Source of the DNA: an uncultured Clostridium sp.
GTDB taxonomy: Bacteria > Bacillota > Clostridia > TANB77 > CAG-508
Length of the DNA stretch: 64,000 bases
Reading direction: 5' to 3'
Assembly (NCBI GenBank): GCA_902406115.1
Contig: CABPCL010000002.1
Span: 17,271 to 81,270, forward strand
Of the stretch, positions 1-64,000 are shown piece after piece. Position 1 is the first letter of the stretch; each line of letters opens with the position of its first letter. Made by a program: the position numbers and the translations under genes. Under the pieces are notes generated by a model, which worked only from the letters and a program-made list of their open reading frames with translations, was not told where the DNA came from and did no database searches.

Positions 1-137
<137 letters not shown>

Positions 138-152
138 TTACAATACTCTCCT

Positions 153-1502
153 TTATACATTTACATTTTCTTTTTTCTTACTTTCTTTCTTTTCATTTTT
201 TTGCTTATCCACATTAGCCTCTTCTTTTTCATCTGGTAATATTAAGTTTAATATTATACCTATAATTGCAGCTAAGCTCATTCCTGATATTGTTATAGAT
301 AAATCTCCACTTATAATTGATATTGATGCTCCACCTAGCCCTAAGACAAGCATAGTAGAAGCAACAACTATATTTTTTGTTTTTTCAAAATCTATCTGAT
401 TTTTAATTAAAACTTTTAGTCCATTAACAGCTATAAATCCATAAAGAAGTAGTGATACTCCTCCTAATACAGCATTAGGAATTGTAGATACTAAAGCTGT
501 GAATTTTCCTAAGAACCCTATTATAATTGCTATAATTGCTGCCAATCCAATTACCCATACAGATGCTACTTTTGTCATACCTACGACAGAAGTGTTTTCT
601 CCATAAGTAGTATTTGCAGGTCCTCCAAGCACACCAGCTACAAAGGTTGCAATTCCATCTCCTAGTATAGTTCTATCTAATCCAGGATCTTTTAATAAAT
701 CTTTTCCTATAATATTACTTAATGATGTGTGATCTCCTATATGTTCACACAATGTAACTAATGCAATAGGGGCAATAGTAATCAATGCTGAAAAATTTGG
801 TGCATAATTTACAAATGGAATTATAAATTTTGGAACACTAAAGAAACTAGCCTCTGCTACAGCTGTAAAATCTACCAGTCCTAAAATTATAGATAACACA
901 TAGCCTGAAATTATTCCTACTAAAAATGGTATAACCTTTAAAAATCCTTTTGCTCTAGTCATAACAATAGCTGTTACTAAAAAAGAAACTACAGCAACAA
1001 GTAATATCTTCCAATCAAGCTCCGCACCTGAAGTTAAACCTATCTGTGAAACTGCTGATGGAGCTAATCCTAGTCCTATAATCATTATCATTGGTCCTAT
1101 AACCACTGGTGGCAACAACTTATCAATCCAATTTTTTCCTATTAATTTAATTACAATTGCAACTATTATATAAATAAGTCCAACTACCATAATTCCAGTC
1201 ATAGCTCCTGATGCTCCACCTTTTAAATACGCTGCTGCAATTGGCGCTATGAATGCAAATGAACTTCCTAAATACACTGGTGATTTTCCTTTTGTACATA
1301 AAATATATATCAAAGTTCCTATTCCTGATGTTACTAATGCTACTGGTATAGTAAGCACTGTTTCTCCTGCTGCCGAATTTACTAAAATTGGAACTAATAT
1401 AGTTGCCCCAAACATAGCAAATACGTGCTGAATTGCTAATATAATCCATTTAGCAATTGGTGGTTTTTCGTTTACATCTAATGTCATTTTTTTCTCTTCC
1501 AT
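153..1502 (-). CDS. pyrP: uracil/xanthine permease (NCS2 family)
   Basis: 449-aa polytopic membrane protein. The NCS2/UraA-like sequence and its position immediately upstream of upp suggest a uracil salvage pair. Confidence 0.75.
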   Translation of the reverse strand: MEEKKMTLDVNEKPPIAKWIILAIQHVFAMFGATILVPILVNSAAGETVLTIPVALVTSGIGTLIYILCTKGKSPVYLGSSFAFIAPIAAAYLKGGASGAMTGIMVVGLIYIIVAIVIKLIGKNWIDKLLPPVVIGPMIMIIGLGLAPSAVSQIGLTSGAELDWKILLVAVVSFLVTAIVMTRAKGFLKVIPFLVGIISGYVLSIILGLVDFTAVAEASFFSVPKFIIPFVNYAPNFSALITIAPIALVTLCEHIGDHTSLSNIIGKDLLKDPGLDRTILGDGIATFVAGVLGGPANTTYGENTSVVGMTKVASVWVIGLAAIIAIIIGFLGKFTALVSTIPNAVLGGVSLLLYGFIAVNGLKVLIKNQIDFEKTKNIVVASTMLVLGLGGASISIISGDLSITISGMSLAAIIGIILNLILPDEKEEANVDKQKNEKKESKKKENVNV

Positions 1503-1698
1503 AAACTCCTCCTATTATTTTATTTTTATACTAAGATACAAAAAGAAGGTATCTACTTTCCAGACACCTTCTATAAAACATTATATATAAATGAAAATAG
1601 TAAAAACATAAATAACACAATTATTAAAATTGCTTTATTTTCTAATATTGTTGCTGTGTTTTTTCTTACTATTTTCGAATTTTTTGTCATTTTTTTGC

Positions 1699-1741
1699 AC
1701 CCTTTTAAATTTTATTATAAGAGTGCAAAAAAATCAACTGT
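1699..1741 (-). terminator. rho-independent terminator downstream of thrS
   Basis: Inverted repeat ttgcaccctt...aagagtgcaa, flanked by an A-run on one side and a T-run on the other. It lies between the thrS stop (1756) and the pyrP start. Confidence 0.5.
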
Positions 1742-1755
1742 TTTTTTACTTTTAT

Positions 1756-3708
1756 TTAATTTTTTGCAAATGTTTCTATTTCATGTTTAATTTTCTTAAC
1801 AAACTCATCTTGAGACATTTGACCAATATCACCATCTTTTCTAGAACGTACTCCTACAGCATTTGCTTCTATTTCCTTATCTCCAACAATTAACATGTAT
1901 GGTACTTTTTGAAGTTGAGCTTCACGAATTTTATAACCAATTTTTTCGTTTCTATCATCTAATTCAACTCTAATATCTTGTTCAAATAATTTATCTGTTA
2001 ATTTTTTTGCATATTCTTTATGGTTATCTGAAATAGGCATTACTTTAACTTGTACTGGTGAAAGCCATACAGGGAAAGCTCCCTTTGTCTCCTCAATTAA
2101 GAATGAAATAAATCTATCAAATGTTCCAAGTATTGCTCTATGAATAACTATAGGTCTATGTGCTTTTCCATCTTCTCCTATATATTCTAGTTCAAATCTT
2201 TGTGGTAATAAGAAATCTAATTGACATGTTGAGATTGTAATATCATGTCCAATTGCTGTTTTTATTTGAACATCTAATTTAGGTCCATAAAAAGCGGCTT
2301 CTCCTTTTGCTTCATAAAAATCAATATTTAATTCTGTTAATATTTGTCTTAATTGACTTTCAGCATTTTCCCACATTTCATCATCATCAAAATATTTTTC
2401 TTTATTATCTTTATCTCTTAATGATAATCTAAATGTATAATCTTGGAATCCAAAGTCTTTATATACAGAAAGAATCAAATTAACAACTTCTCCAAAAACT
2501 GGTTTTATTTGTTCTGGTGTTACAAAAATATGAGCATCATTTTGGCACATTTCTCTTACTCTTTCAAGACCACATACACTACCACTTGCTTCATATCTAA
2601 AGTCATGTGCAAGCTCTCCTATTTTTATAGGTAAATCACGGTAAGAATGCATTGCATTTTTATAAATTAACATATGATGAGGACAGTTCATTGGTCTTAA
2701 AACCATCTCTTCTGTATCCATTTTCATTACTGGGAACATATCTTCTTTATAATGATCCCAATGTCCACTTGTTTTATATAATGCAACATTTGCAAGTGAT
2801 GGAGTATATACATGCTTGTATCCTAATCTAACTTCTTTTTTTAGAATATATTGTTCTAGCAATCTTCTTATTGTTGCCCCATTTGGCAAATACATTGGAA
2901 GTCCTGATCCAACAAGCTCATGTGTCATAAATAAATCTAACTGTTTACCAATTCTTCTATGATCTCTTTGCTTTGCTTCTTCAAGTAAAGCTAGGTGTTC
3001 TTCTAATTGACTAGCTTTTGGAAAAGATACACCATAGATTCTTTGAAGCATTTTATTCTTTTCACTACCTCTCCAATAAGCTCCTGAAGAAGCTAAAAGT
3101 TTGATAGCTTTGACTTTTCCTGTACTCATCAAGTGTGGGCCAGCACATAAGTCTGTAAAATCACCTTGTTTATAAAATGATATCTCTTCACCTTCTGGTA
3201 AATCATTAATTAGCTCAACTTTATATGGTTCATCTTTCATTAATTCTAAAGCTTCTGCTTTAGGTAGAGTAAATCTTTCAATTGGTAAATCTTCTTTTAT
3301 AATTTTTTTCATTTCTTCTTCAATTTTTAGTTTATCGTCATCTGAAAAAGCTCTTTCAATATCAAAGTCATAATAAAATCCCTCATCTATTGATGGTCCG
3401 ATTGCTAATTTTACTTTATCTCCAGAAATTCTTTTAATTGCCTGTGCCATAATGTGTGATGTTGTATGCCAATATGCCTTCTTTCCATCTATATCGTTAT
3501 CAAATGTTAGAATTTCAACTTGTGCGTTTTCTTCTACAATGTTATATCTTAAATCCTTTACTTCTCCATTAACTCTTCCTGCTGTAGCATTTCTTGCTAA
3601 TCCTTCACTTATTTTTTTTGCCAAGTCTAAAACTGTAATCCCTTTATCAGCTTCCATAACTGATCCATCCTTTAATACAATTTTCATTTTTTCCTCCTTT
3701 TGATGCAT
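1756..3708 (-). CDS. thrS: threonine--tRNA ligase
   Basis: 650 aa with an N-terminal TGS domain (MKIVLKDGSVMEADKGITVLDLAKKIS) and class II aaRS core motifs, followed by a C-terminal anticodon-binding domain. Confidence 0.9.
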   Translation of the reverse strand: MHQKEEKMKIVLKDGSVMEADKGITVLDLAKKISEGLARNATAGRVNGEVKDLRYNIVEENAQVEILTFDNDIDGKKAYWHTTSHIMAQAIKRISGDKVKLAIGPSIDEGFYYDFDIERAFSDDDKLKIEEEMKKIIKEDLPIERFTLPKAEALELMKDEPYKVELINDLPEGEEISFYKQGDFTDLCAGPHLMSTGKVKAIKLLASSGAYWRGSEKNKMLQRIYGVSFPKASQLEEHLALLEEAKQRDHRRIGKQLDLFMTHELVGSGLPMYLPNGATIRRLLEQYILKKEVRLGYKHVYTPSLANVALYKTSGHWDHYKEDMFPVMKMDTEEMVLRPMNCPHHMLIYKNAMHSYRDLPIKIGELAHDFRYEASGSVCGLERVREMCQNDAHIFVTPEQIKPVFGEVVNLILSVYKDFGFQDYTFRLSLRDKDNKEKYFDDDEMWENAESQLRQILTELNIDFYEAKGEAAFYGPKLDVQIKTAIGHDITISTCQLDFLLPQRFELEYIGEDGKAHRPIVIHRAILGTFDRFISFLIEETKGAFPVWLSPVQVKVMPISDNHKEYAKKLTDKLFEQDIRVELDDRNEKIGYKIREAQLQKVPYMLIVGDKEIEANAVGVRSRKDGDIGQMSQDEFVKKIKHEIETFAKN

Positions 3709-3714
3709 GTTTTT

Positions 3715-3990
3715 TGCATCAGTCTAACATATAATAAATTTATTTTATATGAGTATTTCCATGTTTATATAAAAAACGCACCCCTCCAAATAGTTTTATT
3801 TCTATTTAGAGGGGTGCATTTTATATTGCACGGTTCCACCCTTATTTTTACTTCATTTGCATTTAACGTATGCTAATCGTCTGAATTTTCAGAAACAATG
3901 AGGTAGTTTTTCAAATATGTTTATTTAAAATAGCTTCCAGCTTACAACTATTTCTCTCTTAAAACAACCTTTATTTTACTTTGTCTCATT
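3715..3990 (-). promoter_or_regulatory. T-box riboswitch leader of thrS
   Basis: On the minus strand, AAGGGTGGAACCGTGCAAT matches the T-box consensus AGGGUGGNACCGCG. It is followed by a GC hairpin, GCACCCCTCTAAAT...ATTTGGAGGGGTGC, and then a T-run (terminator/antiterminator) just 5' of the thrS RBS. Confidence 0.75.
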
Positions 3991-4035
3991 TATGTTTTTT
4001 AATATTTAAATTTTATATATTATTTTCATTATTTT

Positions 4036-4323
4036 TTATTGTACATTTAGATTTATTGCAACTCTTAATACTAAAAATGCAATAACAATAACAACATCTA
4101 ACACACCGATTACCAAACCTGTAATACCCATCCATTTTCCTTTTTGTACATCAGATTTAAAAGTGGCAATTCCTATAATACCTGTAATTATAGCAACTAT
4201 TCCACAAGGTAATCCTGCTATTATAATTCCAACTAATGAAAATATAAAACTAACTAATCCACATTTATTCAATTTCTTTGTTGATCCATTTTCTATTATT
4301 TCTGGTTCTTTATTTTCTACCAT
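4036..4323 (-). CDS. small membrane protein, DUF4190-like
   Basis: 95 aa with two TM helices and a GLPCGIVAIITGIIGI motif typical of the DUF4190 family. Confidence 0.4.
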   Translation of the reverse strand: MVENKEPEIIENGSTKKLNKCGLVSFIFSLVGIIIAGLPCGIVAIITGIIGIATFKSDVQKGKWMGITGLVIGVLDVVIVIAFLVLRVAINLNVQ

Positions 4324-4399
4324 ATATGAACTCTCCTTTCAAGTGCTTACTATATTATTTTACTATAATCTTTGTATATTGTCAAAGCATTTTCACACT

Positions 4400-5713
4400 T
4401 TATTTTTCATATCCAGGTTTTCCTAATAATTTAAACATATTTGTTTTATATTTTTCTACTCCGGGTTGATTAAATGGATCTACTCCTAATATTTTTCCAG
4501 ACATTGCACATGCAAGTTCAAAAAAATAAATCAACTGTCCTAAAGTTTCAGCATCTAATCTTTCCATATTGACTATTATATTTGGAACGTCCCCATCTAC
4601 ATGTGCCTGAATTGTTCCTTCCATCGCTTTTTTATTAATGTAATCTAGTGACTTGTTTTCCAAATAATTTAAACAATCTAAATCATCTTCATCATGATTT
4701 ATCTTTAAATCTGAATCTGAATTTTTTATATTAATTACAGTTTCAAATAGATTTCTACGTCCTTCTTGAACATATTGTCCTAATGAATGTAGATCTGTTG
4801 TAAATTCTGCTCCTGCTGGAAAAATTCCTTTTTCTTCTTTTCCTTCACTTTCTCCATATAATTGTTTCCACCACTCAATCATATATCTCATCTTTGGTTC
4901 ATATGTAACTAATAATTCTATATTTTTTTCTTTTTCATACAATATATTTCTTAAAACTGCATATTTATAGCACTCATTATACTTCAAATTTTCATCTGCA
5001 TATTTATCTTGAGCAATTCTTGCACCATTCATTAATTTATCTATATCAATTCCAGCTGTTGCTATTGGTAATAATCCAACTGCTGTTAAAACAGAATATC
5101 TACCGCCTATATTATTAGGTATTACAAAAGTAGTATACTTTTCTCTTAAAGCTAGTTTTTTTAACGCTCCATTTTTCGCATCTGTTGTTACATATATTCT
5201 TTTTTTAGCTTCCTTTAATCCATATTTATTTTCTAATAGTTCTCTAAAAATTCTAAACGCAATAGCAGGTTCTGTTGTTGTTCCAGATTTAGATATTACA
5301 TTAATTGAAATATCTTTATTTCCTATTACCTCAATTAAATCATTTATATAATTAGGATTCAAATTATTTCCCACATATAAAATTTGCGGTGTCTTTCTTA
5401 TATTTTTATCAAGCATATTATAAAATGTATTTGTTAATGCTTTTATAACAGCTCTAGCACCTAAATATGAGCCCCCTATCCCTATTACTAATAATATGTC
5501 TGAATCTGATTGTATTTTCTGTGCAGATTTTTTTATTTTTTCAAATTCTTTTTTATCATAATTCGTCGGTAAATTAAGCCATCCTATAAACTCATTTTTG
5601 TCATCAGCTTTTTCATGTAACTCTTTGTGAATTTCTGATACTTTATCAGCATAATTCATCACATTTTTCTCAAATACACGTGCATTTTTAAAATCAACCT
5701 TTATATTTCCCAT
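4400..5713 (-). CDS. pgi: glucose-6-phosphate isomerase
   Basis: 437 aa. Firmicute-type PGI, with length and motifs (e.g. [11 protein letters not shown]) fitting. Confidence 0.85.
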
Positions 5714-5864
5714 AGGTTCCTCCTTAGTATACTATTATACTTTTTTCTATAAATTGTGTGCTTCTGTTCTTTATATATATTATACTAAGAATATTCTTTA
5801 TTCAACATTTTTTTATAATTTTAAAAATTTTTTGTAATAAATTACCTATTGGGGTAAAACTTTC

Positions 5865-7011
5865 TTATAATTCACTTAAAACTTTTGCTAAATATTTCAT
5901 ACTAACTAGGCTTTGGTCTAAAGTATTCCCAGTAGCTCCTACCTCTATAATACTAGCACCTTTTGCTAGCTCTTGATTATATCCACTATTTCTTAAAATA
6001 ATTGGTTTAAATAATCCAGGGTATAACTCATTTGCTTTTTCTTGAATTTTTATCGCAAACTTTAAATTTTCTTGCCAATCTTTATGTGTACCGTTCTCCA
6101 TTGCCACCTATTACAAATAATAATTGAGCAGCATATTCATCTCCAATTTTTACAGTAGGAGCATATGAGCTATCTCCAATTGCATCTCTATGAATATCAA
6201 ATACAACCTCTGTCCCTTCATTTTTATCTAGCAACTTTCCAACATTTGTATATGATCTATTGTATGATCCATTATATGAAGGATAATCATATAATGTTGT
6301 ATCATGCACTACACTGTATCCGTAATTTTTCATGTATTTTGTAAGTTCTGTTCCTACCCTAACAACAGATCTCGTTTTATCAGTTGTTCTAAAATTACCC
6401 GATTTTTTGTATGTATATTTTTCACTTGGAGTATAGCTTTCACACGTATGTGTATGATATATTAATATTTTTTTGGTATTTATTTTGACATCTGGAGTCA
6501 ACATTTGTTGTGTTAATTTTGTCTTTGTTTCATTTTTTATTTTTACTGTATTATATGTAGATGTAAATTTTTGAGGTACATTAGTTTCTTGTACTTCTGT
6601 TTTCACTCCTGTCTTTGCTTCACTTATTGTTCCCTCATCATTATCATAAATACTGTTTGAATTATTATTTTCTTCTGTTTGATTGCTTTTCTTATTATCA
6701 TTACTTTCTATACTATCCATCATACCTAATTCTACTCCCAAAACCATCCTTAGCGGTTTTTTAGAATTATTGTTTTGCGAATTATTTGATTTATTATTAA
6801 CATCTTTTATGTTTGGTATTACTGTATCTAAGCATGACAAAAGAGTATACTTATCATTATCTTCCTTAGAATTTTTTATCTTAAAACTTGAAAAATATCT
6901 AGTAAGAGCTACTACAATTGTTATAATTATAGTGATTTTTACTAGATATTTTATAACATCTTTCATTTCCACTACTGCTAAATTAATCATTTCTATTTCT
7001 CCTTTGTCCAA
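5865..7011 (-). pseudogene. spoIIP: stage II sporulation protein P, interrupted by a 1-nt frameshift near 6090-6105
   Basis: ORF 6082..7011 has an N-terminal TM segment, a low-complexity linker and the IYHTHTCESY amidase motif. ORF 5865..6107 supplies the conserved C-terminus (IIEVGATGNTLDQSLVSMKYLAKVLSEL). The two frames overlap, and the gene could instead be intact with a sequencing error. Confidence 0.7.
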
Positions 7012-7080
7012 GTCTTATATACTAATATATTCTTGTACATTGAAAAATATAACTTAATTTCACATATAGTTAAGATAAAT

Positions 7081-8388
7081 TTATTTTTTTAATAATTTAA
7101 TTGCCTCTTCTATTGTTAAAGTTTTTTGATCTCCTGTGTTCATATCTTTTAATGAAACAACATTGTTTTGTACTTCATCTTCTCCAATTGTAATAACATA
7201 TGGAATTTGTAAACGATCTGCATATTTAAATTTTGCTTTAGCCTTTTTATTTTCTAAGTAAACCTGTGTATTTATTTCTTCATTTCTTAGTTTTGACGCA
7301 ATCTCTAATGGCTTTTCTATATCTTCCGTCATAGATACAACTAATACTTTTGCAATTGACTTTTGATTTTCTCGTACAGCTTGTAATTCATTTAATTTAT
7401 AAAAAAGTCTTGTAAGTCCTATAGATACTCCTACTCCTGGTAATTTCTTGTCTGTATAGAATTCTGCCAAATTATCGTATCTTCCTCCAGAGCATACACT
7501 TCCTATTTCACGATATTCATTTAAAAATGTTTCATATACTGTTCCTGTATAATAATCTAATCCTCTTGCAATTGTTAAATCCACTTTAAAGTGTGTGTCT
7601 GGAACGCCAAACATTCTAACATATTTTACTACTTCTTTTAATTCATTTACTCCCTCTAAGAATAAATCATTTTTTATATTTAATTTATCTAAAGCAGCAA
7701 TCTTTTCATCTGTAGTTCCATCTATCTCGATAAATTCAATTATCTTATTAATTGTTTCATTTGGTATATTTAATTCTTCTAATGTTGCAATAACATTGTT
7801 TTTTCCTATTTTTTCTAGTTTATCTATTACTCTCATAATATCTACAGATTGTTTTTCTTGATTTAATTCTTTAAACAATCCATTTAATACCTTTCTGTTA
7901 TTAATACAAATTGTAAAATCATCAAATCCTAAATCTTTTATTGTTGTATATATTATACTTGGCATTTCAGCATCATTAATTATGCTAAGCTCTCCGTCTC
8001 CAATAATATCTATATCACATTGATAAAATTCACGAAATCTTCCTTTTTGTGGTCTTTCTCCTCTGTATACTTTTCCTATTTGATATCTTCTAAACGGAAA
8101 AGTAATTTCATTAAAATACTCTGTAATATATTTTGCAAGTGGCACTGTTAAATCGAATCTTAAAGCCAAGTCATTATCTCCTTTATTAAAGCGATAAATT
8201 TGTTTTTCAGTTTCTCCTCCAGCTTTTGCCAAAAGTACATCAGACATCTCTATAATAGGCGTATCTAATGGTAAAAATCCAAATTTTTCATATGACCTTT
8301 GTATCTTTTCTTTCATATTATTAAACGAAATTTGGTCTTTTGGTAACAGCTCCATAAAACCTGGTAATGTTCGTGGTTCAACTTTCAT
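7081..8388 (-). CDS. hisS: histidine--tRNA ligase
   Basis: 435 aa with class II motifs RFDLTVPLAKY and GGRYDNL, plus a C-terminal anticodon-binding domain. HisZ would lack that domain. Confidence 0.8.
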   Translation of the reverse strand: MKVEPRTLPGFMELLPKDQISFNNMKEKIQRSYEKFGFLPLDTPIIEMSDVLLAKAGGETEKQIYRFNKGDNDLALRFDLTVPLAKYITEYFNEITFPFRRYQIGKVYRGERPQKGRFREFYQCDIDIIGDGELSIINDAEMPSIIYTTIKDLGFDDFTICINNRKVLNGLFKELNQEKQSVDIMRVIDKLEKIGKNNVIATLEELNIPNETINKIIEFIEIDGTTDEKIAALDKLNIKNDLFLEGVNELKEVVKYVRMFGVPDTHFKVDLTIARGLDYYTGTVYETFLNEYREIGSVCSGGRYDNLAEFYTDKKLPGVGVSIGLTRLFYKLNELQAVRENQKSIAKVLVVSMTEDIEKPLEIASKLRNEEINTQVYLENKKAKAKFKYADRLQIPYVITIGEDEVQNNVVSLKDMNTGDQKTLTIEEAIKLLKK

Positions 8389-8451
8389 ATATTAATCTCC
8401 TTTATTTTTATTTTCTATAACATATCTCTTTCAATATTTTAGTTCGTCTTT

Positions 8452-9096
8452 CTATTCTCCAGGCATCAAATTATAATATATTGGTTCTTCATCTCTAATT
8501 CTTGTTGGCTGGCCATGTCCTGGATATACGATTGTGTCATCTGGCAATATTAATAGTTTATTTTCAATTGAATTTATAATATCTACAAAGCTACTTGTTG
8601 GTAAGTCTGTTCTCCCCCAAGTTCCTTTAAAAAGTGTATCTCCAGAAAATACCAATCTTTCTTTTTCGCAATATAAAGAACTACCCCCTGCAGTGTGTCC
8701 TGGTGTATGAAGTACTTCAAACTCCAAATCTCCCAAATGTATTAAATCTGCATCATCTACTCTAGAATCCGCTTCCAAGTGTTCCGGAGTAAGGCCAACA
8801 TGTTCTCTTAAATTAATTTCAGGATTATATAATCCTTCTGCATCATATCTATGTATTAAAATTTTACCGCCTTTTCTTTCTTTTAGTTCCTTTACTCCTC
8901 CAATATGATCTCCATGGCAATGTGTTAAATAAATGTACTTTAAATTTGCTTTTAATATATCAAGCAATTCCACAATCTCGTTTACACTTCCACCCGGATC
9001 TATAACCATTGTTTCTTTTGTTTTTTCATCTTGTACAATATAACAATTAGTTTTTTGTAAAAAACCTCCATCTACTTTTAAAACCTTTAATATCAT
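8452..9096 (-). CDS. MBL-fold metallo-hydrolase
   Basis: 214 aa with an HCHGDHIGG metal-binding motif. It is the conserved Clostridial neighbour downstream of relA. Confidence 0.75.
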   Translation of the reverse strand: MILKVLKVDGGFLQKTNCYIVQDEKTKETMVIDPGGSVNEIVELLDILKANLKYIYLTHCHGDHIGGVKELKERKGGKILIHRYDAEGLYNPEINLREHVGLTPEHLEADSRVDDADLIHLGDLEFEVLHTPGHTAGGSSLYCEKERLVFSGDTLFKGTWGRTDLPTSSFVDIINSIENKLLILPDDTIVYPGHGQPTRIRDEEPIYYNLMPGE

Positions 9097-9138
9097 ACCT
9101 CTTCACCCGTTTTTTTATTTATTATTATTATCTTAAGT

Positions 9139-9206
9139 ATGTCCCTAATCTGCCAATATGGCAGATTAAAGAACGTCCCTAACCTGCCAACTGGTCATGT
9201 TATTTC
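9139..9206. repeat. tandem pair of a ~32-nt dispersed repeat unit (copy set A)
   Basis: ATGTCCCTAATCTGCCAATATGGCAG... and ACGTCCCTAACCTGCCAACTGGTCATGTT. The same unit recurs twice at 30057-30115. Confidence 0.6.
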
Positions 9207-11398
9207 TTTCTTTTTACTTCATATACGCTGTCTATTTTTCTTAATGCCTTTAGTATTTTGTTTAATTGATCTATATTTTCTACTTCAACAGTTAATTCAG
9301 TTACAGCTATTTTTTCTTTTGTAGCTCTTGAAGAAACAGCCATTAACTTGCTTTTTGTATTTCCAACTTCAGCAATTATATCTGCTAATAAACCAGCCCT
9401 ATCATTTGCATATATTTCAATATCTACGTTATATGTTGTTTTGTCATTGTTATACCAATACACATCAATCATACGATTTTCTTCTGAAATAAGATTTTTA
9501 ACATTTACACAGTCTGCTCTATGTACTGAGACACCTCTTCCTTTTGTTATGTATCCTACTATTTCATCTCCTGGTACTGGATTACAACATTTTGAAAGCT
9601 TTACTAAGCAATTATCAATTCCTTTTACTTCAATTCCGCTCTGTGAAGTTTTTGTCTTATGAACTTTCTCTTTTGATAATTCCTCTAGTGTTTTTTCTAG
9701 ATTTTCTTCATGGTGTACTTTTCTATATTCTTCAAGAATTCTAGCAATAATCTTTCCTGATGATATTGATCCAAACCCTACACCTGCATACATATCATCT
9801 ACTGAATTAAATTTATATCTATTAAGTGCTGCAGAAACAAATTCTGGTTTAAACAAATCATCATATTTCATTCCTATTTTTTTAAGTTCTTTATCTATTA
9901 AGTCTTTTCCTTTTTCTATGTTCTCTTCTCTTTCATTCTTTTTAAACCAAGAAGATATTTTATTTTTTGCACCAGAACTCTTTACAAATTTTAGCCAATC
10001 TCTGCTTGGTCCTTTTGATTGATCTGATGTTATTATTTCTACAATATCACCATTTTTTAATTTAGTTATAATAGGCATCATTTTACTATTAATTTTACAT
10101 CCAACCATATGATGACCTATTTCTTCATGAATTTGATATGCAAAGTCAATCGGTGTACATTCTTTTGGAAGTACTTTTATTGCCCCTTTAGGTGTAAATA
10201 CATATACTTCATCTTCAAAAAGCTCTTTTTTTAGTGTTTGCATAAACTCTTCAGGATCTTGCATATCTTTTTGCCATTCCAAGGTTTCCCTTATCCAAGC
10301 CAATTTATCTTCTTCTACTTTAACATTCTCTTTTTTTCCCTTAGCAAAACTACTCTCCTTATAAGCCCAATGTGCTGCTATACCAAATTCTGCAATTCTA
10401 TGCATATCCCATGTACGAATTTGAACTTCAAAAGGAGTCCCCTTAGGTCCAATTAAGGTTGTGTGTAAAGATTGGTACATATTTGGTTTTGGCACTGCAA
10501 TATAGTCTTTAAATCTTCCTGGCATAGGACTATATAACTCATGAACAATTCCTAATGCAGCATAACAATCCTTAACAGAATTTACAATAATTCTTAATGC
10601 AAATAAATCATATACTTGATCTAATGTAATGTTATCTCTTTTCATTTTTCTATATATACTATACAAATGTTTTGCACGTCCTGTTATTTCAGCATCAATC
10701 TTCTGTTTCTTTAATTCTGCTCTTATTTGATCCAAAATCAAATCTATAAACTTAAGTCTTTCTTCCCTTTTTTTATCTATTCCTTCCACAATCTCTCTAT
10801 AATCTTCTGGATATAGATATTTAAATGACAAATCTTCCAATTCCCATTTTAAAGAATATACACCTAAACGGTTAGCAAGTGGAGCATATAAGTTCATTGT
10901 TTCTGTTGCATTTGCTATTTGTCTATCACGACTTAAATATTTTAATGTTCTCATATTATGAAGTCTATCGGCTAATTTTATTAATATAACACGTATATCT
11001 TTTCCCATAGCTAGGAACATTTTTCTATAATTTTCGACTTGCTGTTCTTCAATACTTGTATAACTAAGCTTACCAAGTTTAGTTACTCCATCTACCATCT
11101 CTGCTATTTCTTGGTTAAATTCATGTGCTAGATCTTCTTTAGTAGTGTCTGTATCTTCTACAACATCGTGCAACAGTGCCGCACAAATTGTATTTTCATC
11201 CATTCCCAATGTTGCAAGAGTATAAGCAACCTGTATAGGGTGAATTATATAAGGTTCACCTGATCTTCTTAATTGGTCACCATGTTTGTTTTTTGCATAT
11301 TCATATGCTTTCATTATTGTTTTTGTATCACATCTTCTTTGTTTCTTTTTCATAACAGATATTATATCTTCTATTGTTGCATCTTTATATTCTGACAT
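9200..11398 (-). CDS. relA: bifunctional (p)ppGpp synthetase/hydrolase
   Basis: 732 aa with an HD domain (HDVVEDT), a RelA/SpoT synthetase domain, a TGS domain and a C-terminal ACT domain. Confidence 0.9.
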   Translation of the reverse strand: MSEYKDATIEDIISVMKKKQRRCDTKTIMKAYEYAKNKHGDQLRRSGEPYIIHPIQVAYTLATLGMDENTICAALLHDVVEDTDTTKEDLAHEFNQEIAEMVDGVTKLGKLSYTSIEEQQVENYRKMFLAMGKDIRVILIKLADRLHNMRTLKYLSRDRQIANATETMNLYAPLANRLGVYSLKWELEDLSFKYLYPEDYREIVEGIDKKREERLKFIDLILDQIRAELKKQKIDAEITGRAKHLYSIYRKMKRDNITLDQVYDLFALRIIVNSVKDCYAALGIVHELYSPMPGRFKDYIAVPKPNMYQSLHTTLIGPKGTPFEVQIRTWDMHRIAEFGIAAHWAYKESSFAKGKKENVKVEEDKLAWIRETLEWQKDMQDPEEFMQTLKKELFEDEVYVFTPKGAIKVLPKECTPIDFAYQIHEEIGHHMVGCKINSKMMPIITKLKNGDIVEIITSDQSKGPSRDWLKFVKSSGAKNKISSWFKKNEREENIEKGKDLIDKELKKIGMKYDDLFKPEFVSAALNRYKFNSVDDMYAGVGFGSISSGKIIARILEEYRKVHHEENLEKTLEELSKEKVHKTKTSQSGIEVKGIDNCLVKLSKCCNPVPGDEIVGYITKGRGVSVHRADCVNVKNLISEENRMIDVYWYNNDKTTYNVDIEIYANDRAGLLADIIAEVGNTKSKLMAVSSRATKEKIAVTELTVEVENIDQLNKILKALRKIDSVYEVKRKK

Positions 11399-11455
11399 TA
11401 CTTATCCCCCTTTCCTAGTCTTTTCAGCATAAGATCTTCTATGTTTATACTTAAA

Positions 11456-13141
11456 TTAAATAGATAATTTCATATCTTTTATAGTAATTTGAATATTATC
11501 ATTTCCATTAAATGAATTAATATCTAACGTTCCAACTATGTCAACTTTATCATCTAATAGGTATCTATTTGATAATTCTCCCATATTAAACCCAATTGCA
11601 TCTATAATGTAATTATCATCTTTTAATGTTAATTTTAAATGTTTTCCATCTGACAATGCTCTTATAGAATTTATTTTTAGATTTTTAAACAAAAATAGTG
11701 GATTTTTATTAGATTCTCCGTAAGGCTCTAAAAGTTGCAAACTTTTAACGTTATCAATTTTAATATCTTTTAATGACACTTCCTCGTCAATACTTATAAT
11801 TGGAATTATATCACTAATATGTTTATCTTTTGCAAATTGTTCAAATTCTTCTTTAAACTTTTCAAAATTTTCTTTTTTTATTGTAATGCCTATAGCCATT
11901 GAATGTCCACCAAATTTTTCTACATAGGTACTACACTTAGTTAATGCATCATGTAGATCAAAACCTGGTATACTTCTTCCAGATCCTTTTCCAATTTCAT
12001 CTTCAAAGCAGACCAAAATACTAGGTTTAAAATACATATCTGTTACCTTTGATGAAACAATTCCAATTATTCCATGATGCCAACCTTCATCTCCAAGAAC
12101 AATGCATGTCCTATCTTTTTCTGTCTTTTCTATTTTTTGTATAACTTGTTCAAAAATTTCTTTTTCCTTTGATTGTCGTTCCTGATTGAATTTATTTAAT
12201 TTATCTGCAATTTTAGATGCTTCATTTTTATCATCGCAAAGAAATAAGTCTAAAGCATCTTGTTGATGTCCCATTCTCCCACAAGCATTTATTCTTGGTG
12301 CTACTCCGAAGGAAATCATTCCAGAATCTATTTTTCTAAATCCTATACTTTCTATTAACGTACGTAGACCAATATTTTTTGTAACTTCAACTAATTTAAG
12401 TCCTAATTTTGCAATAACTCTATTTTCATCAACTAAAGGAACAATATCTGATATAGTTCCCACACAAACCAAGTCTAAATACTTTAGATACTCTTTTTCA
12501 TCTAATCCTAGTTTTATAGCTAATGCTTGTATAAGTTTAAACACAACGCCAACTCCGGCTAATTGGTTAAATGGGTATTGGTTATCTTTTCTTTTTGCAT
12601 CTATTACTGCATAAGCTCTTGGTAGTTCCTCTGCTGGTTCATGATGATCTGTTATAATAGTTTCAATTCCTATGCTATTAGCATAATCAACTTCATCAAT
12701 TCCTGAAATACCGCAGTCAACTGTAATCATTAATTGATATCCTTGGTTTCTTATATTTTTTAGTGCCTCTTTATTCAATCCATATCCTTCATCTAGACGA
12801 TTTGGTATATAAGAACCTACCTCCATTCCTCTTCCTACTAGGAATTTTTTTAATACTGTAATACTCGTAATTCCGTCAGCATCATAATCTCCATATATAA
12901 CGATTTTTTCTTTCTTTTCAATTGCGGTTAAAATTCTTTCAACAGCCTTTTCCATATCTGGCATTAAAAATGGATCATGAAAATCATTTCTTGTTGGATT
13001 TAAAAATTTAGGCATATCTTCATTTATATCAATATCTCTGCCTACAATAATCTTTGCTAGTAATTCACTAATCTTATATTCCTTAACTAATTTCTTTACT
13101 CTGTTTTCATCTACTTCACAACATTCCCATTTTTTATTCAT
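11456..13141 (-). CDS. recJ: single-stranded-DNA-specific exonuclease RecJ
   Basis: 561 aa with DHH motifs (DYDADGITS, ITDHHEP) and a DHHA1 region. The recJ-relA adjacency is conserved. Confidence 0.85.
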   Translation of the reverse strand: MNKKWECCEVDENRVKKLVKEYKISELLAKIIVGRDIDINEDMPKFLNPTRNDFHDPFLMPDMEKAVERILTAIEKKEKIVIYGDYDADGITSITVLKKFLVGRGMEVGSYIPNRLDEGYGLNKEALKNIRNQGYQLMITVDCGISGIDEVDYANSIGIETIITDHHEPAEELPRAYAVIDAKRKDNQYPFNQLAGVGVVFKLIQALAIKLGLDEKEYLKYLDLVCVGTISDIVPLVDENRVIAKLGLKLVEVTKNIGLRTLIESIGFRKIDSGMISFGVAPRINACGRMGHQQDALDLFLCDDKNEASKIADKLNKFNQERQSKEKEIFEQVIQKIEKTEKDRTCIVLGDEGWHHGIIGIVSSKVTDMYFKPSILVCFEDEIGKGSGRSIPGFDLHDALTKCSTYVEKFGGHSMAIGITIKKENFEKFKEEFEQFAKDKHISDIIPIISIDEEVSLKDIKIDNVKSLQLLEPYGESNKNPLFLFKNLKINSIRALSDGKHLKLTLKDDNYIIDAIGFNMGELSNRYLLDDKVDIVGTLDINSFNGNDNIQITIKDMKLSI

Positions 13142-13217
13142 TCAAATTCTCCTTTTTAATGCTAATATTATACCATTTTGACATATTTATTGCAATGTTT
13201 TGTATATGTTTAAATAA

Positions 13218-13262
13218 AAAAACATAGTATTAATTTATATTAAATTAATACTATGCCCTCAA
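13218..13262 (-). terminator. rho-independent terminator
   Basis: Perfect AT-rich inverted repeat catagtattaattta / taaattaatactatg, followed on the minus strand by TTTTTTTATTT. Confidence 0.5.
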
Positions 13263-13514
13263 TTATATATTTCTCTTTTTATTATATTTTTTAGATTTCT
13301 ACTTCAAATCCTAATTACTCTTCTTAAACATCATAAAAATAATCTACACTATTATATGTTGTTTGATACTTTTCTTCGTTTATTGGTGTAACATATTTAT
13401 CTCCAAATATGTCCGTAAAAAATTCAATTATTGCATATGCAAGAAAACACATATTTAGAATAATAAATGATGCTAAAATAATAGCAAAAACTTTTATTAC
13501 TTTTTGTCCATAAG

Positions 13515-14237
13515 TCATCTTATATCAACACCTCCAAATACAGCTGAACCATTTATGTATAATGTTGGCGCATCTTCAGCAGAATGTTTTACTTTATTGT
13601 TTACTCCTCCAAATATACCGTTTGATCTTACTTTAACATTAACATTATTTGGTACAATAATTGTTGTTCCTCCAAATATTGATGTTGCATTAATCACTCT
13701 ATCTCCACCTATGTGGGCATTAGTTAAATCTAGCTGAACACTACCAAATATTGAGTCAATGTTTGATCCCTTAAAGTCTACTCCACTCATGTCAACTTTT
13801 TTTCCAGAAAATGTTGCGCAAAAACTATCTAAATCATTTTTATTAACAGATTTTATTTTTTCTGACATTGAACTTGGAACAACATTTTTAAAAATAATAT
13901 TAATTCCTATACATATAAAGATAATAGGTAATACTAGTTTTAATATTATTTCCATTGAAAGGACTCCTTGAGCTGCTAATAATAAAACTAAACCAACTAT
14001 TAACCCTATAAAATTTCCTAACTTATTTTGATCCTTAAGCAGACCTATAAAACATGGAACAATAATAAATAAAGTCCACCATCCATCAAAAAATATGTTA
14101 ATATCTGTTATTCCTAATGCATTTAGTCCTATAATTAATCCTAATGTAATAAAAAGTAAGCCCCATAAAAAATCTCCGAATCTTTTCATTTTCATCCTCC
14201 TATTATTTATATTTACTATACTTTTACAGTATAGCAA
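13515..14237 (-). CDS. LiaF-like membrane protein (DUF2154 C-terminal domain)
   Basis: N-terminal multi-TM region with a C-terminal Gly-rich beta domain (GGTTIIVPNNVNVKVRSNGIFGGVNN) resembling LiaF/YvqF cell-envelope stress proteins. The start is probably the internal MKMKRFGDF. Confidence 0.45.
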   Translation of the reverse strand: MLYCKSIVNINNRRMKMKRFGDFLWGLLFITLGLIIGLNALGITDINIFFDGWWTLFIIVPCFIGLLKDQNKLGNFIGLIVGLVLLLAAQGVLSMEIILKLVLPIIFICIGINIIFKNVVPSSMSEKIKSVNKNDLDSFCATFSGKKVDMSGVDFKGSNIDSIFGSVQLDLTNAHIGGDRVINATSIFGGTTIIVPNNVNVKVRSNGIFGGVNNKVKHSAEDAPTLYINGSAVFGGVDIR

Positions 14238-14925
14238 TAATACAATAAATTATAATTTTTACTAAAGTTGATACCACTAGCTGAAAATTCGTCATTGGTA
14301 TTCCAATTTTATTTAATCTTTCATAATTTTCTATCACCTTTTCAATTTCATTGTCATTTAGCCTTTTGCTATATTGAATATATTCTTTGGCAATATATTG
14401 TGCTTTTGTCATTGCATCAGTTTCCAAATAACTACGAATGCAATAATAAACTAAACCTAATAAGGCCAAAATAAATAATTGAAGTGATTTATATTCTATT
14501 AAATTTAATATCGTCAGTACAGATACAACAATAAAATATAGTATATATATATTTGAAAAAATGAAATTAAATAATAACATTTTTCTATTTTGTATTGAAT
14601 GTGCACATTCGTGTGCAATCGTTTGAATTCTTGTAAATGTATTCTTTATATTGGCTATTATTATACTATCTGTAACAGCCATATAATATGTAAGTTTATC
14701 TTTCTCGTTATCACTTACTTTTATTTTAACATTTTCATTTTTAACTTGCTTTAATATAGCTGTACAAACTTCCTCATTATTTGGTAATTTATCTGTAATA
14801 TCGTTTAGTTCTTTACTATACCCTATCTTTTTTAATTCTTTCATGTCTCCTGTTTTTATATTAAACGCAAATTTTAAAATCACAATAATTACTATGCATA
14901 TAATCAAACTAATAATATATTCCAT
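14224..14925 (-). CDS. membrane protein with HExxH motif (putative zinc metallopeptidase)
   Basis: 233 aa with IAHECAHSIQ (HExxH) followed by TM helices. Confidence 0.35.
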   Translation of the reverse strand: MEYIISLIICIVIIVILKFAFNIKTGDMKELKKIGYSKELNDITDKLPNNEEVCTAILKQVKNENVKIKVSDNEKDKLTYYMAVTDSIIIANIKNTFTRIQTIAHECAHSIQNRKMLLFNFIFSNIYILYFIVVSVLTILNLIEYKSLQLFILALLGLVYYCIRSYLETDAMTKAQYIAKEYIQYSKRLNDNEIEKVIENYERLNKIGIPMTNFQLVVSTLVKIIIYCIIAIL

Positions 14926-15047
14926 TTTATTATATTAACTTGTTATGCAAGTTAATATCCTCCTTCCATTTTTATTACATATATAATTTTTTCAATATAC
15001 TCATATAAATGGATAAAACATTTTCTTTGCATTTTATTGTTTTTTAT

Positions 15048-15380
15048 TTATAATACATCCTTAATTGATTCTGCAATAATTTTATTTACATCTGCAATCA
15101 TAACATTAAATTTCACTTCAAGATCAAAATATTCTTTAATTTCTTTGTCTTGCACAAGAATTGTATACATCTCTTGTAATTTTTTATTTTTTTCTTCGTT
15201 TTTTTCTTCCCCAGTATATTCTAATAGCTGTACCTCATATCTAAGTTTTTCAAAATCTTCTATTTTCTTTTTTGTTTCGGTATTCCCCATTAATGTTTCT
15301 TTTGCTTTTTTATATTCTTTATATTCTTCTGATTGTTGAATTTCATATGCTAAGCGATTCGCTGTATCATATACATTCAT
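15048..15380 (-). CDS. YlbF/YmcA-family (UPF0342) protein
   Basis: 110-aa helical protein, MNVYDTANRLAYEIQQSEEYKEYKKAKE, typical of the UPF0342/YlbF family. Confidence 0.5.
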   Translation of the reverse strand: MNVYDTANRLAYEIQQSEEYKEYKKAKETLMGNTETKKKIEDFEKLRYEVQLLEYTGEEKNEEKNKKLQEMYTILVQDKEIKEYFDLEVKFNVMIADVNKIIAESIKDVL

Positions 15381-15400
15381 CTTTCATCCTACCTTTCTAA

Positions 15401-16693
15401 TTATGCATATGCATGTTTTTTTCTGAAATTTAAAAGATTTGTAATTTCTTTATCTGTATTTTTTGCTTTACCAGTCTTCTTTGCTTTTTCTTGTTCAATT
15501 TGTTCTTTTTGTTTTTGAGCAACAGTCTTACAAATTGCTTTCTCATAAATATAATGTGTATCTTGTGCAATTTTATTCCAACTAAATTCTTCTTTCACTT
15601 TTGCTTTTGCATTTTTTGAAACTTTAGCAGCTAATTGTTTATCAAATAATAATGATAAAACTGAATCAGCTATAGAATTTGAATTACCAGCATAACTCTT
15701 CATTCCATTTTCTCTATGATCAACAATTTCATTTAAGCCTCCAACATCTGATACTACTGTTGGAACTCCTGCAAGCATTGCTTCTAGTGCGACTATTCCA
15801 AAAGGCTCATATGTACTTGGGAACACTGCAACGTCAGCACATTTATACATTTTTTGTACTTGTTTAGAATTCAAATATCCAGTGAAATATACCTTGTCTG
15901 AAAGTCCCATATAATCTGCTTGTGATTTTAATTCATCTAACATACCACCTTTTCCTGCAATAATTAATTTAGCATCATGATAGTTTTCTAAAATTTTTGG
16001 CATAGCAGAAATTAAATGTTGAACTCCCTTTTCATATACAAGCCTTCCAACATATAAAATAATTTTTTCATTATCCATTGCATATTGTCTTCTAAAATCG
16101 TAATCTCTTTCTACTCCATTAAAATTAGTTAGATTTATTCCATTTGGTATAACATTAATCTTATCAAAAGGAAGCCCAAATAAGCCTTGAACATGATTTT
16201 TCATGTAATTACTATTTACAATTACTTCAGTTGATTCATAAGTTAAAAGCCACTCTGTATCATTAATGTATCTTTGTGTTTCATCATGAATTCCGGAATT
16301 TCTTCCAGATTCCGTTGCGTGTATTGTTGATACCACAGGTATATCAAAAGCATTTTTAAGTGCTTTTGCTGCATTAGCTACTAGCCAATCATGAGCATGA
16401 ATAACGTCAAACTTTCCTTCTTTTTGTATGATTTCAGTTGCTTTTGAGATCATATTAAAATTTAATTGCATAATCCAATCAATAAAATTATTTGGATGTA
16501 TCATGTAATTCTCTACTCTATATACATTTACACCTTTATCATTTTCATACATTGGAACATCTCCATCTTTATATGTTACCACTGTAACTTCATGGCCATC
16601 TTTTATCAATCTCTTTGATAAATCATGCACTACTCTCGCAATACCTCCAACTATTCTTGGTGGATACTCCCATGTCAACATTAATATTTTCAT
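15401..16693 (-). CDS. glycosyltransferase family 4 (group 1)
   Basis: 430-aa GT-B fold with a C-terminal EX7E-type motif region (FPSTYEPFGIVALEAM). Confidence 0.7.
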   Translation of the reverse strand: MKILMLTWEYPPRIVGGIARVVHDLSKRLIKDGHEVTVVTYKDGDVPMYENDKGVNVYRVENYMIHPNNFIDWIMQLNFNMISKATEIIQKEGKFDVIHAHDWLVANAAKALKNAFDIPVVSTIHATESGRNSGIHDETQRYINDTEWLLTYESTEVIVNSNYMKNHVQGLFGLPFDKINVIPNGINLTNFNGVERDYDFRRQYAMDNEKIILYVGRLVYEKGVQHLISAMPKILENYHDAKLIIAGKGGMLDELKSQADYMGLSDKVYFTGYLNSKQVQKMYKCADVAVFPSTYEPFGIVALEAMLAGVPTVVSDVGGLNEIVDHRENGMKSYAGNSNSIADSVLSLLFDKQLAAKVSKNAKAKVKEEFSWNKIAQDTHYIYEKAICKTVAQKQKEQIEQEKAKKTGKAKNTDKEITNLLNFRKKHAYA

Positions 16694-16860
16694 TATGAAG
16701 CCCCTTTCACTTTACTTTTTTCTTTTGCTTTTATTTCGTATATTGTATACAATTTTAAGACAAAAGTAAACATATTTTGATAATTTTTTATAATATTTTC
16801 TACTGGTAAATATCTTGTTTTATTGCATAAAATATAGTATAATAATTATTGATTATTTAT

Positions 16861-17217
16861 GGGGATGTATTTGGTTTCGACAGTATCCCAGAAGTATAAA
16901 TAGCGAGTAGTGGATGGTTGCTTTGGCCACTATAAAAAAGCAAAATTAAATTATAAACGCTGATAATAGAGAATTAGCATACGCTGCCTAGTTGCGGCGT
17001 CGTCTTACCTTTACTTCCCACGGTTTAGGATAAGGCGTCAAGAAGTGGGAAACGAACCAATTTGTTGTCATGCAAATTGTTGGTATTTATATGACTACCT
17101 AATAAATAACTTTGTTTGTTAAGTTACTAATTAGGGAATTTTAATAACAAACTGCACTCGGAGAATTTTATATGGAAAGAATATTGGACAGGAGTTCGAC
17201 TCTCCTCATCTCCACCA
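16861..17217 (+). ncRNA. ssrA: tmRNA (SsrA)
   Basis: 5' end GGGGATGTATTTGGTTTCGACAG and 3' end GGACAGGAGTTCGACTCTCCTCATCTCCACCA (tRNA-like T-arm plus CCA). The internal tag ORF ...GCTGATAATAGAGAATTAGCATACGCTGCCTAG translates to ADNRELAYAA*. Confidence 0.9.
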
Positions 17218-17319
17218 AAAGATTAAATCATTTTACTGAGCAAAAACTAGCAAAATATTTTTTTATTTTTTACTTGCACATTACCGCATTATATGTTAAT
17301 ATAATATAGTAATTTTCAT

Positions 17320-17395
17320 AGGGGTATAGTGTCAATGGTTAGCACGATGGTCTCCAAAACCACAAGTCTGAGTTCGAGTCTTAGTACCCCTGCCA
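17320..17395 (+). tRNA. tRNA-Trp (anticodon CCA)
   Basis: Acceptor stem AGGGGTA/TACCCCT, anticodon loop CTCCAAA, T-loop GTTCGAGTC, and an encoded CCA. Confidence 0.8.
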
Positions 17396-17411
17396 ATCTT
17401 ATAACAAATGA

Positions 17412-17840
17412 GTGAATTATATGGAACAATTAAAAGATTTAATAAAAAAAATATGTAATAAAGAAGTTATTTTTTATGCTATATTTGGTGTTTTAACAAC
17501 ACTTGTAAATATAGGTTCATTTTATGTAATGACTTCTATTTTTAATTTTGAAGAAAATATTGCAAATATCATAGCTATTTCCTTAAGTGTTATATTTGCA
17601 TATTTTACTAATCGTTCATTAGTTTTTCATTCTGAGGCTACTGAATTTGGAGAAAAAGTTGTAGAATTTTGCAAGTTTATTTTAGGTAGACTTTTTACAA
17701 TGGCTGTAGAATATATTGGTTGTGCTTTATTATTCAAGTATGCACCTATCGCAACAATTATAAGTAAATGCATGATTACAGTAATTGTCATTATATTAAA
17801 CTTTTTTATTAGCAAATTTTTTGCTTTTAAGAAAAAGTAA
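17412..17840 (+). CDS. GtrA-family membrane protein
   Basis: 142 aa with 4 TM helices and a GtrA-like N-terminus (VIFYAIFGVLTTLVNIGSFYV). Confidence 0.6.
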   Translation: MNYMEQLKDLIKKICNKEVIFYAIFGVLTTLVNIGSFYVMTSIFNFEENIANIIAISLSVIFAYFTNRSLVFHSEATEFGEKVVEFCKFILGRLFTMAVEYIGCALLFKYAPIATIISKCMITVIVIILNFFISKFFAFKKK

Positions 17841-17894
17841 ATTTTTAAATAAAATTATATATTTGTTTTCGGGGGCTATTAGATTGGAGGTTAT

Positions 17895-18500
17895 ATGTCT
17901 AATAGTCTTTTTATATCTTTCAAAAAATTAATTTTGCTTATTATAATAATTGTAACACTAATATCTTGTTTTTTTATTCCAGCATTATATTCAAATAATT
18001 TTCAAGATGATTCATATGATCAGGGCTTTTCCTTTATAATTGGTTCATCCAAATATATTTGGCCTACTCCCGGTTATACATCTATAAACTCATATTTTGG
18101 TAAAAGATATTCCCCAACAGCAGGTGCATCTTCATTTCATAAAGGGATAGATATTGGAGCTCCTCAAGGTAGCAACATAATTGCCATTACCTCTGGAAAA
18201 ATAACTTTTACAGGTTTCTTAGGAGGTGGTGGTTATACTATAACGCTTTCAAAAGATTCTATGAAAGTAACTTACTGCCACGTTTCTCCTCACTATATAG
18301 TAGAAGAAGGAGATGTTGTTAGAAAAGGAGATATAATTGGCTATGTTGGTCCTAAAAATGTTTATGGAGTTAAAGGAAATCCATACACAGATAGCAATGG
18401 TAATCCAACAAATGGTGCTACAACCGGTCCCCACCTTCACTTAGGTGTTAGAATAAATGATGAATATATTGATCCACTAAGTTTATTTGAAGACTTATAA
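17895..18500 (+). CDS. M23 family metallopeptidase (LytM domain)
   Basis: N-terminal anchor, then HKGIDIGAPQGSNIIAITSGKI ... GPHLHLGVRINDEYIDP, which is the M23 signature. Confidence 0.8.
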   Translation: MSNSLFISFKKLILLIIIIVTLISCFFIPALYSNNFQDDSYDQGFSFIIGSSKYIWPTPGYTSINSYFGKRYSPTAGASSFHKGIDIGAPQGSNIIAITSGKITFTGFLGGGGYTITLSKDSMKVTYCHVSPHYIVEEGDVVRKGDIIGYVGPKNVYGVKGNPYTDSNGNPTNGATTGPHLHLGVRINDEYIDPLSLFEDL

Positions 18501-18507
18501 TCTGTAT

Positions 18508-18552
18508 AGCAAATAAATAGAGCTTATTATAAAAATAAGCTCTATTTATGCT
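18508..18552. terminator. bidirectional rho-independent terminator
   Basis: aaatagagcttatt-ataaaaat-aagctctattt hairpin between convergent gene ends (18500 on + and 18566 on -). Confidence 0.6.
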
Positions 18553-18565
18553 ATCAAAATATTTT

Positions 18566-19093
18566 TTACATATCTTCATCTTGATCTTTATTTTCGTCTT
18601 CCTCATCGTCTTTTTCTGGTAAATATTCTTGTTCATCTTCTGCTACTCCACAATTTGTATGACAGTGAGAACAGCTTCCATGACATCCTCCAACTTCTTC
18701 TTCACAATTCCAATCTAATTCTATAATATTGTGACATTCTGGACATCTTATTTCATCATTTTCTTCCTCTTCTATATCCGCAGAAAACTCATGGTTGCAA
18801 TATGGACATACAATTTCGAATTCATAATTTTCTTCTTCATCTTCGTAAATATCATTTTCAATTCCTTTAACTGCAGACTGAACAGATTGAATTTTTCCCA
18901 TAATTTCTTGTTGTTTTGTTTCTATCTCTTGTATTCTATCATCAGTTAATTTAGTTATTCTATCTAGCATATCAACAAATAACATTGATAAATCTGAAAA
19001 TTTATCCTTTACAAATTTCAATTCTTTAGGATCTTTTATGTTTGATTCTAATTCTTGCATAATTTCATTATATTTACCGCTCATTTCTGACAT
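18566..19093 (-). CDS. acidic zinc-ribbon protein (CxxC x4)
   Basis: 175 aa and very acidic, with CPYCNHEF...CPECHN...CHGSCSHCHTNC. It lies upstream of efp, which is a conserved Clostridial position. Confidence 0.4.
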   Translation of the reverse strand: MSEMSGKYNEIMQELESNIKDPKELKFVKDKFSDLSMLFVDMLDRITKLTDDRIQEIETKQQEIMGKIQSVQSAVKGIENDIYEDEEENYEFEIVCPYCNHEFSADIEEEENDEIRCPECHNIIELDWNCEEEVGGCHGSCSHCHTNCGVAEDEQEYLPEKDDEEDENKDQDEDM

Positions 19094-19117
19094 CTAAGTT
19101 TACTTCCTCTCTACTCT

Positions 19118-19684
19118 TTACACTCTTTCCATATATTCGCCAGTTCTAGTATCAATTCTAACAACGTCACCTATATTAACAAACATAGGAACCATTAGCT
19201 CATAACCGTTTTCTAGAGTTGCTGGTTTTCCAGAAGTTGTTGTTGTGTTTCCAGCAAATCCTGGTTCTGTATATGTAACTTCTAATTCTACAAACATTGG
19301 TGGTTCTACTGAAAATACATTACCTTTAAAAGATAACATCTTAACATTCATATTCTCTTTTAAGAATTTTAATCCGTCACCAATTTGATCTTTATTTAGT
19401 GGCATTTGTTCATATGTTTCATTATCCATGAAATAATATAAATCTCCATCATTATATAGATATTGCATATCTTTCTTTTCTATTTCCGCACCTGGATATT
19501 TTTCTGATGGGTTAAATGTTTTTTCAAGTACTGCACCAGTAATAACATTTTTTAATTTTGTTCTTACGAATGCTGCTCCCTTTCCTGGTTTTACGTGTTG
19601 GAATTCAACTACTTTAAATACATTTCCATCCATTTCAAAAGTTGTTCCATTTCTAAAATCTCCTGCCATATATACTTCTGCCAT
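19118..19684 (-). CDS. efp: elongation factor P
   Basis: 188 aa with the ...[22 protein letters not shown]... EF-P signature. Confidence 0.9.
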
Positions 19685-19757
19685 ATTTATTTCCTCCCTT
19701 TATATTTTACATAATTTTATTCAATGTTTAATATTTTAACACAAATTACGCTTTAAA

Positions 19758-39345: not shown

Positions 39346-39837
39346 CTATTGTTTTGTTACTGTCCCTTTTTCAACATCCACTACGAAGAAAGCCAATGTT
39401 TTTGTACTTCCTTTGTCATTTACAGAAACAATATATCTACCCTGGCTGTCAATACTCATATTTGAAAAGTACACTCCATTTGTATCTCCCCATTGTTTTT
39501 TTACAAGTTCTATTGCTTTTTGTTCCTTGCTAGTTACACTCTCTGTTGATGAACTTTGATTTATTTTATTTTGTTCAACTGTATCATTTTGGCCTATCTC
39601 ATTTACATTATTTCCTTCATTTTTTATATCAATTTCCACATTTTCATTCTCTGTTACATTATCAAATAATTCATTAATTATATTATCTAACCCTGTATTT
39701 TCATCTGCAAAATTTGTATTATCTGTTTTTGTATCTGCTGGTTTCTTTTTTACTAAGTCATAAACTAGCCATATTATTCCAAATAAAATTAACACAATTA
39801 CAATTATAAATATTACTTTTTTTGCTGAATTATTCAT
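39346..39837 (-). CDS. membrane-anchored hypothetical protein inserted between xseA and xseB
   Basis: 163 aa with an N-terminal TM anchor, an acidic/Asn-rich linker and a C-terminal beta-rich domain. Confidence 0.4.
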   Translation of the reverse strand: MNNSAKKVIFIIVIVLILFGIIWLVYDLVKKKPADTKTDNTNFADENTGLDNIINELFDNVTENENVEIDIKNEGNNVNEIGQNDTVEQNKINQSSSTESVTSKEQKAIELVKKQWGDTNGVYFSNMSIDSQGRYIVSVNDKGSTKTLAFFVVDVEKGTVTKQ

Positions 39838-39850
39838 ATCGTTTCCTCCT

Positions 39851-41038
39851 CTAAATTATTTTAGCTTTTGCATTTCCATCATAAAAACGTATATTAATCT
39901 CGTCATCTTTTTTAAGTTCATTAGCTGATTTTACAACTTTGCCATTTACTTGAGTTATAGAATATCCCCTTATTAATGTTTTCAAAGGACTTAATGCATC
40001 CAATTTTTCTATCAAATTTACAGCATTATTCTTTTTCTCTTTATATATTGTCAATATACTATTTTGCATAGACTTAACTTTCATATCAATTAATATGTAT
40101 TTCTCATTAATCTTTTGTAGTGGATCTTTAAATGCTCTACTATTCATGCACTTTTCATATCTTAATCTCATTAATTCAACTTTCTTTTTTAAAGCTAATT
40201 GATATCTATTATTATATGTTTGTAATTTTAGTATAATATCCGATATGTTTGGAACTGCAAGTTCCGCTGCTGCCGATGGTGTTGGTGCTCTTAAATCTGC
40301 CACAAAATCCGCAATAGTAAAGTCAGTTTCATGTCCTACTGCTGAAATTACTGGTAGTTCTGAATTATAAATTGCTCTTGCTACAATTTCTTCATTAAAA
40401 GGCCATAGATCTTCTAAAGATCCTCCCCCTCTTGCCACAATAATTAAATCTGCCATATTTTTTTCATTCATAATTCTAATAGCTTCTGCTATTTTCTCAG
40501 CAGCTCCCTCTCCTTGAACTGGAACAGGAAGTAATTTTATATATACATTTGGATTTCTTCTTGTTGACACATTAATAATATCTCTTATAACTGCACCGGT
40601 ATTTGAAGTAAGCACTCCTATGCATTTAGGCATTGCAGGTATTTTCTTTTTGTGTTCTACACTAAATAGTCCCTCTTTTTCAAGCTTGGCTTTTAGTTCC
40701 TCGTACGCTGTATATAAGCTTCCCATACCATCTTCCTGCATTGCTTTACAATAAATTTGATACACTCCATCTCTTTCAAATACAGATACTGTACCAAACA
40801 CAATTACCTTCATTCCATCTCTTGGCATAAACTTTAAATTAACGGCTGAACTTTTAAACATAATGCATTTTATTAGTGAATTTTCATCTTTTAATGTAAA
40901 ATACATATGTCCTGTATAATGATTTTTAAAATTTGATATTTCGCCTTTAACTAGCACATTATTTAGATTTTCATCTTGATCTATTCTCTCTTTAATATAT
41001 CTATTTAAATCTGTTACACTAACCGCGTTATATTTCAT
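39851..41038 (-). CDS. xseA: exodeoxyribonuclease VII large subunit
   Basis: 395 aa with an N-terminal OB-fold (VKGEISNFKNHYTGHMYFTLKD) and a catalytic core. Confidence 0.85.
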   Translation of the reverse strand: MKYNAVSVTDLNRYIKERIDQDENLNNVLVKGEISNFKNHYTGHMYFTLKDENSLIKCIMFKSSAVNLKFMPRDGMKVIVFGTVSVFERDGVYQIYCKAMQEDGMGSLYTAYEELKAKLEKEGLFSVEHKKKIPAMPKCIGVLTSNTGAVIRDIINVSTRRNPNVYIKLLPVPVQGEGAAEKIAEAIRIMNEKNMADLIIVARGGGSLEDLWPFNEEIVARAIYNSELPVISAVGHETDFTIADFVADLRAPTPSAAAELAVPNISDIILKLQTYNNRYQLALKKKVELMRLRYEKCMNSRAFKDPLQKINEKYILIDMKVKSMQNSILTIYKEKKNNAVNLIEKLDALSPLKTLIRGYSITQVNGKVVKSANELKKDDEINIRFYDGNAKAKII

Positions 41039-41055
41039 TTATTTATCATTAGCTC

Positions 41056-41505
41056 CTATTCTATATTGTTGTTCTTTACAACACTAGCCAAAATTCCATT
41101 AACAAATGATGAAGCACTATCATCTCCATATTTTTTTGCTAACTCAACTGCTTCATTTATTACAACTTTATATGGTATTTTTTTATATAAAATTTCATAT
41201 ATTGCAAGTTTTAATATAGCAACATTAATTTTTGATAATCTGCTAATTTCCCATTTCTCTGATAATTCCTTATTTATTTGATCTAATATTTCTTCTTTAT
41301 GATCTTCTATACCATATATTACATCTTGTACATATTCTTTTACTTTATTTTCTTCAATACCATTATTCTCTAAGAATAAATTGATTTGTTCTTCATACTC
41401 ATCTCTACTTATTTTTTGAATTTCTAGACTATATATTAATTCAAATGCTACTTTTCTAGTTTCTGATCGATTCATCATTGACAACCTTTCCCTTATTTCA
41501 AACAA
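41056..41505 (-). CDS. nusB: transcription antitermination factor NusB
   Basis: [18 protein letters not shown] ... all-helical and ~140 aa. The start is likely internal Met10/11. Confidence 0.8.
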
Positions 41506-41709
41506 TTATAGCTTATCTATAAAATTTTTTAATTTTTCTTTAACTTCAAATTTATTGTGTTGAATATAATTTCCTGCATATCCACACACAAATATCAATA
41601 TAATTCCAATAATCAATTGATATAATCTTGTAAAAAGTAATATTATTGCTACTATAATTCCAATTATCATGCCTCCATATTGAGACATAAACCTTTTAAA
41701 TTCTTCCAT
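41506..41709 (-). CDS. DUF2273 small membrane protein
   Basis: 67 aa with 2 TM helices. It is a member of the asp23-amaP-DUF2273 operon. Confidence 0.5.
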   Translation of the reverse strand: MEEFKRFMSQYGGMIIGIIVAIILLFTRLYQLIIGIILIFVCGYAGNYIQHNKFEVKEKLKNFIDKL

Positions 41710-41724
41710 AGAACTTCTTCCTTT

Positions 41725-42321
41725 CTACTCTTGAACAATTTCTTTTACAGGTTCTATATTTTTAACTTTAATATTAACCTCTTTTGCTTCTAAATCAGTT
41801 GCTTTCTTTATCGCTTCTTTTACCTTTGTTTGTAAATTAGTAGATAATTCTTTTATAACTGCATTTTCCTTTACTATTAGATTAACAAATACTATAACAT
41901 TATTTTCTTTGTCTACTTCTATTTTTGTTGATGCAACCTCTGCACTGTCAAACCCTTTTATAACTCCTTTAACAATGTTTTCAATTGTCTCTTTTGTAAT
42001 TAATAATTTTCCTTCAGAGTTTTGCAATAAGATTCCATTTTTATAATCACTTTTCTGTTTATCATTAGAACCAAAGAATATACATATAGTCGCCATTAAT
42101 ATAAATAAAATATTTAGTCCTAATATAACTTTTGATATTACTGGATCTCCAATACCAAGTTTAATAACTTCTGTCATAAAATTTATATCTAACCATCCAA
42201 AAATTAATAAACAAAATATAACTGATATTATTAAAATTAGTGTTGAAAATAGTGCTAATGATATTTTTTCTATTAGTTTCATAATTATTTCATCCTTTCT
42301 TACAGGGGTAAAAGGACACAT
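41725..42321 (-). CDS. amaP: alkaline shock response membrane anchor protein AmaP-like
   Basis: 198 aa, N-terminally membrane-anchored, immediately downstream of asp23. Confidence 0.5.
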   Translation of the reverse strand: MCPFTPVRKDEIIMKLIEKISLALFSTLILIISVIFCLLIFGWLDINFMTEVIKLGIGDPVISKVILGLNILFILMATICIFFGSNDKQKSDYKNGILLQNSEGKLLITKETIENIVKGVIKGFDSAEVASTKIEVDKENNVIVFVNLIVKENAVIKELSTNLQTKVKEAIKKATDLEAKEVNIKVKNIEPVKEIVQE

Positions 42322-42348
42322 AATCTAACTGTGTGTCCTTTTACTAAA

Positions 42349-42786
42349 TTATTCGTTATTCTCTGTTTCTTTTTCGCTTGTTTCTGTATTTGCTTCAGTA
42401 TTTACACCTTGAACATGAACATTTACTTCAACAACTTTTAAACCTGTCATACCTTCTACAGCTTTTTTTACTCTGTTTTGAATTTCAAAAGCTACATCTG
42501 GAATCCTTGCTCCATATTCTACAATGATATTTACATCTATTTTAGTTTCTTTTTCTCCTGCTTCAACTTTAATTCCTTTTGCAAAATTTTTCTTTCCACT
42601 AAATACTTCTGAAATTCCTCCTGCAAATCCACCTGCCATTGAAGATACTCCTGGAACTTCTGAAGCAGCAGCTCCTGCTATAACTGCTATAACATCATCA
42701 GCAATTTTTATATTTGTATTTTCTAATGTAACTTCTCCTTGACCTTCTAAATTTTCTACATTTTCTGGTTCTCTATTTTCTTCCAT
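42349..42786 (-). CDS. Asp23/Gls24-family envelope stress protein
   Basis: 145 aa with the IADDVIAVIAGAAASEVPGV... Asp23 family signature. Confidence 0.75.
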   Translation of the reverse strand: MEENREPENVENLEGQGEVTLENTNIKIADDVIAVIAGAAASEVPGVSSMAGGFAGGISEVFSGKKNFAKGIKVEAGEKETKIDVNIIVEYGARIPDVAFEIQNRVKKAVEGMTGLKVVEVNVHVQGVNTEANTETSEKETENNE

Positions 42787-42900
42787 AATAAAACCTCCTT
42801 AAAATTTTATTTTTCTTATCGTTTGAGTACTTTGTTTCATATATTAGTATACCAATTTATGCTTTTTTTTACAACTATTTTTTATAAATATTGTTGAATA

Positions 42901-43887
42901 TTATTCAAAAACACTCCCTACAATAATTCTATTTCCTCTTAAAAAATCAGATACATTCATCCTCTTTGAATTTTCAGCTTGCACTTCTAAGACTTTAATA
43001 ACTCCGTCTTTTCCCATTATATATAATCCTTGTTTTTCGTCTGAAAAAAGTACAGTTCCAGGCATTATTTTTCCTATTTTGTACTCATATTCTTTTAAAT
43101 CCGGGAATAATCCCATAAGTGCTTGCACAGATAATTTATCTACTTTCCAAAATTTTAGTTTCTTATCTCCTAGAAAAGTGTAAGCTCCCATAATAGGATT
43201 TAAACCCCTTACTAAATTTTTTATCTGTGCCACGCTATTATTTTCCCAATCAATCTTTGCCATTTCTTTATTTAGCATAGGTGCAAGTGTATATTCCTCG
43301 CCTTGTTTTTCTCTTGGAGCCTCTCCCTTTTCCACTAATTCTAATGTTTTTACAAGCAGTTTTCCACCAATTTCAGATAACCTGTTCCACAATTCTCCAG
43401 TAGTTTCATCTTCACCTATTGTTACTTTTTCTTTTAGTATCATATCTCCAGTATCCATTCCAATATCCATATACATTGTTGTAATTCCCGTTTCTTTGTC
43501 TCCATTTAGTATTGACCATTGAATTGGTGCTGCTCCTCTATATTGCGGAAGTAATGATCCATGAACATTAATACATCCAAGTTTTGGAATATCTAAAATC
43601 TCTTTTGGTAAGATTTTTCCATATGCAACAACACATATTACATCTGGATTTAATTGTTTAATTTCATTTATAAATTCCTCATTTTTTCTTACTTTAATAG
43701 GTTGGAAAATTTTTAATCCTTTTTCAACTGCAAATTCTTTAACAGGCGAACCTATAAGTTTCATTCCTCTACCTTTTGGTTTATCTATATTTGTAACAAC
43801 ACCTACTATTTCATGTCCCGCTTCGTATACACATTTTAGCGATTCTTGTGCAAAGTCCGGTGTTCCCATAAAAACAACTTTCAACAT
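42901..43887 (-). CDS. fmt: methionyl-tRNA formyltransferase
   Basis: MLKVVFMGTPDFA...; 328 aa. Confidence 0.9.
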   Translation of the reverse strand: MLKVVFMGTPDFAQESLKCVYEAGHEIVGVVTNIDKPKGRGMKLIGSPVKEFAVEKGLKIFQPIKVRKNEEFINEIKQLNPDVICVVAYGKILPKEILDIPKLGCINVHGSLLPQYRGAAPIQWSILNGDKETGITTMYMDIGMDTGDMILKEKVTIGEDETTGELWNRLSEIGGKLLVKTLELVEKGEAPREKQGEEYTLAPMLNKEMAKIDWENNSVAQIKNLVRGLNPIMGAYTFLGDKKLKFWKVDKLSVQALMGLFPDLKEYEYKIGKIMPGTVLFSDEKQGLYIMGKDGVIKVLEVQAENSKRMNVSDFLRGNRIIVGSVFE

Positions 43888-43925
43888 ATTACCTCCGCTT
43901 TTCTCTTTAAAGTATTAACTTATTA

Positions 43926-44408
43926 TTACTTATCTTGTTGTGGCTCAACATACTCTAATGTTCCAGGAATCATGTGATCAATAAATAACACACCATCTAA
44001 GTGATCTAATTCATGACAAATAGCTTGTGCCAAAAGACCTTTTGCTTTTATTTTCACTTTTTTACCATTTTCATCTAATGCCTCAGCTACAACTTCTTCT
44101 GGTCTTATCAATCTTGCGTATTGATTTGGAAAACTTAAGCATCCCTCTTCAACTTCTTGTTCTCCCTTTGTTTTTATAATTACAGGATTAACTAATTTAA
44201 TTGGTCCTTTTTCGTCATACAAATCAATTACAACTAATCTCTTTAAAATTCCTACTTGAACTGCTGAAAGACCAACTCCATTAAATTTATGCATTGTATC
44301 AACCATATCATCTAACAATTCTCTAACCTTGTCATCAATAACTTCTACTTCTCTTGATTTTTTTCTTAAGATCTCGTCTCCATCTTCTCTAATATTTCTT
44401 ACTGCCAT
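43926..44408 (-). CDS. def: peptide deformylase
   Basis: Motifs GVGLSAVQVG, EGCLSFP and HELDHLDG. Confidence 0.9.
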   Translation of the reverse strand: MAVRNIREDGDEILRKKSREVEVIDDKVRELLDDMVDTMHKFNGVGLSAVQVGILKRLVVIDLYDEKGPIKLVNPVIIKTKGEQEVEEGCLSFPNQYARLIRPEEVVAEALDENGKKVKIKAKGLLAQAICHELDHLDGVLFIDHMIPGTLEYVEPQQDK

Positions 44409-44455
44409 TTTTTCCTCCTTTTTATATCACTTTTATTTAGCACATAATAACATTT

Positions 44456-46706
44456 CTAATGCGCCATATCATTTGGATTAACATCTATAACAACCTTTGT
44501 ATCGTGAACTTTCATTGTATTATACTCATTTAGCATATCATTCATTAAATTAATAATGTCATCTTCCAATTTACATTTTACAATAATTCTCCATCTATAT
44601 TTATTTTTAATTTTATCTATAGGTGCCGAAACTGGAGAGTACAATATCATAGCAAAATTCTCTTTTTTTAATCTCATTTTTAAATAATTATGCAACTTTC
44701 TTGACACTTCTGTTAATTCTTTTTCATTACTTGAAGTAATTCCAATTAATATTATATCGCAAAATGGTGGATATTTCAACTGTTTCCTAAGTCCTATCTC
44801 TGTTTCGTAAAACAATTCGTAGTCTTGTTTCTTGCTACACTCAACTGCAAAATTATCTGGATTATATGTTTGTATTATAACCCTTCCTTCATCTTGTTCT
44901 CTACCTGCTCTACCCGCTACCTGTGTTAATAATTGAAATGTTCTCTCATTTGCTCTAAAATCATCAATATTTAAACTCCCATCTGCTGCAATAACCCCAA
45001 CTAAAGTTACATTTGGAAAATGATGCCCTTTTACAACCATTTGAGTTCCTATTAGAATATCGATATTATCTTGTTTAAATCTGTTTAAAATCTGTTCATG
45101 CGAATTTTTCTTGGTTACTGTATCCACATCCATTCTTATAGTACTTGCATTTGGGAATAACTCATTTATTTGTTTTTCCAACTTTTGAGTACCTGTTCCA
45201 AAATATCTAATTTGGTCACTTCCACACTCAGGGCAGACTTTTAATGCAGGTATTTCATATCCACAATAATGACATTTTAATCTATTCTTATTTGCGTGAT
45301 ATGTAAGATTTATATTGCAATTTTTGCACTTTGCTGTATATCCACATTCTCTACACATAACAAATGTAGAAAATCCCCTTCTATTCAAAAACAGAATAGT
45401 CTGTTTCTTATTCTCTAAGTTTCTTTCAATTTCTTGATATAACTTTCTACTGATCATGGATTTATTTCCATTTGCAAGCTCATCTCTTAAGTCAACTATT
45501 TGTACATTGGGTAGACTTGCATTGTTAGCTCTTTTTGTTAATTGTAAAAGTACTATTTCTTCCTTTTTGGCTCTATAGTAACTTGCCAAGTCTGGCGTTG
45601 CGCTACCAAGTACAAGTGGAATATTCATATCCTTCGCCATATATCTTGCAACTTCTTTTGAATCGTATCTTGGAGTACTCTCTGCTTTATATGAACTATC
45701 ATGCTCCTCATCAATAATAATTATTCCTAAATTTTGCACAGGTGCAAAAATAGCTGAACGTGCACCAATTATGATTTTTGCCTGTCCATTTTTTATTTTA
45801 TACCACTGATCATATCTTTCTCCAACGGATAACTTGCTATGTAGTATAGCAACTTTTTCATCTCCAAATCTGGCAATAAACCTATTTACCGTCTGTGGTG
45901 TTAAAGAAATTTCTGGTACTAATAAAATGCTTGTTTTTCCTTTCTGTAATACTTTATCTATTAATTGCAAATAAATCTCTGTTTTTCCGTGACCCTGTTA
46001 CGCCAAAAATTAGAAATTCAGAAAACAACATATCATCCATTGAATCACAAATTATATTATATGCATTTTGTTGTTCATCTGTTAGCTTCAATTTAGAATC
46101 TCTATCTATATTTTTATTTTCAAAAGGATTCCTTTCAACTTGTTTTTCTATTATTTCTAAATATCCATTTTTGCATAATGTATATACTACTGACCTTGTT
46201 GTATCTGCAAACATTTCTAAGTCAGAAACAAGAACATCTCCATTTTCAATAACAAACCTTAATGTTCGTATCTGTTTGCCAGATTTTATTTTCCCTATTT
46301 CAATATCGTTTTCTATCTCATCAATATCTTTTTTTAGTATAACAAAATTTAAATTCTTTTCTTTAACTCTATTAGAAATAATCTTTGAAGTAGTCCCTGG
46401 GGGCAACATTAATTTTAAGCAATCAGATATGTTGCAAAAATATCTTCTTGACATCCATTTTGCAAGATTAATTTTTTCCTCATCTAATATACTTTCTTCT
46501 TGAATATTAGCAATTTCTTTCACTTCATATTCAGAAGACATCTTTAATCCAATTACAAAGCCATCTTCTAAACTTTTTTTATTTCCAAAAGGAACTAAAA
46601 CTCTACTACCTACATTAATTTTTTCTTCTAACTCTGTTGGCACTTTATAATCAAATATTCTATTCAATTTTTTTACATTACTTTGTATAATAACTTCTGC
46701 AATCAT
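44456..46706 (-). pseudogene. priA: primosomal protein N' (PriA helicase), interrupted by a 1-nt frameshift near 45988
   Basis: ORF 45954..46706 has the N-terminal 3'-DNA-binding domain up to GVTGS. ORF 44456..45970 holds the helicase core, Cys-rich Zn region and C-terminus. Removing the + strand G in TTTTCCGTGACC restores the Walker A GVTGSGKTEIYLQLIDK. Confidence 0.85.
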
Positions 46707-46763
46707 TTTAGAACCTTCTCCACTTTATTTGTATATTAGTATAACAAAAATAAATAAAAATGG

Positions 46764-47339
46764 CTAGATCTCTAACCATTTTTTATATTCTTCTTCTATT
46801 ATTTTTGCATTTTCTTCTATAGTATGATTTGTTGTATCTAATACAAAATCATAATTTGACATATCTTCTTTATGTACTCCATATAACCTAAAGAATCTTT
46901 CATTTTCTGAATTAAATCTTTTTATCATATCTGCTTTTTGTTCTTCTATAGTTTCAAATTTTTCAGTTTCTTTTCTTTTTTCATCATTAAAAGCCCTTTG
47001 AGCCGCAATATCAATATCTACTTTTAAATATATTTTAAAAGAATCTGGTATTGAATACCATCCCAAACGTGCATCTACAATTAGATTGTCATGAGTTTTG
47101 GCATACTCTGCTGCACTTTTTTCTATTTGTTCATCTATTTCAGGATGATCTTTTAAGTATTCATTAAATTTTGTAATGTCTAGTCCTTTTTCTTTAGCAA
47201 GTTTTCTAACATATTCTCCATTTCTGTAAATTCCATAATTTAGGTTTTTTTGTAATAAATCTGTTATTCTACTTTTACCACTTGCTAAATCTCCTGCAAT
47301 TGTAATAATATGTTTTTTCACTATTTTACTCCTTTTCAA
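46764..47339 (-). CDS. cytidylate-kinase-like P-loop NTPase
   Basis: 191 aa with Walker A IAGDLASGKS. It is not a canonical Gmk (no GPSGVGK) and sits where gmk or coaBC would be expected. Confidence 0.4.
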   Translation of the reverse strand: MKRSKIVKKHIITIAGDLASGKSRITDLLQKNLNYGIYRNGEYVRKLAKEKGLDITKFNEYLKDHPEIDEQIEKSAAEYAKTHDNLIVDARLGWYSIPDSFKIYLKVDIDIAAQRAFNDEKRKETEKFETIEEQKADMIKRFNSENERFFRLYGVHKEDMSNYDFVLDTTNHTIEENAKIIEEEYKKWLEI

Positions 47340-47517
47340 ATACTTTTCCTTCTGCTATCTCATTTGCTGCTATTGTTACTGGAGCTTCTTCATCTGTTTC
47401 AATTAAAACTGGATCTCCTTCAGCTATTTCTCTTGCTCTTTTTGCAGTTACACTTACTAATGCAAATCTGTTATCTACTTTTGTTAATAATTCCTTAACG
47501 GTTGGTTTTACCATCAT
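47326..47517 (-). CDS. rpoZ: DNA-directed RNA polymerase subunit omega
   Basis: 63 aa with NRFALVSVTAKRAREI. Confidence 0.8.
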   Translation of the reverse strand: MMVKPTVKELLTKVDNRFALVSVTAKRAREIAEGDPVLIETDEEAPVTIAANEIAEGKVFEKE

Positions 47518-47580
47518 TTTTCATTACCCCTTATTTATTAAAATTTATTTGTTTTATATTTTTTATAAAATATAAATTAT

Positions 47581-47847
47581 TTACTCTTCTTCAGATGAAG
47601 TAACAATGTTGTCTTCTTTATCTAATCTGCTTGCAACAGTTTCTGGTTGTACCGCAGATAATACAACATGTCCAGAGTCCATAATAATTACAGCTCTTGT
47701 TCTTCTTCCATATGTTGCATCCACAGCCATTCCCTCATCTTTAGCCTCTTGTACAATTCTTTTTATAGGTGCTGATTCTGGACTAACGATTGCTATAATT
47801 CTATTTGCTGAAACAATATTTCCAAACCCAATATTAATTAATTGCAT
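47581..47847 (-). CDS. remA: RemA/DUF370 family protein
   Basis: 88 aa with [30 protein letters not shown]. Confidence 0.8.
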
Positions 47848-47864
47848 ACATCTTCGCCCCTTTC

Positions 47865-48737
47865 TTACTCTATATTTTGAACTTGTTCTCTAATGTCTTC
47901 TAATACAGTCTTTAATTCTACAACAGAATTTGTTATTTCTATATTACCTGATTTTGACCCTATTGTATTAACTTCTCTATTCATTTCTTGTATTAAGAAA
48001 TCAAGTCGTTTTCCTACAGGTTCACCCTTATTTATCAATTCTCTAAATTGTATAATATGACTTTTTAATCTAGTTAACTCTTCCTCTACAGAACATTTAT
48101 CTGAATATATTACAATTTCTTGTGCCAATCTATTTTTGTCAACTACATCTGTTTTTAAAATTTCATTTATTCTATTTTCTAATTTTACTATATATTCATT
48201 TACAAGTCCAGACGAATATTCTGAAATCTTTTTAGTGTTATCTTCTACTTTTTTAATTCTTTCTTCTAAATCTTTTTTTATTACATTTCCCTCTTGTATT
48301 CTCATATTAGTAAATTTATCTAGTGCCATATTCAAACATTCTATTAATTCCTCTTCAATGGCCTCTTGGTTTTCATTTTCTTCTAATATTAAAACATCAG
48401 GGAACTTTGATATCTCGGTTACCTTTATATCAGAATCTATTCCATTTTCATTTGCCATCATCTTCAATTCATCAATATATAGTTTTGCCAGATCTCTATT
48501 TATAATTACCTTTTTACCTTCACTACCAAAATTCAAATATGTAATATATATATCTATCTTACCTCTTGATACTCTATTTAATACACTTTTTCTAATCTTT
48601 TCTTCTAAAAATAATAAATTTCTTGGAGCCTTTATACTTATATCGTTATATCTGTGATTAACAGATTTAATTTCAATTATATATTCCCTAGAGTTTTTTT
48701 CTAAATTTGCTCTTCCAAAGCCTGTCATACTATTCAT
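47865..48737 (-). CDS. YicC/YloC family stress-induced protein
   Basis: 290 aa with [12 protein letters not shown]... and the YicC N- and C-terminal domains. Confidence 0.75.
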
Positions 48738-48746
48738 ATATTACCC

Positions 48747-49703
48747 TCATTCTTCTTCTTTTATTATTTCTTTCATATCATTTATAAAATATTGTTTTTT
48801 TCTCTTTATATATATTATCATTGATTTTATTAAATAATAAGCTAAAAATATGTATGAAGCTCCTACTACAATGTATGCATATTGACTTGAGAACATCAAT
48901 TTAGCATATATTAACCCTATAGTAACAATAGCAAGAACAATCATCTCTACTCCGTATAAAGCTGTTTCTCCATTTTCTTTTTTATATGCATTTTCAATTA
49001 AAGCAACTGCAAATAAAAGTATACACATTCCAAACACCTTTAAGTCAGTAACATATACATCACTTTTAATATTAATAAAGCCTAAGTTTAAGAATATGAA
49101 ATAAATTAAGATTAATCCTGCTATAATAAAGTTTTTTAATAAAACTTTATTAATTTTTTTTAATTCTTCCTTTGGAAGTTTTTTCTTTTGCTTTAAAGCC
49201 TCTTTAATAGCTTCTATTTTAATAACTTTTGTCTTTTCAGTGGTTTCTACTTCTTTGTTTATTTCTTCTTTTTCTTCTTTAATTGTTTCTACTTCATCAT
49301 TTTTATCTTCGTTGTTTTTGTTATTTTCTTTTTTTATATCTTCTTTTTTACTGTATTTTTCTTTGTCAGTCTTTTTATTACTATTCTTCGTTTTTTTCGT
49401 TTCTGTTTTCTTTAAATCTTTATTAGTTTCTGCCTTGCTGTTTGTTTTGCCTGTTGTATTCTTTTTAGAATTTTCCTTGTTTGCTTTACTAGATGCTGTT
49501 GTTTTATTTGTATTCTTTTTTGTATTATTATTTGTACTTTTTTTCGTATTTTGAGTTGTGGTTTTTGTTTTCGTAGTTGTCTTTTTTGTTGTTTTGGTTG
49601 TACTTTTTCCTGTGTCTTTTTTATTATTTGTTTTAGATTCTACCGAATCCTTATTATCTTTAGCTGTATCTATCTTTACATCTGTTTCTTTTTTATCAGC
49701 CAT
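48747..49703 (-). CDS. Lys/Thr/Asn-rich low-complexity protein with C-terminal TM helices
   Basis: 318 aa. The N-terminal ~190 aa are KT(N)-rich low complexity and the C-terminal ~120 aa have 3-4 TM helices. Confidence 0.35.
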   Translation of the reverse strand: MADKKETDVKIDTAKDNKDSVESKTNNKKDTGKSTTKTTKKTTTKTKTTTQNTKKSTNNNTKKNTNKTTASSKANKENSKKNTTGKTNSKAETNKDLKKTETKKTKNSNKKTDKEKYSKKEDIKKENNKNNEDKNDEVETIKEEKEEINKEVETTEKTKVIKIEAIKEALKQKKKLPKEELKKINKVLLKNFIIAGLILIYFIFLNLGFINIKSDVYVTDLKVFGMCILLFAVALIENAYKKENGETALYGVEMIVLAIVTIGLIYAKLMFSSQYAYIVVGASYIFLAYYLIKSMIIYIKRKKQYFINDMKEIIKEEE

Positions 49704-49769
49704 ATTATTTCCTCCAACTATTTTTCATATCAAATATTATATCACAAATTTATAGTGTTGCAAATATTT

Positions 49770-50528
49770 TTATAAATCATATTCATATACAATATTACTT
49801 AGAATTGCTAAAGAAGCCGTTTCTGTTCTTAAAATTCTATTACCTAGAGTTATAACCTTTACACCCTTAGATATAAACTTTTCTATTTCTGTCTCATCTA
49901 ACCCACCCTCTGGGCCTATTACAATTGCGATTTTTAAACCTTCACAATCAACTTTATTTTTATGTAGTTCTTGCAATACTTGCTTTAATGTAATATCTTT
50001 TTCATTTTCATATGCAACTATAAATAAATCATAATTATTAATCTCACTAATTATATTATCTATTTTGCAAATTTCACTTATCTTAGGTATTAAATCTCTT
50101 CCAGATTGTTTAGCAGCAACCTCTGCAATCTTTTGCCATCTATCAATTTTCTTTATAGCATCTTTACCTTCTAACTTTACAATACATCTTTTCATTGCAA
50201 CTGGTACAATTTTTTTAACGCCAAGCTCTGTAGCTTTTTGAATAATGTACTCCATTTTTTCTGCTTTTGGTAAACCTTGAAATATTGTAACATCAACTTT
50301 AGCTTCAGTTGTTTCTTCAATTTCATCTAGTATTTGACATATAACCTTTTCCTTTAATTTTTCTAAAATCTTTGTATCATATGTTATGTTTGTATCTTTA
50401 TTACATATAAATATGTGATCTTCATTTTTAAGTCTTAATACATTAGAAATGTGGTTTACGTCTTCACCTATTATTTCAATTATATTATCATTTTTTATTT
50501 GATTATCTGACACAAAAAATTTTGGCAT
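49770..50528 (-). CDS. rsmE: 16S rRNA (uracil1498-N3)-methyltransferase
   Basis: 252 aa. The assignment rests on an RsmE-family PUA-like N-domain and the overall protein length; no specific SPOUT motif was identified. Confidence 0.7.
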   Translation of the reverse strand: MPKFFVSDNQIKNDNIIEIIGEDVNHISNVLRLKNEDHIFICNKDTNITYDTKILEKLKEKVICQILDEIEETTEAKVDVTIFQGLPKAEKMEYIIQKATELGVKKIVPVAMKRCIVKLEGKDAIKKIDRWQKIAEVAAKQSGRDLIPKISEICKIDNIISEINNYDLFIVAYENEKDITLKQVLQELHKNKVDCEGLKIAIVIGPEGGLDETEIEKFISKGVKVITLGNRILRTETASLAILSNIVYEYDL

Positions 50529-50529
50529 T

Positions 50530-51681
50530 TTAATAATTCTCCTTTTCTAAACTTGGAAATGTAAATTTCATACTGTTTTCTGATAAATACCCGTCCTCTT
50601 TATGATTTTTAAAAAAAGTATTAGAACCGCATAAAAAATATTTATATCTCAAACTCTCTGTTAATTCTCCATTATCTACTATAATAGGGTCATCCCATGT
50701 AACATCTATAGCATACCATTTATCATTTATTTTAACATAATTCCATGCATGAGATTCTGTGGTTCCTGTAGAATTTGTTGCATTTCCAGATACTAATACA
50801 GATTCTATTCCTAACCCATCTAATATGTATTTAAAGGTTCTTGCATATCCCTCACATACAACCTCTTGATTTTTAAAAGCACCATAAACATTATGAATAT
50901 TGTCTTTTTTATAAGTTGTATCATATTTTAAAGTATTAATAAGCCAATCATGTAGATACTTAACTTGATCATATTGTGAATATCCATTTAATTGTGCTAC
51001 TATTATGTTTCTTTTATTAGCTAATTGTTTTATTTCATCTTGTAAATTAGATATTTTCTTAACCTCATCACTTAAATATGTTTCATTATCACCATTTGAT
51101 ACATAAACTTTGTGTGTTGCCATTCTCCCTATTTTTGTTGTTTTAGTAGTTAAAATTAATTTTGAAACATCTATGTAAAAAATATCAACATAATCATATG
51201 TAAAAGCATTCCAAGCAGATTGAAATGCAACTCCTAATTTTTTTTCTCCATTTTCGCTATTTAAAAGATCATTAAATTGAGTATTAAAGTCTATTTTATA
51301 TGTACCTGATTGCATGTTTTCTATGTTATCTTCTAGACCTTTATATATTATCTTTGCATACTCATCTAATTGATTATAATAATACTTGTTTATTTTTACA
51401 GTTGTTTGCGTATTTTGTCCGTTACTTTCGTCAATAATAGGCGTTACTACTTCCATATTACCTTCTACATCTTCAGTTTTCTTATTATCACTACTAAAGC
51501 TGTTCTTTACTTCGTCCAAGCTTATAGGTAATTTTGAAACATCAATGTCTCCCATTATTCCAAATATATCATTAAATACAATTTCATAGGCTAAAAACAC
51601 TACTAATATTGAAACCAATATTAGTAGTATTATTTTTATAATTACATTTCCTCTATAATTTTCTAAACAACTTTTTTTCAT
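50530..51681 (-). CDS. membrane-anchored transglutaminase-like cysteine protease domain protein
   Basis: 383 aa with an N-terminal TM. The C-terminal CEGYARTF...SHAWNYV...D is a Cys-His-Asp transglutaminase-like core. Confidence 0.6.
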   Translation of the reverse strand: MKKSCLENYRGNVIIKIILLILVSILVVFLAYEIVFNDIFGIMGDIDVSKLPISLDEVKNSFSSDNKKTEDVEGNMEVVTPIIDESNGQNTQTTVKINKYYYNQLDEYAKIIYKGLEDNIENMQSGTYKIDFNTQFNDLLNSENGEKKLGVAFQSAWNAFTYDYVDIFYIDVSKLILTTKTTKIGRMATHKVYVSNGDNETYLSDEVKKISNLQDEIKQLANKRNIIVAQLNGYSQYDQVKYLHDWLINTLKYDTTYKKDNIHNVYGAFKNQEVVCEGYARTFKYILDGLGIESVLVSGNATNSTGTTESHAWNYVKINDKWYAIDVTWDDPIIVDNGELTESLRYKYFLCGSNTFFKNHKEDGYLSENSMKFTFPSLEKENY

Positions 51682-52902
51682 CTAATTAACCTCTTTTAAT
51701 TGTTTTATCATTATATCCGCAAAAACGCCATATCCAATTGTCGGATCATTTACAAGCACATGTGTTACTGCCCCTACAAATTGTCCGTTTTGAATTATTG
51801 GAGCTCCACTCATTCCTTGTATAATTCCTCCTGTTTTTTCAATTAGCCTCTTATCTGTTACTTTTATAACCATACTTTTATTATCTTCGTTGTTATTTAT
51901 AAACAACTTTTGTATTTCTATTTCATAACGTTCTATTTTTCCATCTTGTAATTCACATAGAATTTGTGCCTTGCCTGTTTTTATTTCGTTTCTTAACGCT
52001 ACTTCCATTTCTTCTGCACTATTTAATTCTAATCTACTTTTATTTAAAACATTACCATATACACCATATTTTGTATTTTTATATATATTTCCAAAGCTCA
52101 CTCCATTTTCTATTGTTCCTCTTATTTCTCCTGGAGCACCTTTTTCCCCTTTTACTATTGATAAAATATTTGTTGTTACCAACTCTCCATTTGCAATTTG
52201 AATTAAATCAGATGTATCAATATCTGTAATACCATGACCTAAGGCTGCAAACATTCCAGAACTAGGCTCATAAAATGTCATTGTTCCAACACCTGCTGCT
52301 GCATCTCTAACCCATAATCCCAATTTATACTGATCATCATCTGTTTTAGCTGGTTCTATACTTGTTGTAATAATATCTTCGTTTCTTTTATATTTTACAG
52401 CAATTTGCTTTCCATTACTTTTATTTACTGTCTCAATCAGTTCGTCTGTACTATCTACTTTTTCGTTGTTTATTTCTATTATTCTATCTCCCTCTTGTAT
52501 TCCAGTATTTTCATAAGGTTTTTTACCATTAATTTCAGACATACCCACTACTAAAACACCATCTGTATATAACTTCATTCCAATTGCTTTTCCTACAGGT
52601 ATAACCTTTATATTTGGAATAACATTTACTGTCATATCTTTTACTTTAAATTTACCAAATAAATTTAGTTTAACATCTAATTTACCAATATTACTTACTT
52701 TATTTTTATTAATATTACTAGAAGCTTGAAGTATTCCTTCTGAATCAGCATCTTCACCTAAAGTTATACCATATGCTGTTTTTAAATTTAGCATTTCCCC
52801 TTGAATTAAAATCAAGTTGTTTGGTAATAGTGTAATATTACATGTATAAATAAATATAACAACTAAAAAAAGTATTATTAATATTTTTTTATATAACTTC
52901 AT
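51682..52902 (-). CDS. spoIVB: SpoIVB peptidase (S55) with PDZ domain
   Basis: 406 aa with PDZ (GIQEGDRIIEINNEKV) and the S55 catalytic region GTMTFYEPSSGMFAALGHGITD. Confidence 0.8.
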   Translation of the reverse strand: MKLYKKILIILFLVVIFIYTCNITLLPNNLILIQGEMLNLKTAYGITLGEDADSEGILQASSNINKNKVSNIGKLDVKLNLFGKFKVKDMTVNVIPNIKVIPVGKAIGMKLYTDGVLVVGMSEINGKKPYENTGIQEGDRIIEINNEKVDSTDELIETVNKSNGKQIAVKYKRNEDIITTSIEPAKTDDDQYKLGLWVRDAAAGVGTMTFYEPSSGMFAALGHGITDIDTSDLIQIANGELVTTNILSIVKGEKGAPGEIRGTIENGVSFGNIYKNTKYGVYGNVLNKSRLELNSAEEMEVALRNEIKTGKAQILCELQDGKIERYEIEIQKLFINNNEDNKSMVIKVTDKRLIEKTGGIIQGMSGAPIIQNGQFVGAVTHVLVNDPTIGYGVFADIMIKQLKEVN

Positions 52903-52976
52903 GGTTATCCCTCATTTCTTTCTAATTAGGATAACCATTAGTCTTATTTTTTAATCATTTTTATATTTTTTTGTTT

Positions 52977-54638
52977 TTAAAAGTTACTTTTATATAAATC
53001 ATACCTTTCACGTGCAAGACCAGTTAAATATCTTTCGCGTAAAATATTCAACTTTTTCTTATTATTACCTGTATTATAACCTTCAACCTCTCCTTTTATT
53101 ATATCATCTATATTATAGTCCCCTGAAGCATTTACAATACAATTATAGCAACCAGTAGCTTCCTGTGGATAGAAGTATCTATAACTATCTTCAGACACTT
53201 TTAAGGTCTGCCTTGAAAAGCTTAAATTTGTATATACTCCAGTAATCTTGTTTGAATTATCTATTAATACTTTGCAACCTGGTTGATGATATTCATAATT
53301 TCCATCATCATTTTTAGTTACAACATATACAGACTGACTGTTAATTACTTCTTCATTTTTAGTGTTTGTAATAACTGAATAATCATTAAAATATTTTTGT
53401 CCAATTGGCATTCCCTGCATAAAAGAGATAATTGAAACATTATTTTCAATACTATACCAACTTACTTCATCTATTTTAGGCATTACAAACTCGTAATTGC
53501 TTCCGCTTTGTGAATTATAATTTGCAATGGCTGTAGTTAAGTTTGTTTCAATTGATTTTCTTATAACAGCTATTCTGTGTTCATTGAATACAGAGCTTGA
53601 AACCATTGGATCATTATCAGCTTGTGTTGTATCAAAAATGCACTTAGTGCCCGTATTGGCTGAGAAATCTTTTTTCAACGAGTCTTCCATATTCTCTTGT
53701 GTTATGTCTTTTAGTCCACTATCATTTATCAACCATGTACTAAAATCATATGCACTTTTATAATATTCATATGCACTAGTACTCTGGAATCCAACCTTAT
53801 TATCTTTTATATATTTTATAAAATTTTCTTTTTCACCCTGTAAATATGTTTTTTTACCATTGTTATACCAAAAAAAGTTAAATGTATTTCCATCTTGATA
53901 TACTTTTCTATTCTTGTACACTATATAGTTATAATTTACTGACGTTACATCACCATTATCATTTGCAATCAGTAAATGTTCTGTTAGTATTTCAGGTCCA
54001 ATTACAACTCCATCATATGTTAATGTCTTTTTTGCCTCATCTATATTTGTAACTTTACCAGGATCAATTAAATACCCAGATTTAGTTTGATATTTACCAT
54101 TAAATTTTCCATATACAGTAATTGCATTATCTAGTGTGTAGTTAACAATTATTTCTTCTCCATTAATATTATACTTACAAGAATAATATATATATGGATG
54201 CAATCCATCTTGATAGTTCTTTGCGTTGTCATCTATCTTAACTTTTGTATTATCACCATTAGGAGCAGTATAAACATTATTATATGAACTATATATATAA
54301 TATCCATCATATAAATTAAATACTATCGCTGGAACAAATACAGATAACTCAGACTTTGAAGATACATATTGTGTCATAGATGTTGTTAGCGAGTTATAAA
54401 ATGTGTTTATTGAAGCCTCTATATCTCTTATTTTAGAATCACTAATATTAGAATATTTATTATTTATAGAGTTTATTTGAAATGCTTTTAAAGCAGCACT
54501 AGTTGCACTATTAAGTGCTTCTTTATATTCTGTTTGTAATTTAATTGTATCAATTTGTGTTTGTATATACTCTGACATAGCAAATGAAATTGGAACAATT
54601 ATTATAATAAATATAATAGCTAAATGTTGTATTTTCAT
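52977..54638 (-). CDS. large N-anchored secreted protein of the Tad-like locus
   Basis: 553 aa with an N-terminal signal/anchor (MKIQHLAIIFIIIIVPISFA). It is Tyr/Asn-rich and beta-rich, and is the last gene of the co-oriented cluster. Confidence 0.4.
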   Translation of the reverse strand: MKIQHLAIIFIIIIVPISFAMSEYIQTQIDTIKLQTEYKEALNSATSAALKAFQINSINNKYSNISDSKIRDIEASINTFYNSLTTSMTQYVSSKSELSVFVPAIVFNLYDGYYIYSSYNNVYTAPNGDNTKVKIDDNAKNYQDGLHPYIYYSCKYNINGEEIIVNYTLDNAITVYGKFNGKYQTKSGYLIDPGKVTNIDEAKKTLTYDGVVIGPEILTEHLLIANDNGDVTSVNYNYIVYKNRKVYQDGNTFNFFWYNNGKKTYLQGEKENFIKYIKDNKVGFQSTSAYEYYKSAYDFSTWLINDSGLKDITQENMEDSLKKDFSANTGTKCIFDTTQADNDPMVSSSVFNEHRIAVIRKSIETNLTTAIANYNSQSGSNYEFVMPKIDEVSWYSIENNVSIISFMQGMPIGQKYFNDYSVITNTKNEEVINSQSVYVVTKNDDGNYEYHQPGCKVLIDNSNKITGVYTNLSFSRQTLKVSEDSYRYFYPQEATGCYNCIVNASGDYNIDDIIKGEVEGYNTGNNKKKLNILRERYLTGLARERYDLYKSNF

Positions 54639-54740
54639 TTTTAAACCTTTCTTTAGTTATTTTAAATATATTTTTAATAATATTAATTTTAACAAAAGAG
54701 GATGAAGAAACCTCCACCCCCTGCATATTTCTATTATTTA

Positions 54741-55271
54741 TTAATTATTTGTACTACCATTTACAGCAACAACTCCTGCTTGTTGTGCAGAAATTTGATA
54801 TGATTCATTTCCTGAAACCATATAGAAAAAGTTTCTAAGCATTTGAGATATTGTTTTATTTGTATTCTTTACAGTAACAGAAACTATATCTCCTTCTTTT
54901 AATGTAATTCTTCCTTTAGAATTTAATTCTTCTTCTACTTGAGATGTATATTTATTATAATATAAATTTTCACCTATTTTTGTTGTTTCAGCTTGTGTTG
55001 TTTTTACGCCTGGGTTTTCATCTAGTTGTTGTATTAACATTTCTACTTCAAATGAATTACCTGTTGCAGTAAGTGTACTAATAAATTTATCATAATCATC
55101 TAGTGTCATCTTGCCTGTTGTTTTAATCTTATCAACATATTCTGTCGTAGCTGTTTGTACTGCTAATTGTGATATATCATCTGATCTTTCAGATAAAGAC
55201 ATTAGTGGAAATACGAACATTAATATTGCAGCTAAAAATATTGCTATTATTGTAATTAAACTATCTCCCAT
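54741..55271 (-). CDS. N-anchored small protein (pilin-like accessory)
   Basis: 176 aa with an N-terminal hydrophobic helix MGDSLITIIAIFLAAILMFVFPLMS. Confidence 0.4.
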   Translation of the reverse strand: MGDSLITIIAIFLAAILMFVFPLMSLSERSDDISQLAVQTATTEYVDKIKTTGKMTLDDYDKFISTLTATGNSFEVEMLIQQLDENPGVKTTQAETTKIGENLYYNKYTSQVEEELNSKGRITLKEGDIVSVTVKNTNKTISQMLRNFFYMVSGNESYQISAQQAGVVAVNGSTNN

Positions 55272-55289
55272 ATTTTAATCCTCCTATTT

Positions 55290-55931
55290 TTATTGAAGTG
55301 TATATATAATTACTCTTTTTTTCTTAGTCTTTATAGTACTATTACTATTATCTCCATCATTAGTTGCATTATAATTGTATTCTCCAAGGTCTTCTTTGAA
55401 TTTACTATTTTTATAGGTTTGCATGAAACCCTTACCATAATTATATTCTACTCCATTTGAGTACTTAATTGTTCCACCTGATAAGAACGTGTCTATATTT
55501 TGCTTATATAGATCCGCATTAGCTGTCCAAGGTTCATGTCTGCTTGTCTCTTCATTTACATCAAATGAGCAAATTTTTTCTTTATTATTATCTCCATTGT
55601 AATATTTATTTTTATTTTCACTCCATGTATCTGAATCAGTTTTTGTTTTATATAATTCTAGAAATTTTCCATCTGAATTTCTAAATATTACAGTATAGTT
55701 TTCTTTATAATATTTATATAATGTAGGTACAATTGATTCTAATCCTACTATTCTGTTTTCACTTCCTTCAGATACTTGTTCATAACTCATATATTGTGTT
55801 ACATCAGAACTATGTAACACAATATCGGCAGTTTCTCTAGCTTGTGAAAACATATAAATAGCAAGAGATAATGCCATGACAAAAACCATAACAGCAAAAG
55901 CCATTTTTAAAGCATCAACAGCATTCTCCAT
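55290..55931 (-). CDS. N-anchored pilin-like protein (divergent paralog)
   Basis: 213 aa starting MENAVDALKMAFAVMVFVMALSLAIYMF, related to the MENASKALI family. Confidence 0.45.
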   Translation of the reverse strand: MENAVDALKMAFAVMVFVMALSLAIYMFSQARETADIVLHSSDVTQYMSYEQVSEGSENRIVGLESIVPTLYKYYKENYTVIFRNSDGKFLELYKTKTDSDTWSENKNKYYNGDNNKEKICSFDVNEETSRHEPWTANADLYKQNIDTFLSGGTIKYSNGVEYNYGKGFMQTYKNSKFKEDLGEYNYNATNDGDNSNSTIKTKKKRVIIYTLQ

Positions 55932-55967
55932 ACTATACTTACCTCATTTCTAAAGCTTTATTATTGA

Positions 55968-56393
55968 TTAATTTATATTTATTCTTTTTATTAAACCTGT
56001 TGAAGAATAATCGAAAGTAACATTATATTGTGTTCCTGCGTTAGTATTACCAAGATAATTTGATATATTTTTTTGATCAGTACCATTTTGTGTGTCAGCA
56101 ACATTACCCGAGTTACTTCCTCCTTTATTCACAACAATTTGCTTAGAAGTATCATCCTTATTTACTATATTATGAGTTCTTACTGTTTGTAATAAAGCTT
56201 TTACATTAGATCCGCTTTGAGTTCCTTCATATTTGATAAATTCTGAATTATACGCTGTGATTTCTTGTTGTGACATATTAGCACTTTGTATTGTTTGTTG
56301 TGCTGTTGTATAAATATACATTCCTATTCCTATAATTGCTATTGAAAGTAATATTGCTCCTGCAATAATTAATGCTTTTGACGCATTTTCCAT
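55968..56393 (-). CDS. N-anchored pilin-like protein (MENASKALI family)
   Basis: 141 aa starting MENASKALIIAGAILLSIAIIGIGMYIY, with a nearly identical N-terminus to the genes at 56981 and 57488. Confidence 0.45.
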   Translation of the reverse strand: MENASKALIIAGAILLSIAIIGIGMYIYTTAQQTIQSANMSQQEITAYNSEFIKYEGTQSGSNVKALLQTVRTHNIVNKDDTSKQIVVNKGGSNSGNVADTQNGTDQKNISNYLGNTNAGTQYNVTFDYSSTGLIKRININ

Positions 56394-56461
56394 AAAAAAT
56401 TCCTCCTTAATTTTTACTTTTGTTTTTTATTAATTTTATATTATCTTTTAATAATAAAATC

Positions 56462-56908
56462 TTAGTTATCTTCTGATATTTCCTCAAAGGTTAGACTTTT
56501 TACATTTTTAGTTTTTGTGTGATACTCTATGTTGGTACACTTAAAATTTGCGGTACTATATACTTGCACAAATTCTTCTATTCCACCTTTTTCTATATCT
56601 TCCATTTTTATTGTTTTTGTTTCTTTTTTATAAACAAAATTTACATATATCTGTATTGAATTATTTTCATTATCAATATAATAATCACTTGAATCTTTTT
56701 CTATATTGTTCTTGTGATTAATATCTATTGTTTTATTTATAATGCTAATTAATTCATTTCCAAGCATTTGTTTATTATAATAAGAATTGTATTCATCATT
56801 TATTTTTTGTGATGATTTAATGCTATTTCTGTAACTATAAACTGCATATATTGAAATTAATGTAATTACAAATAAAATTAGCATTATTACAAAAAACTTT
56901 CTTTTCAT
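56462..56908 (-). CDS. N-anchored small protein sharing C-terminal motif with the pilin-like paralogs
   Basis: 148 aa starting MKRKFFVIMLILFVITLISIYAV, with C-terminus ...KCTNIEYHTKTKNVKSLTFEE. Confidence 0.4.
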   Translation of the reverse strand: MKRKFFVIMLILFVITLISIYAVYSYRNSIKSSQKINDEYNSYYNKQMLGNELISIINKTIDINHKNNIEKDSSDYYIDNENNSIQIYVNFVYKKETKTIKMEDIEKGGIEEFVQVYSTANFKCTNIEYHTKTKNVKSLTFEEISEDN

Positions 56909-56980
56909 CTTCTATCTCTTTCATTATAATATTTTTTACATCTTTATGCAAGTATTTTCTTTTATTTGGGTTTAATTTCC

Positions 56981-57472
56981 TTAAATTTCTACAAATTCCA
57001 TATAACTCACTCTATTAGTATTTGTATTTATGTAACAAACTGTGCATCTATAATATTTAGAGTTTTTTCCATCTGACATTAAAGAATTTTCTTTTATTAA
57101 ATTTACTAAGTCCTCGTTACTTTTTTTTTCTAAATTTCTATTATTTTTTATATCAATTCGAATATACCTCGTCTTATTATCTTCCTTTTCTAACCCATAA
57201 TTTTTATTATTTTCTTTAGCAAGATTTGCAAGGCTAACAATATCGTGAATTGTACATTTGATAGGTTCTACTTTTCCCTCATCATTTGTTCTACTGCCAT
57301 AAAATTTTAGAAATTGATTATTAAACTGTGCTATTTGAGTATCTTCCATTCTTTTTGTATTATCAGCACTGTATTGTCCAAAAACATTAAACAGATATAC
57401 TCCTATAGATATTATCATAACTCCAATTAAAACTTCTGCTGCCATAATTAGTGCTTTTGATGCATTTTCCAT
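56981..57472 (-). CDS. N-anchored pilin-like protein (MENASKALI family)
   Basis: 163 aa starting MENASKALIMAAEVLIGVMIISIGVYLF, with C-terminus ...YYRCTVCYINTNTNRVSYMEFVEI. Confidence 0.45.
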   Translation of the reverse strand: MENASKALIMAAEVLIGVMIISIGVYLFNVFGQYSADNTKRMEDTQIAQFNNQFLKFYGSRTNDEGKVEPIKCTIHDIVSLANLAKENNKNYGLEKEDNKTRYIRIDIKNNRNLEKKSNEDLVNLIKENSLMSDGKNSKYYRCTVCYINTNTNRVSYMEFVEI

Positions 57473-57487
57473 AAGTAGTCCCTCCTA

Positions 57488-58006
57488 TCACTGTTCTACA
57501 AATTTCATGTATGTAACTCTACCGTTGTTTTGATCATATTTTATTTGTGTACATTTAAATAATTTACTTTTGAATTCTGTATATGATGATTTTAAATTAT
57601 TACATTCATCTGTTCCTTGTTCTGAATTTGAAATAGCTATCTCTATGCTTTTTCGATCTGCTCCTATTTCATTTATTGACTTTATCTTATTTGAAAAATA
57701 CGTTGTTTTTGCAATTCCTTTGGTAGTAACATCTATATTTACTTCTGTATATCCTTTTTCACTTGCTTGTGTTTTGTTATAGTCTTCTTGTAAATTTGCA
57801 AGTGATAATAATTCACTGCCATAAATTACCCTGTTATAGTCTTCAAATTTCTTTGAATATTCTCCAAATTTGCCCTCTTCATCTACATCTGTTTTTGTTT
57901 GTTGAACATCTGCAAATTGATTATACATAAATACTAATGCTCCAATTATTAAAAGAGAAATTAATAAAGATCCAGCCATAATTAATGCTTTTGATGCATT
58001 TTCCAT
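57488..58006 (-). CDS. N-anchored pilin-like protein (MENASKALI family)
   Basis: 172 aa starting MENASKALIMAGSLLISLLIIGALVFMY, with C-terminus ...KCTQIKYDQNNGRVTYMKFVEQ. Confidence 0.45.
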   Translation of the reverse strand: MENASKALIMAGSLLISLLIIGALVFMYNQFADVQQTKTDVDEEGKFGEYSKKFEDYNRVIYGSELLSLANLQEDYNKTQASEKGYTEVNIDVTTKGIAKTTYFSNKIKSINEIGADRKSIEIAISNSEQGTDECNNLKSSYTEFKSKLFKCTQIKYDQNNGRVTYMKFVEQ

Positions 58007-58033
58007 ATTAATATTTCCTTTCTAACCTTTATA

Positions 58034-60115
58034 TTATTTCATTGCATTAAATGACGTTGTCATACTTGTTAATCCTATAAATACCAATGGTACTATTAAG
58101 AATCCAACAAAAAGCACTACCATAGGTGCAAAACCTATTCCTCTTCCTATCATTCCTTTTTTAGAAATTAATCTTTCGTTAGATTCTTTTCTACGCGCTT
58201 GATAGTAATCTCTTTCAGTATCTAGTTCATCAAATGCATCTACAATAGGTATCTTTTCAACTGCTGCTTGTAGACTTTCAACTATTTGTATAAATTGCTG
58301 ATATGAAACATCTTCTTTTAATTGTTCTAATGCTTCCCAAGGTCCACTTTCATAGTTGTTTACGCATTTGCTAATTGGTTCTTTAAAAATATTTGCATAT
58401 CTTTCAAGCCATTCTAGTATAATTTCAACATTTACTCTCTCAATTTTCATAAGCATTAATATGATAGTATGGAATTGCATTACCTCGTCTTCCATCTCTA
58501 GCTGTCTCATCTTTGCTTGGAATATTAACATCCATATTGGTACGTTGTATGCTATAACTGCAAATACCATTGCTATTAATATTTCAAACCATTTCATTTT
58601 TTCACTATTAACAGTTGTAATTTTCTTCATTACTCTTTCAGCTGCAGTAGTAATTTCAGCATCTTTACTATCTATGTAATCTTTGTTTACTGTTCCATTT
58701 CTCATTGCTTTTTCAATATCTGCTTGAGTTAGTTTTGCACTGTCTTTAAATTTTCTAATATATTGATTATCAGACTCTGTTAACTCCATTGCCTTTTTAG
58801 TATCTTTTTCAGACATTTGACCTATAATGTTATAGTCTGTAGTTGGATCAGTATAAACATTATTAACCGTAATTTTATGCAAGTATCCAATTACAAAAAC
58901 AGATACTATAAATGTTGCAACACACAATGCTAATCTATTTATATAAACCCATTCAATTTTATCTTTAGATGCCGCATTTTTTAAGTTGATTTTTACTTTT
59001 CTGTATTCTTTTGTTCCTTTTTTAGGAATAAACAAGTCTACAAGTTTTTTTACAAATTTTATTTTATATAATTTCGCTTGCCATGGATTTTCAGTATTTT
59101 TTGTATTTATATTAGTAGATCCATTATCTTTAAGTTTTCTTATTAATATGTAACATACAAATGTTAATAATAGTATTAAAATTTGTACGATCATACCTGA
59201 TCTTCCGTTATAAAATGATTGTGTAAAAGAGAATTGTGATATTGCCCAATTTTTGATTGGTTCTATTGCTAATATTGGTACAATTGAAATTAATGATAAA
59301 CTTTGGAAAACATAGTCCAATTTATCTCTTTTTAAGATTTCCAATTGCATTTCTTGTGTAATATTGTTTAAGTTCTTTAAGTATAATGAGCCTCCACCAT
59401 CTAGTGTTCTATCTCCAAACTCTTTTGTTAAATACGATATTCCAGCAAATTCTTTTAGGTAACTATTTGGTGCAATATCATAGTATTTTTCAAGTTCTGA
59501 TTCTGGATCATTAGATATCAAAACTTCATATATTTTTTCTGCTTGTCTTGACATTTCTGTTGTGTCATCATCTTGTGCTACTTGATAAATTGCTTCTTCA
59601 ACCATGTTAAATTCATGGTATGCATGTCTTATTTCTGCAAAGAAGTTTATTTGTTGTTTTAAAAGTTTATTATCAATCTTATCAACCATTCCACCAATAA
59701 ATGTATCTATCATAAACACTTCAAATATTAGTAAGAATGATAAAATTAATGGACTATCTTTAGTTAGTAATATAATTATTAATGATAATGGTAATATTAT
59801 TAAGATTGTATTTGTTAATATTTTTGATGCTTGTTTTCTTGTTAAATATTCATCATCTATATTTATAATTTCAAGTCTTCTTCTTATTTTTAATAAATAT
59901 CTTTTTAAGAAAGGTATTTTTTGATATATCACATATAATTTTTGATATAATATTTCACTTGAAAACTTCTTTTCCTCTGTTCCTTCTCTTAGCTTTTGTA
60001 TCTCTCTTACTCCAGAAGTATTCATCTTTTTTCTTAACATAAAATATGCAATTACAATAATCGCAAATAATATACCTATGCCCATTAAAAAGTATAATAT
60101 AATATCACTTGACAT
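58034..60115 (-). CDS. TadB/TadC-like (GspF/T2SSF-family) polytopic membrane platform protein, fused and long form
   Basis: 693 aa with ≥8 TM helices separated by cytoplasmic helical domains. It lies directly downstream of a CpaF-like ATPase. Confidence 0.5.
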   Translation of the reverse strand: MSSDIILYFLMGIGILFAIIVIAYFMLRKKMNTSGVREIQKLREGTEEKKFSSEILYQKLYVIYQKIPFLKRYLLKIRRRLEIINIDDEYLTRKQASKILTNTILIILPLSLIIILLTKDSPLILSFLLIFEVFMIDTFIGGMVDKIDNKLLKQQINFFAEIRHAYHEFNMVEEAIYQVAQDDDTTEMSRQAEKIYEVLISNDPESELEKYYDIAPNSYLKEFAGISYLTKEFGDRTLDGGGSLYLKNLNNITQEMQLEILKRDKLDYVFQSLSLISIVPILAIEPIKNWAISQFSFTQSFYNGRSGMIVQILILLLTFVCYILIRKLKDNGSTNINTKNTENPWQAKLYKIKFVKKLVDLFIPKKGTKEYRKVKINLKNAASKDKIEWVYINRLALCVATFIVSVFVIGYLHKITVNNVYTDPTTDYNIIGQMSEKDTKKAMELTESDNQYIRKFKDSAKLTQADIEKAMRNGTVNKDYIDSKDAEITTAAERVMKKITTVNSEKMKWFEILIAMVFAVIAYNVPIWMLIFQAKMRQLEMEDEVMQFHTIILMLMKIERVNVEIILEWLERYANIFKEPISKCVNNYESGPWEALEQLKEDVSYQQFIQIVESLQAAVEKIPIVDAFDELDTERDYYQARRKESNERLISKKGMIGRGIGFAPMVVLFVGFLIVPLVFIGLTSMTTSFNAMK

Positions 60116-60147
60116 AGTTTAGACTCACACCTCCTTGATTGATATTT

Positions 60148-64000: not shown

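Follow-up and report, generated by a model that had tools for sequence, protein, structure and literature searches.

Both tandem pairs of a short conserved sequence found in two distant gaps between genes of an uncultured Clostridium sp. are probably degenerate copies of a lineage-specific family of palindromic extragenic repeats resembling REP, REPIN and MITE elements; we give this reading a probability of roughly 0.6. It is preferred because the conserved arms sit in inverted repeats, because the same gaps are empty or otherwise filled in relatives, and because relatives hold several copies of versions of their own within 15–20 kb, in both orientations. The family is likened to REP, REPIN and MITE elements because of its extragenic position after stop codons, its occurrence in clusters or doublets, its species-specific versions with a common core and its unrelated neighbouring genes. 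The window, i.e. the whole stretch of 64,000 nt that was analysed and to which all positions refer, has a GC content of 26–30% and contains sporulation genes; together with the OLE RNA and the tmRNA described below, these features indicate an uncultured, spore-forming representative of the Clostridia.

An exact search of the window for GTCCCTNNNNTGCCA (GTCCCT-N4-TGCCA, + strand) gave matches at 9141, 9175, 30059 and 30093 only. In 100 dinucleotide shuffles the same motif was expected with a mean of 0.01 and never occurred four times. Thus the tandem pairs in two distant gaps that were described in the original prediction are real. The start-to-start spacing is 34 nt in the pair of the relA-MBL gap as well as in that of the mutS-udk gap. 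A weight matrix derived from the four 18-mers scored 28.8–34.2 bits for the copies themselves and below 14 bits for the rest of the 64 kb, and the additional matches obtained by allowing two mismatches in GTCCCT-N4-TGCCA were at chance level. Read on the strand of the genes, the conserved piece is an arm of 15–18 nt, TTGGCA-N4-AGGGAC-RT. Identity among the four arms is 12–14 out of 15 positions, compared to 4–9 out of 16–19 in most flanks. All 44 specified positions of the gene-direction arms are intact across the four copies, whereas the inverted partners of the arms have decayed. The repeat had been described as a unit of 32 nt; a longer unit, AACATGACMAGTTGGCA...AGGGAC, is indeed common to the copies at 9173–9203 (A1) and 30057–30087 (B2), but all four copies have only about 15–18 nt in common. 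The palindrome CTGCCAATATGGCAG is present at 9151–9165, as described. Sequence likeness of another kind was seen in three neighbouring small genes, whose 5′ ends are alike over ~99 nt (56309–56407, 57388–57486 and 57922–58020; 70–72% identity; MENASKALI...) and which look like paralogous genes for small membrane or pilin-like proteins.

According to the open reading frame listing and Pfam, the gene context is as given earlier, with every gene on the minus strand. At locus A relA (9200–11398) is followed by a gene for an MBL-fold hydrolase (8452–9096) and then by hisS, and at locus B mutS, ending at 30097, is followed by a PRK/uridine-kinase-like (udk-like) gene (28452–30029). Pfam revealed no common function of the genes flanking the two loci. 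Arm A1 (TTGGCAGGTTAGGGACGT, 9173..9190, minus strand, 34.2 bits) begins 9 nt past the relA stop codon (9200–9202). Its inverted partner arm (GTTCTTTAATCTGCCA, 9159..9174, minus strand) pairs either with A1, over 14 bp with the loop CGU, or alternatively with arm A2 (TTGGCAGATTAGGGACAT, 9139..9156, minus strand, 33.1 bits) with the loop UAU, so that the gene strand reads TGGCAGGTTAGGGA-CGT-TCTTTAATCTGCCA-TAT-TGGCAGATTAGGGAC as a series of alternating inverted repeats. The remnant of a further inverted arm (AACATGACCAGT, 9191..9203, minus strand) overlaps the relA stop codon, and an (ATA)n microsatellite (9115..9132, minus strand) is located just downstream of the element, before the MBL gene.

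At locus B, arm B1 (ATGGCAGAATAGGGACGT, 30091..30108, minus strand, 31.4 bits) holds the last three mutS codons together with the TAG stop codon (30097–30099). It is followed by a degenerate inverted arm (AGGAAAACATGACAAG, 30075..30090, minus strand), with which a significant hairpin is no longer formed, and by arm B2 (TTGGCATATAAGGGACAT, 30057..30074, minus strand, 28.8 bits), which ends 16 nt upstream of the AGGAGG ribosome binding site (RBS) of the udk-like gene. An overlap of the pair with the last codons of the upstream gene, claimed for both loci, therefore applies to mutS, while at relA the stop codon alone is covered. The mutS 3′ end derived from arm B1 reads ATG GCA GAA TAG; in the relatives L107 and L108 the gene ends with ...AGT TAA. 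On the + strand, open reading frames at 9139–9324 and 30057–30155 (MSLICQ...VP(N/I)LP) start at an ATG inside the downstream arms, and the two arm differences are synonymous in that frame. These antisense frames were rejected as chance occurrences, since they lack an RBS and the ATG is absent in the relative L025.

Two genes of the window are interrupted. A 1-nt insertion (GGCTCAAGTGCGG) splits mutS at 30697–30790 (minus strand) into frames of 660 aa and about 191–199 aa, at a site where relatives with an intact 870-aa MutS read GGCACAA-TGCGG. Ten further assemblies of the species and L111 show the identical split, which is thus a feature of the whole species and no assembly artefact; it could reflect a naturally defective mismatch repair or an unusual type of split gene. 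The spoIIP gene (about 5865–7011, minus strand) is present as two overlapping frames (302 and 78 aa) in all strains of the species (L001–L006) and in L024, and as frames of 263 and 107 aa in L027, while it is intact in L025 (372 aa) and L026 (368 aa).

Homologues of graded identity to both downstream proteins were traced to their contigs, and the corresponding gaps were aligned. The relA-MBL gap comprises only 21 nt in L024 (MBL protein 94% identical) and 9 nt in L026 (81% protein identity), the element being absent from both. A diverged but alignable element is present in L025 (89%), and L027 (77%) carries a diverged, poorly alignable palindrome with a GGGAC core. In the mutS-udk gap the element is absent from L108 (83%; 50 nt), and L107 (83%) and L109 (77%) have palindromes of other sequence. 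Conservation in the orthologous gaps of related species, proposed in the original prediction as a check, was thus not found, and the pattern differs from the conservation expected of an operator or a leader RNA.

The other relatives have their own versions, which recur in 2–3 occupied gaps per 15–21 kb. In L025 a second copy lies between the T-box terminator and the RBS of thrS; 22 nt of it are identical to the relA-gap copy, and it is inverted relative to the gene. A thrS-leader copy at the equivalent position in L027 matches the relA-gap copy over 35 nt at 97%. In L107 four 29-nt units of the form TTGCCAATGGGGACGGAGG(T/A)TTTTGGCAA make up two inverted doublets in adjacent gaps, each directly between stop codon and RBS and each forming a 29-bp hairpin (z −10.7 and −13.4). 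L109 has copies in three gaps, built of GTTTGGGGACAGGC and CCGACA...TGTCGG and including inverted doublets, and a contig end of L015, a metagenome-assembled genome of the Clostridiaceae, carries a palindromic unit of 35 nt in tandem, TGGCACATTAGGGAC-A-GTCCCTGTTGTGTCAC. All versions have an (A/G)GGGAC(A/G) core in common, mostly beside TGGCA, TGCCA or TGTCA stems, and their homology is suggested by this core, whose shortness counts against the family reading. Over these loci, GGGAC/GTCCC is about 5-fold denser in intergenic (1.05 per kb) than in coding DNA (0.22 per kb). L109 additionally contains, at 12301–12588, a non-coding MITE-like element of ~290 nt with 27-nt terminal inverted repeats (AAAATAATTGTTTTTACAAGGTGTGAC), which adjoins GGGAC-core repeats. 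In the window the thrS T-box leader is located at 3700–4001 (minus strand); it was missed by the default Rfam scan because its score of 69.4 bits is below the gathering score of 93. Just before the thrS RBS the window has a hairpin, TGATGCA-N7-TGCATCA, where L025 and L027 have the GGGAC-core repeat.

The two loci of the window resemble each other also outside the arms. Twelve of the 16 nt 5′ of arm A1 match the 16 nt 5′ of arm B2, and the similarity continues downstream of the second arm (ACATA-CTTAAGATAA vs ACATAGCTTAAAATAA). Such similarity in the flanks is expected if the whole segment was copied, and the alignment suggests a common origin of a segment of ~85 nt. A one-off duplication or gene conversion of this segment between the two gaps, with no family, mobility or function involved, would agree with these flanks and with the low number of loci, as only two were detected in about 84 kb of the source species (the window and an extension of ~20 kb, which is without a further arm) and in the metagenome scan. 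The same low number, together with the absence of a transposase among the called genes near the copies, counts against a repeat family. Nevertheless, we consider a single copying event very improbable, because GGGAC-core palindromes that are related but distinct are found in these gaps and in others of at least five other genomes and because L025 and this species have orthologous copies in the relA gap, so that this copy predates the species.

The pair pattern gave 17 matches among 185,579 species representatives, which, L015 excepted, were chance matches or tandem repeats of an unrelated kind and came mostly from GC-rich genomes; the source species was not among them. With the longer unit the metagenome scan returned this species' own loci at relA and mutS and GC-rich chance matches only, using a pattern so strict that it misses the mutS locus of strains with TGACAGG. 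All 79 single matches of a 14-base arm pattern to viral contigs were chance or coding matches, which gives no link to phages. Among the genes called in the fetched loci, which represent a small part of each genome, there was neither a transposase close to any copy nor a gene of the PF01797 type (RAYT, Y1 transposase). A description of the motif was not found in the literature.

RNA folding of locus A on the gene strand yielded −25.2 kcal/mol (z −4.71) compared to −19.0 kcal/mol on the other strand, and z −4.07 was obtained with DNA parameters. Its partner arm departs from the perfect complement only by C-to-T changes, which result in G·U pairs in the gene-strand transcript. Locus B gave no significant fold with RNA (z −0.51) or DNA parameters (z −0.75), and 7 of the 12 pairs of the consensus hairpin are broken in this copy. 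The window species, L025 and L015 have a two-stem consensus hairpin in common, with one compensatory pair among four sequences. In every asymmetric case the strand with GGGAC forms the more stable fold of the two, owing to the G·U pairs (−25.2/−19.0, −20.2/−15.6, −21.1/−15.9 and −45.5/−31.7). No intrinsic terminator was detected in the relA-MBL and mutS-udk gaps, and hence the elements are probably transcribed; in relatives they often stop a few nt short of the RBS. These four points, the better-folding strand, the C-to-T changes, the missing terminators and the proximity to the RBS, would be explained if the hairpins or arms were selected cis-acting mRNA elements, i.e. if a stem-loop between stop codon and RBS made the neighbouring cistrons differ in stability, processing or translation, possibly via a GGGAC-binding protein. 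We regard this explanation as doubtful, given the lack of a significant fold at locus B, the single compensatory pair and the orthologous gaps of L024, L026 and L108, in which the element is missing. Furthermore, the better-folding strand of the thrS copy in L025 is antisense to the gene, and for both gaps Rfam 15 returned nothing at the gathering score and only noise in sensitive scans (E about 1–10), i.e. no match even at E ≤ 10. Elsewhere in the window a full-length OLE (ornate large extremophilic) RNA was identified at 22783–23382 (minus strand, 379 bits), here in a human-gut organism, as well as a tmRNA (16861–17217) and a tRNA (17320–17392).

The TTGGCA of arm A2 can be read as a −35 hexamer followed after 18 nt by GATAAT (9127–9132), and that of arm B2 as a possible −35 hexamer followed after 16 nt by TAAAAT (30047–30052), each with a sigma-70-like match of 10/12. 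Matches of this kind at the downstream arms were no commoner than in shuffled sequence, and the description of the gaps as promoter-proximal is accordingly only weakly borne out. Together with the intact 44 arm positions between varying flanks and partner arms, the identical spacing at both loci and the uniformity of the arms among strains, the overlap of the downstream arm with a −35-like hexamer would be compatible with an operator pair, in which cooperative binding of a regulator to TGGCA-N4-AGGGAC sites 34 bp apart controls MBL hydrolase-hisS and the udk-like gene. The uniformity carries no statistical weight: the arms are free of polymorphism across more than 20 strains, but with 3 variable sites this is not significant (P about 0.2). 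An operator pair appears unlikely, as the sites are not kept upstream of the orthologues in relatives with 77–94% identical proteins, where a regulon operator normally would be. Moreover, the arm lacks palindromic symmetry, a spacing of 34 bp does not correspond to an integral number of helical turns, the functions of the flanking genes are unrelated, and the promoter-like matches do not exceed those in shuffles.

Known binding sites were considered as well. As a sigma-54 promoter (TGGCAC-N5-TTGCW, −24/−12) the arms fail in either alignment: with TGGCA aligned, all four copies have AC in place of GC and GG in place of TT, and with GG aligned, AC is found where the −12 element requires GC. By eye, none of the consensus sequences of CodY, cre, Rex, LexA, AbrB, the VirR-box and SigE/SigK fits all four copies, and the integron attC core (GTTRRRY) fits copy A1 only. 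Among the three options of the original prediction, a short REP-like dispersed repeat fits best, while the operator pair and the cis-regulatory RNA fail on conservation in orthologous gaps and no Rfam family was matched.

Within the species the arms of both loci do not differ between strains, and variation is confined to the flanks and the (ATA)n run. Because the length of this run varies between strains, the relA-MBL gap measures 103, 108 or 114 nt. The MBL protein is unchanged on many human-gut metagenome contigs. Upstream of recJ one strain (L004, 4346–5788) carries a gene for a UPF0236-family transposase, an insertion that the other strains do not have.

Small non-coding repeats of intergenic regions are known from Firmicutes and from Neisseria, such as BOX, RUP and SPRITE elements of Streptococcus and the Correia elements, and they can modify the 3′ ends of genes, give rise to hairpins in the mRNA and supply promoter hexamers. 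The elements described here resemble such MITE-type repeats by their small size, non-coding nature and location within intergenic gaps; this likeness refers to their general description, and similarity in sequence is not expected. Terminal inverted repeats with a target-site duplication, however, were not definable in the window.

A closer parallel is found in REP elements and REPIN doublets, the repetitive extragenic palindromes associated with RAYT (Bertels & Rainey, PMC3116915; Nunvar/Di Nocera families, PMC3733652). Like these, the elements are short (about 30–35 nt), imperfect extragenic palindromes between co-directional genes, often right past a stop codon. They occur as singles, as clusters or, in L107, as inverted doublets folding into long hairpins, and they have species-specific versions with variable presence at orthologous sites. 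An imperfect stem-loop palindrome of 20–40 nt, as is typical of REPs, is present at locus A in the form of the 14-bp hairpin and has become degenerate at locus B. REPs have a conserved, unpaired GTAG at one end and a single-copy RAYT gene with repeats on its flanks. In contrast, the arms have no GTAG tag and end with ...AGGGAC(G/A)T, the single GTAG in B1 being at a position that is not conserved, and no RAYT or other transposase was seen among the genes called in these loci. In REPINs the replicating unit is an inverted doublet, whereas the pairs of the window are arranged head-to-tail, and inverted doublets were found in the relatives L107 and L109. Furthermore, copy number appears low in this species (two loci in about 84 kb; tens to hundreds of extragenic copies are typical of a genome with REPs or REPINs), and the host is a low-GC Firmicute, while the described families are mostly proteobacterial. 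A head-to-tail arrangement is unusual among described REP families (PMC3733652).

The superfamily of CGTC-tagged REPs, in which CGTC is often changed to TGTC and which has no dedicated transposase (Di Nocera et al. 2013, PMC3733652), was also compared. These REPs have an 8–9-bp stem starting with A-T pairs, a loop of 4–5 nt and a CCA tail, mostly form head-to-head dimers, and are found in Proteobacteria, Chlorobi, Bacteroidetes, Spirochaetes and Thermotogae (PMC3733652). On the + strand all four arms of the window begin with (C/T)GTC (two with CGTC and two with TGTC), followed by a stem starting with A/T. In the window the stem is longer (10–14 bp) and the loop shorter (3 nt), a CCA tail is not apparent and the units are head-to-tail; the resemblance may be coincidental.

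If both pairs belong to a REP-like family, this family would be spread over a clade of spore-forming gut Clostridia of low GC content, in the short gaps that separate co-directional housekeeping genes. Its basic module would be a 15–16-nt arm, TGGCA-N4-(A/G)GGGAC, with an inverted partner, and head-to-tail modules would give the 34-nt period. By analogy with REP/RAYT and IS200/IS605 systems and their Y1 transposase (PMC3116915, PMC3733652), the modules may have been spread or homogenised as single-stranded hairpins by some enzyme or by recombination. In this species the family is presumably old and decaying. Any effect on the host would be a by-product: a stem-loop past the stop codon may protect or modulate the polycistronic mRNA, the TTGGCA hexamer may seed a weak internal promoter as a −35 element, or the C-terminal codons of MutS may be replaced.

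The contrast between intact arms and decayed partners would fit selection on the arm sequence itself. It is conceivable, although we are sceptical, that the gene-direction arm TGGCA-N4-AGGGAC has been exapted and that a putative protein reads the GGGAC core on DNA or mRNA throughout the clade. This idea is based on the conservation at 44 of 44 positions, the invariance in more than 20 strains, the frameshifted mutS and the decaying partners. Candidates for such a protein would be a repeat-mobilising enzyme or a factor setting the expression of the downstream cistron. If exaptation proved true, the GGGAC core common to all versions would be the recognition site of that protein, and the two together would constitute a new repeat-plus-protein system of gut Clostridia.

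If the REP-like reading is true, the value of the finding is mostly one for annotation: it would draw attention to a family of small palindromic repeats that has not been described so far, in uncultured gut Clostridia of low GC content, a group for which repeats of this kind are poorly catalogued. They break assemblies, change the 3′ ends of genes, as with the last codons of MutS, and can mimic regulatory motifs in comparative scans, which calls for caution against reading the motif as an operator. The family would gain greater importance if its GGGAC core were the target of a dedicated protein.
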